Of a DNA stretch of 64,000 nucleotides, positions 1 to 64,000 are shown one piece after another (within the stretch, counting starts at the first letter, position 1; the number at the start of each line of letters is the position of its first letter). The position numbers and the translations under genes were made by a program. The stretch spans positions 14,584-78,583 of the forward strand of contig CAOKAG010000001.1 of the NCBI GenBank assembly GCA_948466395.1. The letters are read 5' to 3'. Below the pieces are notes generated by a model that did not search any database, was not told the DNA's origin, and saw only the letters and a program-made list of their open reading frames with translations. This DNA is from an uncultured Mycoplasmatota bacterium (lineage in GTDB: Bacteria; Bacillota_I; Bacilli_A; RF39; UBA660).

Positions 1-2
1 CA

Positions 3-965
3 CTATCTAGCACCTTGTTGTTTCTGTCTTTCCATAGCCCTATTGTAATAGTCTAATGCTTTGTAAATGTGTTTTACCCATTCAGTTGTTGGCATACCAC
101 TGGGCATTTTAGGTTTTAAGTCTTTAAAATCCAATTTTAGTTTTTCAACTTGATTAGGTTTTTCACGGCTCATTATTTCTTCGATTTTATCTTCATCTAA
201 TTTACCGTTCTTACTTAAATCTTTCATTTCTTGGGCTTGGGATACAGTTGGTGTAGCAACATTACATTCCATACTATCTAAAAGCCATTCTTGTTCTTGT
301 TTAGTAAGGAACGATATTTCATACGCAGGACTTAATGCTATACTCGGTGAAATATTAAGTGAATCATTATCTACCATATCAAGTAATGGTTTTATCAGTT
401 CAGTAAGTCTTATAAATCTATGAACATTAGACTTACTTTCTCCAACTTCTTCTGCTAATATCTCAAGAGATTTTTTGCCAGACAACTTGTTACCGACTTG
501 GGAACAAGTTAAATCATTTCTTTGTCCTTGATGTGTCATTGCTTCCAACTTCATTTTATAAGCATAGGCTCGTTCACTAGGTAAGATATGTTCTCTTTGT
601 AAGTTACTATCTACCATTATTATAGTGGCTTCATCATCTGTAAGGTTTCTGACAATACACGGCATAGTTTCTTTGTTAGCAATTTCACTTGCCTTTTTTC
701 TTCTATGTCCGGAAATCATTTGATACTTACCATTTGGAAGTGGTCTAACAAGTACAGGTAATAATACACCATACTCACTTATGCTTTGTGCCATTTCTTG
801 CATTTCTTCATTCACAATTACCTTAAATGGGTGATTTGGGAAATCTTGAATATCTGTTAGTGATATATCAACAACTTTTTCTAAACTACTATCTTGTCGT
901 TCTTGTTCTGTTGTAAATAAGTCATCTAACTTTGGCAACGGCATTTTTATATCGCTCTTTGCCAT
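3..965 (-). CDS. parB: ParB/RepB/Spo0J-family partition protein of the plasmid/ICE type. Start refined to the ATG preceded by AAAGGAGGTG; the ORF-track start at 1031 is probably too long.
   Basis: GHRRKKAS ParB-box region and an HTH region; RBS plus ATG MAKSDIKMPLPKLDDLF; a long, non-Spo0J C-terminal tail; overlaps the parA stop. Confidence 0.8.
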   Translation of the reverse strand: MAKSDIKMPLPKLDDLFTTEQERQDSSLEKVVDISLTDIQDFPNHPFKVIVNEEMQEMAQSISEYGVLLPVLVRPLPNGKYQMISGHRRKKASEIANKETMPCIVRNLTDDEATIIMVDSNLQREHILPSERAYAYKMKLEAMTHQGQRNDLTCSQVGNKLSGKKSLEILAEEVGESKSNVHRFIRLTELIKPLLDMVDNDSLNISPSIALSPAYEISFLTKQEQEWLLDSMECNVATPTVSQAQEMKDLSKNGKLDEDKIEEIMSREKPNQVEKLKLDFKDLKPKMPSGMPTTEWVKHIYKALDYYNRAMERQKQQGAR

Positions 966-1752
966 TTTCAAGCACCTCCTTTGCAAACGAAGAATATGCT
1001 TCTGCCACTTTGCTATTTTTATCATACTCAAAGATACTATTTCCAGTAGAAGTTGCTTCTGCTGTCTTTATTGCAAAAGGTATTTGTGTATCATAAAACT
1101 TAACTGCACTTCCATAATTTTCTTGTAGTTGTATTCTCATTTCTTTTGATAAGTTAGTTCTCTTATCTACTAGAGTAATTAAAACGCCATCTACTTTTAA
1201 TTTAGGATTGATTTGATTTCTTACTTTACTAACAGTCTTTAATAGTTCGGTCATTCCCATAGCAGAAAGATATTGACTTTGCATTGGGATTATAACACTA
1301 TCGGCACTTGCTAACGCATTAACTGTTAGTATTCCTAAAGATGGCTGACAGTCTATAAGAATATAATCATAATTTTCTTTTACTTTAGATAAACAGTTTC
1401 TCATAGTGTACTCCCTACTCATAGCACTAAACAATGACATTTCTAATACTGATAATCTTAAATTAGATGGAATTAAATCTATATTTTCTTGATGGTGTAA
1501 TATAGATTCACTTGTCTGGATATTTTCATCATTCATTGACTGTTCCATTAAATTAGCAATAGTTATCGGTATTTTATCAAGTTCTCGCCAACCCATAGAA
1601 ATCGTAAGACTTCCCTGTGGATCTGTATCAACTACTAATACTTTTTTGCCTTCCTTTGCTAAAGCAACACCTAGACTAAAAGTTGTGGTGGTCTTGCCCA
1701 CTCCACCTTTCTGATTAGCCACTGCAATAACTTTGCATTGCGACATATACAT
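922..1752 (-). CDS. parA: ParA/Soj-family partition ATPase
   Basis: Deviant Walker A KGGVGKTTTTFSLGVALA; AGGAGG RBS before MYMSQCKV; its 3' end overlaps parB. Confidence 0.85.
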   Translation of the reverse strand: MYMSQCKVIAVANQKGGVGKTTTTFSLGVALAKEGKKVLVVDTDPQGSLTISMGWRELDKIPITIANLMEQSMNDENIQTSESILHHQENIDLIPSNLRLSVLEMSLFSAMSREYTMRNCLSKVKENYDYILIDCQPSLGILTVNALASADSVIIPMQSQYLSAMGMTELLKTVSKVRNQINPKLKVDGVLITLVDKRTNLSKEMRIQLQENYGSAVKFYDTQIPFAIKTAEATSTGNSIFEYDKNSKVAEAYSSFAKEVLENGKERYKNAVAKVR

Positions 1753-1860
1753 TTTCCTCCTTTCTTTAAACTCTAGCCACTCTATAAAAATAAAATGGCT
1801 ATGTATGGGCATAAAAAAAGAACTGACTATTTCTAACCAGTTCAAAGTATGTTTATAAAA

Positions 1861-2028
1861 TTATCTTTTATTTGCCAACTTTAATAGCAATTTATCAATA
1901 TAATAAGTATCTTCATTATCTTTAATCAGTTTGTTTCTAAACTCTACTAATTCATCTATAATTATTCTATATTCATTATAATTTACTTTAAGTTTTATTT
2001 TTTTCATAAAAATTACACTTCCATTCAT
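1861..2028 (-). CDS. Small hypothetical ORF of about 48 to 55 aa (MKKIKLKVNYNEYRIIIDELVEFRNKLIKDNEDTYYIDKLLLKLANKR) immediately upstream of parA. Not in the ORF track because it is under 60 aa.
   Basis: Manual translation of the reverse strand; weak RBS; co-oriented with parAB. Confidence 0.2.
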   Translation of the reverse strand: MNGSVIFMKKIKLKVNYNEYRIIIDELVEFRNKLIKDNEDTYYIDKLLLKLANKR

Positions 2029-2115
2029 AAATATAGTATAATATGAATTGGTATTAAAATAAAAATGTGTGTTCTACTTTTTAAATGAATTTATCGACAA
2101 TTTATAGGGGGTTGC

Positions 2116-2340
2116 AATGTCGTAATCACCTTTCTAATTCTCATCATAAATATCATTAAAATCACTATGTTTTTATCAATTTTTAGTAATTTTACCACTT
2201 TTTACATTAAAATGTGCAAGATCTAAAATCAAAGAAAGCCTTTATTTATAAGGGTTTGCTAGGGGGTTGCAATAAATCGTAATCAACCAGTTTATATTTG
2301 TCGTATTTTGTCGATTATTTTCCATTTTTTCACTTCCTTA
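2116..2340. repeat. Cassette 3'-flank repeat, copy 1. About 225 bp, roughly 80% identical to 4156..4380.
   Basis: Direct by-eye alignment. Shared blocks include aatgtcgtaatcacc, actatgtttttat, aatgtgcaagatctaaaatc, tctttatttataa and ttgtcgattatt. Confidence 0.8.
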
Positions 2341-2857
2341 GTTTTTTTATTATTTTTCTTTCTTCTAATGATAAAATCTCACTTGCTTGTTCATCATATA
2401 AATTATTTGCTAATTCTACTGATGCTTCTAATAAAGATTGTAGATTTTCGTAAGGAATTTTGTCATAGTCTAATCTATACAACCAATCAAGATACTTAAT
2501 TTTAGAAGCATCATTTGGTCTTCCATAAACAACTTTTCCACTATGTAACCAATATCCGAATTCAACATTTGTGGTAAAGGCCGCCATATCTGGTAATTTT
2601 CTAGGTACCCAAAATAAAATTACTGTAGCATCTGTTAACGCTATTCTTTCCCACATTGCTTGATCAACATAGTCTTCTTTAGGTTTCCAAGTGGAGTATT
2701 CAGGAACATAAACTACTCCATCAAAGCCCATTTGTTCTAAATTTTGACAAGCTTCTGTTCTCCAAGAAACAACATTTTCACCTCGTGGAGTTGGGCCTGC
2801 TAAAAATATAGATTTTTTCCCCTTTATAACTTCTTGATCTGAATAATTAATTATCAT
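2330..2857 (-). CDS. Nucleoside 2-deoxyribosyltransferase-like (SLOG-superfamily) protein; cargo of cassette 1.
   Basis: FLAGPTPRG...ILFWVPR...TTNVEFGYW motifs resemble the Nuc_deoxyribosyltransferase-2-like family; RBS AAGAGG before the ATG; conserved 5' and 3' flanks shared with the gene at 4391..5407. Confidence 0.5.
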   Translation of the reverse strand: MIINYSDQEVIKGKKSIFLAGPTPRGENVVSWRTEACQNLEQMGFDGVVYVPEYSTWKPKEDYVDQAMWERIALTDATVILFWVPRKLPDMAAFTTNVEFGYWLHSGKVVYGRPNDASKIKYLDWLYRLDYDKIPYENLQSLLEASVELANNLYDEQASEILSLEERKIIKKLRK

Positions 2858-3180
2858 ATTATGCCTCTTTCATATTTATCTATATAAATTCTTTAAAACC
2901 TTAGTCAAACAATCATCAACAGTTTTATCTGTTTCAGAAAATCTAATTCTAACTAATTTTCTTTTTACCTTAAATATATAAGGATGCTTTGTCCTCACTA
3001 AAAAACGCCAATATTCTTTCATTACTAGGTTTTCTTTTGTTTATTTTTATATCTGTTATTTCATCCACATCTCCTAAATTTACATCATCAGATTTATATT
3101 TCTACATCTTTCTAATTTTTCTACTAATTCTTCAATATTATATTTATTCATAAATTCACACTCCATATTAATTATAAATT
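2858..3180. repeat. Cassette 5'-flank repeat, copy 1. Homologous to 5408..5625, with an extra ~100-bp insertion at about 2906..3007. Contains a degenerate leader-ORF remnant.
   Basis: Blocks tctatataaattctttaaaacctt and aatattctttcattactaggttt...ttatttttatatctgttatttcat...cacatct..ctaaa...ttcaatattatatttatt are shared with copy 2. Confidence 0.75.
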
Positions 3181-4127
3181 CAAATACAATTAATGTTAAA
3201 TGTATACTTCTTATATGCAAGTTCTTGAGCTACTTTATGAGATACTTTTCCTGTATCATGCAGTATTTCTTGCCCATTAAATTGTAAAAATGCATCCAAT
3301 TTTTCTACCCAATCTTTCATTGTCATCGCATTATGATTTTCTGCTTGTAATTCAGCATAATCTAAATACATAGTAACTATTCTATTTAAGTTTTTTAATT
3401 CTTTTTCTGTCAAATAATTTTTAGCAATATCAACATCATATTTATAAATTGGTCCATTTGGAGAACCTGTCCAATTCGTTAAACCCATATTATCTTTTTC
3501 TGAATCAACTCTATTATAAATAATCTCCGCAGCAGTATTACCAATGACCGAATAATGAAGTTTGTTCTGCACAGTTTTAAAAAAAGTTTTAGTTATTTCA
3601 GAATCTTTATCATAATCGATACTACAAAATGAATATATATCTGTTATTTTTTGATAAAATCTTCTTTCGCTAGACCTGATATTCCTAATTCTTTCTAGTG
3701 TTCTTTCAAAATAATCTTCTCAAAAAAAATAGTTCGGATTTTTTAATCTCTCGTCATCTATAACAACACCAGTAATTAGATATTCTTTTAAAACTTTTGT
3801 TGCCCATATTCTAAACTGTGTTGCCTTTTTTGAATTAACACGATAACCAATCGCAATAATCATATCTAAATTGTATATTTTAGATTTTCTTCCACCTGTA
3901 CTTTCGTCGGAAATTCCGACAGAAGTTTTTTCATTAAGTTCACCACTATTTATTATATTATTAATATGCTCAGTTATTGTACTTCTTCCTACTCCAAATA
4001 ATTCAGCAATTAAATTTTGTGTTAACCAAATATCATTATTAATTAATAATACATTTACTTTAATATCGTTATTATCATCACGATAAATTAAAAAATCATG
4101 AGTAGTTATTTGTAAATCATTTTTCAT
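3180..4127 (-). pseudogene. rhuM: RhuM-family (virulence protein RhuM-like) gene interrupted by a single in-frame TGA at 3720..3722. The N-terminal part (3720..4127) and C-terminal part (3180..3572) are in the same frame.
   Basis: Translating through the gap gives a continuous RhuM-like sequence ...NPNYFF*EDYFERTLERIRNIRSSERRFYQKITDIY...TVQNKLHYSVIGNTAAEII...; the stop sits where family members have Gly (GGA to TGA). Confidence 0.7.
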
Positions 4128-4155
4128 TTATATTCACCTCTTTCTTATGTTCTTA

Positions 4156-4380
4156 AATGTCGTATTCACCTATCTAATTCCTATTATAAATAATGCCAAA
4201 ATTACTATGTTTTTATGAATTTTTATTGTTTTTTACCATTTTTTAATGGTAATATGCAAGACATAAAATCGAAGCAAGTCTTTATTTATAAAGATTTGAC
4301 TATGGTTTTACAGTTATCCCGATATCCATTTTATATTGGTTGTATTATGTCGATTATTGTTGTTCATATATATCACTTCC
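4156..4380. repeat. Cassette 3'-flank repeat, copy 2.
   Basis: Aligns with 2116..2340. Confidence 0.8.
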
Positions 4381-4390
4381 TTTTTTTCCA

Positions 4391-5407
4391 TTATATTTCA
4401 ATATCTATACCAATATTTTCAAGTTTTGCCTTTTCAATTAACTCTATCGCTAAAGCTAAATCTTGCAAAAATATACCAGTGGAATCAAATATAGTTATAT
4501 CTTTATCACTAGTTCGCCCCTTTTTTTGATTCAATATTACTTCTCCTATTTCACCATCTATTGATGAAATAATACTATTCCTAAATGCTGTTTGCATTTC
4601 ACCATTTTCAATACATTGTTTCGTATCGTCAGCAAATATGATCGCTTTTTTAAATGTTTCCGAATCTATTTCTTGTTTATTGGGCATACCGCCTCCCATA
4701 CAACTAAAGTGCGTTCCTTCTTTAACCCAATCAACTTTAATCATTGATTTTTCTGATGGGGTTGCTGTGATAATAATATCACTTTCTTTGACACTTTCTT
4801 CTATATTTTCTGAACTTATAATAGTTGCTTTTATAGTTTTATTAGATAAATCCAAAATACTTTGTACATCACTTTTAAGTTTTTTAACTTTTTCAACCAA
4901 ACCAGTATTATTTTTAGGATTACAGACAATAACATTTTCGATTTGAGGCATTGCAATTAAGATTGCAGCAATAGAATGTAAAGCCACATTTCCACATCCT
5001 ACTATTAATACATTTTTTGAATCTTTTCTTGCTAAATATTTCGCCCCTATTGCTGCAGCGGCACCAGTTCTAAAAGCTGTAATCGATGCAACATTCACTA
5101 AAGCTGTAGGTTGACCTGTAATAGAATTAAAAATTAAACCTGTAGCATTTACTTTTGGTAGATTTTTTTTCAAATTGTTTTCATTATAAGAAATTACCTT
5201 TAATCCAAAAGAGTTATAGCCATCTAAATTTCCAGACCTTATGTCTAAATCAAAAATATTGTGTTCGTATTCGTAAAAAATTAAAGGCCATACATGACTA
5301 TTAGTACTATTTTTCTCTCTATATGCATTTTCTACTGCTCGAATGGCTAATTCCATATCTATTAGGCTATTTACATCATTCTCATTTAATACTTTTATTT
5401 TTGTCAT
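4391..5407 (-). CDS. Ornithine cyclodeaminase / mu-crystallin-family NAD(P)-dependent enzyme; cargo of cassette 2.
   Basis: Rossmann GCGNVA motif; AFRTGAAAAIGAKYLARKDSK is typical of the OCD/mu-crystallin family; RBS AAGAGGAAAA before the ATG. Confidence 0.8.
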   Translation of the reverse strand: MTKIKVLNENDVNSLIDMELAIRAVENAYREKNSTNSHVWPLIFYEYEHNIFDLDIRSGNLDGYNSFGLKVISYNENNLKKNLPKVNATGLIFNSITGQPTALVNVASITAFRTGAAAAIGAKYLARKDSKNVLIVGCGNVALHSIAAILIAMPQIENVIVCNPKNNTGLVEKVKKLKSDVQSILDLSNKTIKATIISSENIEESVKESDIIITATPSEKSMIKVDWVKEGTHFSCMGGGMPNKQEIDSETFKKAIIFADDTKQCIENGEMQTAFRNSIISSIDGEIGEVILNQKKGRTSDKDITIFDSTGIFLQDLALAIELIEKAKLENIGIDIEI

Positions 5408-5625
5408 ATTTTTTCCTCTTATCTATATAAATTCTTTAAAACCTTTCAATAATAAATCCAATATTTTTCATTACTAGGTTTCTTCTATCTATTTTTATAT
5501 CTGTTATTTCATTCACATCTTCTAAAATTACGTCATTAAGGGTTACATTTCTAGAACGTTCTAACTTTTCTTTTAATTCATTAATATTATATTTATTCCT
5601 ATTCTACCTTCTCTATAATAATTTT
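5408..5625. repeat. Cassette 5'-flank repeat, copy 2. Carries an intact-frame but start-less leader-ORF remnant NKYNINELKEKLERSRNVTLNDVILEDVNEITDIKIDRRNLVMKNIGFIIERF.
   Basis: Aligns with 2858..3180. Confidence 0.75.
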
Positions 5626-5743
5626 ATCTTTTGTGCATTATTCAATATGTCAAGTTAACATTTTTCAATGTAATTCTAAATTAGATAACAACATCTCTAA
5701 TATTTGAGTGTTTGTGAACTTAGGATTCAGTTCTCTCCATCTT

Positions 5744-6187
5744 CTATTTATTATTATCCTCTTTTTTAATGTATTTTTCTATTTTTTTGACATAAGCTTC
5801 TTTAAGGTTTTCTCCAAATTTCGGTTTAAATTGGTCTAAGTACTCTAAAATTAAATCCGCATAGTCTTCTATTTTTTCATCTTTTACTATCTTTGCTAAA
5901 TATTTATTAATTCCTTTTTGGCTATTTATTCTTTCTATATAAAAAGCTAAAAGATTTGTAGTACCTATTTTTTCTTTAGCGGTGGAAACAATGGAATAAA
6001 GTTTTTCTCTCGAAACAGAATAGCGTGGTTTAAAACCTCCAGCTCTGGAAAACATAATTAAAGCACAACCTATAAAAAGTTTATCTGTTCCATTTTGAGG
6101 AAACGTTTTGTGAGTAAATTCAATTAAACTCTCTTTATTTCCTTTTTCAAAGTCATCATAAAGTTCCATTAAAATTCGATTTATCAA
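5744..6187 (-). CDS. Hypothetical protein (147 aa)
   Basis: ORF with coding-like composition; last gene of the co-oriented lepB...Qng1 run; no family recognised. Confidence 0.45.
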   Translation of the reverse strand: MINRILMELYDDFEKGNKESLIEFTHKTFPQNGTDKLFIGCALIMFSRAGGFKPRYSVSREKLYSIVSTAKEKIGTTNLLAFYIERINSQKGINKYLAKIVKDEKIEDYADLILEYLDQFKPKFGENLKEAYVKKIEKYIKKEDNNK

Positions 6188-6208
6188 AAATCAACACCTC
6201 ATTTTTGG

Positions 6209-6901
6209 TTATTTTAATTTTTTATAGAAATCCTCTCGCCAATTGCTTCTTTTTCCATTTTTTCTTATGTAATTCAATGAACCATAGCAAGTCTTTGGAT
6301 CACTTAAAAATTCTATTTTTTCTATTTCATCTAATTCAATACGCCAGACACATCCTTGTAAAATATCGCTTTCTTCTGTGATACACAAATCAAAACTTTT
6401 TTTAATTTCATTACAAATATTTAAATAATCTTTATCCATCCGATGGGATTCATATTTATCTGGTCTAGATAGAGCTTTTAATTCTTCTTTTGTAATGTTT
6501 AGTTTTTGTAATTTTTTATCAAATCTTTCTTTATCTAAAAGATTTTTAGGAATGTACATATTATTTAATAAAAAAGAATATCTTCTAAAATCAGTAATGA
6601 AAATTTCTTTTTTAGGTTTATTAAATGTTATTTTCACATCAAAACCTTTCACAGGTGTACCTTTATGTTTAGGAGGACAAATTCCGTTGTAACACTTTAC
6701 CCAACACCAAATGGGATAGTGAATTTGATGGGGATTATTAAGAACTTTATTCATTTTTTCTATAACCCAAGAATAGGTTGCTTCACTCTTTTTCAAGTCT
6801 ATAAAGTTTGAATTCGCTTCTAGATAGCCTTTGTTTAATAAATCTTTTAAAGCGTTTAAAGATTGAAATGTTATGAGTTTCATTTGCTTGTTTCCTTTCA
6901 C
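6209..6901 (-). CDS. DUF3841-like hypothetical protein
   Basis: Conserved aromatic motif HYPIWCW near residue 60 recalls the DUF3841 family. This is from memory, not a search. Confidence 0.45.
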   Translation of the reverse strand: MKGNKQMKLITFQSLNALKDLLNKGYLEANSNFIDLKKSEATYSWVIEKMNKVLNNPHQIHYPIWCWVKCYNGICPPKHKGTPVKGFDVKITFNKPKKEIFITDFRRYSFLLNNMYIPKNLLDKERFDKKLQKLNITKEELKALSRPDKYESHRMDKDYLNICNEIKKSFDLCITEESDILQGCVWRIELDEIEKIEFLSDPKTCYGSLNYIRKNGKRSNWREDFYKKLK

Positions 6902-7037
6902 TTGTGTTTATTATATCACGTCTTTTTATAACTTCGAAAATAATCTTTAATATAAAAAACAAATCTTTAGTAAGAATTGTTTCTTTCACTTTAAGAGTTA
7001 AAATTTTATAGGCATTTTTTTAATCTCTTCTTTATTT

Positions 7038-7982
7038 TTAATAAGAAGTGGTTCGAGTTAAATGATAAGGTTTAGTCTTTTTGGTTTTATTTTGACTCCT
7101 ATTCCAGATAAAGTTATTAATATCCATTCTGTCTATTTTACCTCGCATTTTTTCATGAATATAATTTATGACGATAAGCATACTCGCTCTAATTTCCACT
7201 TCGTCTTCATTATTTTCGAGTATTTCAATTTTATTGATGATTTTATTTTCTAGTTCTTTATTGTATTCTAAAATACCTAAATCATGCATAACTTGAGGAA
7301 TCTTATAATCCGCACACCCCAAAAGACTTGAATAATCGACGTTTTTTTGTTCTTTTCTTTCTATGACATATAAAATATCAGAGGTTAAAAGTTGTGCTAA
7401 TTTGTAAAAATAAATCGTTTTATTTTTATAAGTTCTTATATCATCAAAACAAGGAAAGTTCTCTATAATTGTATTAAATATTTCTATATCGGAATTCATT
7501 TCTTTTATCCATTCATAAAAATTGCTATTCATTTTTTCATTTACTCTTTTAACTATTTCAATGACTCTTTTGTATCTTTCTTCTAAAAGAGGAATTTCAA
7601 CATTTCCTTTTAAAATTTCTTTAAATTTTTCAAGGGTCATTTTTTCTAAACGCTTATAAACTTCTACACTATCACGCTTTTCAAATAAATTAAAAATACA
7701 ATGTAAAAGTGCCATTCCTCCATCTAGTTGTTTACTATCTGTTGTAATGGTCCATTTAGGCTCTCCCCAAAAAGAAAAATCTATAGCGTCATAGATGAGA
7801 AGAAAATTTACAATGTCTTTCGTATTCATTTCGTAAATAGGATAAGGAACTTTTGTGAGATAATGGCTCTTTTCAAATTTAGCAAATTCTTCGATTAATT
7901 CATTGGCTTTTTCATAATTAATTTTTACATATTTGGCCTTATCTACTACAAACTGGTTGGTTTCTAATACTTTACTTAACAT
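7038..7982 (-). CDS. Qng1/DUF2419-like queuosine-salvage protein (queuosine 5'-phosphate N-glycosylase/hydrolase family)
   Basis: IYDAIDFSFWG and GCADYKIPQVMHDLGIL motifs are characteristic of the DUF2419/Qng1 family (IDF..FW and ADY.IPQ). Confidence 0.55.
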   Translation of the reverse strand: MLSKVLETNQFVVDKAKYVKINYEKANELIEEFAKFEKSHYLTKVPYPIYEMNTKDIVNFLLIYDAIDFSFWGEPKWTITTDSKQLDGGMALLHCIFNLFEKRDSVEVYKRLEKMTLEKFKEILKGNVEIPLLEERYKRVIEIVKRVNEKMNSNFYEWIKEMNSDIEIFNTIIENFPCFDDIRTYKNKTIYFYKLAQLLTSDILYVIERKEQKNVDYSSLLGCADYKIPQVMHDLGILEYNKELENKIINKIEILENNEDEVEIRASMLIVINYIHEKMRGKIDRMDINNFIWNRSQNKTKKTKPYHLTRTTSY

Positions 7983-8003
7983 CTTTTTTCTTCCTTTCTT
8001 TTA

Positions 8004-8465
8004 TTACTTTTTTATTAAGCCCCCACTACATTTTAAGACATAGATTTTTTTATCGTTTTTATAAATGGTCTCTGTCCCATTAAAATAAAACAAATCTCCT
8101 TCTACTTCAAACGTGTATTTGTATTCTCCGTTTATCCATTCTCTTGGTCCTCTAACAGGAATGGTGTCATCGCTTCCTACTTGCATTAATGCGGGTCTTA
8201 AAGCTTTATCCATGGCTTCTTCACTTAAGGTTTCATCCAAAGTTACCCCATAATAATTCATTCCCCAATAGATTTCTTTGTCTTTATAGATGACTTCTTC
8301 TCCAATAAAATTGGTTCCTCCAAAATAGGTGTCATGATAAATCATATTCTCTTTTTGGTAGTCGTAATCATTTGAATTTAATCGGGTACTTGCTGTTTTT
8401 CTTGTCTTTCCATTTGCATAAGTTTGTTTTTTGGCCTCTATTAAAAATTCTTCAATTTTTTTCAT
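8004..8465 (-). CDS. DUF5680-like hypothetical protein
   Basis: YHDTYFGGTNFIGEE...WGMNYYG...GEYKYTF pattern recalled from the DUF5680 family; low certainty. Confidence 0.4.
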   Translation of the reverse strand: MKKIEEFLIEAKKQTYANGKTRKTASTRLNSNDYDYQKENMIYHDTYFGGTNFIGEEVIYKDKEIYWGMNYYGVTLDETLSEEAMDKALRPALMQVGSDDTIPVRGPREWINGEYKYTFEVEGDLFYFNGTETIYKNDKKIYVLKCSGGLIKK

Positions 8466-8469
8466 TTTT

Positions 8470-9153
8470 CTAATTTATATACTCCCATATTTTATTGTAC
8501 TGTTTTAATTGTTCGTTTTTTTTAATTTGAGCAACGGGGTGATATAAAGGGATTATAACATAATTTTCAATTTTAATTATAGATGTTTCAATGGTTTCTT
8601 TTAAATTTTTTTTTATTTTAAAATTATATATTTTTGACAAGGCGACTAATGGATAATAACCTAATGGAACTAAAACAATCGGTTTTACAATGTCTATTTG
8701 TTTTTTTAAATAGTCACAACAGTTTAGGGTAGATTGTTTTAAATTTATATTGTTACCACGATAACTTACCCCTTGCCTTGCACACATAATAGCATTCGTT
8801 ATAAAAGCTTCTTGTAACGTATGTTTCCCATTTGAAGATTGCTCTATATTCTTTTCTAATAATTTTTTGGTATGGCTTTTTTCAGATTCGATTAATTCTT
8901 TCCAATTGCTTTTATCAGGAAGAAGTTTTTTGTTTAATTCGTTCATATCTATGAAAGGTCCCCAATCTTGACCAATAATCATGACTTTACTGTTTAAATG
9001 TTGAAACCAATCGGTCCAAATAGAAGGAATGTTTTTGGCAAAAGTTAAATCTTTATATAGATTGATTAAATTTTTTTCTTTACAATTGTATTGCATACAT
9101 TTTTGACACGTTTTTAATTGCTTTAGCAAGACTTCAAATTGTTCTTTTTTCAT
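8470..9153 (-). CDS. Uracil-DNA glycosylase superfamily protein, a family-4-like variant
   Basis: N-terminal CQKCMQYNC cluster and IIGQDWGP where UDG4 has VGEAPG; C-terminal YHP where UDGs have HPSP. Confidence 0.5.
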   Translation of the reverse strand: MKKEQFEVLLKQLKTCQKCMQYNCKEKNLINLYKDLTFAKNIPSIWTDWFQHLNSKVMIIGQDWGPFIDMNELNKKLLPDKSNWKELIESEKSHTKKLLEKNIEQSSNGKHTLQEAFITNAIMCARQGVSYRGNNINLKQSTLNCCDYLKKQIDIVKPIVLVPLGYYPLVALSKIYNFKIKKNLKETIETSIIKIENYVIIPLYHPVAQIKKNEQLKQYNKIWEYIN

Positions 9154-9201
9154 TTTGACTTTTACTTTCTATAATCCACTGAATATCTTCGATGGCTTTA
9201 T

Positions 9202-9804
9202 TTAAATTAAACCTTCCATTTCCAACAGGATAAAATACTGAATAAAAGGTATACTTTTTTTATTTATTTCTTTTATAAATTCTTTTCTTCTAACTTTTGA
9301 GACAGCGATTTTTTCTTTTAAAATTAAAGAACTAACTTGATTACCAAATAATAAAATAATTTTAGGAGCAACTATCTCAATTTCTCTGAATAATAATTTC
9401 AAGTATTTTTTATAAATACTATCGGGAAGGGGTCGAGCGTCTATTTGGGTACATTTTCCTAAATTAGTTATAAAAACTTTATGTTTTTCTACATCCTCAT
9501 AAACCCTTTTTGCAAATTTAACGTCCCATTCCTGTCCTTTTCTAATTTTAATTTCTTTATAAATGTCTTCACTTAATAAATTCAATGAAAAAAATAAATC
9601 CCAACTCTTTTTTGTGCCTAACCAAGGGGCTCTAATCCCCTCCCATGTTTTCGATGAAGCGGGATTTTTTCCTGTAGGATTCATAAAAACAAAGCAAAAA
9701 TCTGGATGTTTTAAACATCCTCCATTATAAATAGCGCTTAATTCTTTTGCGCCATATTTTTCTTGTAATTTATCGTATTCTTTATTTAACTCTTCTAGGT
9801 TCAT
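9202..9804 (-). CDS. UDG-superfamily-like protein, SMUG/MUG-type motif
   Basis: FVFMNPTGKNP resembles the GINPG/GMNPG motif-1 of MUG/SMUG. The second motif is unclear, so this is weakly supported. Confidence 0.35.
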   Translation of the reverse strand: MNLEELNKEYDKLQEKYGAKELSAIYNGGCLKHPDFCFVFMNPTGKNPASSKTWEGIRAPWLGTKKSWDLFFSLNLLSEDIYKEIKIRKGQEWDVKFAKRVYEDVEKHKVFITNLGKCTQIDARPLPDSIYKKYLKLLFREIEIVAPKIILLFGNQVSSLILKEKIAVSKVRRKEFIKEINKKSIPFIQYFILLEMEGLI

Positions 9805-9814
9805 CTATTACTCC

Positions 9815-10102
9815 TTATTTTTGTTTTTCTGGGTAATCCTTATCCTTCCAATACCACCATTTTAATTTTTCTTCGTCCCAAGAAGTATGTTCAGCATAAT
9901 AGATGGCCATTCTAAAAAGATACAATTCGCACTTGTCTTCTTTAAATCCTTTGCATTCACAATCTTTTAAATAAAGGTCTTCTGGATTTTGACCGACTAA
10001 ATCTTCTACATAATTTATACCAATATTTTTTAAAGCAAGCTTCGTTCTTTTTCCAACGTTTGGAATGGTTTTTAAATCGGTTTTCATTCGGATTGTCCCC
10101 AT
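9815..10102 (-). CDS. Helix-hairpin-helix DNA-binding protein (Cdd1 / 'pathogenicity locus' family)
   Basis: [33 protein letters not shown] HhH motif. Confidence 0.6.
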
Positions 10103-10596
10103 TCAATCTCAATTTTTTTACTCTTTATTGAATTTATTTTTTTATAGGTAATCCCACAAGTGTCAAAGAGTTTTCGAGAAGCAATATTGTTATCACTTTC
10201 TCTATATTTATCACTTAAATAAATGACTTCTTTAATTCCTGATTGAATAATGGCTTTGGCACATTCATTACAAGGAAATAAATCTACATAAATTTTAGAA
10301 CCTTCTAAATCCTTACTACTTCCTCGAAAGTTTAATATTGCGTTCAATTCAGCGTGACAAACATAAAAATATTTTGTTTCTAAAGGGGTCCCTTCTCTTT
10401 CCCAAGGAAAGGTATCATCACTGAATCCATTTGGTGTTCCATTATACCCGATGGACAAAATGCGATTGTCTTTTCCAACTATGCAAGCTCCTACTTGAGT
10501 TTTGGGGTCTTTACTACGCATGGCTGATAGTTTTGCTATGCCCATAAAATATTCGTCCCAAGATAAATAATTTTCTCTTTTTTTACTTTTTATCAT
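10084..10596 (-). CDS. comEB: dCMP (deoxycytidylate) deaminase, ComEB type
   Basis: Zinc-binding HAELNAI and PCNECAK motifs. Confidence 0.85.
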
Positions 10597-11087
10597 TTTT
10601 CTACCTTTCCAAAACGGCTAAAAGGAAAGATTATAAAATCAGCGGTACCTTTAATTTGATTTTTTTTAATAGGACCAATATAACGACTGTCTAATGAAAC
10701 GGCACGATTGTCTCCTAAAATAAAATATTCATCTTCTTCTAAGGTTATTTTTTCAAAATCACTGTTTTCACCATAAGCGTAAGCATCTTCTATTTTTTTA
10801 TCATTAATATAAATCGTATTGTTTTCGATAGAAATAGTTTCACCTGGAAGACCATAGATTCTTTTGATTAATTCATCATTATTGGCTTTTACAACTACAA
10901 TATCAAAACGTTCTATTTTACTCATTTTATTTAGGAGCATGTATTCGGTTCCTTCTAAAGTATCGTACATGGATTGGCCATTGACCTTTATTGGGGTAAT
11001 AAAGAAGGTTCTAATGGTTAAAACAACTATTAATATTAAAATGTATGGACCTAATTCTTTAATATTTTTTTTTATTTTTTCTTTCAT
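10593..11087 (-). CDS. lepB: Signal peptidase I
   Basis: N-terminal [10 protein letters not shown] Ser box, GDNR..S.DSR box; follows rplS as in many Firmicutes. Confidence 0.85.
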
Positions 11088-11127
11088 TTTATCCGCTCTT
11101 TTCTTTATTTATTATACAAAAAAATAA

Positions 11128-11190
11128 TGAAAAAAAGAAGTCATACTTCTTCATTTTCAAATAAAAAAAGATGTTTTAAGCGACATCTTT
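11128..11190 (-). terminator. Tandem Rho-independent terminators after rplS
   Basis: Hairpin AGATGT-cgcttaaa-ACATCT overlaps the stop codon and is followed by TTTTTTTATTT; a second hairpin AAGAAGT-atg-ACTTCTT plus a T-run follows. Confidence 0.6.
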
Positions 11191-11538
11191 TGCACTAGCG
11201 TTTCTTTCTTTAACTTTATATTCTTTACGCATATTTTTAATAAAGTTAAGTTTTGCACGGCGAACCATGCCTCTTTTCACCACTGTAATTTTATCAATCG
11301 TCGGTGCATTAATAGGAAAAACTCTTACTACTCCAACACTTCCTGATTTTTTACGTACTGAAAAAGTTTCAGATACTCCAGAACCTTTTTTAGCAATAAC
11401 AATTCCTTCAAAAGCTTGGATTCTTTCTTTTTTTCCTTCAATAACTTTAACGTCTACTCTTACAATGTCTCCAACACGAAATTCTGGAACATCGGTTCTC
11501 ATGTGGCGTTTGTTAATTTTGTCTACTAAATTAGCCAT
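11176..11538 (-). CDS. rplS: 50S ribosomal protein L19
   Basis: MANLVDKINKRHMRTDVPEFRVGDIVRVDVKVIEGKKERIQAFEG matches L19 over its full length. Confidence 0.95.
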   Translation of the reverse strand: MANLVDKINKRHMRTDVPEFRVGDIVRVDVKVIEGKKERIQAFEGIVIAKKGSGVSETFSVRKKSGSVGVVRVFPINAPTIDKITVVKRGMVRRAKLNFIKNMRKEYKVKERNASAKDVA

Positions 11539-11689
11539 ATTTTTTCCTTTCTAACTTTTCTTCTGTAATCATTAACGATTTATTTAAGCGGATTACATGC
11601 CTTGCTTTTTTAAAGCACTTCGATTATATCAGAAAATTGAAAAAATTGCAAATTATTTTGACGAATGATTTTAAAGGCTCCCTTAAACT

Positions 11690-12610
11690 TTAACCCATTA
11701 CGTCTCCACCATTGTTGTGAATGACTTGTCCTGTTACATAACTTGAGTCTTCTGATGCTAAAAAGACAAAGGTTGGAGCAAGTTCATAAGGCATCGCTCC
11801 TCTTGCCATAGCGGCGTTACTTCCTAAAGATGGAATCTTTTCTTTTACCCAACATGCTGGTTGTAATGGTGTCCAAAAGAAACCTGGAGCAATGGCGTTG
11901 ACACGGATATTTTTTAAAGCTAAATTTCTAGCTAAAGCTCTTGTAAATCCAACAATCGCTCCTTTTGTAGTAACATAGTCAATCAATTGTGGTTCTCCAT
12001 AAAAAGTGGTGATTGAAGATAGATTAATGATGGAAGCTCCTGATTTTAAGTAAGGAAGAACGGCTTTTGTTAAATAAAACATGCCATAAACATTTACTTT
12101 CATGGTCCAATCAAATTGTTCATCGCTTATTTTATCTAACGTATCTTGTTGGTATTGGACACCCGCATTATTGACTAAAATATCAATTTTTCCAAAGTTT
12201 TCTAATGTCTTAGATACAATTTCTTCACTAAAACTTTTTTTTGTTAGATCCCCACTTAATAAAAGACAAATACCACCTAGTTTTTCGATGTATTCTTTTG
12301 TATACAAAGCATCTTCATGTTCGTTGTAGTAAGGTATGACTAAAGAAGCCCCTTCTTTGGCAAAAGCAATGGCCGCGGCTCTTCCAAGACCACTATCTCC
12401 TCCTGTTATAATGGCCACTTTTCCTTTAAGTTTTCCACTTCCTTTGTAATTAGGATTATCAAAAATAGGTAATGGCTTCATTAAGTATTCTTTGCCTGGT
12501 TGTTCTTTTTGTTCTTGTTCAGGAGCTAAAATATCATAAACGGTACTTTTTACTCCTTTTTTATCATAATAATTAAAATACTGATTGCCAAAACGATAAT
12601 CAAATTTCAT
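11690..12610 (-). CDS. SDR-family NAD(P)-dependent oxidoreductase (YhdF/YhxC-like)
   Basis: TGGDSGLGRA glycine-rich motif, NNAG, catalytic YxxxK. Confidence 0.8.
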   Translation of the reverse strand: MKFDYRFGNQYFNYYDKKGVKSTVYDILAPEQEQKEQPGKEYLMKPLPIFDNPNYKGSGKLKGKVAIITGGDSGLGRAAAIAFAKEGASLVIPYYNEHEDALYTKEYIEKLGGICLLLSGDLTKKSFSEEIVSKTLENFGKIDILVNNAGVQYQQDTLDKISDEQFDWTMKVNVYGMFYLTKAVLPYLKSGASIINLSSITTFYGEPQLIDYVTTKGAIVGFTRALARNLALKNIRVNAIAPGFFWTPLQPACWVKEKIPSLGSNAAMARGAMPYELAPTFVFLASEDSSYVTGQVIHNNGGDVMG

Positions 12611-12665
12611 GTGTTTTCACCTCTAGTAAAAAATTATGATTCAGCGTTCATGATTATTTATAAAC

Positions 12666-14555
12666 TTAAAATTTTTTTAATAGAACACGACCAATTCCAT
12701 CCTCATTATTGGATAAAGTTACTTCATTAGCGTGTTCTTTTACCACATCTAAGGCGTTTCCCATGGCAACACTATAAACTGGACTATCCATTAAAGGTAA
12801 ATCGTTTAAACCATCCCCAAAAAAAATCATTTCTTCCATTTCTATTTCTAATTTTTTTCCTAATTCTTCTAAAACCGTTCGTTTATTAATGCCTTTTGGA
12901 TTAATGACAAGCCAAGAATGTGTATTCGTTGCTTGCATAACAAAAACATTTAATTTAGGATACTCTTTTTTTAATTCTTCCTCTACTTTAAAAACATTCT
13001 CCTCATCTTTAAAAAAGACATTCATTCTGGCTATCTCTTCCGTTACTTCTTCTACTGACTCGACGTCTATAAGAAAAGAAAGAGGACTATTTTTCTTATT
13101 TTTATATATGTAATAATTGTTTGCTCCAACAAAATCAATTTGCGTGACCAAATTTTCATATTTTTTGATGAGATACGTCGTTTCTTCTTTTGTAATTTTT
13201 CCTATCATTTTTATTTTCTCATTTTTATTATCATAAAGCGTTGCACCATTATTTAATATTAAATAATCAAACAGCTCTTTTGGCACAACGTCTAGGGCAC
13301 TTTGTAACGTTCTTGCAGTCACGCCAATAATAAAAACGCCCTTTTCTTTACATTTTAATAAAGCTTTTTTCGTTTCTAGTGTGACTTCATGATTATCGTT
13401 TAATAAAGTATCATCTAAATCCAAAGCTATCAATTTGTATTTTTTCTTACAATCGTAAAGAATGAAAGGAACTAAGATTTCATCTTCTGTTATCCCAGCA
13501 TGCATTGATTTTAAATCTACGGAATTTTCATTATATCGAAAATATTTATTATGAGTCGCAATGGCTAAAAAATCTCCTAAAGACTCATCAAATCTTAGAT
13601 GTTCTTTTCCTCTTCCAAATAAGCTTTCTTTTTTCACTTGCTCTTTACTATATAAAAGAAAATCTTCTTTAAAATATTGATGAAACAAAGTTTTAAATTT
13701 TTCTTGTTCTCCATCTTTAATAAAGAAGTTACAAGCTCGCCCTTCTATGGAAAGGTCTCGTTTTAATAATGAAAATAAGTCTTTGTATTCACTTAAAGTA
13801 ATGGCTTCACTGTTAATGTGACCATGATCAGCAACGACAATGACTAAACTTTCTTCTAATTCTCGACATAATTTTTCGGTACTTTTATTAATCGTTTGTA
13901 ACCATTCTTTTATTTTAGGGGAATCTGTCCCTACTTCATGCAAAGTGTGGTCTGGTTCATCGTAATAAGCATAAATAAATTTCTTGCCTTCTTCTTTGGA
14001 ATAATTTAAAATCCTTTCGTTCATTTCTTCTAAACTGTGAAACGCCTTTTCATGAAAAGGCATAAGTTGATAGGCTTTGTGTTTTTGATTAATTAATTCA
14101 ATGATAGAAGAATAGGGATAGTACTTTTGGGCTAGGGTTACCTCTCCCCCAACTTTAATTTCCGTGTCTTTTAAAGTATTTAAAAACAGGGTGACAATTT
14201 TATCTTCTTCTTTAAAATATAAGTCCCAGCCAAGCCATCCATGTTCACTTGGATTTAAACCAGATAAGACACTTGTTGTTGCGGCGGTCGTTGTTGCGGG
14301 AAAGACAGAGTGAATGTCTTTTATTTTTTGTTTTCTTAGAAAATGATTGGGCTCTAAATGTTTTGATAATAAATTTGACCCCATCCCATCATAAAGAATA
14401 AGAATTATATTTTTATAATCTTGACCCGATAACACGTCTTCTAATTCTTTTAAAGGTTCATGATAGGTTTTACAATCAAAATATTTTAAAATGGCATTTG
14501 CAACATTTGTTAATCCATCCTCATAATTAGGAAATAAAGTTTTCATACATAACAA
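12666..14555 (-). CDS. Fusion protein with an N-terminal alkaline-phosphatase-superfamily phosphodiesterase/nucleotide-pyrophosphatase domain and a C-terminal Cof-type HAD-IIB phosphatase domain
   Basis: ILILYDGMGSN...FPATTTAATTSVLSGLNPSEHGW (NPP-like Thr nucleophile region); C-terminal half has KLIALDLDDTLL...GINK...GDGLNDLPLM HAD motifs. Confidence 0.7.
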   Translation of the reverse strand: MLCMKTLFPNYEDGLTNVANAILKYFDCKTYHEPLKELEDVLSGQDYKNIILILYDGMGSNLLSKHLEPNHFLRKQKIKDIHSVFPATTTAATTSVLSGLNPSEHGWLGWDLYFKEEDKIVTLFLNTLKDTEIKVGGEVTLAQKYYPYSSIIELINQKHKAYQLMPFHEKAFHSLEEMNERILNYSKEEGKKFIYAYYDEPDHTLHEVGTDSPKIKEWLQTINKSTEKLCRELEESLVIVVADHGHINSEAITLSEYKDLFSLLKRDLSIEGRACNFFIKDGEQEKFKTLFHQYFKEDFLLYSKEQVKKESLFGRGKEHLRFDESLGDFLAIATHNKYFRYNENSVDLKSMHAGITEDEILVPFILYDCKKKYKLIALDLDDTLLNDNHEVTLETKKALLKCKEKGVFIIGVTARTLQSALDVVPKELFDYLILNNGATLYDNKNEKIKMIGKITKEETTYLIKKYENLVTQIDFVGANNYYIYKNKKNSPLSFLIDVESVEEVTEEIARMNVFFKDEENVFKVEEELKKEYPKLNVFVMQATNTHSWLVINPKGINKRTVLEELGKKLEIEMEEMIFFGDGLNDLPLMDSPVYSVAMGNALDVVKEHANEVTLSNNEDGIGRVLLKKF

Positions 14556-14587
14556 CCTTTCTTTTTAATTTTAGTATAACTTAATTT

Positions 14588-16102
14588 TCAAAGCATTTCT
14601 ATCTTTATTTTTAAATTTTTTTCCATTTTTCTTAAAGCGTTTTCAATTTGTTCTTTTAAAGCGATATTAAATTCTTTATGTGATTCGATTTTATCTTTGT
14701 ATTCTAAAACTTTTTCTTTTTCTAAAGGTTCTTTCTTTTCTAAATATTTCTGATAGTGATCATAGAAAAGTTCAACGCTTGCTTTTAAAATTCCATGTTT
14801 AGAAGCTTTTTCTAAGTATTCTCTATATTTTATTTTATCTTCATTTATTAAACCTTCGATATTGCCATTTTTATAATAATATAGGGCTAAGTTATAATAC
14901 GCGTAGTAACAAATATGTTTGTAGTCACTTGTTAAAGCTTCGGTATAATAATTGAAAGCTTTTTGATTATCTTTTTCAATGATTCCTTTACGGTAGTATT
15001 CTCCTACTTGATTGCAAGCCCAACTTTCTCCTAAATTGGCACTTTTTAGAAAGTAATTAAAGGCTTCTTTAACGTTCTTTTCTTTTTCCAGTATTTTACC
15101 TAAGTTATTGCAAGCGTATACACATTCTTTTGAAGCTGCTTCTTTAAAATGTGTTTTGGCTTTTTCTAAGTTTTTTTCGACATAAATACCCTTTAAATAC
15201 ATGAGACCTATAGAGTTGATTGCGGCAACACTCCCTAAATCCATGGCTTTCTTTAAATAGTGGTAAGCTTCCTCTTCTTGGTTTTCACCTATTTTCTTTT
15301 TCAAATACATATTTCCAATGGTGTATAAAGCCCCCGCATGATGACTTTCGGCGGCAACGGATAAATAACGATACGCTTCCACATATCTTGGCTTTCCAGT
15401 AATTAAACCATTGTATTCTTTGATTCCCATTTCATAACTGGCATAGACGTTTCCATCACTGGCTAGTTTTTTCAAGGTAAAATCATGATTCACGTTTCCA
15501 TTTAAAGTTAAGAGTAAATACTCTTCTAATCCTTTGTAACTCAAGCAAGAGTCTTGTAATAGAGCTTCGATTTTTGTTTTTTGACGTTCTTTTTCGTATA
15601 AAGGTTGTTTGTTTTGTAAAACAGCATAGAAGACACATTCGATAAAGATGTCGTAATAGTTTTTTTCACTTAATGCCTCTTTTAATTTATTTTTTAAGTC
15701 ATAAGAACAATTTTGATCGTTTTTACTTAAGTTATAGAAGCGCACACTTAAATTTTGAAAGCTTTTGTTTTGATTTATTTCTTCTATTGAAAGGTCTTCA
15801 AAAAGCCTTCCTTCTAAAATATGAAGACAGTTTAAAGCCATACTTTTTATATTTTCTTTCTTTTTTTCATACTTTTTCTGTTTATGAATTATGATTTGTT
15901 TGTAAGCATCCCCTATTGCTCTTACGCCCACACAATAGTTATTAATGGTGGTGTCATTGATGTATTCATCAAATAAGCTATAAAAGATTTCGGATTGTAA
16001 AGCATTCAATTTGCTTTTGCTTTCTTCTTTTATAATTCGAAAGACATTTCCTAAGCTTAAGTACTCTTCGTTATTGTTCATTTTTATATATACTTTGTTC
16101 AT
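14588..16102 (-). CDS. Sel1-repeat (TPR-like) protein
   Basis: Multiple ~36-aa Sel1-type repeats, for example A..Y..A...G...A...LG.MY..G.GVEKN..KA. Confidence 0.65.
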   Translation of the reverse strand: MNKVYIKMNNNEEYLSLGNVFRIIKEESKSKLNALQSEIFYSLFDEYINDTTINNYCVGVRAIGDAYKQIIIHKQKKYEKKKENIKSMALNCLHILEGRLFEDLSIEEINQNKSFQNLSVRFYNLSKNDQNCSYDLKNKLKEALSEKNYYDIFIECVFYAVLQNKQPLYEKERQKTKIEALLQDSCLSYKGLEEYLLLTLNGNVNHDFTLKKLASDGNVYASYEMGIKEYNGLITGKPRYVEAYRYLSVAAESHHAGALYTIGNMYLKKKIGENQEEEAYHYLKKAMDLGSVAAINSIGLMYLKGIYVEKNLEKAKTHFKEAASKECVYACNNLGKILEKEKNVKEAFNYFLKSANLGESWACNQVGEYYRKGIIEKDNQKAFNYYTEALTSDYKHICYYAYYNLALYYYKNGNIEGLINEDKIKYREYLEKASKHGILKASVELFYDHYQKYLEKKEPLEKEKVLEYKDKIESHKEFNIALKEQIENALRKMEKNLKIKIEML

Positions 16103-16230
16103 AGTCCACCTACTAAAACTATATCACAGATTGTGGATTTATAAACTTATTTTTTTAATAAGTGTGGATTTTAAATTCTGTTCTTTTTTGGGTGGTTTGA
16201 ATATGATAATAGCAAAAGGAGTGTAAAAAG

Positions 16231-17484
16231 ATGAAAAAATTTTTAAAAAATTATAAACAAACGGTACTTTTACTTGGCTCTTTAATAGTGGGTTGTATCG
16301 TTGGTTTAGTTTTAAAAGAAAAGGCGACGGTATTCAATCCGTTTGGCGAGCTTTTTATGAATTTGATGTTTGTTTTAATTGTTCCCCTTATTTTTTTGAC
16401 GGTTTGTACTTCAATTGCAAAAATTAAAACCCCTAAAAGATTAGGAAAGCTTTTATCTAGCATTGTTTTTGTGTTTCTTATTACGTCTATTGTTGCTTTG
16501 ATCATCGGCTTAGCGACAACGCTTTTTGTTCCTTTAGTTAAGACAGATTCTTATACGGTGGTGATGGAACAAACTTATGAAACCGAAGACACGGAATTAG
16601 AATTAAATCTATTAGAACGAACAGTGAGTGCGATTAGTACTAATGATTTTTATAAATTACTGTCAAAAGAAAATTTACTTGCACTTGTTTTATTTGCTAT
16701 TTTAGTAGGAGTTGCCATTAATAAAACAGGGAAAGATGGCCAACGCCTTTTAGAGTTTCTAGAGTCAGCAAACACGGTAGTTTTAAAGTTAATTGATTTG
16801 TGCTTTATTTACGCACCAATTGGGCTCGGTTGTTATTTTGCTTCACTTATTGGAACCTACGGTGAATCGATTGCTACAGGTTTCTTAAAAACGTTCGTAA
16901 TTTATCTTATCGTTTCTATTCTTTTCTATTTTATTATTTACAGTTTGTACGCTTACCTTTCAGGTGGAAAAAAAGGATTTAAGCTTTTCTGGAAACATAT
17001 CTTTGCCCCTACTGCCACTTCTATTGCCACCTGTTCTTCTGCGGCTTCGATTCCCATTAATGTCAAAGCTGCAAAAGAAATGGGTATTCCAGATGATATT
17101 GCAGAGACAACGATTCCTTTAGGAACGAGCTTTCATAAAGACGGATCAATTATTGGTAGTGTGTTTAAAATTATGTTTCTGGTTTATTTGTTTCAACTTG
17201 ATATTTATAGTATTGGTACCTTTAGTAAGATTATCACTACTGCTTTCTTAGCTAATTTATTGGTCACGGCTGTACCTGTAGGTGGTGGGACTATTTCTGA
17301 AATGCTTATTTTAACGCTGATGGGTTTTCCTATTTCAGCTCTTCCAATTCTTACTATTATCGCAACGATTATTGATGCCCCCGCTACGATGCTTAATGTG
17401 GTGGGAGATACCTCTTCTTCTATGCTTGTAACTCGTATCCTTCACGGAAAAAATTGGTGTAATCAAAAAAACAGAGAACTTTAA
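16231..17484 (+). CDS. Dicarboxylate/amino-acid:cation symporter (DAACS family, SstT/GltP-like)
   Basis: About 8 TM helices with a reentrant-loop pattern; a C-terminal PIGLG-type region (FASLIGTYG..., TIPLGTSF). Confidence 0.7.
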   Translation: MKKFLKNYKQTVLLLGSLIVGCIVGLVLKEKATVFNPFGELFMNLMFVLIVPLIFLTVCTSIAKIKTPKRLGKLLSSIVFVFLITSIVALIIGLATTLFVPLVKTDSYTVVMEQTYETEDTELELNLLERTVSAISTNDFYKLLSKENLLALVLFAILVGVAINKTGKDGQRLLEFLESANTVVLKLIDLCFIYAPIGLGCYFASLIGTYGESIATGFLKTFVIYLIVSILFYFIIYSLYAYLSGGKKGFKLFWKHIFAPTATSIATCSSAASIPINVKAAKEMGIPDDIAETTIPLGTSFHKDGSIIGSVFKIMFLVYLFQLDIYSIGTFSKIITTAFLANLLVTAVPVGGGTISEMLILTLMGFPISALPILTIIATIIDAPATMLNVVGDTSSSMLVTRILHGKNWCNQKNREL

Positions 17485-17528
17485 TTCTTTGTTTTTTATT
17501 TAACACTATCCTTCCATCAATTATATAT

Positions 17529-18029
17529 TTAATCTTTTAAAGCTTTTCTTAACTCATTTATAAATTCATTTTGTGTTAATTTACTTAAGTCTTTATCAAA
17601 AGCCAAAGGTGTAGATGTTATTTCTTTTCCCATCCAAGATTCTTTTTGATAATTTTCTAGTTCTTCTGTAGTATTAAATTTCACTTCAACACGATTTAAT
17701 CCACTAAATTTTTCAAGATACTTTTTTATTGATACTCGTTTGTCTTTTAAATAAAGATAACTGTCTCTGATAATTTTTTGATTGGCTTGACTCTTTAATG
17801 CTTCAAACTCTTTATTTGAAATCTTTACTTTTTCAATCCATTCATTTTGATCGTTCAGTACTTCTTTTTCTAATATGTTTTCTTTTTTTTGAACTCTTAA
17901 GTTTTCATTAATATAATATCTTTCATAACGAATCGATGGGCTTAGCTCTAATTCATCTAAACTTTTTACAATAAATCTTTTGGTTAATCTCATAAGTTTT
18001 CTCCTATTTTTTATTTGTACCTTTTCCAT
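17529..18029 (-). CDS. CYTH-domain (CyaB/thiamine-triphosphatase-like) protein
   Basis: N-terminal R-LTKRFIV (EIERKFLV-like) and alternating acidic/basic beta-strand pattern; size fits. Confidence 0.45.
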   Translation of the reverse strand: MEKVQIKNRRKLMRLTKRFIVKSLDELELSPSIRYERYYINENLRVQKKENILEKEVLNDQNEWIEKVKISNKEFEALKSQANQKIIRDSYLYLKDKRVSIKKYLEKFSGLNRVEVKFNTTEELENYQKESWMGKEITSTPLAFDKDLSKLTQNEFINELRKALKD

Positions 18030-19456
18030 AATTCTTCTTTTGTTCTTTGGAAAGATTCTATAATTATTAATTTTTCTAATAAATCTGCATCATTAATAGA
18101 TATTAAAAATTCTTTTACTTTAGATATAGCAATCTGAACAAGCGCTGTTATAGTTAAGTTTTGATTAAAAATTTTTTCCATAGCTAAAGGTAGTTTTATA
18201 CTATACTGATACCTTAAGTATTCTTCATTACTTATTGCTTTTGATTCACATATTTCTTTTTTCAAAACTTCTATAGAACTTTCTAAATCAAATTTATATT
18301 CTTCTTTAGTCATGTTTAGTTTTTTCTCTATTTCTTTTTTAATTTTTTTTTGTTTATCAGGAGAAAGATTATAATAATAATTCTCCACTTTTTCTTTATA
18401 TTCTAAATAAGATTTTTCGAATTCTTTAGGATTTTCTAATATCTCATTTAATTTTTGAATTTCTTTAAGATATCTATATTTTCTTTCTTCGTTTTCTTTT
18501 TTTCTTTCATTTATAAATATATTCAATTTTTCTTCAGAAAACTCCTGATGACATAGATTAATAGAGTCTTTTATGTCTTTGTCTGTGTATTTAGAATTAT
18601 TTTTAGCAAGAATAACAGTAATTAAAGCCATAAGTTCTATAAAAAATTCTTGTTGTTTCTCTGGTATTTTATCAAAAAATAAGTCACTTTTTTTCCACGT
18701 ATCTCTTACATTTTTTGGTAAAGTCAACATTAAAAGTATATAAAGTTGATAATAGAGATTGTATGCTATTTGAATATTTTCATAGTCAATAAAACTATTT
18801 CTTTCATTCCAATCATCTATTAAATTTCCACTATATATAGCATCTCCTTCGGTTAGCATTAGCCTTATTTCAAAAGCAAAAGGGTATTTACTAGAATAAG
18901 TAAAACCGAAAAATTGCTGCTTAGAATGTTGTAATTCGTGTTGTAAATTTTGTACATCTCCTTCTATGTTTAATAATTCAATACCACAATTAATTCTTAA
19001 AGGTTTATTCAGAATTTCTTTTGTACATACTCCTGCAGAATACAAAGTATATTCTCCTTCTGGGTCTCTTACATATTTTTCTTCTTCCTTTTTTAAGCGT
19101 AAGTTCTTAGCACTAATTTGACTATGTTCTACTTTAATAATTTGATTATAAAAAAAATTTGTTGGGTCACAGAGTATTTCATCTAATGTATAAACTTTTA
19201 AATAGTCAAGGTTTCTTATACACTCCAAATTGTTTTCAATAAATTCTTCTACTAGTGTATGCTCTAAAATGTCTTTATTCGGATTATAAAATTCTATAAT
19301 TATAAGAAGCCAATTTATTAATAAATCTTGAATCCTTTGATTATACTTTTTATCATTTATTATACTTTTTAATTCTTTGTAATATTTAACAAACATTTGT
19401 GTTTTTTCTGAATTTATTTCTTTTATACGTTTGTCTATTAACTCAGAGTATGTCAT
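18011..19456 (-). CDS. Hypothetical 481-aa protein with a HEXXH motif (possible Zn-metallopeptidase-like)
   Basis: LQHELQHSKQ motif; overlaps both neighbours. Confidence 0.4.
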   Translation of the reverse strand: MTYSELIDKRIKEINSEKTQMFVKYYKELKSIINDKKYNQRIQDLLINWLLIIIEFYNPNKDILEHTLVEEFIENNLECIRNLDYLKVYTLDEILCDPTNFFYNQIIKVEHSQISAKNLRLKKEEEKYVRDPEGEYTLYSAGVCTKEILNKPLRINCGIELLNIEGDVQNLQHELQHSKQQFFGFTYSSKYPFAFEIRLMLTEGDAIYSGNLIDDWNERNSFIDYENIQIAYNLYYQLYILLMLTLPKNVRDTWKKSDLFFDKIPEKQQEFFIELMALITVILAKNNSKYTDKDIKDSINLCHQEFSEEKLNIFINERKKENEERKYRYLKEIQKLNEILENPKEFEKSYLEYKEKVENYYYNLSPDKQKKIKKEIEKKLNMTKEEYKFDLESSIEVLKKEICESKAISNEEYLRYQYSIKLPLAMEKIFNQNLTITALVQIAISKVKEFLISINDADLLEKLIIIESFQRTKEELWKRYK

Positions 19457-19649
19457 TTTTTAAGTCCTCCATCATTATTTGATATAATTTTGGTTCTTGT
19501 TCTTTAATTGTTGTGATCTTTGCTAGTTTTGCTTCTTTTATGTTTTTAGGATTATTTAGTGTTAAACTATTCCACTCATCTATAAATTTATAAAACCATA
19601 AAGGATTAGTACAATATCTACGATATTTTAATTTCAAAGTTTCTTCCAT
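19443..19649 (-). CDS. Small hypothetical protein (68 aa)
   Basis: ORF overlapping the start of the 481-aa gene. Confidence 0.3.
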   Translation of the reverse strand: MEETLKLKYRRYCTNPLWFYKFIDEWNSLTLNNPKNIKEAKLAKITTIKEQEPKLYQIMMEDLKNDIL

Positions 19650-19715
19650 TATTCATCACCTTTTATCTTATCTAATTATCTAAAGAAAAAGACTACTTTT
19701 CAGCAGCTTTAACCT

Positions 19716-20012
19716 TTACGATTTGTCAGAATCTGTATTGTCTGATTCTTCGATTGCTAAATCTTTAAATAAATCAAAGAATAATTTAGCCACTTCTTTA
19801 TATTCTTCATTATTGGTGACTTTTTCAACTGCCTCTTCGCCATCTTTAATAATTCTTCTAACAATGGTTTGGGTATTTTCTATAATGTCTTCGTTTTCAT
19901 CAACTTCAATTAAATACAAATACGTAGAATCTTTATATTCTACCATATTAGCAATGGTGTATTCTTTATTGTTTTCTAATGTTAGGATATCGTAAAGTTC
20001 CATTGGTTTCAT
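19716..20012 (-). CDS. DUF1292-family small acidic protein
   Basis: Short acidic protein with a MELYDILTLENNKEYTIANMVEYKDSTYLYLIEVDENED-type pattern typical of DUF1292 (YrzB-like). Confidence 0.55.
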   Translation of the reverse strand: MKPMELYDILTLENNKEYTIANMVEYKDSTYLYLIEVDENEDIIENTQTIVRRIIKDGEEAVEKVTNNEEYKEVAKLFFDLFKDLAIEESDNTDSDKS

Positions 20013-21913
20013 GCAGCTCTTCCTCCTCTTTCTTGTTTAATTTCTACTGCTCCATTACTTTCTAAGGCCTTCTTTTTATCTTCAAAATCTGGAGCACTAG
20101 AATCGAGTTCAAATATCATTCCATTGTAATCGTAAGTTATTATGCCACTAGACTCTTTTCCTTCATTGAATCTTTGAGTGATTTTTTCAACAACTCGATC
20201 TATTTCTGTTGGCTCTTTTAATGGAGGGGTGGGTTCTTTTTTTAGTCCTAAATTCTTATTGATTTCATAAGATGAAACAAAGGAACTTAATCCTGCAAAT
20301 ACAGTCATACCAATAGAAGCGGCGATATAGCTGGACTGCTCTTTGATTTTTTCTAAAAGATGATTTTTATTTTTACCTTTTCGTATCTTTAAGATCTTAA
20401 AATGTTGTTTATTTTTTCCTGGTAGTGCACTTAAAACTTGTTTAACATTTAATATCATTTTCTTTAGAAAATTAGAAGCATTTTCTATAATTAATGGAAG
20501 GGACAAGTTTATTTTATTTTCTTCTTTTCTTTTTTCATAGTCTTCTAATTTTAATAGAATATCTGTTAACACTTGTAATTTTTCTTCATCGGTGTATTTA
20601 GAGCTGACACTAAAACCATTAACATTACTCATAATGTTTGTGTAGAAAACGCTCATTTGTTCTGGAAGACCACTCGTTTTAAAGATGGCTTTCATGTTTG
20701 CAAAGATAACAAATTTTTCAGCCATACATAATTCATAAAGAGCTTTTTTTAATTTTGCAATTTCTTTTAATACTCTTTCATCTTCTTTTTTGTATTCAAA
20801 AAAACGTATTTTATTAAAAATGGCTCTTTTTCTTTCTGGTATTTTTTGATATTTTTCTATATCTTGAATCACCATTAAGTCGCTCTTTTCATCTAAATAA
20901 GGTGTCAATTTTTTTAAGTCTGCGTATTTACTTATTAATTCTTCAAATTTTTCTAGTCTACTTTTTAAAATAGTTAATTCTTTCCCATCAATACTTGTTA
21001 CGGTCATGACACGATCGGGATGATTAATCATTGGTAACGCTTCAAATCCTAATTTATACAAAGCTATAATAATACTGGCATACTGACTAGCACAAACATC
21101 GGTATTGCTTCTTTCATTTTCCTGTTTGATTAAGTCTTTTTCTTCTGCTTCGTATTTTTTATAAAGATTGGTTAATAAACTAATGTATTGACGATATCTC
21201 CAAACGTGTTTCGTGGAAATTTCTTTCGTAACGCCACAATATGTGACAAATGATTTTTTTCCTTTTACTTTTTCAATGTTATTAATAATCAATTCGATGT
21301 ATTTACATTTATCCGTAATTAAAGGAAGTTTATTATAAAATTCTTGATCTATGGTGTAATAATTTTTCTTTTTATCACTAGATGTAGTTACTTCCATGGT
21401 GTTGTATTCCGTAGAAGATTTTTCAATGATATAAGCTTCTGATTCAATGACTTCTTTTCTTAACTTTTTGTAATGGTTTAATAAAGATTGATATTGTTCT
21501 TTATAGGAATCGGGCATGTTTCCTTTCATTCTTCTTAATATGGCAATTTGTCTTTCAATGTTGCGATATTTAATAATGTTGCTGGCTTGTTCCATCTCTT
21601 TTTTAATTTCTCGTCCTTCAACAAATCCTACAACATCATGATAATTTTCCAAACTAGACATGATTTCATTCATTAAATTTAAAAAATCTATTTCTTGAGC
21701 TAAAAAAGTATCGTATTCTTTTCTTGTACTTTCGTCTCTTGCTTCTAAATAAAGTTTTTTGTAATCTTGAATTAATTTTTTTAATTCTTGATAAAGTGTA
21801 TTAAAATCGTTTAAGTCTCCAACTTGTCGCTCACCATTAATGAAATGGGTCTCAAATTCATGAGTGGTTATTTGGATTCTAGCGACTTCTGGATTGTGTA
21901 CGCGTAAATTCAT
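20009..21913 (-). CDS. Hypothetical 634-aa protein, coiled-coil rich, with one predicted TM near the C-terminus
   Basis: Long ORF with a coding composition; hydrophobic SSYIAASIGMTVFAGLSSFV segment; no family recognised. Confidence 0.45.
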   Translation of the reverse strand: MNLRVHNPEVARIQITTHEFETHFINGERQVGDLNDFNTLYQELKKLIQDYKKLYLEARDESTRKEYDTFLAQEIDFLNLMNEIMSSLENYHDVVGFVEGREIKKEMEQASNIIKYRNIERQIAILRRMKGNMPDSYKEQYQSLLNHYKKLRKEVIESEAYIIEKSSTEYNTMEVTTSSDKKKNYYTIDQEFYNKLPLITDKCKYIELIINNIEKVKGKKSFVTYCGVTKEISTKHVWRYRQYISLLTNLYKKYEAEEKDLIKQENERSNTDVCASQYASIIIALYKLGFEALPMINHPDRVMTVTSIDGKELTILKSRLEKFEELISKYADLKKLTPYLDEKSDLMVIQDIEKYQKIPERKRAIFNKIRFFEYKKEDERVLKEIAKLKKALYELCMAEKFVIFANMKAIFKTSGLPEQMSVFYTNIMSNVNGFSVSSKYTDEEKLQVLTDILLKLEDYEKRKEENKINLSLPLIIENASNFLKKMILNVKQVLSALPGKNKQHFKILKIRKGKNKNHLLEKIKEQSSYIAASIGMTVFAGLSSFVSSYEINKNLGLKKEPTPPLKEPTEIDRVVEKITQRFNEGKESSGIITYDYNGMIFELDSSAPDFEDKKKALESNGAVEIKQERGGRAA

Positions 21914-22021
21914 ATCTTATGCACTTCCTCTATTCTTACTAAGATTATACACTATTATTTTATATTTAGCAAATTGATTTCAATAAAAAAAGAATTGATT
22001 TTCAACTCTTTACAAAGTGGA

Positions 22022-24130
22022 TTATATACTTAAATTGATTTCTAAAATTTCGCTGGGACTTAAAGGCGCTCCTGTTACTAAATTGGTGCTTACGACCTTG
22101 CCATAACCATTTAATACATAAGGAATTCCTAAAAGGTTACAAAAGGTAACGATTTCATTGGTACTCCATCCTGTAACATCCGGTAAAGTATAAGAAATAG
22201 AATTGGTGACTAAAAATACTTTGGAGCCATACAATACATGTTGATTTTTTAGGGGATATTGATTGATTATATAGTTGCCTTCTCCTAAAATAATCACTTG
22301 AAATCCTTGCTGTTTTAGTTTTTCAGTGGTGGTAAGGACGAATGAGGAGATGTAATCACTTAAAGCCATGATTTTGGTTTCATCTACATCGTTTTCTTTT
22401 TCTACTAAATTGGTACTTTTAGCGACTTCTCCCACAACGTTATTGACAATTTTAGCAATATCATTGGTTTCTCCTACCAGTTGTTTGACTGCTATGTATA
22501 CAACGTATTCTGGGTCTTCATAAGGAAAAAGACCAGCAAAACTTTTGATGTAATCGTAATCACCTTTTAAATATCCCCCACCCTTAGGATTAGCAATTTG
22601 GGCGGTTCCAGTTTTACCAATTAAAGTCACGTTATTTGGAGCAAATTTTTTACTGGATTCAAAGCCATCATAAACGACTTTATACATTAAGTCTTTAATT
22701 TTATTTATGGTTTCACTACTTGCCACCTTAGCGATTTCGGTTCGATTGTTTTCATAAGTCGTTTCCCCTTTTTCATTAATGATTTTAGAAACGATATAGG
22801 GTTTTACCATTACGCCATCATTAGCAATCGAAGTAAGAGCTTGAAGCATTTGTATAGGTGTTACAGTGATTCTTCCTTGTCCAAAGGCCGCGGTTGCTAA
22901 TTCACTTTCATAAATAAAGGTATTGGTTCCTTCTACTTCGCCTGGGAGATTGATTCCCGTTTTTTTACCAAATCCTAAGGTATCGTAAAAGGCTTTTAGT
23001 TTGTTGCTTCCCAGTTCTAAAGCAAGATGCGTTGCGGCAACGTTACTCGAATAAGCAAAACCTGTATCAAAATCAATTTCGCCCCACCCTTTATTGTTGA
23101 AGTCATTGATTTTTGTACCATCTTTTAAGATGGTAGAGCCTGATAAATACTTTTTACTTCCGTCATAGATGCCTTCTTCTATGGCATCCATAAAAGAAAA
23201 TATTTTCATAACGCTTCCTGGTTCGTATTGGAAAGAGACCAAAGGATTTAAATAACTTTCTAAATCTTCACGAGTATTTAAATCAAAATTAGGGTTATTG
23301 GCGCTTCCTAAAATAGCACCCGTTTTGGCGTTCATGACGGTAAGGGTTGCCCATGAAAATTGGTAGTTGTCTTCTAACTGATTAATTGCATTTTCTAATA
23401 TAAGTTGAATGTCTTGATCAAGAGTCAAATAAATATCGGAGCCACTTGTACTCTCTTCTCCAATAGGCGTCGAAGTAGGCATTTGATAACCATAAGCATC
23501 TTTTTGGTATTCGGTCCAGCCATTCTCCCCTTTCAAGGTATCGTTATAATATGATTCTAGACCCATTTTACCATCAATTTCGCCATAATCATCGGTGAGG
23601 GCGTACCCTAAAATATAAGAGGCATAATTACCATAAGGATAGTATCTTTTGGTGCTTCTTACAAAATCAATACCTGGTAAGTCTAGAGCAATGATTTCGT
23701 TTTTTTTATTTTCAGAGATGCCTAGTTTTAAATTAATTTGGTATAGATTTTCTCGGGATAATCTTTCTAATAAAGTGCTTTCTTCCATTTCTAAAACCGG
23801 TGCTAATGATTTCGCGGTGTGTTCTTTATCCACGACATGATTTGGATGACTAACGTCTTTGGTTCTCGTTTCTGATAAGTAAGCAATCACAGTGTAAGAA
23901 TTCGCATCAACGGCTAGTTCGTTGCCATTATTATCGAATATGGTTCCTCGACTGGCATATAAGGTTTTATGCTCGGTGTTTCGATTATCAGCAAAAGCTT
24001 TTAAATCGATTCCATCGACATTATCTGATACAGCCACATAAATCAGTTTAGCCATTATTAAGACAAATAAAAAAGAGATGCCTAGCATGGTTAATTTTAG
24101 ATTATAATGGACCATATTTCTTCTCTTCAT
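22022..24130 (-). CDS. pbpB: Penicillin-binding protein 2B (class B transpeptidase FtsI/SpoVD-like) with C-terminal PASTA domains
   Basis: SVMK (SxxK), SSN and KTGT motifs; dcw position after ftsL. Confidence 0.9.
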   Translation of the reverse strand: MKRRNMVHYNLKLTMLGISFLFVLIMAKLIYVAVSDNVDGIDLKAFADNRNTEHKTLYASRGTIFDNNGNELAVDANSYTVIAYLSETRTKDVSHPNHVVDKEHTAKSLAPVLEMEESTLLERLSRENLYQINLKLGISENKKNEIIALDLPGIDFVRSTKRYYPYGNYASYILGYALTDDYGEIDGKMGLESYYNDTLKGENGWTEYQKDAYGYQMPTSTPIGEESTSGSDIYLTLDQDIQLILENAINQLEDNYQFSWATLTVMNAKTGAILGSANNPNFDLNTREDLESYLNPLVSFQYEPGSVMKIFSFMDAIEEGIYDGSKKYLSGSTILKDGTKINDFNNKGWGEIDFDTGFAYSSNVAATHLALELGSNKLKAFYDTLGFGKKTGINLPGEVEGTNTFIYESELATAAFGQGRITVTPIQMLQALTSIANDGVMVKPYIVSKIINEKGETTYENNRTEIAKVASSETINKIKDLMYKVVYDGFESSKKFAPNNVTLIGKTGTAQIANPKGGGYLKGDYDYIKSFAGLFPYEDPEYVVYIAVKQLVGETNDIAKIVNNVVGEVAKSTNLVEKENDVDETKIMALSDYISSFVLTTTEKLKQQGFQVIILGEGNYIINQYPLKNQHVLYGSKVFLVTNSISYTLPDVTGWSTNEIVTFCNLLGIPYVLNGYGKVVSTNLVTGAPLSPSEILEINLSI

Positions 24131-24146
24131 TTTTTTCTCCTTTTAA

Positions 24147-24446
24147 TTAATCGTTGATGACTTTAATGTTATCATTATTATAGGATAAACCAATATTTTT
24201 TGCAACTTCTTGAATTTTATCAAGAGAGGCTAATTCGTTGATTTGCATACTCAACCCTTCATTTAAATTTGTTTGCTTATCAATTTTAGATTTCAATTGT
24301 TCTACTTCAATATTTGATTCAGATAAAAGTGCTTTGATAAAAACATTAGAAATGGGTACTGCTATTACTAATAGGATTAATAAAAAATATAGTATTTTTT
24401 CGCCTCTAATAATGGTAATTTTTTTTAAATTCTTATTTTTAGTCAT
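24147..24446 (-). CDS. ftsL: Cell division protein FtsL
   Basis: Small bitopic protein with a coiled coil, placed between rsmH and the PBP gene. Confidence 0.7.
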   Translation of the reverse strand: MTKNKNLKKITIIRGEKILYFLLILLVIAVPISNVFIKALLSESNIEVEQLKSKIDKQTNLNEGLSMQINELASLDKIQEVAKNIGLSYNNDNIKVIND

Positions 24447-24449
24447 TAT

Positions 24450-25373
24450 TCAATTCCTTTCTATTATTCTTAATTTGCTACTTTTACTACGACTGTTTTC
24501 TTCTAATTCTTTACTGCTTGGTAAAATAGGCTTTTTATTTACTAAGTGAATCAAAGGTTTGTAATCGTCTGGAATTTGGGGTAATCCTTTTACTAATTCA
24601 TCGATTTCACTGTATTTTTTAAAGATGTTTTTTACAATGCGATCTTCTAATGAATGAAAGGTAATAACGGCAAGACGCCCCCCTTTTTTGAGTAATGAAA
24701 TGGCAATCGGTAAAACCATTTCTAAACTGTTTAATTCATCGTTTACTTCGATTCGTATGGCTTGAAATATTTTTCTTTCAGGGTGTTTGTTGTAAAAATA
24801 TTTAGCCCCCACTGCTGATTCGATCACTGTTACTAATTCTTTGGTGGTATCAATTGTTTTTTCCGTTCTTTTTTTTATGATTTCTTTAGCAATGGCTTTG
24901 CTTCTTTCTTCTTCACCATAAGTATAAAAGATATGGGTTAATTTGCTTTCTTCGTATTCGTTTACCACATGCCAAGCGCTTAAAGGTTTTGAGGTATCCA
25001 TTCGCATGTCTAGCTTCCCTTCATGCATGAATGAAAACCCTCTTCTATCGGTATCGATTTGAGGACTGGAAACCCCTAAATCAAAAAGGATTCCATCAAC
25101 TTGTTCTATTTTTTCTTCTTCTAATTTTTCTTTTAAGTCTTTGAAATTGCTATGAAAGATTTTATAGTTTGTCCCTACTTTTTGTAAATTTTGATTGGCG
25201 ATTTTAATGGCTTCTTCATCGGCATCAAAGGCATAAAGTTTTCCTTTAGGAATTCTTTTTAAGATTTCTTTACTATGACCAGCCAATCCTAAGGTTCCAT
25301 CAACATAAATGCCCTCTTCTTTTAAATTTAATCCCTCAATGGCTTCGTTTAAGAGTACAGAATAATGCTTCAT
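24450..25373 (-). CDS. rsmH: 16S rRNA (cytosine1402-N4)-methyltransferase RsmH/MraW
   Basis: Full-length match to RsmH (DGTLGLAGHS, FDLGVSSPQ). Confidence 0.95.
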   Translation of the reverse strand: MKHYSVLLNEAIEGLNLKEEGIYVDGTLGLAGHSKEILKRIPKGKLYAFDADEEAIKIANQNLQKVGTNYKIFHSNFKDLKEKLEEEKIEQVDGILFDLGVSSPQIDTDRRGFSFMHEGKLDMRMDTSKPLSAWHVVNEYEESKLTHIFYTYGEEERSKAIAKEIIKKRTEKTIDTTKELVTVIESAVGAKYFYNKHPERKIFQAIRIEVNDELNSLEMVLPIAISLLKKGGRLAVITFHSLEDRIVKNIFKKYSEIDELVKGLPQIPDDYKPLIHLVNKKPILPSSKELEENSRSKSSKLRIIERN

Positions 25374-25804
25374 AAACTCTCCTCCATAAATAAATTTTCA
25401 GCAATTTCAGAAAGTTTATCTCTCGTTTCTTCCATCAATTTGTTCCATTCCTCTAAATCCCATATTTCAATACGGTCGTTAGCGCCGATTACAACACAAT
25501 CTTTTGTTAAACCAGCATAGCTAACTAGTGGGGAGGTAAGCGACGTTCTTCCTTGACGATCGAACTCGCATTCAGTAGCACCAGAAAAGAAGGTTCTCAT
25601 AAATGTTCGGGCGGTTGATTTTGTAAAAGGTAGAGTTTTAAGTTTGTTTTCGAGTTTTCCCCATTCCGCAATTGAGTAAACATACAAACATTTTTCAAAA
25701 CCCCGTGCCACAATAAATTTGTCACCAAGCATTGTGCGAAATTTACTAGGAAGCACGAGCCTTGATTTATCATCAATGGTATGATGATATTCGCCCATAA
25801 ACAT
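25370..25804 (-). CDS. mraZ: Transcriptional regulator MraZ. The start is set at the ATG giving MFMGEYHHTIDDKSRL; the ORF-track GTG start at 25816 is probably too long.
   Basis: MFMGEYHHT...RL..P N-terminus is canonical MraZ, with two DXXXR-type repeats. Confidence 0.9.
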   Translation of the reverse strand: MFMGEYHHTIDDKSRLVLPSKFRTMLGDKFIVARGFEKCLYVYSIAEWGKLENKLKTLPFTKSTARTFMRTFFSGATECEFDRQGRTSLTSPLVSYAGLTKDCVVIGANDRIEIWDLEEWNKLMEETRDKLSEIAENLFMEESL

Positions 25805-25810
25805 TTTATC

Positions 25811-25876
25811 ACCCACTTTCTTCCACTATGTACCACTGTCTACCACTATATTACACAATCTAGTTAAAAAAGTAAA
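25811..25876 (-). promoter_or_regulatory. mraZ promoter (-35 TTTACT, 17 bp, -10 TAATAT) followed by 3 to 4 direct GTGG[G/T] repeats with 10-bp periodicity, the MraZ autoregulatory boxes
   Basis: Minus-strand sequence reads AGTGGTAgacAGTGGTAcatAGTGG...GTGGGT just upstream of the mraZ start. Confidence 0.55.
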
Positions 25877-25941
25877 TAGATTTTCATAAAAAATATAAAA
25901 GATTTGACATTTTAAAGGCAAAAAAAAAGTACCGTTTTCGG

Positions 25942-26163
25942 TTACTCTTCTACTGTTGTTTTAATTACTTCTTTATTTTTGTAATTTCCACATTTTAAGC
26001 ATGCACGATGTGGTCTAATAGCTGCACCACATTTTGAACATTTTTCAATTGCTCCAACTTCTTTTTTTAAATGAGTACGGCGCATTCTTTTTTTAGTTTT
26101 ACTTGTTCTTCTAAATGGAACAGCAAATCTTTGAATATCCAATTGTAACATACAAAACTTCAT
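25942..26163 (-). CDS. rpmF: 50S ribosomal protein L32 (start uncertain; core [19 protein letters not shown]...)
   Basis: L32 signature plus a C4 zinc ribbon (CSKCG...CLKCG); follows yceD as in Bacillus. Confidence 0.8.
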
Positions 26164-26645
26164 TCCTTTCCTTCATCCAGTAGCTCTTTTAATTTAGCTA
26201 ATCTTGGGTCAATTTCTTCTTTGTTTTCATTTACTAGTTCCCAACCATTTCCTTTTAATAATAAGTCTTCACTTTTATGATTTGTGACACTTATGGGAAT
26301 CTCTAGTACAATATTTTCCCATAAAATTTCACTAATATCAAGAGAATTTTTACTTTTTTCATAAAAAGAACCACAATATTCTTCAATATTTTCAATTTTT
26401 TCATCAATTTGAGATGTAAAAGGATAATCAATGGGTTCTAATGTTAGGGCATCGGGTAAAACAAAAATGCCTTGTGCTTCTAAATTCAGATTTAAAATTC
26501 CTTCATAATCGTAACGAACGCTTCCCTTTATATGCAAATTTTTAATTTCTTCAATTTCGGTTTTTTCATAAAGGTCTTTACTTAATTCTATCTTTTCATC
26601 TACGATTAGCCCTGTTTCAGGAATTTTACTTAAATTTATATTCAT
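26160..26645 (-). CDS. yceD: YceD/DUF177-family protein (large-subunit biogenesis)
   Basis: Size and position upstream of rpmF; acidic DUF177-like sequence. Confidence 0.75.
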
Positions 26646-26701
26646 AATTTCACCTAAGTATATTATAATATAAAAAATTGAATTTGGGGAGGAAAATTTT
26701 T

Positions 26702-27820
26702 ATGGATATTATTGGTCTAATTGGTGAATATAATCCCTTTCATAATGGTCATTTCTATCATATCAATGAAATAAAAAAACGCTACCCTGATTCGTTACTT
26801 CTCTTAGTTTTGAATGGCTACTTTCTACAACGTGGCGAAGTAAGTGTCTTGACGAAAGAAGATAAAACGCGTTTAAGTCTCTTACATGGTATTGACTTAG
26901 TTGTTGCTTTGCCTGTTGTTTATGGTACACAAGCAGCGGATATTTTTAGTGAAAAAGCTCTTTTTCTTTTAAATCAATTTCATGTCGAGAAAGTTATTTT
27001 TGGAAGTGAATGTCATGATATAAAAAAAATCACTCACATTGCTTCTACTCAGTTAGAAAACGATTTTAATGATAAGGTTCAAAGTCATTTAAAAACAGGG
27101 GTTAATTACCCTACGGCGTTAGCTAAAAGTATTAATGAAGACATTCTTTATACCCCAAACGATTTATTGGGGATAAGTTATGCTAAAGCCATTATAAAAA
27201 ATCAGTTTCCTATTTCCTTAGAGACGATAAAAAGAACGAATGATTATCATGATTTACATAGTAATGAAAAGATAATTAGCGCTAGTAATATAAGGAATAA
27301 ATTAAAATTAAAACAAGATATTAAAGCTTATATTCCCCCTTCTTGTGTCTCTCTTATAAAAAATGTGGATCAACAGACTCTTTTTCTTTTAATCAAGTCT
27401 AAAATTTTAACCTCTCATCATTTAAATGATTATTTAGACGTCGATGAAGGTATCGAAAAAAGACTAAAAAAAATGATTAAATCATGTAACAATTTAGAAG
27501 AGTTTATTAGTCGTGTTAAAACAAAACGTTATACTTATAACAAAATAAGAAGAATGCTTATCCATATTTTACTTGGTATAACTAAAAATATTAATCAACA
27601 AATTTCTTTTGATTTTATACAAATATTAGGCTTTAATGAACGAGGCAAAGTTTACTTAAATCAAATAAAAAAGAAAATAGCACTTCCTTTAAAAGTAAAT
27701 AAAAATTCTAAACTTTATGAATTTGAAGAAAAAGCTTCTCTTTTATATGATTTAATTACTAATGAGAAAACGTATGACTTTGAAGTTAAAAATCAACCAA
27801 TTATTTTTGACAAAGTTTAA
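26702..27820 (+). CDS. tmcAL: tRNA(Met) cytidine acetate ligase TmcAL (YlbM-like nucleotidyltransferase)
   Basis: N-terminal IGLIGEYNPFHNGHFYHI HxGH nucleotidyltransferase motif; divergent from yceD-rpmF as ylbM is in B. subtilis. Confidence 0.7.
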   Translation: MDIIGLIGEYNPFHNGHFYHINEIKKRYPDSLLLLVLNGYFLQRGEVSVLTKEDKTRLSLLHGIDLVVALPVVYGTQAADIFSEKALFLLNQFHVEKVIFGSECHDIKKITHIASTQLENDFNDKVQSHLKTGVNYPTALAKSINEDILYTPNDLLGISYAKAIIKNQFPISLETIKRTNDYHDLHSNEKIISASNIRNKLKLKQDIKAYIPPSCVSLIKNVDQQTLFLLIKSKILTSHHLNDYLDVDEGIEKRLKKMIKSCNNLEEFISRVKTKRYTYNKIRRMLIHILLGITKNINQQISFDFIQILGFNERGKVYLNQIKKKIALPLKVNKNSKLYEFEEKASLLYDLITNEKTYDFEVKNQPIIFDKV

Positions 27821-27858
27821 TCGGTTCATTATAATAGGTTATTAGAAAGAAGAGATGT

Positions 27859-28371
27859 ATGAAAAATTTTGTAGATGATTATGTGGTTTTTGATGTTGAG
27901 ACGACTGGTTTAGAGGCAACAACTGATCGTATTATCGAAATTGGAGCACTAAAATATGTTAATAATGAACTTGTTGAAGAATTTAATGTTTTAATTTATC
28001 CAGAAATGCCCATTCCTGAAATTATTACCACCATTACAGGCATTACCGATGAAATGGTTAAAAATGAAAAAACAATTCAAGAGGTTTTGCCTGATTTTTT
28101 AAATTTTATCAAAGATTTTCCGTTAGTTGGACATAATGTTGCTTTTGATTTAGGGTTTATTAATGAGAGCTTAAAAAAATTAAGTTTAGAGCCTTTAAAA
28201 AATGAGTCTTTTGATACTGTAGAATTGGCTAGAAAATATATTCCAAAAGCTTTTAATTATAAATTAGAAACTTTAAAAAAGTATTTTCATTTGGATTTTG
28301 GTTCTCATCGTAGTATTGAAGACGTTAAAACAACTAACTACATTTATCAAGAATGTAAAAAAAGAGCTTAA
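27859..28371 (+). CDS. DEDDh 3'-5' exonuclease (DnaQ/epsilon-like)
   Basis: VVFDVETTGL (Exo I), VGHNVAFDLGF (Exo II), HRSIEDV (Exo III). Confidence 0.8.
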   Translation: MKNFVDDYVVFDVETTGLEATTDRIIEIGALKYVNNELVEEFNVLIYPEMPIPEIITTITGITDEMVKNEKTIQEVLPDFLNFIKDFPLVGHNVAFDLGFINESLKKLSLEPLKNESFDTVELARKYIPKAFNYKLETLKKYFHLDFGSHRSIEDVKTTNYIYQECKKRA

Positions 28372-28404
28372 AAAAGTGTAATTTACAAATTTACACTTTT
28401 TTTA
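28371..28404 (+). terminator. Bidirectional Rho-independent terminator
   Basis: AAAAAGTGTAA-tttacaaat-TTACACTTTTT followed by a T-run immediately after the exonuclease stop codon. Confidence 0.6.
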
Positions 28405-28583
28405 CTTTAATTTTTATCTTTTTATATTTTATAATATTTTGTGCTTTGATGTTTACAATTAAAACACAACTTAAAATCATACTTCAATATTTCTGGCATT
28501 TACGGTTTAAAAATCGATAAATTCATCCTAAAAAATAGTATAATTCTCCATTCACTTCGTTTATCAATAGCTAACTATAAAAT

Positions 28584-29405
28584 TCATTTTTTCTGACAAT
28601 TGGGACAATAATAAGTACTTCTCCCATTGATTTTTTCATTTTTTATTTTCGTTTTACATCTTGTACAAGGCTCGTTTTCTTTTTTATGAACATTTAAATT
28701 ATTTTGAAATCTCCCTGTAACCCCTAAACTAGAGGTATAGCTTTTAATGGTTGTACCACCTAAAGAAATCGCTTTTTCAATAATTGTTTTAGATGTATCG
28801 ACTATATTCTGAGCTTCTTCTTTTGTAATTTTACAAGCACTTTTAAATGGATTGATTTTTGATGCAAACAACACTTCATTGGCATAAATGTTTCCAAGTC
28901 CACTGATTATGGTTTGGTCAAGTAATACGCTTTTTATGGGTAGTTTTTTATTTTTGAATTTTTCTAATAAATACTCGCTTGTTAATTCTTTTTCGACAGG
29001 TTCAAAGCCTTGTTTTTGGATGGCCTCTGTTTTTTCTAACTCCTCTTTTTTAATTAAGTTCATTCGTCCAAATTTCCGAGTATCATGGTATCTGAGTTCA
29101 CTTTCATCTTCAAAGGTAAAAATAATATGTTCATGTTTTACAATTTCGTCCTTTTTATTTTTAATAAAAAATTTTCCTTCCATTCTTAAGTGACTTAATA
29201 AATAATAGTCGTGTAATTCAAATATTAACCACTTACCTCTTCGTTTAATATCAATAAATTCGTTGTTTATTAAATTTTGTTTAAAATGTTCTCGATCCCC
29301 TTCAATCATTTTTCCATATAAAATTTGAACATTCGTCATTTTTTTATTTAAAATCTGTTTTTTTAATGTGTTTCTTACGGTTTCTACTTCAGCAATTTCT
29401 GGCAT
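28584..29405 (-). CDS. mutM: Formamidopyrimidine-DNA glycosylase
   Basis: N-terminal MPEIAEVE (catalytic Pro2/Glu3), H2TH region, C-terminal CxxC...CxxC zinc finger. Confidence 0.9.
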   Translation of the reverse strand: MPEIAEVETVRNTLKKQILNKKMTNVQILYGKMIEGDREHFKQNLINNEFIDIKRRGKWLIFELHDYYLLSHLRMEGKFFIKNKKDEIVKHEHIIFTFEDESELRYHDTRKFGRMNLIKKEELEKTEAIQKQGFEPVEKELTSEYLLEKFKNKKLPIKSVLLDQTIISGLGNIYANEVLFASKINPFKSACKITKEEAQNIVDTSKTIIEKAISLGGTTIKSYTSSLGVTGRFQNNLNVHKKENEPCTRCKTKIKNEKINGRSTYYCPNCQKK

Positions 29406-29475
29406 GTTTCCTCCTACTACTTATATTTTTTCAGTTTCAATTCTAATGGATTGTTTTCTTCATATTCTTTCTGTA

Positions 29476-29961
29476 TTATGTAGAACTTTTCTTATCTGTC
29501 ATAAAGATTAGTTCTGTCAAATTCATATCTTCACAATATTGAATTTTTTCCAAATCTTCCACTGGCACTACTCTAACTTTTTTCCGACTCCTCACAAATT
29601 CATCATTTAAATAAGAATAGGAACTTACCATGATATGTGAATAGTTATTCTCTTCGATGTGCCCAGAATATTTTATTATTCTATTATGTCCTTTTGGTTG
29701 AGTTTGATTGTAAATCATTACATCAATTTGTTCGTATTTTATGCCGTTAGAATGAAAACGATAGATACTCCACCATTTATTATCCTCGATTTTCACAAAT
29801 ACAATTTTTATTTTATCTTCTTGACCTTGTAACACAATTTCACCATCGGTGTCATTTATATCTTCATTTGTTATTTTAAATTTATGAAACTGTCTTAAAT
29901 ACTCCATTACAGGTTCGATGTCTATTAATGATGTATTTAACTTTTTTATTATCGTTTCCAT
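29476..29961 (-). CDS. Hypothetical protein (161 aa)
   Basis: ORF only. Confidence 0.35.
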   Translation of the reverse strand: METIIKKLNTSLIDIEPVMEYLRQFHKFKITNEDINDTDGEIVLQGQEDKIKIVFVKIEDNKWWSIYRFHSNGIKYEQIDVMIYNQTQPKGHNRIIKYSGHIEENNYSHIMVSSYSYLNDEFVRSRKKVRVVPVEDLEKIQYCEDMNLTELIFMTDKKSST

Positions 29962-29988
29962 ACGATTCCTCCTTATTTGTTTCTTTCT

Positions 29989-30450
29989 TTATTCTTGATT
30001 GAACATTTTGGTCAGGTCTTCCATTTGAACAAAATTATTTTTATAAGGTATATGAATAAAAATTGCTTTCGTGTCGCTTTCTTCCAACCGTTTTAAAACG
30101 TTATAGTAAACAAAGTTACAATAAGAGGTCCCAGGATTTTCACTTAATCGATAGTCAATTTGGTTTTCTTCTAAAACTTTAGTCAGTTTTTCTACGCAAA
30201 ATGTTGTTTCTACTGTTTTATCCTTTTGTTTACCTATTAATTCTATTGATAATTTTTTAGTTAAGGGTTTTTGGCCAAACATGATGACATAATCGTACTT
30301 TTTTCTATCCAATAGACCGCTCATTTCTTTAATAATTGTTGTATAGTTGTTTGAGAATAAAAATTTATCATAATAATCTGAAATTTTATTCAATAAATCT
30401 TTTGAACTACTTTTTTTAAAACCTGTTAAGAGAACTTTATTTTGTTTCAT
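29989..30450 (-). CDS. Pyroglutamyl-peptidase (C15)-like protein, possibly degenerate
   Basis: VLLTGF N-terminus and GTSYCNFVYY...IFIHIP resemble the Pcp catalytic Cys/His region. Confidence 0.35.
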   Translation of the reverse strand: MKQNKVLLTGFKKSSSKDLLNKISDYYDKFLFSNNYTTIIKEMSGLLDRKKYDYVIMFGQKPLTKKLSIELIGKQKDKTVETTFCVEKLTKVLEENQIDYRLSENPGTSYCNFVYYNVLKRLEESDTKAIFIHIPYKNNFVQMEDLTKMFNQE

Positions 30451-33016
30451 ACCAATTGCTTCCATAATCATTGCTTACTTTTAGAGGAACTTTTAAGTTT
30501 ATCGCGTTCATCATTTTTTCGTTTACAATAGCAGTTACTTGTTCTTTTTCACTTTCGACTAGGTCAATAATCAGTTCATCATGAACTTGGATGACAATTT
30601 TGCTTTTTAAGTTTTGATTTTCTAATTCTTTATAAATATCAATCATAGCCTTTTTAATGATGTCTGCACTGGTTCCTTGAATTGGAGTGTTTAATGCGAT
30701 TCTTTCTCCAGCTTGACGCACCATATAATTACCTGAATTTAATTCTTCAATCACTCTTTTTCGATTGAAAAGAGTTCTAACTGAGCCTTCCATATAAGCT
30801 TCTTTTACAATATTATCCATATAATTTTTGACTCCAGGGTAGAGCTCATAGTATTTTTGAATAAACTTTTTGGCTTCTTTGGTCTCCATTTCTAAGTTTT
30901 CTCCTAAACCAAAACCACTAATTCCGTAGACAATTCCAAAAATAACGGCTTTAGCGGTTGAACGCATGTTTTTACTGACTTCTACTTCTGATACACCATA
31001 GATGTCACTTGCTACTTTGGTGTGAATGTCACCATCATTATTAAAGGTATCAATGAGTTCTTGGCAATCAGAAATGTGAGCTAATATTCGAAGTTCAATT
31101 TGAGAGTAATCGGCACTAAAAAATAAGTCGTTGCTTGGTAAAAAGGCTTTTCTTATTTTTCTTCCTTCTTCGTCTTTAACAGGAATGTTTTGAATGTTTG
31201 GTTCTACGGAAGAAAGTCGGCCAGTTCTTGTTAAGGTTTGCTTAAAAATCGTATGGACTTTGCCATCTGTATCAATAAAGTTTTCTAAACCTTCAACATA
31301 AGTCGAATAGATTTTTGTTAAATTACGGTATTCTAAAACTTTAGCGATGACTGGGTGTTCATTTAATAATTTATGCATCACTTTGGCATCGGTTTTATAA
31401 CCTTTTTGGGTTTTAACCCCTCCAGGAAGGCCTAATTTTATGAAAAGAATTTCTCCAAGTTGTTTGGTGCTAGCAATATTAAATTCTTCTCCTACTAAAT
31501 TATAAATCTCATGTGTTATGGCATCAATTTTAACTTTCAATTCTTCTTTCATTTCATCTAAAACGCTTTTATCTAATTTTACACCAGTTGTTTCCATCGA
31601 GGTTAAAACACTAGCAAGAGGCATTTCAATGTTTTCAAATAAGTCTAAGCTCTCTTCTTTTCTAAGACTTGCCATGTATTTTTCTTTTGTATCCAAAATG
31701 TATAAGCTTTTAAGGGCAAGAATTTGAGCCAATTTCTCTTTATCGAGCGCTTTGTCAGAAATTAGTTCTTCATAAAAAGGGACATCGTAGCCTTCTGGTT
31801 TCATTAAATAAGCTAAGTCATCTTTAATGTTATAATTCAGTAAGTAGCTCGCTAGCATTAAATCATAGTTTACTTCTGGTAATTGTAATTTCAATTTATT
31901 TAACGCTACTTTATTTTTTTTCAAGTCGAAGGTTAAAAGTGTTTTTCCTTCTAATAAGGGAAGAACTTTTTCAATCAAGGTGGGTTCAATGTAATACGTG
32001 TTATTTTGGTCACTTAAAGAAAGCCCTAAAAGGTTCGCTTGATGGTAATTTGGAGCGTCTAATTCAAGATAAAAAGCCACTGTATTTTCGAGTTTAATGT
32101 CTTCAACGGACTGGACCATTTTCAAGTTTTTTATTTCTTTTGCTTTTTCTTGTTTATTCATTTTTTTTAAGAAAGAATAAAACTCCAGTTCTTCAAAAAT
32201 TAAAGTTAAGTCGGTGCTTTCGGTAGGAATGTATTTTAAGTCGTTTAAATCTTTAATTTCCAATGGGACGTCATTATAAATTGTTGCAATTTCTTTACTC
32301 ATAAAGGCGTTTGCTTTATCGATTTCTAATTTTTCTTTGGCTTTTCCTTTGACTTCATCAATATGTTCATAAAGATTTTCAATGGTTTTATAGGTTGCAA
32401 GTAAGTTAAGAGCTGTTTTTTCACCAATGCCTTTTACACCAGGAATGTTATCGGATGCGTCTCCTGCTAATGCTTTTAAGTCAATGATGTTTATCGGTTC
32501 GATTTGAAAGTCCGCAAAGAAAGTGATCGGGTTGTAACGTATGTGCCCTTTTTGTTTTAAAAGTTTAACATCAATTTGTTCATTGATTAATTGTAAAAGG
32601 TCTCGATCACTTGAAACAATGGTTCCAATAAATTCTGGGTCCTCCACCACTTTTTTAGAAAGCGTCCCAATAATGTCGTCCGCTTCATAAGGTTCTAATT
32701 CAAAGTATTTGATACCCATAGCGCTTAATATTTTTCTGGCATAAGGCATCTGCATAATTAGTTCGTTTGGGGTATCTTTTCTTCCTTCTTTATAAAACGC
32801 GTATTTTTCTTTTCGAAAGTTCTTTCCTATGTCAAAGGCAACGGCCATGTATTCTGGATTTTCTTCCTCAATGATTTTATAAATCATTGATACAAAACCA
32901 TAAATGGCATTGGTGGGAAACCCTTTGGAATTTTTCATCATCGAGCCTGAATAAGCGGTAGCGTAATAACTACGAAATAGCAAGTTGTTCCCATCTACTA
33001 AAATTATTTTTTTCAT
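30437..33016 (-). CDS. polA: DNA polymerase I (5'-3' exonuclease + 3'-5' exonuclease-like + polymerase domains)
   Basis: Full-length collinear PolA motifs (RRxxKxxNFGxxYG-like KAVIFGIVYG, QVHDEL); start refined to MKKIILVDG after a GGAGG RBS. Confidence 0.95.
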   Translation of the reverse strand: MKKIILVDGNNLLFRSYYATAYSGSMMKNSKGFPTNAIYGFVSMIYKIIEEENPEYMAVAFDIGKNFRKEKYAFYKEGRKDTPNELIMQMPYARKILSAMGIKYFELEPYEADDIIGTLSKKVVEDPEFIGTIVSSDRDLLQLINEQIDVKLLKQKGHIRYNPITFFADFQIEPINIIDLKALAGDASDNIPGVKGIGEKTALNLLATYKTIENLYEHIDEVKGKAKEKLEIDKANAFMSKEIATIYNDVPLEIKDLNDLKYIPTESTDLTLIFEELEFYSFLKKMNKQEKAKEIKNLKMVQSVEDIKLENTVAFYLELDAPNYHQANLLGLSLSDQNNTYYIEPTLIEKVLPLLEGKTLLTFDLKKNKVALNKLKLQLPEVNYDLMLASYLLNYNIKDDLAYLMKPEGYDVPFYEELISDKALDKEKLAQILALKSLYILDTKEKYMASLRKEESLDLFENIEMPLASVLTSMETTGVKLDKSVLDEMKEELKVKIDAITHEIYNLVGEEFNIASTKQLGEILFIKLGLPGGVKTQKGYKTDAKVMHKLLNEHPVIAKVLEYRNLTKIYSTYVEGLENFIDTDGKVHTIFKQTLTRTGRLSSVEPNIQNIPVKDEEGRKIRKAFLPSNDLFFSADYSQIELRILAHISDCQELIDTFNNDGDIHTKVASDIYGVSEVEVSKNMRSTAKAVIFGIVYGISGFGLGENLEMETKEAKKFIQKYYELYPGVKNYMDNIVKEAYMEGSVRTLFNRKRVIEELNSGNYMVRQAGERIALNTPIQGTSADIIKKAMIDIYKELENQNLKSKIVIQVHDELIIDLVESEKEQVTAIVNEKMMNAINLKVPLKVSNDYGSNWYETK

Positions 33017-33061
33017 ACTTCCTCCATATAACTTTATATATTCAAGTATAGCATACATTTT

Positions 33062-33952
33062 TTATTTCTTTTCTTTTTTTAATAAAGATTCAATAAACAA
33101 ATGGCTTCCTTTGGATAAATAATCATTTTTTAAAGCAATGATACCAAAGTCTCTTTTGGGGAAAGTGGGTGTTGTCATTAGTTCAAATAATTCATGATTT
33201 TCTAGTTCTTTTTTGACATATTGTTTGGTTACCACTCCTATTCCATACCCTATTTTTGTAAATTCAATTAAAAGATTTGAACTGGATATTTCCATAACGC
33301 TATGAAGTTTTATTTTATTTTTCTCACAAAATGTTTCAAAATATTCTCGGGAACTTGAGGGTTTCTTTTGAATTAATATCGGGTAATTGGTCAGTTCTTT
33401 TATATTAATGGTTTTATTTATTAATTCTTTATAGTCTTTATTAATAATAAAAATGTCTTGCATTTCTCCAATCTTGATATAAGAAAATTCATCATTGATT
33501 TTAAAAGGAAATTTAGCAACAATAAAATCTATTTTTCCTTTTTTCAGTTCTTCTTTTAATATCATGGTAGGATCAGTACTTATTTCAAATATTACTTCGT
33601 TGTATTTTTTGTGAAATGCTTTTATATATTTCATTAAGTAGGTTTTGGTTAAAGTGGTTGAGATACCAATTCGAATGGTTGTTTTTAAATTTTTATCGTT
33701 ATCCATCAATTTTTTTTCGGCCATGTCGAAGGCATTTAATCCATTTTTTATATCGTTAAAAATCAGCTCTCCAGCGGGTGTTAAAAAAACTCCTTTTTGA
33801 CTTCTAAAAAATAATTTACAATTTAAGTGTTCTTCTAATTTTTTGATTTGATTTGTAATGGCTGGTTGAGAAATATTTAATTTTTTACTAGCTTTTGATA
33901 TGCTTTTTGAGATTGCTACCTCATAAAATAAGTTCCACCAATCTAAATTCAT
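33062..33952 (-). CDS. LysR-family transcriptional regulator
   Basis: N-terminal HTH (ISKASKKLNISQPAITNQIKKLE) plus a substrate-binding domain. Confidence 0.85.
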   Translation of the reverse strand: MNLDWWNLFYEVAISKSISKASKKLNISQPAITNQIKKLEEHLNCKLFFRSQKGVFLTPAGELIFNDIKNGLNAFDMAEKKLMDNDKNLKTTIRIGISTTLTKTYLMKYIKAFHKKYNEVIFEISTDPTMILKEELKKGKIDFIVAKFPFKINDEFSYIKIGEMQDIFIINKDYKELINKTINIKELTNYPILIQKKPSSSREYFETFCEKNKIKLHSVMEISSSNLLIEFTKIGYGIGVVTKQYVKKELENHELFELMTTPTFPKRDFGIIALKNDYLSKGSHLFIESLLKKEKK

Positions 33953-34043
33953 TATAACTCCTTATTATAATAACTATAAGTTATATATATTTTTATTATA
34001 AAAAAAGTTGTGTTATATTGTCAAGTAAAGGAAGGTTCGTTGT

Positions 34044-34694
34044 ATGAGTTTGGAAGATGTAGAAAAGATGTATCAAGAGTTAGAAGAATTAAGTTATAAG
34101 TTGGGATTTGTAAATACCCAAAAAGCGTTGCCATTTGCAAAACGGGTTCATGAAGGAAAGTATCGTCGGGGGAATGGTCTTCCCTATATTAGTCACCCAC
34201 TTTTTGTAGCCACTTATTTTAAAAATAGAGGGATTATAAATGATGAAGCTTGGGCCACAGGATTGCTTCATGATACTGTTGAAGACGTACCTGGTTGTGG
34301 TTTTGATTTGCAACCTTTTAGTGATTCTATTAAAAGACGCGTTCATCTCTTAGATTTTAAAAAAGGTTTATTAGAAAAAAGGAAAGCTCAACTCATTTAT
34401 ATGGAAAAGATTTTAAATGATGATTGGATTACAAATCTTACTAAAGATATTGATCGCTTTCATAATTTGTTAACTACTAAAGGGGCTTTTACTCCTTCTA
34501 AACTTGAAGATTACTTAGACGAAACCATTGCTTTGTTTTATCCTATTTTTCCAGCTCAACAACAAAAGTTTTCAGATTATTCGATGGAATTTTGCGATTT
34601 AGAAAAGAGAATTAAAAATTCTGTAAATGAACTGGATACTAATGGTTTATTTCAAAAAGAAAACAAAAGAATTTTACAATTTAAAGTCAGTTGA
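34044..34694 (+). CDS. HD-domain metal-dependent phosphohydrolase (YpgQ/YfbR-like)
   Basis: H...HD...D signature (YISHP ... LLHDTVED). Confidence 0.65.
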   Translation: MSLEDVEKMYQELEELSYKLGFVNTQKALPFAKRVHEGKYRRGNGLPYISHPLFVATYFKNRGIINDEAWATGLLHDTVEDVPGCGFDLQPFSDSIKRRVHLLDFKKGLLEKRKAQLIYMEKILNDDWITNLTKDIDRFHNLLTTKGAFTPSKLEDYLDETIALFYPIFPAQQQKFSDYSMEFCDLEKRIKNSVNELDTNGLFQKENKRILQFKVS

Positions 34695-34767
34695 ACTTGA
34701 AATCAGTTCTTTTTTTATTTAGAATACAAAGTCTAGGATACAATATACAAAAAAATAAAATATCTTT

Positions 34768-35531
34768 ATGAAGGAAAGTATAATAAAAGCAATCTAGAAC
34801 TTTTTAAGGCTATTCTTACTGACTATCAAAAGTACACTAACGATCTGCAATTAGACAATTCTTTCATTGGGTATGAAGAATTATTTAATACCCTACATTT
34901 TAAAATTTTAGATCATAACCAAAATATTGAATTATTTTATCATTTATTAGAAAAATATCATTATCGATTCTCACATTCGATTTTACTTTTTATTTCTTCT
35001 ATTTGTAATGCTACTTATTCCAATACAGAAAATTATTTTATTGAGTGTTATAAGCGCTCTCCTTTTATAACGGATATAAAAAAAGAGAAGGATTTTTACA
35101 AAATTGACTTAGGAAAAGAAAAATTTCTATTTCAAAAAGCTCCTCTTTATTTTCATGAACTAGAGTATTCGTCTTTAGAAAAACTTGCGCAAAGTCAAAA
35201 GCTTTCAGACTGTTGTCATGACAGTACTTATGAAATATGTAAAAACTTAGAAAATAGTCAAGCATTTACAGTCTTATGTCCACAAGCTTTTTTAGGACAG
35301 TATTATCATTCTTTTAGTGTTTATCAAAATCAGTGTATTGATTTAAACTATAATTGTGTTCTAGAAAAAGAAATGTATTTTTCTTTATTAAAGCCAGAAG
35401 TTATAGAAATTATTGATCATATCAATTTAGATAAAGAATTGAAAAATTATGAATATTCTAGTGGTAAGTTGTTATTTTCTGCATTAGACAATCAAATAAG
35501 ATCAAGATTAAATAATAAAAAGAGAAACTAA
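34768..35531 (+). pseudogene. About 254-codon hypothetical gene with an apparent -1 frameshift in an A4 run about 20 nt after its ATG. The main ORF at 34737..35531 has no ATG/GTG/TTG start.
   Basis: ATG AAG GAA AGT ATA ATA AAA|GCA ATC TAG stops after 9 codons, while the overlapping frame is open for 264 codons (…SNLELFKAILTDYQKYTNDL…NNKKRN*). Inserting one A would restore a single ORF. The product is Cys/His/Tyr-rich and cytoplasmic. Confidence 0.45.
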
Positions 35532-35532
35532 T

Positions 35533-37182
35533 TTATTTAATTTCTCCTTTTTCTATGTAATAAACTTTATCTGCAATTTCTTTACAATTTTCATTTGCTG
35601 AAAAAATAATAATGGTTTTCTTTCCTTTAAAGTTTTTTAAAACTTTTTTAATAAGTTCTTCATCTTTATTAGATAAATAACTTGGAAATTCATATAGGAC
35701 TAATATTTCACTATTTGTTAAAAGAAGTCTAGCGAAAGAAAGAAGATAACTTTCTCTTAGGGATAAATCCTTAATCTGGGTTTCCAATCCTCCTTTTTTT
35801 ATTATGTCATCAAATAAGGTTACACTTTTTAAAGTTTCAATTATTTTTTCTTTATTGTTACAAATTAATTTTAGATTACTATAAACTGTGCCATCATAAA
35901 AGTAAGGTTTAGTTACAATGTAATTAATATTAGTGCGATATACTTTTTTATTAAAGTCCATAATGTTAATTTTATCGATGTAACAATTTCCACTGTTTGG
36001 GGCAATAACTCTTCTCATTAGGTAAAAGATGGTTCTTTTCCCACTACTTCTTGTTCCTTTAAATAATACTATTTTATTACTAGGGATATGAAAATTAATA
36101 TTTTTTATTTCTGATAAGCCAATATCTTCTTTTGTAGGTTTATAGGACACATCTACAAAGTCGATTTCGCCTTCTATGTCGTCTTTATTTAAGTTTCCTA
36201 TAGGGAGTTCTTCTTTTAAGTCAAAATTTAAAATGATGCTTACACGATTAGTAGCGACATAAGCATTTTTGAGCTCTTTTAAAATACTTAAAAAATCAAT
36301 ACTATTGGTTACACTATCTGTGAGATAAGAGACAATAACAAAATAAACAGTTAATGTAACTAAATCATGAGAAAGTAAAAAAACTAAAAATAATGTACCC
36401 ACGTAAATAACGATTCGACAAAATAAGAAAAAATAATGATCTAAATAGGATGTTTTTACGGTCAATTCGTGTTTGGCTTTTAAAAAGTTATCATTACTTT
36501 TTCGGTACTTATCTTTCATTTTTTTGGTAATGTTTAAATCTTCTAACATGTATTTTGAATCGATGATTTCAGAAAAAACTAAAAATTCATCGTCAATGGT
36601 TTCTTTGACTTTTTTATTGGCTTTACTAATGGAGTTATTTATGCGATCCGTAATAAAGTAGTTCATTATAAGAACGACTATGAGTAAACATCCTACTGGA
36701 ATATTGATTCCAAACATATAGCCTATGGTTAGAATAATTTGAAATAAATAACGAAATTTATTACAAATGGTATCCGAAAACTTGGCTACATCGTAGACTT
36801 CACTATGAAAGATATTGATGAGTTTTTCTTTAGAATGCATACTAAAATTTTTTTCTTTGCCTTTAATTATTTTTTCAAATATTTGAGATTGAATGTTTTT
36901 ATAAGAAACGCCAACTAGAGGAACCGTGTTTCGATAATTCAAATCCCAAGATAGAGCCCTTAGAAACATAAAAAATAAGACTAAACTGGTACAAATAATA
37001 GCCATATTGTAATTACTATCAGCTAAACTTGTTGTTACTTTAGCGGCAAACATGGCTTCAGATAATAAACAAACGCTTGGTATAGCAACGGTTACGAATT
37101 GATAAATCCAATACCCTTTATGAGGTTTTGCTAAGTTGTACCACGTTTTAAACATTTTAATATTTTCTCTCATAAACTTCAC
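35533..37182 (-). CDS. ABC transporter with fused N-terminal 6-TM permease and a C-terminal ATP-binding domain carrying degenerate motifs
   Basis: Exporter-type TMD; Walker A GTRSSGKRT (non-canonical R after GK); signature region LSLRES instead of LSGGQ; Walker B ILVLYEF. Confidence 0.65.
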   Translation of the reverse strand: MKFMRENIKMFKTWYNLAKPHKGYWIYQFVTVAIPSVCLLSEAMFAAKVTTSLADSNYNMAIICTSLVLFFMFLRALSWDLNYRNTVPLVGVSYKNIQSQIFEKIIKGKEKNFSMHSKEKLINIFHSEVYDVAKFSDTICNKFRYLFQIILTIGYMFGINIPVGCLLIVVLIMNYFITDRINNSISKANKKVKETIDDEFLVFSEIIDSKYMLEDLNITKKMKDKYRKSNDNFLKAKHELTVKTSYLDHYFFLFCRIVIYVGTLFLVFLLSHDLVTLTVYFVIVSYLTDSVTNSIDFLSILKELKNAYVATNRVSIILNFDLKEELPIGNLNKDDIEGEIDFVDVSYKPTKEDIGLSEIKNINFHIPSNKIVLFKGTRSSGKRTIFYLMRRVIAPNSGNCYIDKINIMDFNKKVYRTNINYIVTKPYFYDGTVYSNLKLICNNKEKIIETLKSVTLFDDIIKKGGLETQIKDLSLRESYLLSFARLLLTNSEILVLYEFPSYLSNKDEELIKKVLKNFKGKKTIIIFSANENCKEIADKVYYIEKGEIK

Positions 37183-37228
37183 CTATTTTAATTAGACTAT
37201 AGCACAAAATTCGACAAAAAAAAAGAGC

Positions 37229-37789
37229 TTAGGCTCTACTTGAATATTTTCCATCTTTTGTTGAAACGATAATGCTTTCGCCAGTCTCAATAAATAGAGG
37301 AACTTTCACTTTATACCCCGTTTCTAATGTTGCATCTTTCATTGCATTATTGGCGGTATTTCCTTTAACGGCTGGTTCTGTCTCTGTTACTACAAATTCA
37401 ATTTTTTCTGGTAAAGTGATTCCAATGATTTCTCCTTCATAGAAGTCAATTAAAATTTCTAAGTTTTCTTTTAAAAATTTCTTATCTTCTCCTAAAACAC
37501 TAGAATTGATTTCTACTTGTTCATAAGTATTTGTATCCATAAATACATAGTTTTCTCCACTTTCATATAAATATTGCATTGGAGATTTTGTAACGTGAGC
37601 TTTATCTACTTTAGTCCCAGAGTTAAAAGAGACTTCAGTAATAGAACCTGTTTTTAAATTCTTTAACTTCATTTTTACAAAAGCTGCACCTTTTCCAGGT
37701 TTTACGTGAGAAAAGTCTTGAACGACACAAGGAGCTCCTTCTACCATAATGGTCATACCGTTCTTAATATCATTAACACTAACATTCAT
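37229..37789 (-). CDS. efp: Elongation factor P
   Basis: Full-length EF-P with the KPGKG loop. Confidence 0.95.
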   Translation of the reverse strand: MNVSVNDIKNGMTIMVEGAPCVVQDFSHVKPGKGAAFVKMKLKNLKTGSITEVSFNSGTKVDKAHVTKSPMQYLYESGENYVFMDTNTYEQVEINSSVLGEDKKFLKENLEILIDFYEGEIIGITLPEKIEFVVTETEPAVKGNTANNAMKDATLETGYKVKVPLFIETGESIIVSTKDGKYSSRA

Positions 37790-37803
37790 TTAAAGTGCCT
37801 CCT

Positions 37804-37977
37804 TTATTTTCCTAATTTTGTTTCTTTAAAAATGGTTGCCTTTTTGCATTTTTTACAATAAAGATGAAATTCCATTTTATCTGGATCATTCTTTTTGTTT
37901 TTTATTTTTGGTCTTCTTGAGTATCCACATTCTGTACATTTAAGACCAAAAAATACTCGGTTGAGATTTTTTGCCAT
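37804..37977 (-). CDS. rpmG: 50S ribosomal protein L33 (57 aa; absent from the ORF track because under 60 aa)
   Basis: Manual translation gives MAKNLNRVFFGLKCTECGYSRRPKIKNKKNDPDKMEFHLYCKKCKKATIFKETKLGK, an L33 with a C4 zinc ribbon. Confidence 0.8.
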   Translation of the reverse strand: MAKNLNRVFFGLKCTECGYSRRPKIKNKKNDPDKMEFHLYCKKCKKATIFKETKLGK

Positions 37978-38054
37978 GTAAGATACCTCGCTTTCTAATT
38001 AATCTATATGTATTATAAGGGATAAATTCTATTTTTTCAAACTTTTTTTATCAT

Positions 38055-38730
38055 TTATTCTGTTTTAAACATGTCTTTTATTTCTTCCTTCGTTAATCCA
38101 GTTAATTTAATAATCGTTTCTGTATCAAATTTTTCTTTTATCATTTTCTTCGCAATTTCGATTGAATTTTGTTTTGCGCCTTCTTTTAAGCCTTCCCTTA
38201 ATCCTTCTTTCAATCCTTCTTCTTTCATTTCTTCATCAATTTGTCTTTGTAATTCTTCAGCACTACAATAAAACATTTCATCGAAAATTTGAGTATTACT
38301 TTTAATATTTTCTTTTACCATTTTTACTTCATTATCTCCTTTATAGATACACATCTACAGTATTAATATTAATCATAGTTACTGGTTTTATCTCTTTGTA
38401 CTTTTTAGAATTTGTAACTTGTCTTAACGTTAATTGGAATAAATAGGTCATGCTTTTTACTTTAAACGTCGTACTTCTACTGTAATTAATTTCAATGCCA
38501 AAATATTTTTTTTCGTTATAAAAAGGAACATCTCCAATTGAATTGACAATATGGATATTGCTTCCAATATCAGGGTGCACTAATTCTAAATTATCTTTGA
38601 ATTCTTCTATAGGAATCCCCGTGGTATGAGCAATAATTCTTGCTACATAATTTCTGATATTCTTATCTTCACTCCCTAATATTTTTTTGATTAAACTATC
38701 TTTAAGATAGAGGATTTTAAACTCTTGCAT
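38055..38730 (-). pseudogene. Rpn/YhgA-like PD-(D/E)XK nuclease ('putative transposase' TIGR01784 family) split by a frameshift into ORFs of 129 aa and 99 aa
   Basis: First ORF has ...GDVPFYNEKKYFGIEINYS... and KVKSMTYLFQLTLRQV..KKYKEIKPV, resembling the Rpn core. Second ORF has EGLKEGLREGLKEGAKQ...IAKKMI..G...E.I DUF4351-like repeats. The two ORFs overlap at 38341..38354 in different frames. Confidence 0.5.
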
Positions 38731-38882
38731 TTTATGCCTCCCTACTATTATCTATAGACATAAAATTGGTTTTTTCCTTTTTTTAAAAGCACTTTATTTT
38801 TCTTGTGTGCTTTCTCCTTTACTAAATTCTTTATTTATCAAATTTAATGTTTCTAATCTTTTACCATATATCTCAAATCTTT

Positions 38883-39239
38883 TTAGCTCTCATAATTATT
38901 TAGAACTTGTTTCAATTGATCCATACTAGCTGGTTTACTTAAATAGTCGTTGAAGCCTATTTTTAAATATCTTTCTTTTGCATCGTTTTCAACATCAGCC
39001 GTTAAAGTTACTACTGGTGTGTTAAAGTTTTCTAGCAATTGTAATTTTTTAAAGGTTTCTACGCCATCCATATTGGGCATCATGATGTCCATAAAGATTA
39101 AATCATAAGTGGTTTCTTTGACTTTTTCTAAACATTCTTCACCACTCAAAGCGGTTTCTACTCTGCAATTTAATTTTTCTAACATTTTTTGCTCTACTTT
39201 TAAGTTAATTAAAGAATCATCTACGATTAATATTTTCAT
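38883..39239 (-). CDS. Stand-alone response-regulator receiver (CheY-like)
   Basis: DD...D...K receiver residues (LIVDDS, LIFMDIMMP, VVTLTA, K); no output domain. Confidence 0.8.
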   Translation of the reverse strand: MKILIVDDSLINLKVEQKMLEKLNCRVETALSGEECLEKVKETTYDLIFMDIMMPNMDGVETFKKLQLLENFNTPVVTLTADVENDAKERYLKIGFNDYLSKPASMDQLKQVLNNYES

Positions 39240-40627
39240 TTCACTACCTCACTTACTTTCATTTTTATTTTTACTTGGGTTCCTTTTTTGTATTTAGAAT
39301 CGATTTTTATCTCCCCACCCATTTTATCTAATAATATTTTCGTGATGGATAACCCCACTCCTACACCTGAATAAATGGTATTTTTTGTTTCGGTGCTTTT
39401 TTTAAAAGGGATAAAGATTTCCTTTAAGTCTTTTTCGTTGATACCGATTCCAGTATCTTTTATTTCTACTTGAAGTTGTTCATTCTTAAAGTCTGCTATC
39501 AGTTCAATTTTTCCTTCATTGGTAAATTTATAAGCGTTATCTAATATTTGAGCGATTATTTTTTTGATCATTTTTTCATTACCAATAAGGTTGTTCATTT
39601 CTTCTATTTTTACAATGAATTGAATGTTTTTGTTTTCAATTTTATTTTTGTATAACTCACAAACACTTTTAATGGTTTCTTTTGGATTAAAACTTTCTAA
39701 AATCAAATCATTGTTTTCTTTTTCTAAAGCGTAAAGAGAAAAAATTTGATTGGTTATTTTTAATAAATCTTCTGAGGCGTTACGAATGTCTTTACTATTT
39801 TCTTTCGCTTCTTCTAAGGTATCCGCGTAATCGATCAGTTCACTAAAACCGACAATGGCATTAACAGGTGTTCTGATTTCATGAGACATACTTGATATAA
39901 AATGACTTTTTACTTTATTGGCTTGCTCTAATTCGTTTTTAGCTAATGTGACTTCATTTAATAATTTAATATCAGGGTTTTCAATTGTAAAATACATAAT
40001 GTAACAAAGTAGACTCAATATTAAGTCATAAATATTAAATTGAGGATGAAATAAAACAAATACGCCTAATAAAAAAATTAAAGGAATGATAAAATAAATA
40101 GCGTTGTATCTTTTATCATACTTTTTTATGTTTCCTAAAGCAATAATAAATGCGAGTATTAAATTAATAAATGCGACACTAAAAGTTAAAATAACAGAGG
40201 AACCTTTGCCACTTGTTATTCCCCCTATTTGATAGACTTCAAAATCTAAAAGAAAAATTAAAATGCCTATACCTATGCCTATTAAAGCAAAAATTCTATT
40301 ATTTCGAAGAAAGTTTTTACGAAAGCTTGAAGAACTAATGTAGAGAATATAAGCCAAAATATTCATGGTTATGAATACAATAAATATCGAACCGACTTTA
40401 TTAATACTTGCAAATGTGGATTGAAATTGAGGCGTTAAACCGCCTTTGGCATAAATACTTGCTAAGTAATGGGAAACAAAATTCGTGGTGTTTACAAGAA
40501 GAGTAAAGATAAGAATGCTTTTATAATAATAGTTTTCTTTTATTTTTACTTTCTTTTTCGTAAAGAATACCAAAGCTATTACTGTAGTAAAAATTAAACA
40601 AACAAAAGGAATTTCAAATTCAATCAC
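39236..40627 (-). CDS. Membrane sensor histidine kinase with a multi-TM N-terminal sensor
   Basis: About 7 TM helices, H-box SHEIRTPVNAIVGFSEL, HATPase_c G-boxes. Confidence 0.85.
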   Translation of the reverse strand: MIEFEIPFVCLIFTTVIALVFFTKKKVKIKENYYYKSILIFTLLVNTTNFVSHYLASIYAKGGLTPQFQSTFASINKVGSIFIVFITMNILAYILYISSSSFRKNFLRNNRIFALIGIGIGILIFLLDFEVYQIGGITSGKGSSVILTFSVAFINLILAFIIALGNIKKYDKRYNAIYFIIPLIFLLGVFVLFHPQFNIYDLILSLLCYIMYFTIENPDIKLLNEVTLAKNELEQANKVKSHFISSMSHEIRTPVNAIVGFSELIDYADTLEEAKENSKDIRNASEDLLKITNQIFSLYALEKENNDLILESFNPKETIKSVCELYKNKIENKNIQFIVKIEEMNNLIGNEKMIKKIIAQILDNAYKFTNEGKIELIADFKNEQLQVEIKDTGIGINEKDLKEIFIPFKKSTETKNTIYSGVGVGLSITKILLDKMGGEIKIDSKYKKGTQVKIKMKVSEVVK

Positions 40628-40703
40628 TACGCACCACCTACTTTAATATTAATATTAATATAATTAAACCATTTTTTCAACAAAAAGAGAGATAAATATT
40701 ACA

Positions 40704-41858
40704 TTACCCCACTTTTTTTAATTTTCTTGTTAATTCGTCGGATTGATAGGTTTGAAGCCAATATTCTCTCATGTAACGCGCCACATCTTTATTTTCTAGG
40801 TCTATTTTTTTGTTTCTATATTCGTTTTTCATTTCTTCATCAGCCCCTAAATGACTTAAAGTAGAGACTACCTCTTCATACTTCTTTTCTTCTTTTGTTT
40901 TCTTCACTAAATATTCTGCTTCAAAACAATCATGACGCCATTTTAAACCACTAAAAGCATCAAAAATATATTGATATTTAAAATAAGTCTCTATATCTCG
41001 GTAATTTCTTCGTGTTAGGTTTTCTAAATGTCTTTCCATCATGTAATACACAGAAGTGGCCATTTGGTCTCTTAAATAGCTAGAAATCGATTTTACATAG
41101 TATTTTTCATTTTTTTCCTCATTTGGATAATACTCTTTGCTGTTTATTTTCAATTTAGTCACATCAATTGGATGACTGGCATCAATATAAGCTACGTTAT
41201 TTTCTTTATCTTTAACAAGGGTTAGCAAAACGATTTTTCTCTTTGTCTCTAAAGCTAAATTAACAGGACCATCAAATAAGCTATTTATGATATTATTTGG
41301 GCTATAATTATGAGATCCTTCTGGAAAAATTAAAATACTGTTGGTTTTAATGACCCTTTTCATTTTTTCATGTAGTTCTTTTCTTTCCACTTCATTTAAA
41401 ATATCAAAAGGAATCATTCCATTTAACCATAATAAATACATTTCAGGATTGTATTTTAAAGTTTCAATGGATCCTAAGACAACATAAGCATTACGTTCTA
41501 TTATATTAAGAAACGTTTCAATGTCTTCGGGACACGTGTGGTTAGCAACAAATATATAGGGTTCGTCTTTTTTTAATACAGGATACCTTTCTACAATAAT
41601 GTTGTTTTTATTTTTATCAATGGCGTAATTAGAAAGTGGTATTTTTTCGGTTTTAAGAGAATTAAAATAGTCTTCATCGGTTAAATATTCATTTTCTATT
41701 TTAATAATGTTCGCGTTCGTAGCCAAATTGCATAATTTTTTAAATGGGACATCACTTTTTTTTCGTAAATATAATCCTAAGTCTGTTGTAAAATGATTGA
41801 CATCTTTTTCATTTAAATGACTAATAAATAAATTTTCCATCTTTATTCTACCTTTCAA
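40704..41858 (-). CDS. Lysophospholipid acyltransferase (PlsC/LPLAT-family) with an extended C-terminus
   Basis: HX4D motif (ANHTCPED) and FPEGS motif. Confidence 0.55.
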   Translation of the reverse strand: MKGRIKMENLFISHLNEKDVNHFTTDLGLYLRKKSDVPFKKLCNLATNANIIKIENEYLTDEDYFNSLKTEKIPLSNYAIDKNKNNIIVERYPVLKKDEPYIFVANHTCPEDIETFLNIIERNAYVVLGSIETLKYNPEMYLLWLNGMIPFDILNEVERKELHEKMKRVIKTNSILIFPEGSHNYSPNNIINSLFDGPVNLALETKRKIVLLTLVKDKENNVAYIDASHPIDVTKLKINSKEYYPNEEKNEKYYVKSISSYLRDQMATSVYYMMERHLENLTRRNYRDIETYFKYQYIFDAFSGLKWRHDCFEAEYLVKKTKEEKKYEEVVSTLSHLGADEEMKNEYRNKKIDLENKDVARYMREYWLQTYQSDELTRKLKKVG

Positions 41859-42045
41859 CCCCTTAGTGGCTTTGTAATGGGTATTCTACTATAAAAAAAG
41901 AAAAATGTCTATCTAATTTGTTTAAATAATACGGTTCAATGGTCTTAATACAAAAAAAGTCCTTATAAATCTTAATTTAAGAAAAAAAATACATGAAAGT
42001 CTAGAAACACTAAGCGAATTTATTAGAAATTGCTAAAAATGCATA

Positions 42046-42076
42046 AAAAAAGAAAGGAAGTCCTTTCTTTTTTTGG
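42046..42076 (-). terminator. Rho-independent terminator after the PBP gene
   Basis: AAAAAAA-GAAAGG-aagt-CCTTTC-TTTTTTT. Confidence 0.5.
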
Positions 42077-42118
42077 AAACTCATTTAATATTTGAAGACA
42101 TGAAGCAATTAAATTCAT

Positions 42119-44062
42119 TTAATAATTTTCTAAAACATAATTACTTACTGCTTGACTAATGTAACGGTTAATGTATGCAAAAAAGTCAGTTTTACCCTTA
42201 TAATGACTTACGTTTGGACTTAGAACTACCATGCTGTATTTTGGGTTATCACGAGGCGCATACATAGCAAATGAATTGGTTATTGTCTCGACATCTCCTA
42301 TTCCATCTCCATTGCTATCAAATAGCGATTCACTGGTTCCTGTTTTTCCAACCGCATTATATTTTCTGTCTACGTATCCTGAACCTGTTCCTAAATTAAC
42401 TACTTGATAGAAGCCTTCTTTAATTCGATTAAAATAATCTACGTTCAATTTAAACTCACTTAGTTTTTGTTTCTCAACTATTTTTAAGGTCTTTTTATTT
42501 TCATCTTCGATATGGCTTGCTAGTCTTAAATTGTATCTTACTCCATTATTATAAATGGTATTGATGTATTGAAGTAAGCTTAAAGGGGTATAGGTATCGT
42601 ATTGTCCAATTGAAAAGTTTAGTAATAAATCTGGGGCTATTTTTTTTCCTTTGATACCTGTGAATTCGTTTGGTAAATCAATTCCTGTATTTACTCCTAG
42701 TCCAAAAGAGGCAAAAGCTTCTCGATAAATGTTAAAGGGTTCTTCGGTAATGTTCATTTTCATATTTCTAGTATACTGATACCCCGCTAGTTTTATCGCT
42801 AAGAGAAATTGATAATAGTTACTACTTGTTTTTAATGCTGTAATGTCATCAATAATGCCTAAATTTTTATATGAACATTTTTCAGGAACTAAATAAAGTT
42901 TAACACAACTGTCTTTGATTTTTTTTCCAACTTCAATTAAATTATTTTGATAAGCCATCGCCATACTGGCTCCTTTTACTACACTTCCCATTGTAAAAGA
43001 GGCATTCACTAGATCGGTCTCTACATTTTTATAGGTATCGTTTCCTAAATATTTTAATCCTACCATGGCTTTTAACTTTCCTTCTAAATCTCCTATTACG
43101 ACATAACTTCCATTATAATACTCTGTATTTAAAAGTTCTTTTCCTTTTTTTATTTCTTCTTTTAGAATGGCCTCTATTCCTAGTTGCATATCTATATCAA
43201 TGGATAACACTAAATCGTTTCCTTTTTTTCCTTCTTTAATTAGCTCTAATGTGCCATCTTTATTGACTTTATAGATGTCTTTTTCCCCTTTTAAATATTC
43301 TTCATACTGTTTTTCTAAATAGCTAATGCCTACTGTATCGTTTAGAGCATAACCTAAGTCTAAATAGGTTTGTTTTTCTTCTTCAGGAATGCTTCCAATA
43401 CTTCCAAATAAACTTTTTAAACTGTTTCCATAAGGGTACGTTCTTTTAAAATACATTTCGTTCGTGACTCCTGGTAAAGAGGCTTCTAATACGCGTGCGT
43501 ATTCTTCTTCTGAAACTTCTAATTTTATAATTTTTGCTTCACTACTGTATCCATTATTCATTAGTTGGTAAATGTACGCCGCTTTTTTGTCTAATTCTGT
43601 AAAAGCACTTAATTGTACATCGGTGATTCGATCTAATTTTAAAAGGTATAAATCGTTCGTCGTCAGTTTTCTTTTTTCTAACAATTCTTTTTCTTCTAAG
43701 GTAATTAAGGCTTCTCCTTCTTCTGGGTATTTATTTAACCAAAATTTTTTCAACTCATTTTCACTTAATGTTTGCTTTATTTCTAAATATTTAGCCAGTT
43801 CATAAGCAATATCGAGTTCTTCTTCTTTTTTTATATTGTTCATTTTTCGATATACCACCCCTTTTATACCGATATTATCAACTAAAACACGTCCCTTACA
43901 ATCTAGTATTCTTCCTCGAGGCGTGGATAAAGATTTTACGATTGTCGTTGTTTTTTCTTCGTATTTTTGTTGGTAATCATGATTGGTAAAGATAATTTTG
44001 TAAAGATTAAATAGTGCCACGGTTGCAAAACTAAGCGTTAAGGCTAAATAGAATTTTTTCAT
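42119..44062 (-). CDS. Class B penicillin-binding protein (PBP2/MrdA-like transpeptidase); start refined to MKKFYLALTLS
   Basis: N-terminal TM plus dimerisation domain; SVVK (SxxK), SSN-like and KTGT motifs. Confidence 0.85.
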   Translation of the reverse strand: MKKFYLALTLSFATVALFNLYKIIFTNHDYQQKYEEKTTTIVKSLSTPRGRILDCKGRVLVDNIGIKGVVYRKMNNIKKEEELDIAYELAKYLEIKQTLSENELKKFWLNKYPEEGEALITLEEKELLEKRKLTTNDLYLLKLDRITDVQLSAFTELDKKAAYIYQLMNNGYSSEAKIIKLEVSEEEYARVLEASLPGVTNEMYFKRTYPYGNSLKSLFGSIGSIPEEEKQTYLDLGYALNDTVGISYLEKQYEEYLKGEKDIYKVNKDGTLELIKEGKKGNDLVLSIDIDMQLGIEAILKEEIKKGKELLNTEYYNGSYVVIGDLEGKLKAMVGLKYLGNDTYKNVETDLVNASFTMGSVVKGASMAMAYQNNLIEVGKKIKDSCVKLYLVPEKCSYKNLGIIDDITALKTSSNYYQFLLAIKLAGYQYTRNMKMNITEEPFNIYREAFASFGLGVNTGIDLPNEFTGIKGKKIAPDLLLNFSIGQYDTYTPLSLLQYINTIYNNGVRYNLRLASHIEDENKKTLKIVEKQKLSEFKLNVDYFNRIKEGFYQVVNLGTGSGYVDRKYNAVGKTGTSESLFDSNGDGIGDVETITNSFAMYAPRDNPKYSMVVLSPNVSHYKGKTDFFAYINRYISQAVSNYVLENY

Positions 44063-44126
44063 ATAAATACACCTATACTTAGTATTAGAAATAATATGTT
44101 TTTCATACAATATACTAGGTGATATT

Positions 44127-44387
44127 ATGTATAACATTATTGAAAGGTATATGAATAAGCTCAGTCCTCAAGATATAGATCAATTTGCACGTAAAAATAA
44201 TATTTTTTTATCAAGTGAGGAACTTAATTTTACGTTTCATTTTGTAAAAAAAAATTGGCAATTCTTATTAAATAATCCCAATTCTTTAAATTTGGCAAAA
44301 TACCAAAATTATTATTCCCCCGAAAACTTTGGCAAAATTGAAAAGTTATTCAAGGAATATTTTTCTCGTTATAAAAATTACTTGTAA
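44127..44387 (+). CDS. Small cytoplasmic protein (DUF2624/YqgQ-like?)
   Basis: 86-aa ORF divergent from the PBP gene; weak resemblance. Confidence 0.35.
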   Translation: MYNIIERYMNKLSPQDIDQFARKNNIFLSSEELNFTFHFVKKNWQFLLNNPNSLNLAKYQNYYSPENFGKIEKLFKEYFSRYKNYL

Positions 44388-45268
44388 AATTCTATGATGT
44401 CTTCTTTTAAATGGTCATTAAATTTTTGATTTTTAATGCTTTCTATTTCAAATTTATAAGGAGGATAAAGTCGCTCAATATAAGGCGTTTCTAAGATTTT
44501 TGGAACGTCTTTTAATCTGTCATGATTTATAATTTTAATCAAGGCTTCAAAACCAATGGTGCCATAACCAATGTTTTCATGACGGTCTTTACGACTGTTT
44601 TTTTCATTCTTACTATCGTTTATATGGATACAATGAATTTTTTCTAAACCGATTTCTTTATCAAAAGAGTCTAAATAATCATCAAAATGAGTCATCTCTA
44701 TTCCTGAATCGTTTAAATGACAGGTATCTAAACAGACACCTATATTTTTAGATTTTACTTGATTTAAAATGGTTTTTATCTCTTCTAAAGTGCTCCCACA
44801 TTCGGTTCCTTTACCAGCCATTGTTTCTAAAAGAATCATGGGTCCATTTTCTGTTATAATTTGATTTAACGCATCGCTAATATTTTGCAAGGCTTCTTTT
44901 CTTTCGATTCCAACACTACTTCCAGGATGAACTACAATATATTTTATTCCTAATTCTTCACAACGGTTTAATTCTTGTTTTAAAAAAGAAATACTAAATT
45001 GCCACTTTTCTTCACTCGTATTATTAGCTAAATTTATGATGTAGGGGGCATGACAGATAATCTTTTCTAGTTCCATGCCATTTTCTTGCATTAATTTTTT
45101 AGCTTCTTCATTTTTTTCTTTATCTAAACTTTTTCGCACTGTATTTTGTGGTGCTCCTGTATAAAACATAAAGGTATTGGCTCCATAACTTAAAGCTTGT
45201 TTCACGCACCCTAGTAACTGTTCACTCCCAAAATTGACATGACTTCCTAAAATCATTTTTATCACCAA
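44378..45268 (-). CDS. nfo: Endonuclease IV (AP endonuclease family 2)
   Basis: Collinear Nfo metal-binding His/Asp/Glu positions (LGSHVNF..., HAPY, VVHPG, LETMAG, CLDTCH). Confidence 0.9.
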   Translation of the reverse strand: MVIKMILGSHVNFGSEQLLGCVKQALSYGANTFMFYTGAPQNTVRKSLDKEKNEEAKKLMQENGMELEKIICHAPYIINLANNTSEEKWQFSISFLKQELNRCEELGIKYIVVHPGSSVGIERKEALQNISDALNQIITENGPMILLETMAGKGTECGSTLEEIKTILNQVKSKNIGVCLDTCHLNDSGIEMTHFDDYLDSFDKEIGLEKIHCIHINDSKNEKNSRKDRHENIGYGTIGFEALIKIINHDRLKDVPKILETPYIERLYPPYKFEIESIKNQKFNDHLKEDIIEFYK

Positions 45269-45311
45269 CTCTATTATCTCATTAAATCATAAAAAAAAGA
45301 AGAGCTTTCTT

Positions 45312-45848
45312 CTATTTTAAGTTATCTGTTATGTCTTTTGGAGAAACGCCCACGCCTTGGGTTCCATTCCATGCAAATATAGTTGGTCCTGTAGTTTGAC
45401 CTCTTAAACCACAGAAATGGTCTGCCCCATTTCCAGACGTATCTGTAGTAGCTGCGGTTCCAGTTGTTCCAGTATCTGCACTTGCAAAAACAAAGCTACC
45501 ATTTCCTATCCAAAACTTATACGATACTTTGCTTCCATCACTTGATACCAAAACGCTTCCAGTATACCCACCATCTTTATCTGAGCCACCTTTGCTATAA
45601 TACCCTTCTTGAAACAAATATTCTAAGGAATAGCATGCACTTCCACTTTTAACTTTATTATCTAAAATATCTAATTGATAGGCACTTTTCGCAGCATTTA
45701 TAAGTTCATTTCCTTCTATTGCTAAAGCGCTTTTTCGTGCTTTTTGTAAAGCTGAACCAATTCCAGATGAAGCAATTAAAATAATAATGGACAATACGAC
45801 AATAACTGCCAATAATTCAACTAAAGTAAAACCTTTTTTATTTTTCAT
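45312..45848 (-). CDS. Prepilin-type (type IV pilin / ComGC-like) protein
   Basis: Class-III signal KGFTLVELLAVIVVLSIIILIA (cleavage G/F, Glu+5); Gly/Thr-rich C-terminus. Confidence 0.7.
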   Translation of the reverse strand: MKNKKGFTLVELLAVIVVLSIIILIASSGIGSALQKARKSALAIEGNELINAAKSAYQLDILDNKVKSGSACYSLEYLFQEGYYSKGGSDKDGGYTGSVLVSSDGSKVSYKFWIGNGSFVFASADTGTTGTAATTDTSGNGADHFCGLRGQTTGPTIFAWNGTQGVGVSPKDITDNLK

Positions 45849-45964
45849 TTTATAGACTCCTTATCCTTACTTTGTATATTAAGTATATAACAATTGTAAG
45901 GCTTAAGTCAATCCTTTCAATTTAAATAATCCCTAAATTTTATATTTTTTTACATTCCTTATTA

Positions 45965-46186
45965 TTACTTTAAGCTCTCTAATATACCACTAATTAAATC
46001 GATGTTATCAATCGTATTGCTTATTTTATCAGTTACTTTTAGATGGTATTTTTCTTTCATAGCATTAATAAATTCTTTATAATTATCACTGTTTCGATTT
46101 AATTCTTTAAACCAATAAGAATTTCTTTTTAATAATTCTTGCATTTTTTTATCGGCTTCTAATTTTTGTTGTAGTAATAAATCCAT
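45965..46186 (-). CDS. YlbE-like small protein
   Basis: Size and context, with ...SYWFKELNRNSDNYKEF... recalling B. subtilis YlbE. Confidence 0.45.
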   Translation of the reverse strand: MDLLLQQKLEADKKMQELLKRNSYWFKELNRNSDNYKEFINAMKEKYHLKVTDKISNTIDNIDLISGILESLK

Positions 46187-46189
46187 GCT

Positions 46190-46582
46190 TTAATCCTCAA
46201 AGATTTTGTTTATGGGTCGTGGAGTAACACTTTCTGCTTTGACAACAGAAGAAGTGCCTTTATTGGTTAATTCTTGAACAATCCCTAAGGCTTTTTGAGC
46301 GGTGTTGATGTGTTCTTGAACGCTATTTAAATCGATGTTTTTAAGCTTATCGGTTATGCTTTTGAAGTTGTAATCGGTTGTTGTAGAAGAACTTTTTCCA
46401 ATGTATTCTTTCCATGCTTCTAGATTGTCTCCATAAATATCATAAATTTCATAAAATTTTTGCCAAGTGGCTTCTCCACTTTTTATATATCTTACTAATT
46501 CTGGATGTTTATAGGCAAAGTTTTTAAAATCGTCTTTTGTAGCCATAATATCACCTACTTTATTATATGCTAAAGCATTCAA
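46190..46582 (-). CDS. YlbD-like protein (putative coat protein family)
   Basis: FKNFAYKHPELVRYIKSGEATWQKFYEIYDIYGDN resembles YlbD. Confidence 0.5.
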   Translation of the reverse strand: MNALAYNKVGDIMATKDDFKNFAYKHPELVRYIKSGEATWQKFYEIYDIYGDNLEAWKEYIGKSSSTTTDYNFKSITDKLKNIDLNSVQEHINTAQKALGIVQELTNKGTSSVVKAESVTPRPINKIFED

Positions 46583-46620
46583 AAGGTTTCCAAAATAAAA
46601 AGATAAAAGCTGGTTTTATC

Positions 46621-49122
46621 TCATAGTTTAAAATCATTTATAAAATCATCGATGGTCAGTTCTTTTATTTTATTTTCGGTATTTTCATCAGGTTCTTTTT
46701 TTAGAAAACTTATAAAATCACTTTTTTTATTTATCACATCAATTTTATTTTTAGTGATTAAAGAACCTGTACTTGCTAAATCCATAATGGCAATATCACT
46801 GTTTTTAATTTCTTTAATTTCACTATCGCATTTTATTAAAATGATGTCTTTACTTTCACTTACAATGGCCTGTGTAATTTGATAATTCACTGATTTTACT
46901 TTTTTGATAAGGGCGTTTCCTCTTTTAGCACGGCCTGTTAATTCTAAGTCACTTATTTTAATTCTTTTTGCTGTATTTTGGTTGGTAAAGATATTTAAAT
47001 AAGGGCTGTCATCGTAACTCATTCCTGCTGCTACTTCATCGTCTTTTAGGTTTATTCCTTTGACACCTGATGCTTTGATTCCAGTTAATGGAACTTCTTC
47101 GGTATCAAATAAACAATAGTAGCCATTTTTACTCACGGTTAAAATGGTTTTCTTAGCTTCTAAGACACTTACAACTTCATCGTCTTCTTTTAATTTTATG
47201 GCCATAATGGTTTTAGAGAAGCGCGTCACTTCATAATCTTCCATTTTACTTTTTTTAATCATCCCTTTTTTGGTTACGGTTAGGATTTCTTTATTTTTAT
47301 CATTCATGACTAATGAAGTTATGACCTTTTCATCGCTAGCCATTGTCACTATATTATTAATATGTTTTCCAAGCTCTTTCCATTTTCCATCAGGAATATT
47401 ATAAACTGGCATGTAGATGTAATTTCCTAAATTCGTGAATAAAAGAATGGTATCTAAAGTACTGACTTCATAAAGACCTGTTACAAAATCTCCTGGTTTT
47501 AAGGTTGTTTCTTCTTCATTTCTCGCTTGATATGATTTTGAACTTACTCTTTTAATGTATCCTTCGTTACTAACGACAACTACAACGTTTTCTTTTGGAA
47601 TGATATCTGTTTTATCTAATTTGATTTCAGTGATTTCATCTTTAATGATGGTTCTTCTATCGTTTCCATATTCTTTTTTGATAATTTTAAGTTCCGTTTT
47701 CATCACGTGTTTTAAAGCTTCTTCATTGTTTAAGATTTGCTCCCAAATAAAAATATTTTTCTTTAATTTTTCCATTTCTTCTTGTAAGGCTACAATATCG
47801 GTATTCGTTAAACGGTAAAGTTGTAATTCTACAATGGCTTTTGATTGATCAAAGGTAAAATCGTATTCTTTACACAAATTATCAATGGCATCACTTTTAT
47901 TTTTACTACTACGGATGATGCGGATGACTTCATCTAAGATACTAATGGCTTTTACTAATCCTTCTAAGATATGTAAATCAAATTTTGCTTTTTTTAAATC
48001 CCATTCGGTTCTTCTTTTGATGACTTCTTTTTGATGATTAATAAAGGCATCTAGTATTTCCATGATTCCTACTAATTTTGGACGTCGATTGACAATGGCA
48101 ACCATGTTAAAGTTGTAATTGATTTGAAGGTCTGTATTTTTGTATAGGTAATTTAAGATAAGTTCAGGATTGGCATTATTTTTTAAGTCAATGACAATGC
48201 GTGCCATGTGTTCATGGTCTGATTCATCGATTACATCGTTAATGCCTTCGATTTTTTTATCGACTTTGATTTCTGTAATTTTTTTAATGAGTTGCTCTTT
48301 TATAACTTCATAGGGAATGGAATGAACAAGGATTTGATTGGATTTATTTGTTTTTACAATTTCACAATCGGCTTTTAAAATGACTTTACCTTTTCCTTTG
48401 GTATAAGCATCCACTAAACCCATTTTTCCTTCAATGATTCCTCCAGTTGGAAAATCGGGTCCTCTTAATATTTCCATAATCGTATCTAGTTTACAATTAG
48501 GGGATTCAATACGTTTAATGGTGGCATCGATGACTTCACTTAAATTATGCGTTGGAATATTGGTAGCGTACCCTGCACTGATTCCTGTAGAACCATTCAC
48601 TAAAAGATTGGGAAAAGAAGCGGGTAAAACAGTAGGCTCGAGTTCTTCATCATCAAAGTTGTATGCCATTTTTACTGTATCTTTATTAATCGATTCAAGC
48701 ATGGTTTCAGATAATTTAGTGAGTCTTGCTTCTGTATAACGCATAGCAGCGGGTCCATCGCCATCAATGGAACCATTGTTTCCATGAATGTCAATAAAGG
48801 TTTCACGCATTTTCCAATTTTGGCTCATACGAATTAACGCATCGTATATAGAAGAGTCGCCATGAGGGTGAAATTTACCCATGATTTCTCCAACTGCACG
48901 GGCACTTTTACGATGAGGTTTATCGTGTTTGAATCCAGAGATAAACATACAGTAAAGTATTCTTCTTTGTACCGGTTTTAATCCATCTCGAACGTCTGGC
49001 AAAGCTCTTTCTTGAATGATTTCTTTGGAGTATCTAGCAAACCCTGTTTCCATGATTTCTTCTAAGCTATAATCGTATATTTTCTCAATGATTTCTTTGG
49101 TACTATTTTTTTTCTTTGGCAT
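46621..49122 (-). CDS. parC: Type IIA topoisomerase subunit A, most likely topoisomerase IV ParC
   Basis: Catalytic-Tyr region and LKPVQRRILY; no GyrA-box (QRRGGKG) at the start of the C-terminal domain; FARYSKEIIQERALPD N-terminus is ParC-like. Confidence 0.8.
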   Translation of the reverse strand: MPKKKNSTKEIIEKIYDYSLEEIMETGFARYSKEIIQERALPDVRDGLKPVQRRILYCMFISGFKHDKPHRKSARAVGEIMGKFHPHGDSSIYDALIRMSQNWKMRETFIDIHGNNGSIDGDGPAAMRYTEARLTKLSETMLESINKDTVKMAYNFDDEELEPTVLPASFPNLLVNGSTGISAGYATNIPTHNLSEVIDATIKRIESPNCKLDTIMEILRGPDFPTGGIIEGKMGLVDAYTKGKGKVILKADCEIVKTNKSNQILVHSIPYEVIKEQLIKKITEIKVDKKIEGINDVIDESDHEHMARIVIDLKNNANPELILNYLYKNTDLQINYNFNMVAIVNRRPKLVGIMEILDAFINHQKEVIKRRTEWDLKKAKFDLHILEGLVKAISILDEVIRIIRSSKNKSDAIDNLCKEYDFTFDQSKAIVELQLYRLTNTDIVALQEEMEKLKKNIFIWEQILNNEEALKHVMKTELKIIKKEYGNDRRTIIKDEITEIKLDKTDIIPKENVVVVVSNEGYIKRVSSKSYQARNEEETTLKPGDFVTGLYEVSTLDTILLFTNLGNYIYMPVYNIPDGKWKELGKHINNIVTMASDEKVITSLVMNDKNKEILTVTKKGMIKKSKMEDYEVTRFSKTIMAIKLKEDDEVVSVLEAKKTILTVSKNGYYCLFDTEEVPLTGIKASGVKGINLKDDEVAAGMSYDDSPYLNIFTNQNTAKRIKISDLELTGRAKRGNALIKKVKSVNYQITQAIVSESKDIILIKCDSEIKEIKNSDIAIMDLASTGSLITKNKIDVINKKSDFISFLKKEPDENTENKIKELTIDDFINDFKL

Positions 49123-49209
49123 TCTACGTCACCTTTCTCTCTTTATCATTTTATTTCTAAAACATCATTCTTCAAAAATTGTTTTGTTTCGGGACTAGCA
49201 AACTTTCAT

Positions 49210-51117
49210 TTATTTCCTAAAATCATCTTCTAGTGTAAAGTCAACATTTTCATTAATCCATTCTTTTCTAGGTTCAACTTGATCGCCCATTAAAAGATGG
49301 ATTCTTTTTTCAGCAAGAGCGGCATCGGTTAGGTTCACTCTTAAAAGTCTTCTATTTTCTGGGTCCATCGTGGTTTCATAAAGTTCGTCGGCGTTCATTT
49401 CACCTAATCCTTTAAATCGTTGCAATTTGTATTTTCCTTTAATGTTTTTGGTTCTTTCTTCTAGTTCTTCATCTGTTGCAATGTATTCTTTTCCTTTGTT
49501 TCCTATTTCTATTGAATATAGTGGAGGGGTTGCAATATAGAGCATGCCTTGTTCAATTAAAGGACGCATGAAACGATAAAAGAAAGTTATAAGTAAAATT
49601 TGAATGTGAGAACCATCGACATCGGCATCGGTCATAATAATCACTTTTCCATAATTCGAATCTTCGGGATCAAAATCAGCACCAATTCCTGCTCCTATGG
49701 CGTATTCTATTTGCTTCAATTCCGCATTGGCTTCAATGTCATGCGTACTGGCCTTTTCACAATTTAAAACTTTTCCTCTTAAGGGCAAAATGGCTTGAGT
49801 TTCACGATTTCTAAAAGACTTTGCTGACCCTCCTGCACTGTCTCCTTCGACTAAAAAAAGTTCATTTTTAGCATAATCTTTTCCTGTTGCTTTGGCTAGT
49901 TTTTCACTTAAAAGTTTTTCTTTGCTATTCTTGCCACTTCCTTTTCTTGCGGCTTCACGAGCTTTTCTTGCGGCTTCTCTGGCCACTTTACTTTTTAAAG
50001 CTTTATCTAATATGGTTAAGGCTATTTCTTTGTTTTCTTCTAAAAAGAATTTAATGTTTTCATAAGTGATGGATTCTGTAATGCTTTTGGCTTCGGGTGT
50101 TCCCAGTTTACCTTTAGTTTGACCTTCAAATTGAAGTAATTTTTCAGGAATTTTTAAGCTAATTACAGCACTTAATCCTTCTCTTACGTCACTCCCTTCT
50201 AAGTTGCTTTCTTTTCCTTTAATTAAATTATTATTTTTAGCGTAGTCGTTGAATGCTTTTGTGATTCCAGTTTTAAACCCTACTTCATGAGAGCCACCGT
50301 CTCCTGTTTTGACGTTGTTGACAAAACTTAAAATATTTTCATTATAGGATTCACTGTATTGAAGAGCAATGTTTACTTCTATTTCATTTTTCAATCCACT
50401 AAATGCTATGACTTTATGTAAAACTTTTTTATTTTCATTGATGTATTCTACAAAACTGCATAGTCCATTTTCATAATGAAATTTAGCCTCTTTGTTATCC
50501 GCTTCGTCTTTGATTTCCACTGTTAAATTGGGAAGTAAAAAGGCACTTTCTTGCATTCGTTCTACTATGGTTGTATAAGAAAATGAACAGTTTTTAAACA
50601 TGTCATAATTAGGTAAAAAAGTAACGGTTGTTCCCGTTTTTTTTGATTCTCCAATGGTTTTTAATGGACTCTCTACTAATCCTCCATCTTTAAAACGAAT
50701 ATTACTTATTTTTCCTTCATTGTAGATGGTCACATCCATTTTTTTTGATAAAGCGTTTACTACACTTGCGCCAACGCCATGAAGACCACCACTTACTTTA
50801 TAGCCCTCACTTTCAAATTTTCCTCCAGCATGAAGAACGGTATAGATCACTTCAGGAGTCGAGCGACCACTTGCGTGCATACCAATGGGAACCCCACGTC
50901 CATTATCACTAATCGTAATGCTTTCATCTTTATTAATGCTTATTTTTATCGTATCCCCATAACCATTTATTATTTCATCAATGGCATTATCAACAATTTC
51001 CCAAACTAGATGATGCAGTCCTCTTTTGTCTGTCGATCCTATATACATTCCTGGTCTTTTTCGTACTGCTTCTAGTCCTTCTAATATTTTAATAGAGGAA
51101 GCATCGTATTTTGTCAT
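49210..51117 (-). CDS. parE: Type IIA topoisomerase subunit B, most likely topoisomerase IV ParE
   Basis: GHKL ATPase, transducer, Toprim (EGDSAGG) and PLRGK motifs; paired with the GyrA-box-less A subunit. Confidence 0.8.
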   Translation of the reverse strand: MTKYDASSIKILEGLEAVRKRPGMYIGSTDKRGLHHLVWEIVDNAIDEIINGYGDTIKISINKDESITISDNGRGVPIGMHASGRSTPEVIYTVLHAGGKFESEGYKVSGGLHGVGASVVNALSKKMDVTIYNEGKISNIRFKDGGLVESPLKTIGESKKTGTTVTFLPNYDMFKNCSFSYTTIVERMQESAFLLPNLTVEIKDEADNKEAKFHYENGLCSFVEYINENKKVLHKVIAFSGLKNEIEVNIALQYSESYNENILSFVNNVKTGDGGSHEVGFKTGITKAFNDYAKNNNLIKGKESNLEGSDVREGLSAVISLKIPEKLLQFEGQTKGKLGTPEAKSITESITYENIKFFLEENKEIALTILDKALKSKVAREAARKAREAARKGSGKNSKEKLLSEKLAKATGKDYAKNELFLVEGDSAGGSAKSFRNRETQAILPLRGKVLNCEKASTHDIEANAELKQIEYAIGAGIGADFDPEDSNYGKVIIMTDADVDGSHIQILLITFFYRFMRPLIEQGMLYIATPPLYSIEIGNKGKEYIATDEELEERTKNIKGKYKLQRFKGLGEMNADELYETTMDPENRRLLRVNLTDAALAEKRIHLLMGDQVEPRKEWINENVDFTLEDDFRK

Positions 51118-51175
51118 GTTATCACCAAATCAAGTATAACATAAAAAAAAATAACAAGCAAAAAATGATGTAAAG

Positions 51176-51214
51176 TAGTTGTCTTAGGGTAAAAAAAATA
51201 ACAAGTTTCCTTTT
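51176..51214 (-). terminator. Bidirectional Rho-independent terminator
   Basis: AAAAAAAAT-AACAAGTT-tcctttttaa-AACTTGTT-TATTTTTT. Confidence 0.5.
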
Positions 51215-51224
51215 TAAAACTTGT

Positions 51225-51884
51225 TTATTTTTTACTAGAGGTACGAGCAATTGAGTAAACAGCTGCTTCAAAACTTTGTCCATTTATAGCTGTTGTGGCG
51301 GATGAATCAATCCAAAGTCGAAGACTAAACGTTGCGGATTCACCATCTCCTGCTTCTTTACTACTACTGGCTTTTAAAGTCCCATTTGCTAATTTATAAG
51401 CCGAATCAATCGCACTGGTTGCATCAAAATCTGTGACACTAAATAAGGCTTTATCGTTCTCTTTCGGTGCCGTATTTAATAAGGCGACATTATTATTTTC
51501 AACTGCACCATTTTGTACAATTGAATATTTAATTAAATTGTCCGCTATTTTAGTTTTACCATTTGTTAAATTCAAAGTATTTAAATAAATCGTATAATCT
51601 GCATCAATGGTACAAGTATTTTTCACAGTAAACACATAGGGGGTCGTTTTTAAACCTTTTTCATCGGTAATAGGATAAGTATTCGTTAAATTAATAGAAT
51701 TGCTTTCCTCTATAAATGAAACCTCAAAACATCCAGAATTGATAATATTGGCGACATCTTGTTCTTTTGTTACTTTCCAAAGAGCATAACTGCTTCCAAT
51801 CGATAAAGTAATTACCATCATAATTGCAATTATTGCAAGGGGAATACGATATCTTAATCTCATATTACTCATAAAAATCACCAT
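51225..51884 (-). CDS. Secreted TasA/camelysin-like (SipW-cognate signal) protein
   Basis: N-terminal signal ...SIGSSYALWKV and C-terminal FSLRLWIDSSAT...NGQSFEAAV resemble the TasA/CalY family. Confidence 0.4.
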   Translation of the reverse strand: MVIFMSNMRLRYRIPLAIIAIMMVITLSIGSSYALWKVTKEQDVANIINSGCFEVSFIEESNSINLTNTYPITDEKGLKTTPYVFTVKNTCTIDADYTIYLNTLNLTNGKTKIADNLIKYSIVQNGAVENNNVALLNTAPKENDKALFSVTDFDATSAIDSAYKLANGTLKASSSKEAGDGESATFSLRLWIDSSATTAINGQSFEAAVYSIARTSSKK

Positions 51885-51941
51885 ATTTTCTAATCTAGTT
51901 CTATTATAAGATAAAAATTCATTTTTGAAAAGTCCCTAATT

Positions 51942-52946
51942 TTACTTTTGCAATTCTTCTATTGCTTCTTTTAATGTTTCAACTTTAATAATCGTTAAAT
52001 TTAATTCTTTTTCTTCTTTAATTCTCAACGCTTCTTCGTAATTTTCTTTAGGACATAAAAAGATATCGGCTTTTGATTTTTCCGCTCCTAAGAGCTTGTA
52101 TTTAATGCCACCTATTTCTAAAATTTTCCCCTCTTTATCAATCGCCCCTGTACCTACAATCTTTCGCCCTTTTGTTAAATCTTCCTCTGTCAACGCATTG
52201 TAAATAGCCAGTGCTGTCATAAGTCCTCCGCTTGATCCCGATTCACTGGGTTTGGTTTTAATTTCTAATTTTGGGTCTGTGGTGTAATCGTATTTTTCAA
52301 CAATCGATATGCCAACTTTTAAACTGTTATCCAATTCAAAAATTTTAGCTGTACATTCTTTTTCTTTGTTTCCTCTTAAAACTTTAAACTGCACCGTTTC
52401 CTCTTTTTTTAAGGTATTAATATAAAGTTGTAATTCACTTAATGTTTTAAATTCATGATTGTTAATTGAAAGAATTTGATCTCCTAGTTCTAAATCAGTG
52501 ATGGCCTCTTTTGCAATGTAAGTAATAATTTGATGCACATTTGTAATTTTCACTTCTTTTCCAGCTTCTTTATAAGCATTAAAGGTGGCGTAATCTAATC
52601 CATTTTCTAAATAGATTCGGTCTCTTTTGATGGAATCATCAATGGATTCATTACTAGCTGTGATGGTACTCGTCTTTTCAAGATCCCAATTTGGGATAAA
52701 ATAAGAAAGCAACACAAAGGGAATGTTTCCTTTCATCATCGATACATAAGCCATATTAAAACTTCCACTGGCTTCGTTTTTTCCTTCTATTTCAATTCGT
52801 GTGTTTAAGTCAATGGTACCACCTGGCTTATAAACGACAAAGGGAAGCTCATAAAAGAAGAAAATAAAAATCACTAATAAGGATATTAAAAATTTATAAT
52901 TTTCTTTTATAAATTGACAGCCTTTTTCATATATTTTTTTAAACAT
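51942..52946 (-). CDS. YlbL/SepM-family PDZ plus Lon-C-like serine protease
   Basis: N-terminal TM, central PDZ, C-terminal Lon-like Ser-Lys dyad region (PSESGSSGGL ... K). Confidence 0.7.
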   Translation of the reverse strand: MFKKIYEKGCQFIKENYKFLISLLVIFIFFFYELPFVVYKPGGTIDLNTRIEIEGKNEASGSFNMAYVSMMKGNIPFVLLSYFIPNWDLEKTSTITASNESIDDSIKRDRIYLENGLDYATFNAYKEAGKEVKITNVHQIITYIAKEAITDLELGDQILSINNHEFKTLSELQLYINTLKKEETVQFKVLRGNKEKECTAKIFELDNSLKVGISIVEKYDYTTDPKLEIKTKPSESGSSGGLMTALAIYNALTEEDLTKGRKIVGTGAIDKEGKILEIGGIKYKLLGAEKSKADIFLCPKENYEEALRIKEEKELNLTIIKVETLKEAIEELQK

Positions 52947-52985
52947 AGAATCACCATAAACATTATAGCAAAGGATGAGAAAAAT

Positions 52986-53888
52986 ATGATAAAAATATTT
53001 AAAAAATATTTAAGTATTCCCTTTTTCATTTTATTTATTTATCTTCTCTTTAAAGAAAATGCTTTATTTAAAAATTGTCTTTTAAATGGATGCCTTCTTT
53101 TTTTTCAGCAGGTTTTTCCTTCTTTGTTCCCTATGTTTATTCTCCAAGATTTTTTATTAAATTATCACTTTTTTTCTTTTTTAGAACTGTTTTATCCTTT
53201 TTTTAAAAAGATTTTTAAATCGAAAGTTGCTTTTTCTATTTTCTTAGTTTCTACGATTTCTGGCACACCTGCCAATGCTTATTTAATGACCCGTTTGGTT
53301 CAAGAAAAAAAAATAAGTGCTCATGAAGCCAGTTATGTTTTATCTTATTCTTGTTTTTTGAATCCTTTGTTTTTATATAATTTGTTTGTTAATCTCTTTG
53401 ATCAGCGGGTTGCGTTTAAAATTATTCTTTTAAATTATTTAGTCAGTCTTTTTCTAGCTTTTTGTTTAAGAAAACATCAAAATGAAGACAAAACCTTTTC
53501 TTTAACGTTTTCTTCTCTTCCGTTATCTCAAGTTCTCTCTACAAGTATTATGAAGTCTTTTAAAGTTTTGGTTACTATTTTGGGTACTATTCTTTTCTAT
53601 CTTTTTATTTGTGAAGGGATTAACTATTTTGTTAAACACCCTGTATTAAACTGTTTGATTAATGGTTTTCTTGAAACAACGGGTGGTTTAACCAAACTTT
53701 CAGTTTTACAGGTTAGTTTTCATTTTAAACTCATTTTAGCTAGCTTTTTTGTCTCTTTTCTTGGTTTAAGTATTCATACTCAAATAAAAAACATCGTGAC
53801 CGATGCTTCTCTTTCTTTAAAACCCTTTCTATTTGTGCGAATCGTTCATTTTTTACTTTTCGCAAGTCTTCTCGTCATAACGACCTAA
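52986..53888 (+). CDS. Polytopic membrane protein, YlbJ-like (nucleoside-recognition/Gate-domain sporulation membrane protein?)
   Basis: Multi-TM; divergent from the YlbL-like gene as in the B. subtilis ylbJ-ylbL region. Confidence 0.45.
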   Translation: MIKIFKKYLSIPFFILFIYLLFKENALFKNCLLNGCLLFFQQVFPSLFPMFILQDFLLNYHFFSFLELFYPFFKKIFKSKVAFSIFLVSTISGTPANAYLMTRLVQEKKISAHEASYVLSYSCFLNPLFLYNLFVNLFDQRVAFKIILLNYLVSLFLAFCLRKHQNEDKTFSLTFSSLPLSQVLSTSIMKSFKVLVTILGTILFYLFICEGINYFVKHPVLNCLINGFLETTGGLTKLSVLQVSFHFKLILASFFVSFLGLSIHTQIKNIVTDASLSLKPFLFVRIVHFLLFASLLVITT

Positions 53889-54497
53889 TCCAGCATAAGA
53901 GGTTAATTTCGTATAATCTAGGTTTTTAAAGTTTTCTTTTTGCTGTGCTGTTAACTCTTTTTTTAAACCAATGTAGAATAATTCTAAGTCATCAATATTA
54001 TTAACTTTATTTTTATTTACAACAATGGGAATGTTTATTTTAATGTAAAAATATTCCCCTTGATCTAAATCGCTGTTAAATAAACTATTGGTGTATTTTA
54101 CACATGTGGTGTTAAAATGAGTGGTTTGACTCTGTTTTTCCAAATTCCATTTTTCACTTCCAGAACCATTCTCATAAATCAGGTACTGATTTTCCCCTTC
54201 ATTGACGATTTTTAAAAAAGTGTTACCGTCTTGAAATTGAAAGGTAATGTTTACGATGGTTTCTGAAGAAAGTTCATTAGCGTGACGATTTAAAATACCT
54301 ACTAATTTTCGATTGGTTAAGTCTTCTTGTATGGTTTTAATTATAATGGCTCTTTTTTGTTGATTCTTGCGATTAAAATCGGTATTGTTGTTGCTGGCTT
54401 TCACATCCGTTAGTAGATTAAATAAAAACATAACAACGATGGAAATGAGAGCGATGCTAATAATCAATTCAACTAATGTAAATCCTTTATTTTCCAT
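53853..54497 (-). CDS. Pseudopilin (prepilin-type N-terminus)
   Basis: MENKGFTLVELIISIALISIVVMF class-III signal. Confidence 0.6.
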   Translation of the reverse strand: MENKGFTLVELIISIALISIVVMFLFNLLTDVKASNNNTDFNRKNQQKRAIIIKTIQEDLTNRKLVGILNRHANELSSETIVNITFQFQDGNTFLKIVNEGENQYLIYENGSGSEKWNLEKQSQTTHFNTTCVKYTNSLFNSDLDQGEYFYIKINIPIVVNKNKVNNIDDLELFYIGLKKELTAQQKENFKNLDYTKLTSYAGLGRYDEKTCEK

Positions 54498-55110
54498 CTA
54501 TATCACCTATACTAACCGTAGAATAAAACGTATGACACTCTTCTTCAGAATCGCATTTTGTTCCATCTTTTTTTTCTTTGTATTCTGCTATGATTCGATA
54601 CCCACTTTGACTTGATTCCGCTGATGTTTTAGATGCGCCACCTATCGTTTTAAGGTATTCAGCCATTCCCTCATCTAAAGTAGCAAAAATAGCACACTCG
54701 CCTTCCCAATCCTTACAATTTTGCAAATAACCTAAATCTTTATAAGTTAAATAAAGATTTTCAACGTGTAAATTGTTAATTAGAGATTCACAGGTTCCTA
54801 AATTATGATTCGTTCCTGGAGGGAAAATTTCTCCTGAACATCCTATTTTGGAGTAACCACGTTTTATCTCTTTTCCATTAAGCGTTATGGACTCTTCTAT
54901 GTAATTTCTAATTGTGTATAAGTCGAAGTTTTTTAAAAATTTTTCTAAATAATAAGTACGATATAAGTAAGCGGAATCGTTGTACGTTATACGACCTTTT
55001 TCTTTAATAATTAGAGCACTATAAGTAGAATAGGACACCAATAAAGATATCGTTAATATGGCTGTTACAACTAATGTTTCGATAAAAACAAATCCTTTTT
55101 TCTTTTTCAT
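54487..55110 (-). CDS. Pseudopilin (prepilin-type N-terminus)
   Basis: MKKKKGFVFIETLVVTAILTISLLV class-III-like signal. Confidence 0.55.
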   Translation of the reverse strand: MKKKKGFVFIETLVVTAILTISLLVSYSTYSALIIKEKGRITYNDSAYLYRTYYLEKFLKNFDLYTIRNYIEESITLNGKEIKRGYSKIGCSGEIFPPGTNHNLGTCESLINNLHVENLYLTYKDLGYLQNCKDWEGECAIFATLDEGMAEYLKTIGGASKTSAESSQSGYRIIAEYKEKKDGTKCDSEEECHTFYSTVSIGDIDGK

Positions 55111-55209
55111 GGAACACCCTTCTTTATTATCTTAATTATAATAAACTATTGATTATTTGTAAAGAACACAAAACTAAAAAAGACATATAATTTAATAGGT
55201 GATGAATCG

Positions 55210-55425
55210 ATGTATCCACATGGTCCTTGCCCTCCTCCACCACCACATAAAAATCCTCGTGGAGGAGGACTGTTTACGGTTTTAGCAATTTTTGCTCTTT
55301 GTATTCTTTTATTTTATCAAATTATTATTACACTTATTTTACCCCTTCGTTTTAATATTTTTATTTTATTGCTAGAACTTTTAATTTTAATCTTTTTACT
55401 TTATCGCGTAGTATGGCCGTACTAA
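55210..55425 (+). CDS. Small Pro-rich membrane protein (71 aa)
   Basis: AGGTGA RBS 7 nt before the ATG; PPPPPHKNPRGGG followed by two TM helices. Confidence 0.35.
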   Translation: MYPHGPCPPPPPHKNPRGGGLFTVLAIFALCILLFYQIIITLILPLRFNIFILLLELLILIFLLYRVVWPY

Positions 55426-56283
55426 TTCTTCTGTAATAAATAGGTAATCTAAATCTTTTCGGGCTTGTTCACAATTTCTAAATTCCGTTTCTTTTAATTC
55501 GGTTTTTTTAGGTAAAGAAATTAAGAGAAAAAAAAGTTTTTTTTCATCTTCAGAAAGATGCACTTTTTCTAAATATTTATCAAACAAGACACCAAAATGA
55601 ACGTTAAAATATTCGTTTTGATAAAGCGTGACTAAATCAATAATTGGGGTGTCTATGCGTGATTTTTCCCAACTAATTAAATATTCTTTTTCATTTTTTA
55701 TAAAATGTTCTAAATTGAGGTTGTTATGAATTAAACAAACTCTTTTTTTTGAATCTTCTTTGACCATACTGTACCAAGCATCGAGTTCACTCGAACAAAA
55801 TTCTAAGGCAGCAAAGATTTTAGATATGTTTCGCATAAGTAAATAATTTGATGGTGTCATGTATTCTTCTTTTTTGGTTTTCTCATAAAATTCCTCATAA
55901 TAATTTCTTAAATAATCAATGTTGCTTTTAATTTTATCAAAAATGATTTTAAATTCATCTTCTGTTACACTTTTGTAATACGTGGTGCTGTTGTGTAAAT
56001 TACTTAAAACGTTTATTAAATCATACGCTTTTTGTTCTTTTGGCATACTCACAGATGGAATGTATTCAAAAACATTGTATTCGCTTCGAGCTTCGTCTTT
56101 TAAATTTGGGAAATGAGAAAAGCTTCTGCTTTCCAAATATTGATAAAGTTCTTTTATGTCTTTTTCTTCTTTTCTCTTAACAACGAAATCGCCACTTGTG
56201 GTGTTTAAGATTAAAACCTTTTTTAAAAAGGTTATTTTATAAGGTTTATAGATTTTTTTTAAAACGTCTAATGTATTATTCAT
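55396..56283 (-). CDS. CotS/YutH-like kinase-fold protein (phosphotransferase family)?
   Basis: LIHNNLNLEHF resembles the H.D....N catalytic loop of CotS/APH-like kinases; weak. Confidence 0.3.
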   Translation of the reverse strand: MNNTLDVLKKIYKPYKITFLKKVLILNTTSGDFVVKRKEEKDIKELYQYLESRSFSHFPNLKDEARSEYNVFEYIPSVSMPKEQKAYDLINVLSNLHNSTTYYKSVTEDEFKIIFDKIKSNIDYLRNYYEEFYEKTKKEEYMTPSNYLLMRNISKIFAALEFCSSELDAWYSMVKEDSKKRVCLIHNNLNLEHFIKNEKEYLISWEKSRIDTPIIDLVTLYQNEYFNVHFGVLFDKYLEKVHLSEDEKKLFFLLISLPKKTELKETEFRNCEQARKDLDYLFITEELVRPYYAIK

Positions 56284-56962
56284 CTTTGCTTGGAATAATA
56301 ATCTTATCTCCGATGTTTAAACTATCCATTTGATTGTATTCTTTTAAGGTATCGACATCGGTTTCATAAGCCATTACAATGCTTTCTAACGTATCCGATT
56401 CACTCACAATGTGAATGTGGTAAGTCATGTACTCATCTTCTTTTTCGATGGCGGAGTCTAAAACCACTTCAGCTTGCTCTTCCTCTAATCTTTCTTCTAC
56501 TGCCTCGTATTTTTCAGATTCGATGTTTTCTTCTATGGGTTCTATTTTTTCTTCTTCATGAAATAAGTCGTCAATGTCTTCGATGACTTCTCTTTGCATT
56601 TCAGTGCTTTCTTCTTCTCTTTCTTCTAATTTTATAGGGTCAATGGTTGTGGCACTGACTTGAAATTCAATGTCTACTTTTAAAGTGTCTTCATTCGTAA
56701 TTTGATAGTTAAAGTCTGTAATTTCAAATTGAATGGAATTTTTGTCAATGGTGTCTGTCACTTCTAAATGAAAAGGCAACTTATAGTTGAATTCTTCTTT
56801 GTTTACACTGACTTCATGACTTTTATACTCTCCAGAAATAATAAAATTACCTGTGATTTCTTTTTCATTTGCGTTTATTTCATGTTCTAAAGAGATGCTA
56901 CAAATTTCAAATATTTTACTTTTAAATTGTATTTCTTTGGTGTAAGGTACGATGCTTTGCAT
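56276..56962 (-). CDS. SpoVID-like protein with an N-terminal SpoVID-type domain and a C-terminal LysM
   Basis: EICSISLEHEINANEKEITGNFIISGEYKSHE parallels SpoVID ELLSISLDPDI...GSLELTGEY; C-terminal LysM (YHIHIVSESDTLESIVMAY...LNIGDKIIIP); start set after an AGAGAGGA RBS. Confidence 0.5.
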   Translation of the reverse strand: MQSIVPYTKEIQFKSKIFEICSISLEHEINANEKEITGNFIISGEYKSHEVSVNKEEFNYKLPFHLEVTDTIDKNSIQFEITDFNYQITNEDTLKVDIEFQVSATTIDPIKLEEREEESTEMQREVIEDIDDLFHEEEKIEPIEENIESEKYEAVEERLEEEQAEVVLDSAIEKEDEYMTYHIHIVSESDTLESIVMAYETDVDTLKEYNQMDSLNIGDKIIIPSKDE

Positions 56963-57020
56963 AAAATCAATCCTCTCTTTCTTAATAAAAAATATGAAAG
57001 AAGTTTCTCTTTTATGACTT

Positions 57021-59321
57021 TTAATTTTTAAATAAGTGCTGATAAATTTCTTTATAATCTTCCACTTCAATGATTTCTAGTGCGTTTTTTATTTCACTTG
57101 GTATTGTTGTTAAATCATTATGATTTTCTAGGGGAATAAAAACTTTTTCAACGTTTTCATTTAGAGCACTGACCAATTTTTCTTTTAGTCCTCCGATTTT
57201 TTTTACCTCTCCTTGTAAAGTGATTTCTCCTGTCATAGCGTATTTTGGACTAATGGCTTTATTTTTTATCAGACTTATCATGGCTGTTGTAATTGCTACT
57301 CCTGCACTTGGCCCCTCTTTTTTTATTGAAGCTTCTAAAAAATGTAAATGAAGGTCTTTTTTCTTAAAAAAAGTATGCGAAATGCCGTATTCATCTTTGT
57401 TGGCCATCAAATAACTTAAAGCGACTTTTATACTTTCTGTCATCATTTGTTCAACCATGCCTGTTATTTTTAAAGCGCCATTCCCTTCATAGAAAACAGC
57501 TTCAATGGGTAAGACTCTTCCTCCAAAATTAGTCACAGCTAAAGCGTTTACCTTTCCTGATACGTTTGATTTTCCCAAAGATTCACTTATGTATTTTTCT
57601 TCTCCTAATAAGGCTATGATTTTTTCATTTGTTAATTTAACATTTTCTAGTTCTCCTAGTACAATTAGTTTTCGAATAATACTAGTTAAAACTCTTTCTA
57701 ATTCTCTAACGCCTGCTTCTTTGGTGTATCCTATAATTATTTTTTTTAATAGGGCATCACTAAATTTTATATTTTTACTTTCAATTAAATGATTTTGATA
57801 AATTTCAGGTAATAAATATCTTTTCGCTATTTCAATTTTTTCTAAAACAGTATAACTATTCAAGTAAACGATTTCTAAACGATCATAAAGCTCTACAGGA
57901 ATATTTTCAACATGATTCGCGGTTAAGATAAATAAAATCTTACTTAAATCAAATTCTTCTTCGATATAATGATCTATAAAACACTTATTTTGATTTTTAT
58001 CCAAAATATCTAATAAAACACTTGCGGGATCTCCTTTATAATCTTTTACCATTTTATCCACTTCGTCAATTAAAATTAAAGGGTTGTTGGTTCCACATCT
58101 TTTTAAGGCTTCCATGATTTTTCCGGGATTCGCTCCTAAATAGGTTCTTCTGTGTCCATTTAAAACTGAACTATCGTTTAAGCCTCCTACACTTATTTTA
58201 TAAAATTTTTTATTTAAACTTAAGGCCATAGATTTAGCGAGTGACGTTTTCCCAACGCCAGCAGGACCCACAAAACAAATAATGGGGGCAATGATTTCTG
58301 GGTTGCGATTTTTAGCTGCAATGTATTCTATAATTTTATTTTTGGCGTTTTTCATGCCATAATGACTTTTATCTAATGCTTTAATAATGTTTTTTAAATG
58401 TTTTTCATCGGGACTGGTTGTCTCCCATGGCAAGCTAAACATCCAGTCTAAATAATTTCTTATATTAGAGAGTTCGGGACTCATTTCATTTGTGTATTCA
58501 AATTTTTTTATTTCATTTTTAAGTTTATTTTTTACTTGATTTTTAAACTTTCCCGCTTCTAATTGCTGATTATAGTTTTTTACTTCTCTTTCTTTTTCGT
58601 TTTGACTGCCTAGTTCTTCTTGAATCACTCTTAATTTTTCTTTTAAAATAAATTCTTTTTGATTTTCTTCTAATCCTGTTTGAATTTTTTCTTCTAATTG
58701 AGCTTCAAGGTCTTGAATTTCGATTTCAATTTTTAATTCTTCAATTAATTTTTGACCACGTAAAACGGGATTCATTTGTTCAATGTATTCTAATTTTTTT
58801 AGAAACGGAATGGGTAAAAATGCGGCGATGACATCGGTTAGTTTGTTTAAGTCCTCTACATCTTTAATGACATTTAAGATACTGTTTGAAATGGAACTAT
58901 CGTTTTTTACATAAGAAAAAAGCATCTCTTTTAATTTTTTTTTCGTTGCTAATGCTTCGATTTCATTGTATTCTGGTATTTCTAACTTTTTATAGTTACA
59001 TATTAAAGCTTCATTTTTTGTATTTTTTAAATTTTTAATGGTCGCTCGAAAAAGCCCTCTTAAAGTCACTCTCAAATTGCCACTGGGTAATTCAATTTTA
59101 CTTTTGACTTTACATACCACTGCTACATTTGGTAAGTCACTGACGTCAGGCATTTCTTCCATTTGATCTTTAGGACTAATGACTAAAAGCTCACTATGAT
59201 AATTTTCAGTAGAAAAAAGAACAACATTTTTGCTTAAATCATTATTTAGTTCAAGTTTTACTTCTTGATTTGGGAGAATCAATAAACTTTTTAGTAATAA
59301 AATTGGTAAGCTATTTTTCAT
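57021..59321 (-). CDS. lon: ATP-dependent Lon protease (LonA)
   Basis: Lon N-domain, AAA+ Walker A GPAGVGKTS, protease domain with the KEGPSAG Ser site. Confidence 0.95.
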   Translation of the reverse strand: MKNSLPILLLKSLLILPNQEVKLELNNDLSKNVVLFSTENYHSELLVISPKDQMEEMPDVSDLPNVAVVCKVKSKIELPSGNLRVTLRGLFRATIKNLKNTKNEALICNYKKLEIPEYNEIEALATKKKLKEMLFSYVKNDSSISNSILNVIKDVEDLNKLTDVIAAFLPIPFLKKLEYIEQMNPVLRGQKLIEELKIEIEIQDLEAQLEEKIQTGLEENQKEFILKEKLRVIQEELGSQNEKEREVKNYNQQLEAGKFKNQVKNKLKNEIKKFEYTNEMSPELSNIRNYLDWMFSLPWETTSPDEKHLKNIIKALDKSHYGMKNAKNKIIEYIAAKNRNPEIIAPIICFVGPAGVGKTSLAKSMALSLNKKFYKISVGGLNDSSVLNGHRRTYLGANPGKIMEALKRCGTNNPLILIDEVDKMVKDYKGDPASVLLDILDKNQNKCFIDHYIEEEFDLSKILFILTANHVENIPVELYDRLEIVYLNSYTVLEKIEIAKRYLLPEIYQNHLIESKNIKFSDALLKKIIIGYTKEAGVRELERVLTSIIRKLIVLGELENVKLTNEKIIALLGEEKYISESLGKSNVSGKVNALAVTNFGGRVLPIEAVFYEGNGALKITGMVEQMMTESIKVALSYLMANKDEYGISHTFFKKKDLHLHFLEASIKKEGPSAGVAITTAMISLIKNKAISPKYAMTGEITLQGEVKKIGGLKEKLVSALNENVEKVFIPLENHNDLTTIPSEIKNALEIIEVEDYKEIYQHLFKN

Positions 59322-59340
59322 GATTTTTCTCCCTTCAAGT

Positions 59341-59370
59341 TATGGGAATTATTATAATGATTTTTTATTT
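59341..59370 (-). promoter_or_regulatory. Sigma-A-type promoter for lon (-35 TTTACT, 17 bp, -10 TATAAT) followed by a GAAGGGAG RBS
   Basis: Read on the minus strand upstream of the lon ATG. Confidence 0.5.
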
Positions 59371-59429
59371 TAAAGTAAACCATATTTACGTTTTTTTACA
59401 ACCAATTTTTACTATTTTTTTAAATAAAA

Positions 59430-59453
59430 AAAAGCAATTTTGTTTGATTGCTT
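59430..59453 (-). terminator. Rho-independent terminator after the 126-aa gene
   Basis: AAGCAAT-caaacaaa-ATTGCTT followed by TTTTTTTTATTT on the minus strand. Confidence 0.5.
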
Positions 59454-59834
59454 TTATTTCATGATTTCATATTCTAACGATTCTGCATCGGTTAAGTCCT
59501 CTGCATAAGTAATTTCAATTTTTTTACTTTCTTTGCTTTTTAATTTTTCTCCTAAAAAAGCTTTTAACGTGACGATTTCATTTTTATCTTTGTCATATAT
59601 ATGGGCTTTTAACTCTGTGATGTTTCTGTCTTCGTTTGATTGATTTGTTATCTCTACTCGTAAGGTACTTATGCCCTCTTTATATTGCAAGGAAGTGTTT
59701 GTAAATTTTAAATCTTCAATGGTTTGATCTTTAATTATGTTGGCATTGGTATTGGTTTTATAGCCTTTTTGTTCTTCTAATTTAGAATCGTTCTTTTTTA
59801 AAAGAAAACCTAAAATTAAAATTAATACTACCAC
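59454..59834 (-). CDS. Small membrane-anchored/secreted hypothetical protein (GTG start, or a frameshifted longer form)
   Basis: Hydrophobic N-terminus followed by a hydrophilic beta-rich domain. Confidence 0.4.
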   Translation of the reverse strand: MVVLILILGFLLKKNDSKLEEQKGYKTNTNANIIKDQTIEDLKFTNTSLQYKEGISTLRVEITNQSNEDRNITELKAHIYDKDKNEIVTLKAFLGEKLKSKESKKIEITYAEDLTDAESLEYEIMK

Positions 59835-59966
59835 GCCTAGTAAAACTATACCTATTATTATGAGTTTGTTTTTATTTTTTTCTCTTCCATTTTTATTCCT
59901 ACCTTTACTATCTTATAGCTTAATTATAAAATACTTCTATTTTTTTAGCAATATAAAAAGAAGAAT

Positions 59967-61214
59967 CTATTCTCCTTTTACAATGTTAATGGCATTACGC
60001 ATTTTAATGTCGTATTTGATGGTTTCTAATCCACCATAAACTTTTAAAAGTTCATCTTTACTGATTCCATAATTGGTAGCCATTTCTTCTGATTGTTTTT
60101 CTGCTTCTTCATCACTTACTTCTATTTTTTCTACTTCAGCTACTTTTTCTAATAAATAACGGTATTTGATTCTTTTTGTTGCTTCAGGTTCCATTTGTTT
60201 ATGTAAGTCTTCATGCGTTAAACCACTAAATTTATAATAATCCTCAATTTTTAATCCTTGTCTTTTTAATTGGTCTTCAAATTGATGAATCATGCGATGA
60301 ATTTCTTCATCCAAAATTTCTTCGTTAATATCAATTGTCATATTTTCACTGGCTTTTGTTAAACAGTCTTCAATGTATTTATCTTCGACTTCAGCTTCTT
60401 TGTTTTTCTTTAAACTTTCTTCAATTTTAGCTTCTAACTCTTTTTCAGTTTTAATGTCTTCGTAACCTAGATCTAAATAAAAATCTTCATTTAATTCAGG
60501 TAAGATTCTCGTTTTAATTTCATTAATTTTTACTTTGAATAAAACGTCTTTGTTTTTTAAATCTTCGGTATAATTTTCAGGAAAAGTTAAATTCAGTTCT
60601 TTTTCATCGTTAACTTTTAAGCCAATTAGTCCTTCTTCAAATCCTGGAATAAATGTATGACTTCCGATTTCAAGAGGATAATTTTCTCCACTTCCACCAT
60701 TTAATTCAACGCCATCGACAAAACCATTAAAATTGATTACCGCTGTATCCCCATTTTCAATGGCTCCTTCTACTTTTACTTTAATTTCAGCGTACTTGTT
60801 TCTTAATGCTTCTATTTCACTTTTAATTTCTTCTGGAGTAATCTTTATTTCTTCTTTTTTCACTTTTAAATTTTTGTATTCACCTAAAGTGACTTCAGGA
60901 GCGGTGATTAATGTAAATTCTAAAATACATTCGTTTTCATTAATCGTTTTTACATTTAAGTTAGGCTCACATGCAGGTGTGACTTTTGTTTCTTCTAAAA
61001 CTTTTTTATACCCCATGTCTACTACTTCATCCAAAGCCTCTTTATAAAGCACTTCCATTCCCATTTTTTTGATAAACATTTCTTTTGGAACGCTTCCTTT
61101 TCTAAAACCATCAATTTTAACGTTTTTGCTTTGCTTTTTAAAAGATTTATCTAAAGCTTTTTGCCATTCTTCCCCTTCAATTTTTATTTCCTTTACGATT
61201 ACATTTTTTTTCAT
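59967..61214 (-). CDS. tig: Trigger factor
   Basis: Ribosome-binding GFRKGSVP motif (TF signature) plus FKBP-type PPIase domain. Confidence 0.95.
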   Translation of the reverse strand: MKKNVIVKEIKIEGEEWQKALDKSFKKQSKNVKIDGFRKGSVPKEMFIKKMGMEVLYKEALDEVVDMGYKKVLEETKVTPACEPNLNVKTINENECILEFTLITAPEVTLGEYKNLKVKKEEIKITPEEIKSEIEALRNKYAEIKVKVEGAIENGDTAVINFNGFVDGVELNGGSGENYPLEIGSHTFIPGFEEGLIGLKVNDEKELNLTFPENYTEDLKNKDVLFKVKINEIKTRILPELNEDFYLDLGYEDIKTEKELEAKIEESLKKNKEAEVEDKYIEDCLTKASENMTIDINEEILDEEIHRMIHQFEDQLKRQGLKIEDYYKFSGLTHEDLHKQMEPEATKRIKYRYLLEKVAEVEKIEVSDEEAEKQSEEMATNYGISKDELLKVYGGLETIKYDIKMRNAINIVKGE

Positions 61215-61275
61215 AATACTCTCCTTAATCCGAATTTATTATACCTAAGTAATAATAAAAAAGCAAATGAATTGC

Positions 61276-61743
61276 TTATTCTATATTGGCTACTAAAATA
61301 GTAAAGTTTCCATTTGGAGAAGCCACTTCCACTTTTTCGCCTTTTTTGTGTCCTAAAATTGCTTTGCCAATTGGACTTTCGTTTGAAATTTTATTAGCAA
61401 AAGGGTCGGCTTCTAATGAACCTACGATTTTGTATTTTTCGCTTTCTCCATCTTCATAAGTTATCGTTACTGTGTTGCCTACGTTTACTGCATCTTTGTT
61501 GCTTGCATCCGCAATGATACTATGTTCTAATTTAAATTCTAATTCTTTAATTCTTGCCTCTACTTGACCTTGTTCATTACGAGCGGCATCGTAGTCAGAA
61601 TTTTCTGATAAATCTCCTAGAGCTCGAGCTTCTTTTAAGGCTTTAATTACTTCAGGTCTTCTTTTTGTTTTTAATTCATTTAATTCTGTTTCTAATTCTA
61701 AATAGCCTTCAGCTGTAAGCATAATATTATCAATTTGTTTCAT
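61276..61743 (-). CDS. greA: Transcription elongation factor GreA
   Basis: N-terminal coiled coil with a DLSENSDYDAAR-type acidic tip; C-terminal FKBP-like domain; start set at MKQ after a GAAGGTGGA RBS. Confidence 0.95.
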   Translation of the reverse strand: MKQIDNIMLTAEGYLELETELNELKTKRRPEVIKALKEARALGDLSENSDYDAARNEQGQVEARIKELEFKLEHSIIADASNKDAVNVGNTVTITYEDGESEKYKIVGSLEADPFANKISNESPIGKAILGHKKGEKVEVASPNGNFTILVANIE

Positions 61744-61781
61744 AAAAAATTCCACCTTCTAAAAAATACCAATTAAGGATA

Positions 61782-62981
61782 CTATAAAAAGTTTTGTTTG
61801 TCAAATACTTTTAATCGCATCATATCGTATTTATTTACTTTCTGTTTTATTTCCAATTTTACAATCATTTGAGGGTGATTGGCCACCTCGATTTCTTCCA
61901 TTTTTTCATTGTATATTTTATTCACTTTATAAGAAAAGGTTTCTATTTTTGGACCAAAAAACTCGACTTCTGTTCCTTTTTCAAAGTAGTTTCTTTGTTC
62001 TAGTGTTACAATGTTTGTTTCTTCATCGTAATCTAAAACCATTCCTAAAAAGTCTTGATTACTGACTTCATCTCTTCCTAAAAAGTATTGTTCTTCATTT
62101 GTCGGAAGTTTATTAATAAATTGAGGCGTCGATTCTCTATTGGCACAACGATTTAAAATACTTAAGTAGTACTTTACTTCTTGTTGGGTTAAGGTCTTCT
62201 CTTGTATTTGATCAATTAGTCTTCGATAGACTAAAATAACCGTTGCAATGTAATAAATTCCACGCATTCTTCCTTCAACTTTAAATGAGTTCACGCCAAC
62301 GTTTATCATCTTTTCTATATATTCAACTAAGTTTAAATCTTTTGGAGTCATACTAAAAGGAACCGTACTTTCGGGGTAATCGAATGTCCAACGACAAATT
62401 TGGGCGCATCCTCCTCGATTGGAATCCCGATTTGTACAATAATTAGAAAGAACGCAACGACCAGAAAAACTGGTGCACATGGCTCCATGAATGAAACATT
62501 CTAACTCTAGTCCTGTCTTTTTTTTAATGTCCTCAATATCACTTAAAGAGGCTTCTCTAGCTAAAACAATCCGCGTGACACCTAACTTTTTGTAAAATAG
62601 AGCGGCTTCTGTATTTAAGACACTTGCTTGTGTTGAGATATGCACCTCAAAGGAACAGTTTAAACTTTTGGCTATTTTTATGACATGAATGTCGCTTGCA
62701 ATAATGGCATCAATGCCTATTTCACTTAAATTTAATAAATACGCTTCTAAGCCTTCTAGTTCTTCTTCATGAAAAATAATATTTACAGTAATGTAAATTC
62801 TTTTGTTTAAGTCATGAGCAATTTTTGTCGCCTCTTTTATTTCCTCTAAGGTCAGATTGTTGGCATTGGCACGCAGACCAAATTTTTTTCCAGAGCAATA
62901 GACGGCATCGGCACCATATAAATAAGCAAACTTTAATTTTTCAATGTCTCCAGCTGGAGCTAATAATTCTACTTTTGGCAT
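61782..62981 (-). CDS. U32-family peptidase (YrrO/TrhP-like, tRNA ho5U-associated)
   Basis: MPKVELLAPAG... U32 N-terminus and conserved Cys/E..GADA pattern; gene order yrrM-yrrN-yrrO as in B. subtilis. Confidence 0.85.
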   Translation of the reverse strand: MPKVELLAPAGDIEKLKFAYLYGADAVYCSGKKFGLRANANNLTLEEIKEATKIAHDLNKRIYITVNIIFHEEELEGLEAYLLNLSEIGIDAIIASDIHVIKIAKSLNCSFEVHISTQASVLNTEAALFYKKLGVTRIVLAREASLSDIEDIKKKTGLELECFIHGAMCTSFSGRCVLSNYCTNRDSNRGGCAQICRWTFDYPESTVPFSMTPKDLNLVEYIEKMINVGVNSFKVEGRMRGIYYIATVILVYRRLIDQIQEKTLTQQEVKYYLSILNRCANRESTPQFINKLPTNEEQYFLGRDEVSNQDFLGMVLDYDEETNIVTLEQRNYFEKGTEVEFFGPKIETFSYKVNKIYNEKMEEIEVANHPQMIVKLEIKQKVNKYDMMRLKVFDKQNFL

Positions 62982-63778
62982 TCGTTCATCTCTTTCAAAC
63001 GGTAATAGGTTTTTTTATTTAAAAAGCCTGACTCGGTTTTTTCCATTTTTTCGTTATTGATTATTTTTTCAATGTCCTCTTGAGTTAAATTTAAACCATT
63101 GATGTAATAAAATCCAATTTTTTCGTGTTTTATTTGACGGTAGTCAATGTATTGATCTTTATAAAATGCGGTTCCATATTCATTTTCAACGACACGAAAA
63201 GCAGTGTTAGAAATCCCTTCATAGAGCACTTGTTCCTTCTTTAACTCTAAATCAAATTCAGTTTGAAAATTGGTTAATAATGGTCGTCTGGAACACATGA
63301 CTTCTACCAGTCCAAAACAAGGCAACACCAAAGGTTTTTCAGCTTCTTCTAAAATGATGCGAATTTCTTCTTCTGTAAGATCGGTGCTGATTAAAACACT
63401 GTCTACGTATTCTAAATAATCGTTAATCGAAGCTTTATTAGTTGTGTTATGGTTGTTCATATAAATTAATTGGAGAGGAAGATTTAATTCTTTTACTACG
63501 GTAATTACTCCTAGATCATTAAAACAAATTCCAATAATATTTTCATTTAACTGTTTTAGTTCTTCTTTTAAGCTTAAAATACTTTCTTTATCTAATATTC
63601 GATTGATATAAATGTAAGCATTTTCTTTTTTTATTTCTGATAGTTTAAAGACATCTTTAAAGCCTATACTTAAGCCTTCTATAGGAAAAAGAAAGTTAAG
63701 GTTCTTAACTTTCAAATTTAATAAATCATTTGTAACAGCAAGTAAATACTTATTTGTCATTTTTTCTTTTGCTAACAC
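62969..63778 (-). CDS. U32-family peptidase (YrrN-like)
   Basis: U32 TIM-barrel-like region; paired with the downstream U32 gene. Confidence 0.75.
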   Translation of the reverse strand: MLAKEKMTNKYLLAVTNDLLNLKVKNLNFLFPIEGLSIGFKDVFKLSEIKKENAYIYINRILDKESILSLKEELKQLNENIIGICFNDLGVITVVKELNLPLQLIYMNNHNTTNKASINDYLEYVDSVLISTDLTEEEIRIILEEAEKPLVLPCFGLVEVMCSRRPLLTNFQTEFDLELKKEQVLYEGISNTAFRVVENEYGTAFYKDQYIDYRQIKHEKIGFYYINGLNLTQEDIEKIINNEKMEKTESGFLNKKTYYRLKEMNECQK

Positions 63779-64000
63779 TTATTCCATCACCTATATCAAT
63801 AAATTCTGTGTCAAATTCTTCATTTTCTTTTAAAAATTCAATATAACTTTCTATTTTATCTACTATTCCTCTTAAGTTTTTACTATCAATCGTTTCTTTT
63901 TTTCCTACATAACCATGAAATTTTAAATTATCCGTAATAATCACGCCACCTTCTGCTAAAAAGAATTTAAATTTTTCAAAAAACTTTTTATATTGACCTT
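63750..64000 (-). CDS. C-terminal part of an O-methyltransferase (YrrM/TrmR-like, class I SAM MTase). Partial: it continues past the window end.
   Basis: ...VSKRKNDKMIITDNLKFHGYVG resembles the C-terminus of caffeoyl-CoA-OMT-like TrmR (VLV.DN.LW.G.V); the reading frame is open to position 64000. Confidence 0.55.
   Translation of the reverse strand, partial: GQYKKFFEKFKFFLAEGGVIITDNLKFHGYVGKKETIDSKNLRGIVDKIESYIEFLKENEEFDTEFIDIGDGISVSKRKNDK

Follow-up and report, generated by a model that had tools for sequence, protein, structure and literature searches.

The eight genes that follow lepB on the minus strand of the 64,000-nucleotide stretch analysed here (the window) probably form a lineage-specific mosaic of single-gene functions rather than a co-evolving pathway. 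The host clade appears to consist of uncultured, AT-rich gut Bacilli ("Mollicutes"-type MAGs), in which accessory genes would have accumulated between lepB and rbgA, independently acquired and separately lost, beside a strain-variable island. All eight open reading frames (ORFs) of the run are present (positions 5744-10596), and a Pfam profile search gave matches above threshold for every gene except the 147-aa ORF, which confirms the family assignments of the preliminary description (Table 1).

Table 1. Features of the run and its flanks, in window coordinates
Feature	Position	Strand	Evidence
rplS (ribosomal protein L19), upstream anchor	11176..11538	-	ORF; identical protein annotated PF01245 in relatives
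lepB, signal peptidase I	10593..11087	-	Pfam Peptidase_S26 E=2e-41; TIGR02227 score 140 vs cut-off 47
dCMP/cytidine deaminase, 170 aa, single domain	10084..10596	-	PF00383 (dCMP_cyt_deam_1) E=3e-27
Cdd1-family helix-hairpin-helix (HhH) protein, 90-95 aa	9815..10102	-	PF11731 E=2e-21
UDG_A, divergent UDG-superfamily protein	intact form 9134..9804, 223 aa; called ORF 9202-9804, 200 aa	-	PF03167 E=3e-7
UDG_B, family-4-like UDG-superfamily protein	8470..9153	-	PF03167 E=8e-11
DUF5680 protein, 153 aa	8004..8465	-	PF18931 E=2e-28
Qng1/Q_salvage-family nucleotide N-glycosidase, 314 aa	7038..7982	-	PF10343 E=8e-47
DUF3841 protein, 224 aa from M7	6209..6883	-	DUF3841 Pfam E=1e-24
147-aa orphan, no family	5744..6187	-	no Pfam, NCBIfam, PADLOC or PHROG match
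Flank differing between strains	3..5407	-	Pfam
Ornithine-cyclodeaminase-family gene	4391-5407	-	Pfam
RhuM, split	3180-3572 and 3720-4127	-	Pfam
Nuc_deoxyri_tr2	2330-2857	-	Pfam
ParA	922-1845	-	Pfam
ParB	3-1031	-	Pfam

The run lies downstream of rplS and lepB, and a promoter scan lists a promoter-like site with a TG-extended -10 (11623-11652) with rplS. The deaminase ORF overlaps lepB by 4 nt, the Cdd1 start overlaps the deaminase stop, and the intact form of UDG_A overlaps UDG_B by 20 nt. With spacing this close, and with some ORFs overlapping, a common transcript starting on the rplS side is probable. The preliminary description had stressed a co-directional, tightly packed run. The packing holds, with 7 of 8 junctions at ≤50 bp compared to 45% of same-strand junctions in the window (binomial p about 0.02), which makes the run somewhat tighter than usual here; the shared direction is background, since 56 of the 62 window ORFs are on the minus strand. 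The GC content of the run genes (0.26-0.32) is within about one standard deviation of the window genes (0.30 +/- 0.03). The canonical Firmicutes order is rplS-lepB-rbgA-rnhB, of which rplS-lepB is kept here, and in a contig from the same species (L065) rbgA, with its WYPGHM motif, comes directly after the run. The run thus does stand in place of the usual lepB-rbgA junction, as had been proposed. Throughout the clade it sits between these two genes, where accessory genes spanning about 4.4 kb are inserted together with the strain-variable island, which carries ParAB/RhuM in the window and GmrSD in other strains. The same flank position elsewhere in the clade holds either rbgA, or GmrSD with a third UDG.

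Conservation of this neighbourhood, suggested earlier as a check, was found in the same species (contigs L005, L065, L069 and L056, protein identity 95-100%) and in one sister species (L066-68 and L070, dS 0.4-0.7 for flanking genes), and in none of the loci compared outside that clade. Even within it the genes are eroded. Of UDG_B, L065 retains no more than the final 47 aa, and in L066 and L070 the gene is split. DUF3841 has an internal deletion in L069, and the deaminase is split in L068. In the sister lineage an FGase insertion breaks Qng1 and DUF3841 has shrunk to its final 56 aa, and in the window itself alignment shows UDG_A to be frameshifted (A7 at 9255-9261, A8 in three same-species contigs). 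Read from these sequences, the members decay independently and are lost one at a time, while some of the events could be MAG assembly errors. Rates of evolution relative to the sister species are also unequal, with a dN/dS of 0.05 for the deaminase, 0.08 for Cdd1 and 0.05 for DUF5680, versus about 0.2 for UDG_B and 0.19 for the orphan, which is 80% identical to its sister-species copy. The dN of UDG_A and UDG_B is 3-5x that of their neighbours, and the dS of 1.5 for UDG_A suggests that its allele has been replaced. The five proximal genes (deaminase, Cdd1, UDG_A, UDG_B and DUF5680) are kept together across the two species, and purifying selection on three of them is strong; with the tight junctions, a functional sub-unit among these five is possible.

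Outside the clade, comparison of about 20 kb around each homologue places these genes almost entirely apart. An orthologue of Qng1 occurs in 17 other species genomes (16 at 65-72% identity, L020 at 43%), and the full run is found in 0/17; DUF3841 is adjacent in one and UDG_A is 5.4 kb away in one. The Qng1-DUF3841 adjacency occurs in two lineages (the window and L018), in opposite gene order, and is unlikely to be pure chance. In the surroundings of the 26 UDG_B loci from outside the species (48-65% identity), Cdd1, DUF5680, Qng1 and DUF3841 are absent and UDG_A is nearby in 2. Homologues of DUF5680 and DUF3841 occur in several contexts unrelated to the run, and neither a UDG nor a deaminase adjoins the Cdd1 homologues of Monoglobus and Listeria. 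One integrase/Mob_Pre/AAA_25 element family carries Qng1 and UDG_B as cargo, and the gene immediately upstream is RhuM at 5 UDG_B loci and 2 Qng1 loci. Of the 17 UDG_B loci with at least 3 kb of flank, 9 or more have a relaxase, Mob_Pre, AbiEii or recombinase gene close by, some of these calls being based on sequence motifs alone. Nucleotide enzymes often neighbour these families elsewhere (NUDIX, UMPH-1, NDT-like, Ham1 and adenosine deaminase/PNP), which hints at a shared theme.

UDG_A and UDG_B are divergent members of their superfamily, and both score far under the cut-offs of the family-4 equivalog models TIGR00758 (30 versus 125 for UDG_B) and NF040953. With the family-4 UDGs of T. thermophilus (1UI0) and S. 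tokodaii (4ZBX; E=8e-5), UDG_B shares the four Fe-S cysteines, the FITN..C core and the HP of motif B; in a 12-sequence alignment C16, C19, C124 and C145 are invariant and motif B reads HPVAQ. UDG_A, which also finds its best solved relatives in 1ui0 and 4zbx, shares with them the central core, to which the match is confined, and unlike them lacks the conserved Fe-S cysteine set and the motif-B His. Motif A, GE[AG]PG in family-4 UDGs, is GQDWGP in UDG_B and FMNPTG in UDG_A. The C-terminal motif YPVGNG is present in intact UDG_A, of which 223-aa relatives exist, and absent from the 200-aa ORF.

Judging by its 224-aa relatives, M7 (6883) is the most likely start of DUF3841. A confident structure model resembles ADP-ribosyltransferases weakly, with DarT among the top matches; scores against DarT, Tpt1 and other enzymes of this fold are weak and not significant in Foldseek, and the catalytic motifs of ADP-ribosyltransferases were not identified in it. 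Unlike DarT, it has no DarG-like macrodomain partner, and the gene is usually solitary. DUF5680 is strongly conserved, with homologues about 75% identical, one of them in a Clostridia MAG; no solved structural relative was found for it, nor a PDB relative for the 147-aa orphan.

Of the alternatives to a mosaic, a role in phage defence fares best, though we regard it as unlikely. Here UDG_A and/or UDG_B would be glycosylases of the Brig1/Brig2 type, cutting hypermodified pyrimidines out of the DNA of phages. DUF3841 would be a DarT-like nucleic-acid ADP-ribosyltransferase, and the run the edge of a defence island. Brig1 and Brig2 are likewise divergent single-gene UDG-fold enzymes with a patchy distribution, fast evolution and frequent proximity to mobile elements or defence genes (PMC11078745; 10.1101/2025.10.29.685425), and the best structural match of Brig1 is also the S. 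tokodaii family-4 UDG (4ZBY) (PMC11078745). The mobility of UDG_B, its RhuM and AbiEii neighbours and the AT-rich setting recall published defence glycosylases, which are mobile and found in AT-rich regions (10.1101/2025.10.29.685425). Relative to the flanks UDG_B evolves faster and UDG_A has apparently been replaced, GmrSD and a third UDG lie just downstream in sister strains, and the predicted fold of DUF3841 is ADP-ribosyltransferase-like. Against this, the surroundings of the genes are those of a ribosomal-protein operon, their GC is not atypical, and UDG_B lies in a repair context, with Ogt and Tag, in L047 and L050. The PADLOC library of 2023, which predates Brig, gave no match; there was none in PHROG, with no relatives in viral contigs, and none to Brig1 in PDB sequence searches, which may not contain a Brig1 entry. 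The DUF3841 fold match is weak, and no macrodomain or antitoxin is adjacent.

A housekeeping function in uracil control is improbable. The dCMP deaminase would raise dUMP/dUTP, the two adjacent UDGs, assisted by the DNA-binding Cdd1, would be the main uracil-excision repair enzymes of the cell, and the distal genes would be unrelated passengers. Production of dUMP and excision of uracil are functionally connected, two species keep the order deaminase-Cdd1-UDG_A-UDG_B, UDG_B has the family-4 cysteines and motif-B His, and a family-1 Ung motif was not found within the window. However, a sole housekeeping repair enzyme is not expected to evolve at 3-5x the dN of its neighbours, nor to be deleted, split or frameshifted between strains as UDG_B and UDG_A are; both score far below the family-4 cut-offs, and UDGs do not adjoin Cdd1 homologues elsewhere. 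For the deaminase itself the earlier name comEB is too specific, as TIGR02571 scores 93 versus a cut-off of 219, and both the ComEB and the anti-phage dCTP deaminase models fall far under their cut-offs in the profile search.

The Qng1 homologue bears on the proposal, made in the preliminary description, of a dedicated module in which the deaminase, both UDG-fold enzymes, DUF5680, Qng1 and DUF3841 act jointly on DNA or the nucleotide pool to cut out and recycle a single modified base, for example a 7-deazaguanine or a deaminated one. It matches S. thermophilus Qng1 (StQng1, 7uk3), a queuosine-5'-monophosphate N-glycosidase like human QNG1 (PMC9881137), end to end (E=1e-39). StQng1 residues K199 and D231 (the HhH-type catalytic Lys and Asp), Y232, W302 and the invariant terminal Tyr, which in Qng1 accompany a closed, nucleotide-sized site (PMC9881137), are kept as K194, D225, Y226, W293 and Y314. 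These features make Qng1 a nucleotide hydrolase whose cleft is closed to DNA, and the homologue fits that role rather than that of a third DNA glycosylase. Differences from StQng1 lie in the base-contacting Asp298, which is Asn (N289) here and in the majority of 133 diverse relatives, and in the aromatic cyclopentenediol pocket (Y93, W94 and W299), which becomes G, M and N. No tgt was seen within the window. Many bacterial Qng1 genes stand alone, as this homologue usually does, and Qng1 is by now an accepted marker of queuine salvage in bacteria (PMC9881137, PMC11130926), so its being best known from eukaryotes is no longer grounds for surprise.

A single dedicated module has little probability, despite the tight junctions, the two species that keep the proximal five genes, the second lineage with Qng1 next to DUF3841 and the fact that most (the earlier text had "every") recognisable members act on bases or nucleotides, because synteny is confined to one narrow clade, single members are lost while the remainder stays intact, the genes are almost never together in other genomes, the nucleotide-type site and C-terminal carboxylate of Qng1 are not those of a DNA enzyme, and the UDG-fold enzymes characterised to date excise mostly pyrimidines and, in some families, hypoxanthine/xanthine, and are not known to excise 7-deazapurines (PMC11078745; 10.1101/2025.10.29.685425).

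If the run is a mosaic, as we favour, each of its genes would work alone. The deaminase, by its family, would supply dUMP, and Cdd1 would be a small DNA-binding HhH protein. DUF3841 would be an ADP-ribosyltransferase-fold protein. The conserved catalytic residues of the Qng1 homologue suggest that it hydrolyses a 7-deazapurine (queuosine-type) 5'-nucleotide, freeing the base for salvage, while UDG_A and UDG_B may be DNA glycosylases that remove pyrimidines, either uracil-like or modified, serving in repair or in Brig-type phage defence.

Seven of the eight ORFs in the run that follows rplS and lepB have Pfam family matches in a profile search (see the table). All recognisable genes of the run belong to known families, exactly those to which the preliminary description had assigned them. 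The eighth ORF, the 147-aa orphan, has zero matches in Pfam, NCBIfam, PADLOC, PHROGs and PDB. The run had been described as tightly packed and co-directional. As 56 of the 62 window ORFs lie on the minus strand, shared direction is simply the background of this window and is uninformative, while the packing stands: seven of eight junctions are at most 50 bp, against 45% window-wide (p ~0.02), so that the spacing is tighter than background, but only moderately. rplS is preceded by a good promoter-like site, and the genes of the run are probably co-transcribed. Intrinsic terminators within the run amount to two weak matches, the number expected from shuffling, and a convincing internal terminator was rejected on that basis. 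GC and GC3 fall inside the window's spread, which led us to reject a foreign composition, and riboswitch or other RNA control was rejected since no Rfam family reaches its gathering score anywhere in the window. No tRNAs were found in the window.

Features of the run, its flanks and the compared loci
Feature	Sequence	Position	Strand	Pfam E-value	Place
ParB, ParA and Nuc_deoxyri_tr2 genes	window	3-2857			beyond the orphan
RhuM-family gene, two ORFs	window	3180-3572, 3720-4127			beyond the orphan
Orphan, 147 aa	window	5744-6187	minus		run
DUF3841	window		minus	1e-24	run
Q_salvage/Qng1	window	7038-7982	minus	8e-47	run
DUF5680	window	8004-8465	minus	2e-28	run
UDG_B, UDG superfamily	window	8470-9153	minus	8e-11	run
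UDG_A, UDG superfamily	window	9134-9804	minus	3e-7	run
A7 tract of UDG_A	window	9255-9261			run
Cdd1 HhH protein	window		minus	2e-21	run
dCMP/cytidine deaminase	window		minus	3e-27	run
lepB	window	10593-11087	minus		between rplS and run
rplS	window	11176-11538	minus		upstream of run
Qng1 element	L001-L004	about 860-9700			
UDG_B element	L034	457-6687			
Ogt to UDG_B group	L047	2395-5398			
Ogt to UDG_B group	L050	3705-6708			
PfkB to Qng1 group	L016	2633-6858			
PfkB to Qng1 group	L022	6592-10366			
FGase-Qng1 fusion	L068	12582-13499			

The neighbourhood was surveyed by looking up the identical L19 protein, which returned 21 contigs of six neighbourhood kinds. All six carry the run, in two lineages: the window's own species (95-100% protein identity) and one sister species. 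In the same-species contig L065, rbgA (WYPGHM motif) comes directly after the run. This identifies the run as an insert between lepB and rbgA, which are normally neighbours, and bears out the displaced gene order proposed in the preliminary description. Conservation in relatives was found for these two species only, and no co-occurrence of the run was found in independent lineages. It is absent from 17 Qng1 loci (20 kb each, tblastn with all window proteins), from 26 other UDG_B loci, none of which has Cdd1, DUF5680, Qng1 or DUF3841, and from the DUF5680 and DUF3841 loci. The exceptions to this separation are one Qng1 locus (L018) with DUF3841 directly upstream, and three loci with UDG_A within about 5 kb, namely one Qng1 locus (L020, 5.4 kb) and two of the 26 UDG_B loci (L036, L051). 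A phage origin was rejected: the deaminase alone has a PHROG match, and three viral-contig scans with Cdd1 and Qng1 (single sequence, alignment) gave nothing.

Beyond the orphan, the window holds an ornithine-cyclodeaminase-family gene, a RhuM-family gene, a nucleoside 2-deoxyribosyltransferase-like gene (Nuc_deoxyri_tr2) and ParA/ParB. The RhuM gene is split into two ORFs and is therefore probably a pseudogene, and the stretch from ParB to Nuc_deoxyri_tr2 looks like the edge of a mobile element. Other contigs have GmrSD at this place, with or without a third UDG-superfamily gene, which precedes GmrSD in three sister-lineage contigs (L067, L068, L070).

Between the two species, protein identity is high for lepB (93%), the deaminase (91%), Cdd1 (89%) and DUF5680 (94%), and lower for UDG_A (63%), UDG_B (73%) and the orphan (80%). 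The flanking genes have a dS of 0.4-0.7. The deaminase, Cdd1 and DUF5680 have dN/dS ratios of 0.05-0.08, and UDG_B and the orphan of about 0.2, while UDG_A has a dS of 1.5, about two to four times that of its neighbours, as expected after divergent-allele replacement. Members of the run are also lost one at a time. UDG_B is cut to 47 residues in L065 and split in L066 and L070, L069 has an internal deletion in DUF3841, L068 has a split deaminase, and in the sister species Qng1 is in fragments or fused to an FGase domain and DUF3841 consists of its last 56 residues only. Some of these events may be artefacts of the metagenome-assembled genomes (MAGs). Joint gain or loss of run members was not seen; single-gene deletions, frameshifts and insertions stand beside intact neighbours. 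Overall, an interdependent system would not be expected to decay in this way, and the arrangement is both local and in decay. The reading we lean towards is that of a mosaic specific to this lineage and not of a pathway: accessory genes, each with a function of its own, would have gathered at a permissive site next to a variable island.

In the window, UDG_A has an A7 tract where three same-species contigs have A8. The first UDG gene of the preliminary description is a UDG-superfamily member as stated, but its called ORF is frameshifted; the intact form has 223 aa, a 20-nt overlap with the next gene and a C-terminal YPVGNG motif, of which the frameshift strips the window copy. The gene may truly be a pseudogene here, or the tract may be misassembled. 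Of the UDG models, both proteins pass only that of the superfamily, PF03167. UDG_A and UDG_B score 32.4 and 29.8 against TIGR00758 (family-4 UDG, cut-off 125.3) and 27-37 against NF040953 (cut-off 250), and were rejected as family-4 equivalogs. Family-4 enzymes have four Fe-S cysteines, a motif A of GE[AG]PG and a motif B with histidine. UDG_B has four invariant cysteines that match the Fe-S ligands and an HP motif B (HPVAQ), but its motif A differs (GQDWGP), whereas UDG_A has an Asn-type motif A (FMNPTG), no conserved Fe-S cysteine set and YPVGNG without the motif-B histidine.

A metagenome scan gave 28 UDG_B loci, two of them from the window's species or its sister (L056, L031) and 26 from elsewhere (48-65% identity). 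Several are on an element family with integrase, Mob_Pre and AAA_25 genes, or near relaxase, Mob_Pre, AbiEii or recombinase genes, and in five an intact RhuM lies immediately upstream. Two loci (L047, L050) have Ogt, a second, MGMT-like gene, Tag and a 275-aa unknown followed by UDG_B, an arrangement that resembles a small DNA-repair cluster. A 245-253 aa protein without Pfam match adjoins UDG_B in L043, L047, L050 and L051. A single weak match to UDG_B came from Bacillus phage SPR, and plasmids gave none.

For DUF3841, the start is probably M7, because relatives have 224 aa. A single-sequence AF2 model (pLDDT 41) was discarded, while an AlphaFold model from 41 homologues reached a pLDDT of 95. 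Foldseek returned no significant match for it, the best being DarT (E=0.2), so that a place near the ADP-ribosyltransferase (ART) fold is a lead, not an assignment. Homologues of DUF3841 adjoin adenosine deaminase/PNP, SPASM radical-SAM or unrelated genes.

These features bear on defence, where the UDGs would be antiviral glycosylases of the kind of the UDG-fold proteins Brig1 and Brig2, and DUF3841 a DarT-like enzyme. The UDG fold is present, the UDGs are mobile and evolve fast, GmrSD adjoins the run in other contigs, genes of mobile elements, RhuM or AbiEii lie near many UDG_B homologues, and recent work describes defence glycosylases (PMC11078745; 10.1101/2025.10.29.685425). However, UDG_B homologues also occur in repair or housekeeping contexts, and PADLOC gave no match. 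A defence role is conceivable, although we consider it unlikely.

The Qng1 homologue scores 160.6 bits against PF10343 (cut-off 25, residues 52-313), and it aligns over its full length with S. thermophilus Qng1 (7UK3), residues 5-314 against 10-323. The catalytic HhH residues Lys199 and Asp231 correspond to K194 and D225, the ribose-stacking Tyr232 and Phe75 to Y226 and F71, and Trp302 to W293. Each of these residues is kept by between 127 and 133 of 133 relatives. The exception is position 75, with Tyr in 77 relatives and Phe in 55. The last residue, Y314, is the invariant C-terminal Tyr, whose carboxylate completes the active site (PMC9881137). In Qng1 crystal structures the conserved residues make up a closed site of nucleotide size, and insertions peculiar to Qng1 obstruct the DNA cleft (PMC9881137). 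Judged by these kept residues, the closed site and the blocked cleft, the window protein is predicted to be a nucleotide hydrolase rather than a third DNA glycosylase.

The base-binding side of the site differs. In the S. thermophilus enzyme Asp298 reads the 7-deazaguanine edge, and W48, Y93, W94 and W299 form the aromatic pocket that takes up the side chain of queuine; in the window, Asp298 is replaced by N289, W299 by N290, Y93 by G89 and W94 by M90. Position 298 is Asn in 75 and Asp in 47 of the 133 diverse relatives, whereas both assayed and solved enzymes (S. thermophilus, human) carry Asp. We rejected the altered pocket as proof of a new substrate, since Asn298 is the majority state and not specific to this locus. 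With Asn at this position in the majority of relatives, the Q_salvage family may hold a separate specificity class. Bacterial Qng1 is already treated as a signature gene of queuine salvage (PMC11130926). No Tgt or QueA motifs were found in the 64-kb window.

A scan of a genome collection found Qng1 in 17 species-level MAGs ('uncultured Bacilli', 'Tenericutes', 'Mycoplasma sp.'), with 65-72% identity in 16 and 43% in L020. The closest neighbours change in nearly every species, with an intact RhuM directly upstream in two of the 17 loci. One orthologue (70% identity) is very common and is carried on an integrase/Mob_Pre/AAA_25 element, with NUDIX, GNAT and ASCH as well as a beta-lactamase-fold gene and a weak Nuc_deoxyrib_tr-like gene next to it. 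Qng1 (L001-L004) and UDG_B (L034) occupy equivalent cargo positions in one such element family, whose other cargo comprises NUDIX, GNAT, the beta-lactamase-fold gene, UMPH-1 nucleotidase, an NDT-like gene and ASCH. In two species (L016, L022), Qng1 is directly preceded by genes for a 654-aa PfkB-family kinase, a SIR2 deacylase and a short protein resembling a pyrophosphatase; as the kinase producing Q-5'-MP is unknown (PMC9881137), the PfkB protein is a candidate for it. Radical-SAM genes beside DUF3841 (L061, L062) or near Qng1 (L010) were rejected as the queuine lyase QueL, being generic SPASM-type maturases in NCBIfam with no QueL signal. Several Q_salvage proteins (representatives P0378, P0389 and P0433) have an N-terminal class-I methyltransferase domain. 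The sister-species fusion in L068 joins the FGase domain to the last ~100 residues of Qng1 and is probably a decay product.

Elsewhere, nucleotide-housecleaning enzymes (NUDIX, UMPH-1, NDT-like, Ham1, ADA/PNP, ASCH) are frequent in the examined flanks of the run families, and for this reason the looser idea of a guild is kept alive. The run would then be a local sample of a wider set of independently mobile enzymes: non-canonical UDG-fold glycosylases, Asn-type Qng1, ART-fold DUF3841 and DUF5680, joined elsewhere by NUDIX, UMPH-1, NDT-like and ASCH proteins. Gut Bacilli with reduced genomes would shuffle such genes between hot spots and mobilisable elements, and the enzymes would sense, break down or salvage modified nucleobases from phage DNA or scavenged nucleic acids, with Asn-type Qng1 acting on a 7-deazapurine or other modified nucleotide and not on queuosine. 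Taken whole, with these roles and this substrate, we regard the proposal as quite doubtful.

A dedicated module for a modified base, as the preliminary description had it, shares with our results the families and their base-directed flavour, but the lack of co-conservation, the losses of single genes and the nucleotide-type site of Qng1 make it improbable. What was first observed is confirmed with corrections, and what was read into it is partly supported.

The deaminase had been labelled comEB, a name its score against TIGR02571 does not sustain (93, cut-off 219); against NF041025, the anti-phage dCTP deaminase, it scores 86 (cut-off 400), matching in the deaminase core only, and both equivalences were rejected. 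Cdd1 was rejected as a fixed UDG partner because its homologues in Monoglobus and Listeria have other neighbours, with neither UDG nor deaminase adjoining. A housekeeping block for uracil control, made up of the deaminase, Cdd1 and the UDGs, is likewise very unlikely given that both UDGs are dispensable. The orphan was rejected as an immunity partner of DUF3841, since DUF3841 in other lineages lacks it as a neighbour. Homologues of DUF5680 (~75% identical, one in a Clostridia MAG) adjoin unrelated genes, e.g., NUDIX, HD, GNAT and Sua5, with an intact RhuM near DUF5680 in L026 and L027. The conservation of DUF5680 between the two species is unusually high, in both identity and dN/dS (0.05), and the family has no solved relative.

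The weight of the finding rests mainly on the mobile UDG subfamilies, Asn-type Qng1 and the predicted ART-like fold of DUF3841. A confident model would place DUF3841 near that fold, and a large Qng1 branch, of which no member has been assayed, has Asn in place of the base-reading Asp. The two UDG-superfamily subfamilies, with unusual catalytic motifs, travel on mobile elements and are candidate Brig-like antiviral glycosylases in gut Bacilli. If the run is indeed a mosaic, it would be a caution for compact, strand-biased genomes, where a tight co-directional run of genes with a common biochemical flavour is not necessarily a pathway.

Follow-up and report, generated by a model that had tools for sequence, protein, structure and literature searches.

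Five uncharacterised genes behind the dcw head of an uncultured Mycoplasmatota bacterium: a probable mosaic of three units

In the classical dcw cluster of Firmicutes, mraZ, rsmH, ftsL, and pbpB are followed by murE, mraY, and further genes. Proteins of the DUF1292 family (PF06949; YrzB-like) usually have a different setting in the same phylum, the ireB-ruvX-DUF1292 operon. Gluzincins (clan MA), such as the M30 peptidase lugdulysin (PDB 7bb8), are recognised by an HExxH motif and a downstream Glu. NeuTTM (NE1496; PDB 2fbl/3typ) is an inorganic triphosphatase of the CYTH/TTM superfamily, and in canonical TTMs roles have been assigned to the site-1 and the acidic-patch glutamates, the acidic patch holding a second metal that activates water (PMC4641920). 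We compared these systems with a 64,000-nucleotide stretch of DNA (the window) in which five open reading frames (ORFs) lie behind a dcw head on the minus strand. All five are real, with coordinates that an ORF check bore out, and the initial annotation was right to call the genes uncharacterised.

A conserved gene pair extends the dcw head

The dcw head occupies 22022-25816 on the minus strand and consists of mraZ (25370-25816), rsmH (24450-25373), an ftsL-like gene (24147-24446), and pbp2B (22022-24130). The counterparts of these ORFs in the relative L001, 95-97% identical, carry the Pfam labels MraZ, Methyltransf_5, DivIC (a weak match), and PBP_dimer/Transpeptidase/PASTA, respectively. The four genes keep the canonical Firmicute order, but here the cluster ends after pbp2B and gives way to two lineage-specific genes; murE and mraY are absent after pbp2B in the window and in the relatives examined, which supports the initial description of a dcw head without its mur continuation.

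The first of the two genes (20009-21913, minus strand) encodes a lineage-specific protein of 634 aa with no match in Pfam, NCBIfam, or PDB. The 108-nt gap ahead of it contains promoter-like hexamers (TTGCTA-17-TATAAT, 21944-21983, minus strand), with a TG lying two bases ahead of the -10 hexamer; the resemblance goes no further than the consensus, and such sites are no more numerous in the region than in shuffles. The protein is predicted to have a large N-terminal cytoplasmic region, one probable transmembrane (TM) helix at residues about 528-550 (nucleotides 20264-20332), and a C-terminal tail of ~85 aa. The C-terminal TM helix claimed initially stands in part: it is only marginal by hydropathy in this protein (1.51 over 19 residues) but clear in the distant homologue P0131 (2.05).

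The second gene (19716-20012, minus strand) meets the first in a genuine 4-nt ATGA overlap (20009-20012), has its own GGAGGA ribosome-binding site, and encodes an acidic protein of 98 aa (pI 4.2). Its assignment as DUF1292-like is supported, although its Pfam score of 23.2 bits falls just under the cut-off of 24: it resembles PF06949 members in size, acidic composition, and sequence pattern, hhalign pairs it with a canonical DUF1292 protein of a related genome (probability 71%, E 3.6e-5), and its orthologue in L016 has a weak Pfam DUF1292 match. The gene lies in the dcw cluster after a membrane-protein gene rather than after ruvX, where the canonical arrangement is present in L003. Because of this different context and the subthreshold score, we regard the 98-aa protein as a divergent DUF1292 paralogue.

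A homologue of the 634-aa protein directly follows pbp2B in the congeneric genomes L001, L002, L017, and L018 (85-86% identity) and in the outgroups L016 (45%) and L015 (30%; 820 aa). A gene for about 98 aa comes next in every relative examined, and the stop of the one and the start of the other overlap or abut in all six. The order mraZ-rsmH-ftsL-pbp2B followed by this pair is thus kept in all relatives down to 30% identity, while the genes downstream of the 98-aa gene vary between lineages. The 634-aa and 98-aa genes, conserved as a pair and translationally coupled, extend the dcw cluster in an uncultured, low-GC group of gut Bacilli. The larger protein would place its cytoplasmic domain on a single TM anchor near the C terminus, leaving the tail outside; the acidic DUF1292-like protein may be its cytoplasmic partner, and together the two could assist septal or envelope synthesis as an accessory specific to the lineage.

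A two-gene cassette missing from congeners at this site

Homology to L001 in blastn runs from 25931 to 19733 and again from 18012 to 11001, and the 1,720 bp between these breakpoints (18013-19732) face only 88 bp in L001. This strain-specific segment has a GC content of 23.8%, against 29.5% for the window, and holds two minus-strand genes, encoding a small protein of 68 aa (19443-19649) and a putative gluzincin-like metallopeptidase of 481 aa (18011-19456). Their 14-nt overlap (19443-19456) is real and again comes with its own GGAGGA ribosome-binding site. Neither the congeners L001, L002, L017, and L018 nor the outgroups L015 and L016 carry the pair at this site, and the 88-bp spacer of L001 has no obvious remnant of it, judged by eye only; the direction of the indel (gain here vs. 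loss elsewhere) is a parsimony reading over six loci. Orthologues of the flanking genes occur on 52-87 contigs, in contrast to the 481-aa protein, which has no relative above 37% identity in the two libraries described below. The same region of L018 contains a different cargo, which includes a 51-nt tandem repeat and, behind it, a frameshifted ORF resembling ToxN (Pfam E 0.034).

Is the pair tied to its present neighbours, as the initial annotation supposed? At six of six loci (the window and five relatives) the gene of the 481-aa family is preceded by a gene for exactly 68 aa, overlapping it by 14-17 nt, and these small partners are 38-51% identical. The contexts are unrelated (after comEB/DUF3795, after an XRE HTH gene, after rplQ, and after ftsZ), and the pair moves through them as a unit of its own. 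It is a self-contained, accessory two-gene cassette.

The HEXXH motif reported for the 481-aa protein is present as HELQH (residues 173-177, nucleotides 18926-18940). Throughout the family, HExxH and Glu203 (nucleotides 18848-18850), 26 residues after the second His, are invariant, and a confident predicted model sets them on two successive helices that come after a sheet of five strands, flanked by ~80 helical residues on the N-terminal side and ~170 residues of helical hairpins on the C-terminal side. Gluzincins such as lugdulysin share the HExxH on the post-sheet helix and the invariant Glu-Gly on the next helix at the same spacing; the 481-aa protein differs from them in its N- and C-terminal helical parts, in its obligate 68-aa partner gene, and in its location, which is predicted to be cytoplasmic because it lacks a signal peptide and TM helix. 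Searches of Pfam, NCBIfam, and PDB sequences returned no match, Foldseek found nothing for the model, and no relative above 37% identity appeared among 5.8 billion sequences clustered at 90% or 1.84 billion 50%-cluster representatives. The family is rare, with 27 representatives at 27-37% identity. These features suggest a cytoplasmic zinc metallopeptidase of the gluzincin type, fused to long helical hairpins, in which His173 and His177 of the active-site helix and Glu203 of the next would bind zinc and Glu174 would act as the catalytic base. The cotranslated 68-aa protein may be a regulator, an inhibitor, or an adaptor that binds it.

A toxin-antitoxin-like or defence-like conflict role is possible for the cassette. 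A specific version would make it a selfish or conflict module, akin to a toxin-antitoxin or abortive-infection system, in which the 68-aa protein neutralises or licenses a zincin effector and the site behind the dcw-head operon is a landing pad. Such a module would fit the presence or absence of the pair among congeners, the rarity and fast evolution of its family, the unfailing overlap with the small gene first, the variable contexts, and the other cargo in L018. We nevertheless consider it rather unlikely: PADLOC, Pfam toxin/antitoxin domains, phages, plasmids, and IMG/VR yielded no match, the flanks are free of integrase, repeats, and defence genes, and 481 aa is an atypical size for a classic toxin. 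Several of the contexts, moreover, are plain housekeeping operons (rplQ, ftsZ, comEB), and this would sit more easily with an ancestral chromosomal pair that evolves fast and relocates, its lack in congeners reflecting deletion or relocation rather than recent insertion here. The 37% and 47% identity of the cassette to that of L009, only somewhat under the 48-61% of housekeeping genes of the same two genomes, points the same way. Ancestry of this kind seems less probable still, since no closer homologue turned up in the databases despite good sampling of congeners, the outgroups also lack the pair at this site, and the L001 spacer keeps no visible trace of it.

A CYTH/triphosphate-tunnel protein and its active site

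The last ORF was originally called at 17529-18029 (166 aa), overlapping the 481-aa gene at 18011-18029. We reject this overlap as a longest-ORF artefact. Nearly all of the best 120 of 582 homologues are 150-165 aa long and start with MRLT, and an AGGAG lies 8 nt ahead of the ATG at 17993; the gene is therefore 17529-17993 (minus strand, 154 aa) and begins 17 nt past the 481-aa stop. Pfam and NCBIfam do not detect CYTH in the protein. Its predicted structure (pLDDT 95), however, matches NeuTTM (3typ/2fbl) in Foldseek with E 3e-9 and TM 0.77-0.83, and a profile that includes a sister clade matches 2fbl over nearly its full length (E 0.0032), confirming the initial CYTH assignment as far as the fold is concerned. 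Both are single-domain proteins of ~150 aa whose eight strands form a tunnel, and they share the VEV.F motif that surrounds the site-1 Glu on beta8 as well as the W.G.E.T motif behind it; yet they are only 16-17% identical, and the 154-aa protein escapes the Pfam CYTH model.

The catalytic ExExK did not survive scrutiny in the same way, as it reads R2-L-T4-K-R6; the beta8 segment is R101-V-E103-V-K105. Of 187 sequences, 178 have T at position 4, 179 have R at position 6, 186 have E at position 103, and 170 have K, T, or S at position 105; the sister clade (L080-L086) retains KEIERKY and RAEVEF. With R-x-T-x-R in place of ExExK and Lys, Thr, or Ser in place of the second beta8 Glu, the three-Glu acidic patch is absent, unlike in NeuTTM. 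This is an independent and strongly conserved CYTH/triphosphate-tunnel protein that keeps the site-1 E103 and invariant basic residues and has lost all three acidic-patch glutamates. It would probably still bind a triphosphate-type ligand, without hydrolysing it through the canonical mechanism with two metals.

Loss of the patch is no proof of inactivity, since Vtc4p lacks part of it (a Glu) and is catalytic (PMC4641920). An enzyme that relies on the substituted basic residues is conceivable, for instance a triphosphatase with one metal, a polymerase or cyclase of the Vtc4p or CyaB kind, or an enzyme acting on RNA 5' ends. Purifying selection is strong (identity of about 60% over at least 66 species, with many invariant polar residues), and this, like the retained site-1 Glu, is consistent with activity of this kind, which we regard as possible but doubtful: the acidic-patch glutamates, ancestral to judge from the sister clade, are all replaced (two of them by basic residues, which would repel a second metal) in 170-178 of the 187 sequences, and mutating acidic-patch residues impairs catalysis in many TTMs (cited in PMC4641920).

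One module or three units

The initial annotation read the five genes as one translationally coupled division, sporulation, signalling, or defence module, in which a nucleotide signal from the CYTH enzyme would control the protease and the membrane protein. Their shared orientation, the two genuine overlaps, the lack of predicted terminators between them, and their uncharacterised state all speak for such a module. The third overlap fell with the corrected gene call, however, and at least seven other adjacent same-strand gene pairs overlap in the window, so that overlaps alone do not define a module. The five-gene arrangement was seen only in this strain (3 contigs), the middle pair is missing from the site in the four congeners, and adjacency of the three supposed partners is genus- or strain-specific. 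Only 2 of 71 species genomes have the 154-aa gene no further than 6 kb from pbp2B, and among 66 species none of its neighbours is conserved; its commonest upstream neighbour, at 6 of 66 loci, encodes an ASCH-like protein, a call based on that protein's own sequence and on how Pfam labels its positional counterpart in L005/L006. The altered active site likewise speaks against the single module. Known defence, phage, and sporulation families gave no match for the five genes, and the proposed defence or phage role found no counterpart in PADLOC, PHROG, phages, or plasmids. The comparative data have largely refuted the single module already, and we give it very little credence.

The five proteins did not turn out to be ordinary ones of known function, and the CYTH fold of the last held. 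Given their one orientation, short gaps, and lack of predicted terminators, the genes may well be cotranscribed here, which leaves room for incidental coregulation. They are, quite probably, a mosaic that closes the dcw-head operon, composed of three evolutionary and functional units rather than one system, which leaves three uncharacterised families.

Five genes behind pbp2B and their order in relatives

Do the five genes that follow the dcw head (mraZ-rsmH-ftsL-pbp2B) behave as one unit? The window has a GC content of ~29.5% and carries nearly all of its genes on the minus strand. An ORF call recovered five minus-strand ORFs where the initial annotation had placed them: a 634-aa ORF (20009-21913), a 98-aa ORF (19716-20012), a 68-aa ORF (19443-19649), a 481-aa ORF (18011-19456), and a last one that, called at its longest, spans 17529-18029 (166 aa). 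Two of the three overlaps from which translational coupling had been argued are present, at 20009-20012 (ATGA) and 19443-19456 (14 nt), each with an internal GGAGGA site; the third, at 18011-18029, disappears once the start codon of the last, CYTH-like gene is revised. Nearly all of the best 120 of its 582 homologs are 150-165 aa long and begin MRLT, an AGGAG lies 8 nt 5' of the ATG at 17993, and the extra 12 codons of the 166-aa version fall within a strain-specific insertion. The longer start was thus rejected on homolog lengths and the ribosome-binding site, and the gene is taken to be 17529-17993 (154 aa). Adjacent genes also overlap briefly at many other points of the window, so such overlaps are weak evidence for a functional module.

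Upstream of the chain lie mraZ, rsmH, an ftsL-like gene, and pbp2B, as judged by 95-97% identity to Pfam-labeled genes of L001, a locus from a congeneric genome. Promoter-like sites (TTGCTA-17-TATAAT, with a TG two bases 5' of the -10 hexamer; 21944-21983, minus strand) lie in the 108 nt that separate pbp2B from the 634-aa gene, a consensus match that makes an internal promoter possible. A promoter/terminator scan did no better than shuffles, and neither Rfam nor a tRNA search matched anything in the window. Searches of the five proteins against Pfam, NCBIfam, PHROGs, and PADLOC gave nothing significant, with DUF1292 for the 98-aa protein as the one near-match, and Pfam scans of individual members of the four families added no significant match. 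Farther along the minus strand (12666-14555), a 629-aa ORF joins a domain of phosphodiesterase/AlkP type to a Cof-type HAD hydrolase, as read from the Pfam labels of the syntenic L001 gene (flank 96% identical in DNA); its counterpart in the congeneric locus L002 is split into two ORFs of 135 and 465 aa.

The closest relatives of the window are metagenome-assembled genomes (MAGs) of uncultured mouse-gut Bacilli. Three congeneric loci (L001, L002, and L017) have the order mraZ-rsmH-ftsL-pbp2B-635aa-99aa-154aa, with the same convergent SDF transporter gene next in line, and lack the 68-aa and 481-aa genes at the locus. Blastn against L001 aligned window positions 25931-19733 at 89.7% identity and 18012-11001 at 96.3%, and its breakpoints leave an 88-bp spacer in L001 where the window has 1720 bp (19732-18013). 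The 634-aa and CYTH-like proteins are 84-86% identical to their L001 counterparts vs. 95-98% for their neighbors and have thus diverged much faster; this unevenness around the insertion possibly reflects junctional recombination or selection, either relaxed or positive.

A fourth congeneric locus, L018, differs exactly where the window has the 1.72-kb insertion: its filler there is 790 bp long with ORFs of 116 and 61 aa (L018:5234-6000), and neither ORF has a Pfam match. The spacer 3' of the DUF1292-like gene thus seems to be a hot spot where cargo varies. The same locus has ~830 bp between its CYTH-like gene and the SDF transporter (L018:6597-7251) that the window lacks: a 51-nt x2.1 tandem repeat and, after it, frameshifted ORFs, the conceptually repaired product of which weakly matches Pfam ToxN_toxin (E 0.034; 14.8 bits vs. 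a cut-off of 25). The repeat and ToxN-like ORFs may represent a decayed type III toxin-antitoxin locus. In two more distant relatives, pbp2B is again followed by a homolog of the large protein (45% identical in L016; 30% and 820 aa in L015) and then by a gene of ~98 aa, and the neighborhood 3' of this pair differs in both. The differing cargo beyond the pair indicates that the end of the dcw-head operon is a variable junction.

The claim of a coupled five-gene module is therefore not borne out; synteny instead resolves a dcw-linked pair, a strain-specific inserted pair, and an independent CYTH-fold gene. Only the 634-aa and 98-aa genes stay linked to mraZ-rsmH-ftsL-pbp2B across species; the other three do not. 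From gene order, the chain appears to be a mosaic of three units, in which the CYTH-fold gene adjoins the others in this genus only.

The pair next to pbp2B and the inserted cassette

What are the two genes that travel with pbp2B? The 634-aa protein has only ten detectable homologs and no Pfam domain; sequence and profile searches of PDB returned chance-level matches only, as did PADLOC (one match, E 0.024). It has one candidate transmembrane segment (residues ~528-550), which holds no charged residue and has a Kyte-Doolittle value of just 1.51; at the equivalent position, its distant homolog P0131 has a clear transmembrane segment (2.05). The tail after the segment (~85 residues) contains the conserved motif Y..YNG...D....K.A...NGA. 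With a pI of 4.2, the 98-aa protein is acidic; it is also better conserved than its large partner, with 57-92% identity to the counterparts in relatives vs. 30-86%. Its match to Pfam DUF1292 (PF06949) reaches 23.2 bits, below the gathering cut-off of 24, and hhalign gave a probability of 71% against the canonical DUF1292 protein of a related genome, which is encoded in the usual ireB-ruvX-DUF1292 operon. The L016 ortholog also matches DUF1292 weakly. We found no functional information in the DUF1292 literature. The pair is linked to pbp2B, and from that linkage alone we infer that it may act in division or in the synthesis of the envelope.

For the 481-aa protein of the inserted pair, the only match among 5.8 billion sequences, clustered at 90% identity, was its own cluster. 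HMMER, run exhaustively on representatives of 50%-identity clusters (1.84 billion, one per cluster), found 27 proteins at 27-37% identity, most of them 340-480 aa long. Residues G142, H173, E174, H177, P192, E203, and Y239 are invariant in the family; H173, E174, and H177, invariant in 17 members, form an HExxH motif, a feature of gluzincins (clan MA). The AF2 model is confident (pLDDT 87.8, pTM 0.81) and runs from N-terminal helices through a five-strand sheet (121-162) and the HExxH helix (167-180) to a helix (194-211) that contains the invariant E203, a candidate third zinc ligand followed by G204, and ends in long helical hairpins (308-480). Foldseek with this model found nothing below E 0.3 in PDB, and sequence and profile searches of PDB with the 481-aa and 68-aa families gave chance-level matches only.

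Every family member with a readable locus—six, namely the window, P0132, P0133, P0135, P0137, and P0141—has an upstream gene of exactly 68 aa that overlaps the larger gene by 14-17 nt, and these 68-aa proteins are 38-51% identical to each other. The contexts of the cassette are unrelated: it follows comEB/DUF3795, an XRE HTH gene, rplQ, or ftsZ. The ftsZ copy (L090:154-2905) follows that gene directly, and its position, together with the dcw-adjacent copy, may be coincidence or may reflect a preference for the ends of division-gene operons. With the 481-aa protein as tblastn query, phage and plasmid collections gave no match, and a profile of the 68-aa family had no relatives in either JGI metagenomes or IMG/VR. 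At 23.8%, the GC content of the segment is below that of the window, but the CYTH-like gene has a similar value (24.9%), and base composition therefore argues only weakly for a foreign origin. An accessory distribution, with presence or absence in close relatives and a variable location, was found for this pair only. We read it as a probable accessory cassette that would encode a putative cytoplasmic zincin and an obligate small partner.

Fold, active-site residues, and distribution of the CYTH-like protein

Is the last gene a triphosphate tunnel enzyme? The AF2 model of the 154-aa protein (pLDDT 95) has eight strands in a beta-tunnel fold, and the top Foldseek matches were the NeuTTM triphosphatase (3typ/2fbl; E 3e-9, TM 0.77-0.83), followed by other CYTH proteins (2een, 2gfg, 3v85, 6yp4, and 3tvl). 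Pfam CYTH (PF01928) gave no match at E<=1 for the window protein, 20 family members, or two sister-clade proteins. A profile of the family with the sister clade added (A8) matched 2fbl at E 0.0032 (20.6 bits, positions 3-130 aligned to 5-141); without the sister clade, E was only 0.36. The structural model thus places the protein in the CYTH/triphosphate tunnel fold.

In characterized tunnel proteins, the first glutamate of strand beta8 is invariant and binds the substrate-metal complex at site 1 (Martinez et al. 2015, PMC4641920), and site 2, which activates the attacking water, is formed by the two glutamates of the N-terminal ExExK and the second beta8 glutamate (PMC4641920). Aligned to NeuTTM (verified sequence), E-I-E-R-K corresponds to R2-L-T4-K-R6, so the N-terminal ExExK is absent, and VEVEF corresponds to V-E103-V-K105-F, with E103 as the first glutamate. 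Among 187 sequences, position 103, the site-1 glutamate on strand beta8, is E in 186, position 4 is T in 178, position 6 is R in 179, and position 105 is K, T, or S in 170. With R/K, T, and K/T/S at positions 2, 4, and 105, the window's clade lacks the three-glutamate acidic patch (metal site 2); it keeps the invariant basic residues R6, R25, R33, K37, K43, K55, R76, K90, and R101. A sister clade in MAGs labeled Clostridia/Clostridium (L080-L086; match ~6001-6465 in each) is ~40% identical and retains KEIERKY and RAEVEF, which makes the loss in the window's clade derived; on its motifs, it would serve as a natural "active-site intact" comparator. The window's clade has thus kept site 1 and lost site 2. 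We infer that the 154-aa protein may bind a triphosphate-type ligand without canonical hydrolysis; the example of Vtc4p shows that a protein with an incomplete patch can still be catalytic (PMC4641920).

The gene belongs to uncultured gut Bacilli: it occurs in 71 species genomes, with MAGs labeled Bacilli, "Tenericutes," or Clostridium sp. CAG:451, and lies within 6 kb of pbp2B in two congeners only. Across 66 loci, the commonest upstream neighbor, ASCH-like by sequence and by the Pfam label of the gene at that position in loci L005/L006, recurs six times, and no downstream neighbor recurs more than four times. Several motif calls of the initial annotation were correct: the HExxH motif holds, as does the CYTH fold by model, and DUF1292 falls just below its cut-off. 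The ExExK motif, which the annotation had proposed as a check, is missing.

Readings of the three units

Which broader readings fit these units? A defense role had been suggested for the chain, as had one in sporulation. We rejected a defense island because there are no known defense genes: PHROGs and Pfam returned nothing from known defense, toxin, or antitoxin families, and the only PADLOC hit was the chance-level match of the 634-aa protein. Sporulation was set aside for want of evidence, and a prophage was rejected because there were no phage matches. A bolder possibility, which we consider rather unlikely, is that the 68-aa/481-aa pair is a new mobile toxin-antitoxin or abortive-infection module—the small protein gating a cytoplasmic gluzincin protease with a coiled-coil sensor domain—that landed where the dcw-head operon ends, in a hot spot for cargo, and that, separately, the 634-aa/DUF1292-like pair is an unrecognized divisome component in cell-walled relatives of Mollicutes.

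Three uncharacterized families remain, of moderate interest. The analysis is useful mainly as a correction: in an AT-rich genome of Firmicute type, tightly spaced genes with overlapping codons need not form a functional module. Three leads follow, none of which touches a long-standing open question. The pair fixed behind pbp2B, which is specific to a lineage of uncultured gut Bacilli with unstudied division machinery, is a modest lead, as is the rare small-protein/zincin cassette with its accessory behavior. The CYTH clade lacking the catalytic acidic patch and the sister clade keeping it make a ready pair for the question of tunnel proteins that are unable to activate water.

Follow-up and report, generated by a model that had tools for sequence, protein, structure and literature searches.

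A probable start-loss pseudogene for an uncharacterised, probably cysteine-dependent enzyme in an uncultured RF39 gut bacterium

Results

A long open frame without a start at its beginning

The window (i.e., the whole 64-kb stretch of DNA that was analyzed; G+C, 29%) contains, at 34737..35531 on the forward strand, a long open frame that lies between a small HD-domain gene and a convergent ABC exporter gene. The features of this region that are used below are as follows.

34044..34694 (+): gene for a 216-aa stand-alone HD domain
34697..34725 (+): promoter-like site TTGAAA-17-TAGAAT (consensus scan, 10/12 matches), upstream of the deletion and still present
34734..34739 (+): deletion junction, where the stop codon TAG (34734..34736) now abuts codon 2, GAT (34737..34739)
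34737..35531 (+): start-less coding remnant, holding codons 2-265 and the TAA of a 265-aa protein and otherwise undamaged
34768..34797 (+): out-of-frame ATG mini-frame, MKESIIKAI*, not a start; the ATG spans the codons of conserved Tyr12-Glu13
35214..35342 (+): segment with near-invariant residues in the family alignment and the proposed Cys-His-Asp triad (Cys161-His162, 35214..35219; His192-Ser193, 35307..35312; Asp203, 35340..35342)
35373..35375 (+): first canonical in-frame start that remains, codon 213 of the frame and Met214 of the intact protein
35533..37182 (-): convergent gene for an ABC exporter
38055..38730 (-): overlapping short frames of what looks like a broken gene

As the earlier note had described, 34737..35531 is open over 264 codons. 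These sense codons and a closing TAA make up a single stop-to-stop frame, with the TAG at 34734..34736 directly upstream. Its further statement that the frame has no ATG, GTG or TTG start holds for the leading 212 codons and fails for the frame as a whole, since an ATG lies in frame at 35373. Initiation at that Met214 codon would yield only a 52-aa C-terminal fragment lacking the Cys-His-Asp triad. The 212 start-less leading codons are the largest such value in the 64-kb window (the runner-up has 94), and the 264-codon frame exceeds the longest frame found in 200 simulated 64-kb sequences of matched dinucleotide composition (mean, 136; maximum, 211). The first start comes so late because Met occurs only twice in the intact protein and the Val and Leu codons of this AT-rich gene are almost never GTG or TTG.

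An Rfam scan of the 64-kb window returned no RNA families, and a small GAACT/AGTTC stem, considered as a possible terminator in the interval from the HD-domain gene to the start-less frame, did not outperform shuffled sequence (z = 0.22). We also considered readthrough from, or fusion with, the HD-domain gene, which lies upstream in the same frame. This was rejected, as three stops intervene (TGA 34692, TGA 34698 and TAG 34734) and the two genes occupy different frames in the intact relatives.

Neighboring genes

The convergent ABC gene stops one base away from the start-less frame, and the motifs of its nucleotide-binding domain have degenerated (GTRSSGKR for Walker A, LSLRES for the signature and LVLYEF for Walker B), both as noted earlier. 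Around the convergent stops (35529..35535), this one-base spacing in the window is two bases in the nearest strains, a T/A-run difference. The encoded protein combines a transmembrane and a nucleotide-binding domain, with no adjacent partner gene. Purifying selection on it is very strong: its gene has no indels, and dN/dS is 0.03-0.04 both inside the species and across species. One possibility is a conserved protein with an ABC fold but without ATP hydrolysis.

On the other side, the stand-alone HD-domain gene is divergent from a gene for a LysR regulator, a pairing kept in all relatives. Its product resembles only the hydrolase part of RelA/SpoT, with an NCBIfam E of 1e-10 that falls far short of the family cut-off, and is a candidate for a small alarmone hydrolase. 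Farther along, 38055..38730 (-) holds overlapping short frames of 99 and 129 aa with a weak match to PD-(D/E)XK transposases (Rpn-like). In relatives this region is split differently (134 + 75 aa and 102 + 86 aa), and a 1-bp indel at ~38345 within it distinguishes the window from the nearest strain.

Intact orthologues define the true N-terminus

A protein search recovered three relatives: P0001, an intact protein of 265 aa that is 99% identical to the window frame; P0002, an intact protein of 261 aa from a sister species (70% identical); and P0003, a 149-aa fragment. The search of relatives for an intact orthologue, proposed as a check in the earlier note, was thus positive (P0001, encoded at locus L001, and P0002). 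That note had named a chance open frame in noncoding DNA, with no intact homologue anywhere, as the reading that would undo its proposal; homologues exist, and the frame is therefore the remnant of a real gene. The product had also been called rich in Cys, His and Tyr, and the intact 265-residue orthologue indeed has 8 Cys, 9 His and 24 Tyr, along with 2 Met and no Trp.

The N-terminus of the intact orthologues is MDTIYKKIKYLYEGKYNK..., which lies in the same frame as the open frame of the window throughout its upstream part. In P0001, the N-terminus MDTIYKKIKYLYEGKYNKSNLELF equals the window frame from its first codon, preceded by a single Met, and that of P0002 is MERPYSKIKYLYETKYNKANLECF. 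The gene order common to the relatives is polA and LysR (-), the HD-domain gene and this gene (+), and the ABC exporter and efp (-). The complete 265-aa gene of L001 (on one contig with L021) occupies the same genomic position as the window frame. On that contig and on L018, the neighbors are those of the window, with flanks 99-100% identical.

A 17-bp deletion removed the ribosome-binding site and start codon

DNA alignments of the orthologous loci place a 17-bp deletion between two GGA triplets in the window, about 30 bases upstream of the ATG at 34768. Intact relatives carry 17 extra bases at the junction, tctaGGA[gattaattaaaaatGGA]taca, and the gap falls exactly on GGAGATTAATTAAAAAT(G), in the window only. 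Across the junction, intact copies read ...AAAGTCTAGGAGATTAATTAAAAATGGATACAATATAC... and the window reads ...AAAGTCTAGGATACAATATAC...; in short form, the junction left by the deletion reads TCTAGGATACAAT, and the copies with the 17 bases present read TCTAGGAGATTAATTAAAAATGGATACAAT. The deletion, which is bordered by the 3-bp direct repeat GGA, cut into the Shine-Dalgarno sequence AGGAG, whose 3' part is gone together with the spacer and the ATG. The promoter-like hexamers lie outside it, and both positions are retained in the sister species (TTGACA ... TAAAAT); we infer from the sequence that TTGAAA-17-TAGAAT is the promoter of the gene.

The same sequence could be read as a gene whose expression is lowered rather than abolished, with translation beginning at a noncanonical codon such as ATA 34743. 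The deletion left an AGGA at 34735..34738 with this in-frame ATA 4 bases further on, the promoter-like site is kept and the frame is otherwise perfect. But ATA initiates very poorly, and it lies too close to what remains of the ribosome-binding site by the general standards of bacterial initiation. Moreover, sister lineages have lost the gene outright, which gives no sign of retained function. We regard such residual expression as very improbable.

The A4 run is not the lesion

The earlier note had sought the lesion elsewhere, in a run of four A residues (34785..34788), where a one-base slip would connect the open frame with an ATG at 34768. The ATG itself is real; it lies in the +1 frame and terminates after nine codons as described, and one added A would fuse the two frames. 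The intact copy in L001, 99% identical to the window, nevertheless carries the same A4 run and passes it in the open frame's own frame (...YLYEGKYNKSNLELF). The context of the run in L001 (ATAATAAAAGC) is identical to that of the window, in a single frame, and the sister species reads through the corresponding position (TATAACAAAGCG) in the same single frame.

Conservation upstream of the run points the same way. The N-termini of P0001 and P0002 show that what is encoded ahead of the A4 run is conserved in the frame of the open frame itself: K7, I8, K9, Y10, L11, Y12, E13, K15, Y16, N17 and K18 are all kept in P0002, so that KIKYLYE-KYNK is invariant between proteins that are 70% identical, and the DNA of this stretch differs synonymously between the window and the sister species. 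This conservation is not in the frame of ATG 34768, which is a by-product of reading TAT-GAA, the codons of conserved Tyr12-Glu13, in the wrong frame. At 34780..34792 (ATA ATA AAA GCA, with only four A), direct reading revealed no X XXY YYZ slippery heptamer, nor did it reveal a ribosome-binding site ahead of 34768. The 254-aa protein that the slip would restore (MKESIIK/SNLELF...) matches no homologue. A frameshift pseudogene, a homopolymer error and a programmed -1 frameshift all need the slip and are refuted by the orthologue alignments; we give them next to no credence. What survives of the earlier proposal is the inactivation as such: the gene is real and very recently inactivated, with intact orthologues elsewhere, whereas the alignments replace the lesion, the mechanism and the N-terminus that had been assigned to it.

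The inactivation appears recent and the gene was under constraint

Deletion aside, 3 synonymous and 2 nonsynonymous changes (5 of 795 bases) separate the window copy from L001. The untouched remaining frame and a nearest intact copy only 5 bases apart point to a very recent event. Over two aligned segments, ~10 kb compared, the nearest strain is 99.0-99.1% identical to the window. The only other indels between the window and L021/L018 in this ~10 kb are 1 base between the convergent stops, 4 and 8 bases in intergenic DNA and 1 base in the transposase-like remnant.

For the gene itself, dN/dS was 0.20-0.24 against the sister species (dS of 0.8-1.0) and 0.22-0.29 among close relatives, between their two groups. 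These values indicate purifying selection over most of its history, i.e., a gene constrained until recently. In no copy do the HD-domain, LysR and ABC genes on either side carry an indel, and their dN/dS is low.

The gene has been broken repeatedly in related genomes

We then compiled the alleles of the gene in closely related genomes, eight sequences including the window, two of which (L018 and L020) are incomplete. They are listed here together with the sister-species copies.

Window: ribosome-binding site, spacer and ATG removed by a 17-bp deletion
L001 (on one contig with L021): complete and intact gene for 265 aa
L005: one base deleted at codon 35; start unaffected
L006: ATG changed to ACG, without indel
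L008 (mouse-gut MAG MGBC108787): an old allele that has suffered several deletions and has ~12-13% mismatches in its largest remnant segment
L009: old allele shared with L008, plus further small deletions
L018 (GCA_948482395.1): start and sequenced parts undamaged, with a run of N within the gene
L020: incomplete, the contig ending inside the gene where the N run of L018 begins; 3' part present and undamaged
L002-L004 (sister species): gene kept
L007 (sister-species MAG MGBC121705): 12-bp in-frame deletion at ~6070 (FKAI lost), otherwise intact

At least four independent inactivations are therefore present among the eight sampled sequences, L018 and L020 being incomplete. After repair, the coding sequences of L005 and L006 are one synonymous change apart (their contigs are 99.06% identical), from which it follows that their two lesions are separate and very recent. 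L018 had been a candidate for a fifth lesion and was rejected, as its interruption is a run of N in the assembly and not a mutation. On this contig (CAOMFV010000003.1 of GCA_948482395.1; L018/L023), 10 N inside the gene cause gene callers to report fragments of 173 and 52 aa, which mimics a pseudogene.

The flanks of L008 are 98.5% identical to L005, and divergence peaks on the pseudogene and drops on both sides. Compared with L005, L008 (5500..7000) is 89% identical on the pseudogene, 96% over the adjacent 500 bases and 98-99% beyond; L009 likewise carries the old allele. The peak may stem from an imported DNA segment or from a long-standing polymorphism in which the gene works in some alleles and is broken in others, and an old decayed allele on locally divergent DNA would fit the latter. 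Genes flanking the start-less frame in the window match MGBC108787 at 94-98%. The two retrieved MAGs are assigned to genus UMGS1217, family CAG-1000, order RF39, class Bacilli, in the supplement of the Mouse Gastrointestinal Bacteria Catalogue (PMC8763404). Judged by these nearest relatives, the window would derive from an uncultured bacterium of the mouse gut that belongs to UMGS1217.

These alleles also bear on whether the 17-bp deletion might be an artefact of assembly or consensus calling, the gene being intact in the organism. The nearest relatives, L001 and L018, retain the 17 bases, and the window allele was not found in a second, independent assembly: when it was sought in other assemblies, the HD-domain protein went unmatched and the 52-aa fragment led only to the scaffold-gap artefact of GCA_948482395.1. 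The artefact keeps a small probability for this reason. Set against it are the precise excision of 17 bp between GGA repeats, which is unlike homopolymer, coverage or typical sequencing errors; the remainder of the window, which aligns to relatives with very few indels; and the independent, real lesions of the same gene in other samples, by which its loss occurs in nature. We consider an artefact improbable.

An unnamed protein family with a proposed Cys-His-Asp site

An exhaustive profile search returned 116 representative clusters at E < 1e-3, mostly of 250-290 aa. Among 63 aligned members, whose identity to the query is 15-71%, conservation reaches 90% or more at C161, H162, T179, H192, S193, D203 and A250. 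The remaining Cys and His are not conserved, so the richness in these residues is no sign of a metal site. Neither the query nor any of the 63 members gave a consistent Pfam match at E <= 0.1; NCBIfam, PHROGs, PADLOC and a PDB profile search gave nothing meaningful for the family, and Foldseek against PDB and viral structures gave nothing significant. In the sources of the 116 clusters and search matches, no member bears a name.

With the family alignment, AlphaFold produced a model with a pLDDT of 96.5 and a pTM of 0.92 (with a two-sequence alignment, the pLDDT was 42 and the model useless). The model has a helical N-terminal domain (residues 1-106), then a small sheet and then a C-terminal domain, in which Cys161 opens a helix (161-171), His192 lies in a strand (189-197) and Asp203 ends a strand (200-203). 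At the level of secondary structure only, this fits the layout of transglutaminase-like/papain-like hydrolases, with Cys on a helix and His and Asp on strands. The family shares with these enzymes a conserved Cys, His and Asp in that order (C161, H192 and D203), the members compared being LapG-type transglutaminase-like cysteine proteinases, the SseI catalytic domain, PeiW and protein-glutaminase. Unlike them, it has no detectable similarity to Pfam or PDB entries, an N-terminal helical domain of its own (~110 residues), no signal peptide and no conserved neighborhood. On the strength of the model and alignment, we propose Cys161-His192-Asp203 as a catalytic triad. The protein is probably an uncharacterised cysteine-dependent enzyme, and we predict a cytoplasmic thiol-dependent hydrolase or transferase that would act like this superfamily, with no match to a defined family in the searches above.

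The neighborhoods of distant members all differ and include the interval between lepA and infB, a reverse transcriptase with an HTH-CYTH gene, and YjbR and MgsA genes. Since they are wholly different, the gene appears to be a stand-alone unit whose context offers no functional clue. At one of these loci (L010, 2214..4239; L011, 2901..4902; L012, 455..2108), a member that is 47% identical is divergent from an RVT_1 gene of ~320 aa, with a spacer of ~275 bases, and an HTH-CYTH gene follows downstream in convergent orientation. Such an arrangement may belong to a retron-like or defence locus.

Discussion

We read 34737..35531 as a recently inactivated gene, a start-loss pseudogene, with a probability of roughly 0.88. 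A syntenic intact orthologue exists, and the next ATG, GTG or TTG in frame comes after Cys161, His192 and Asp203. The intact gene would be a stand-alone unit encoding a 265-aa cytoplasmic protein, transcribed from a sigma-70-type promoter of its own and translated from an ATG behind an AGGAG ribosome-binding site. The pattern suggests that the 17 bp between the GGA triplets were lost by replication slippage or by a microhomology-mediated deletion. The gene body would possibly still be transcribed, leaving ribosomes without a start site, and the next usable ATG, codon 214, would lie beyond the catalytic residues.

The locus resembles start-loss pseudogenes of reduced bacterial genomes, in which a single lesion removes the ribosome-binding site and ATG and leaves the rest of the frame undamaged, with an intact syntenic orthologue and other lesions in related strains. 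It does not differ from these in kind; what stands out is how often, with few genomes sampled, one small gene has been hit independently. Its likeness to programmed -1 frameshifting or homopolymer phase variation (an ATG, a short A run and a long frame next to it) is superficial: the upstream frame here is not conserved as coding, and the lesions in relatives are not at repeats. For annotation, the locus is best recorded as a pseudogene with a deleted start, as repair at the A4 run would invent a nonexistent protein.

RF39 genomes are small and host-dependent, and continuing gene decay fits this background. The pattern of alleles fits recent dispensability of the gene in this genome-reduced lineage. 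Selection for gene loss is possible, but in so few genomes it would look the same as relaxed selection. That loss was selected and not merely tolerated, given at least four knockouts in one mouse-gut RF39 species group and three very recent single lesions, seems to us doubtful, though not negligible. If it were true, a recent change of the gut or host environment would have made the Cys-His-Asp enzyme costly.

The analysis has also brought to the surface an unnamed family of 116 representative clusters that has no Pfam model, a confident predicted structure and a likely Cys-His-Asp site. For biology, the finding is of modest interest, as gene decay caught under way in an uncultured, genome-reduced gut lineage.
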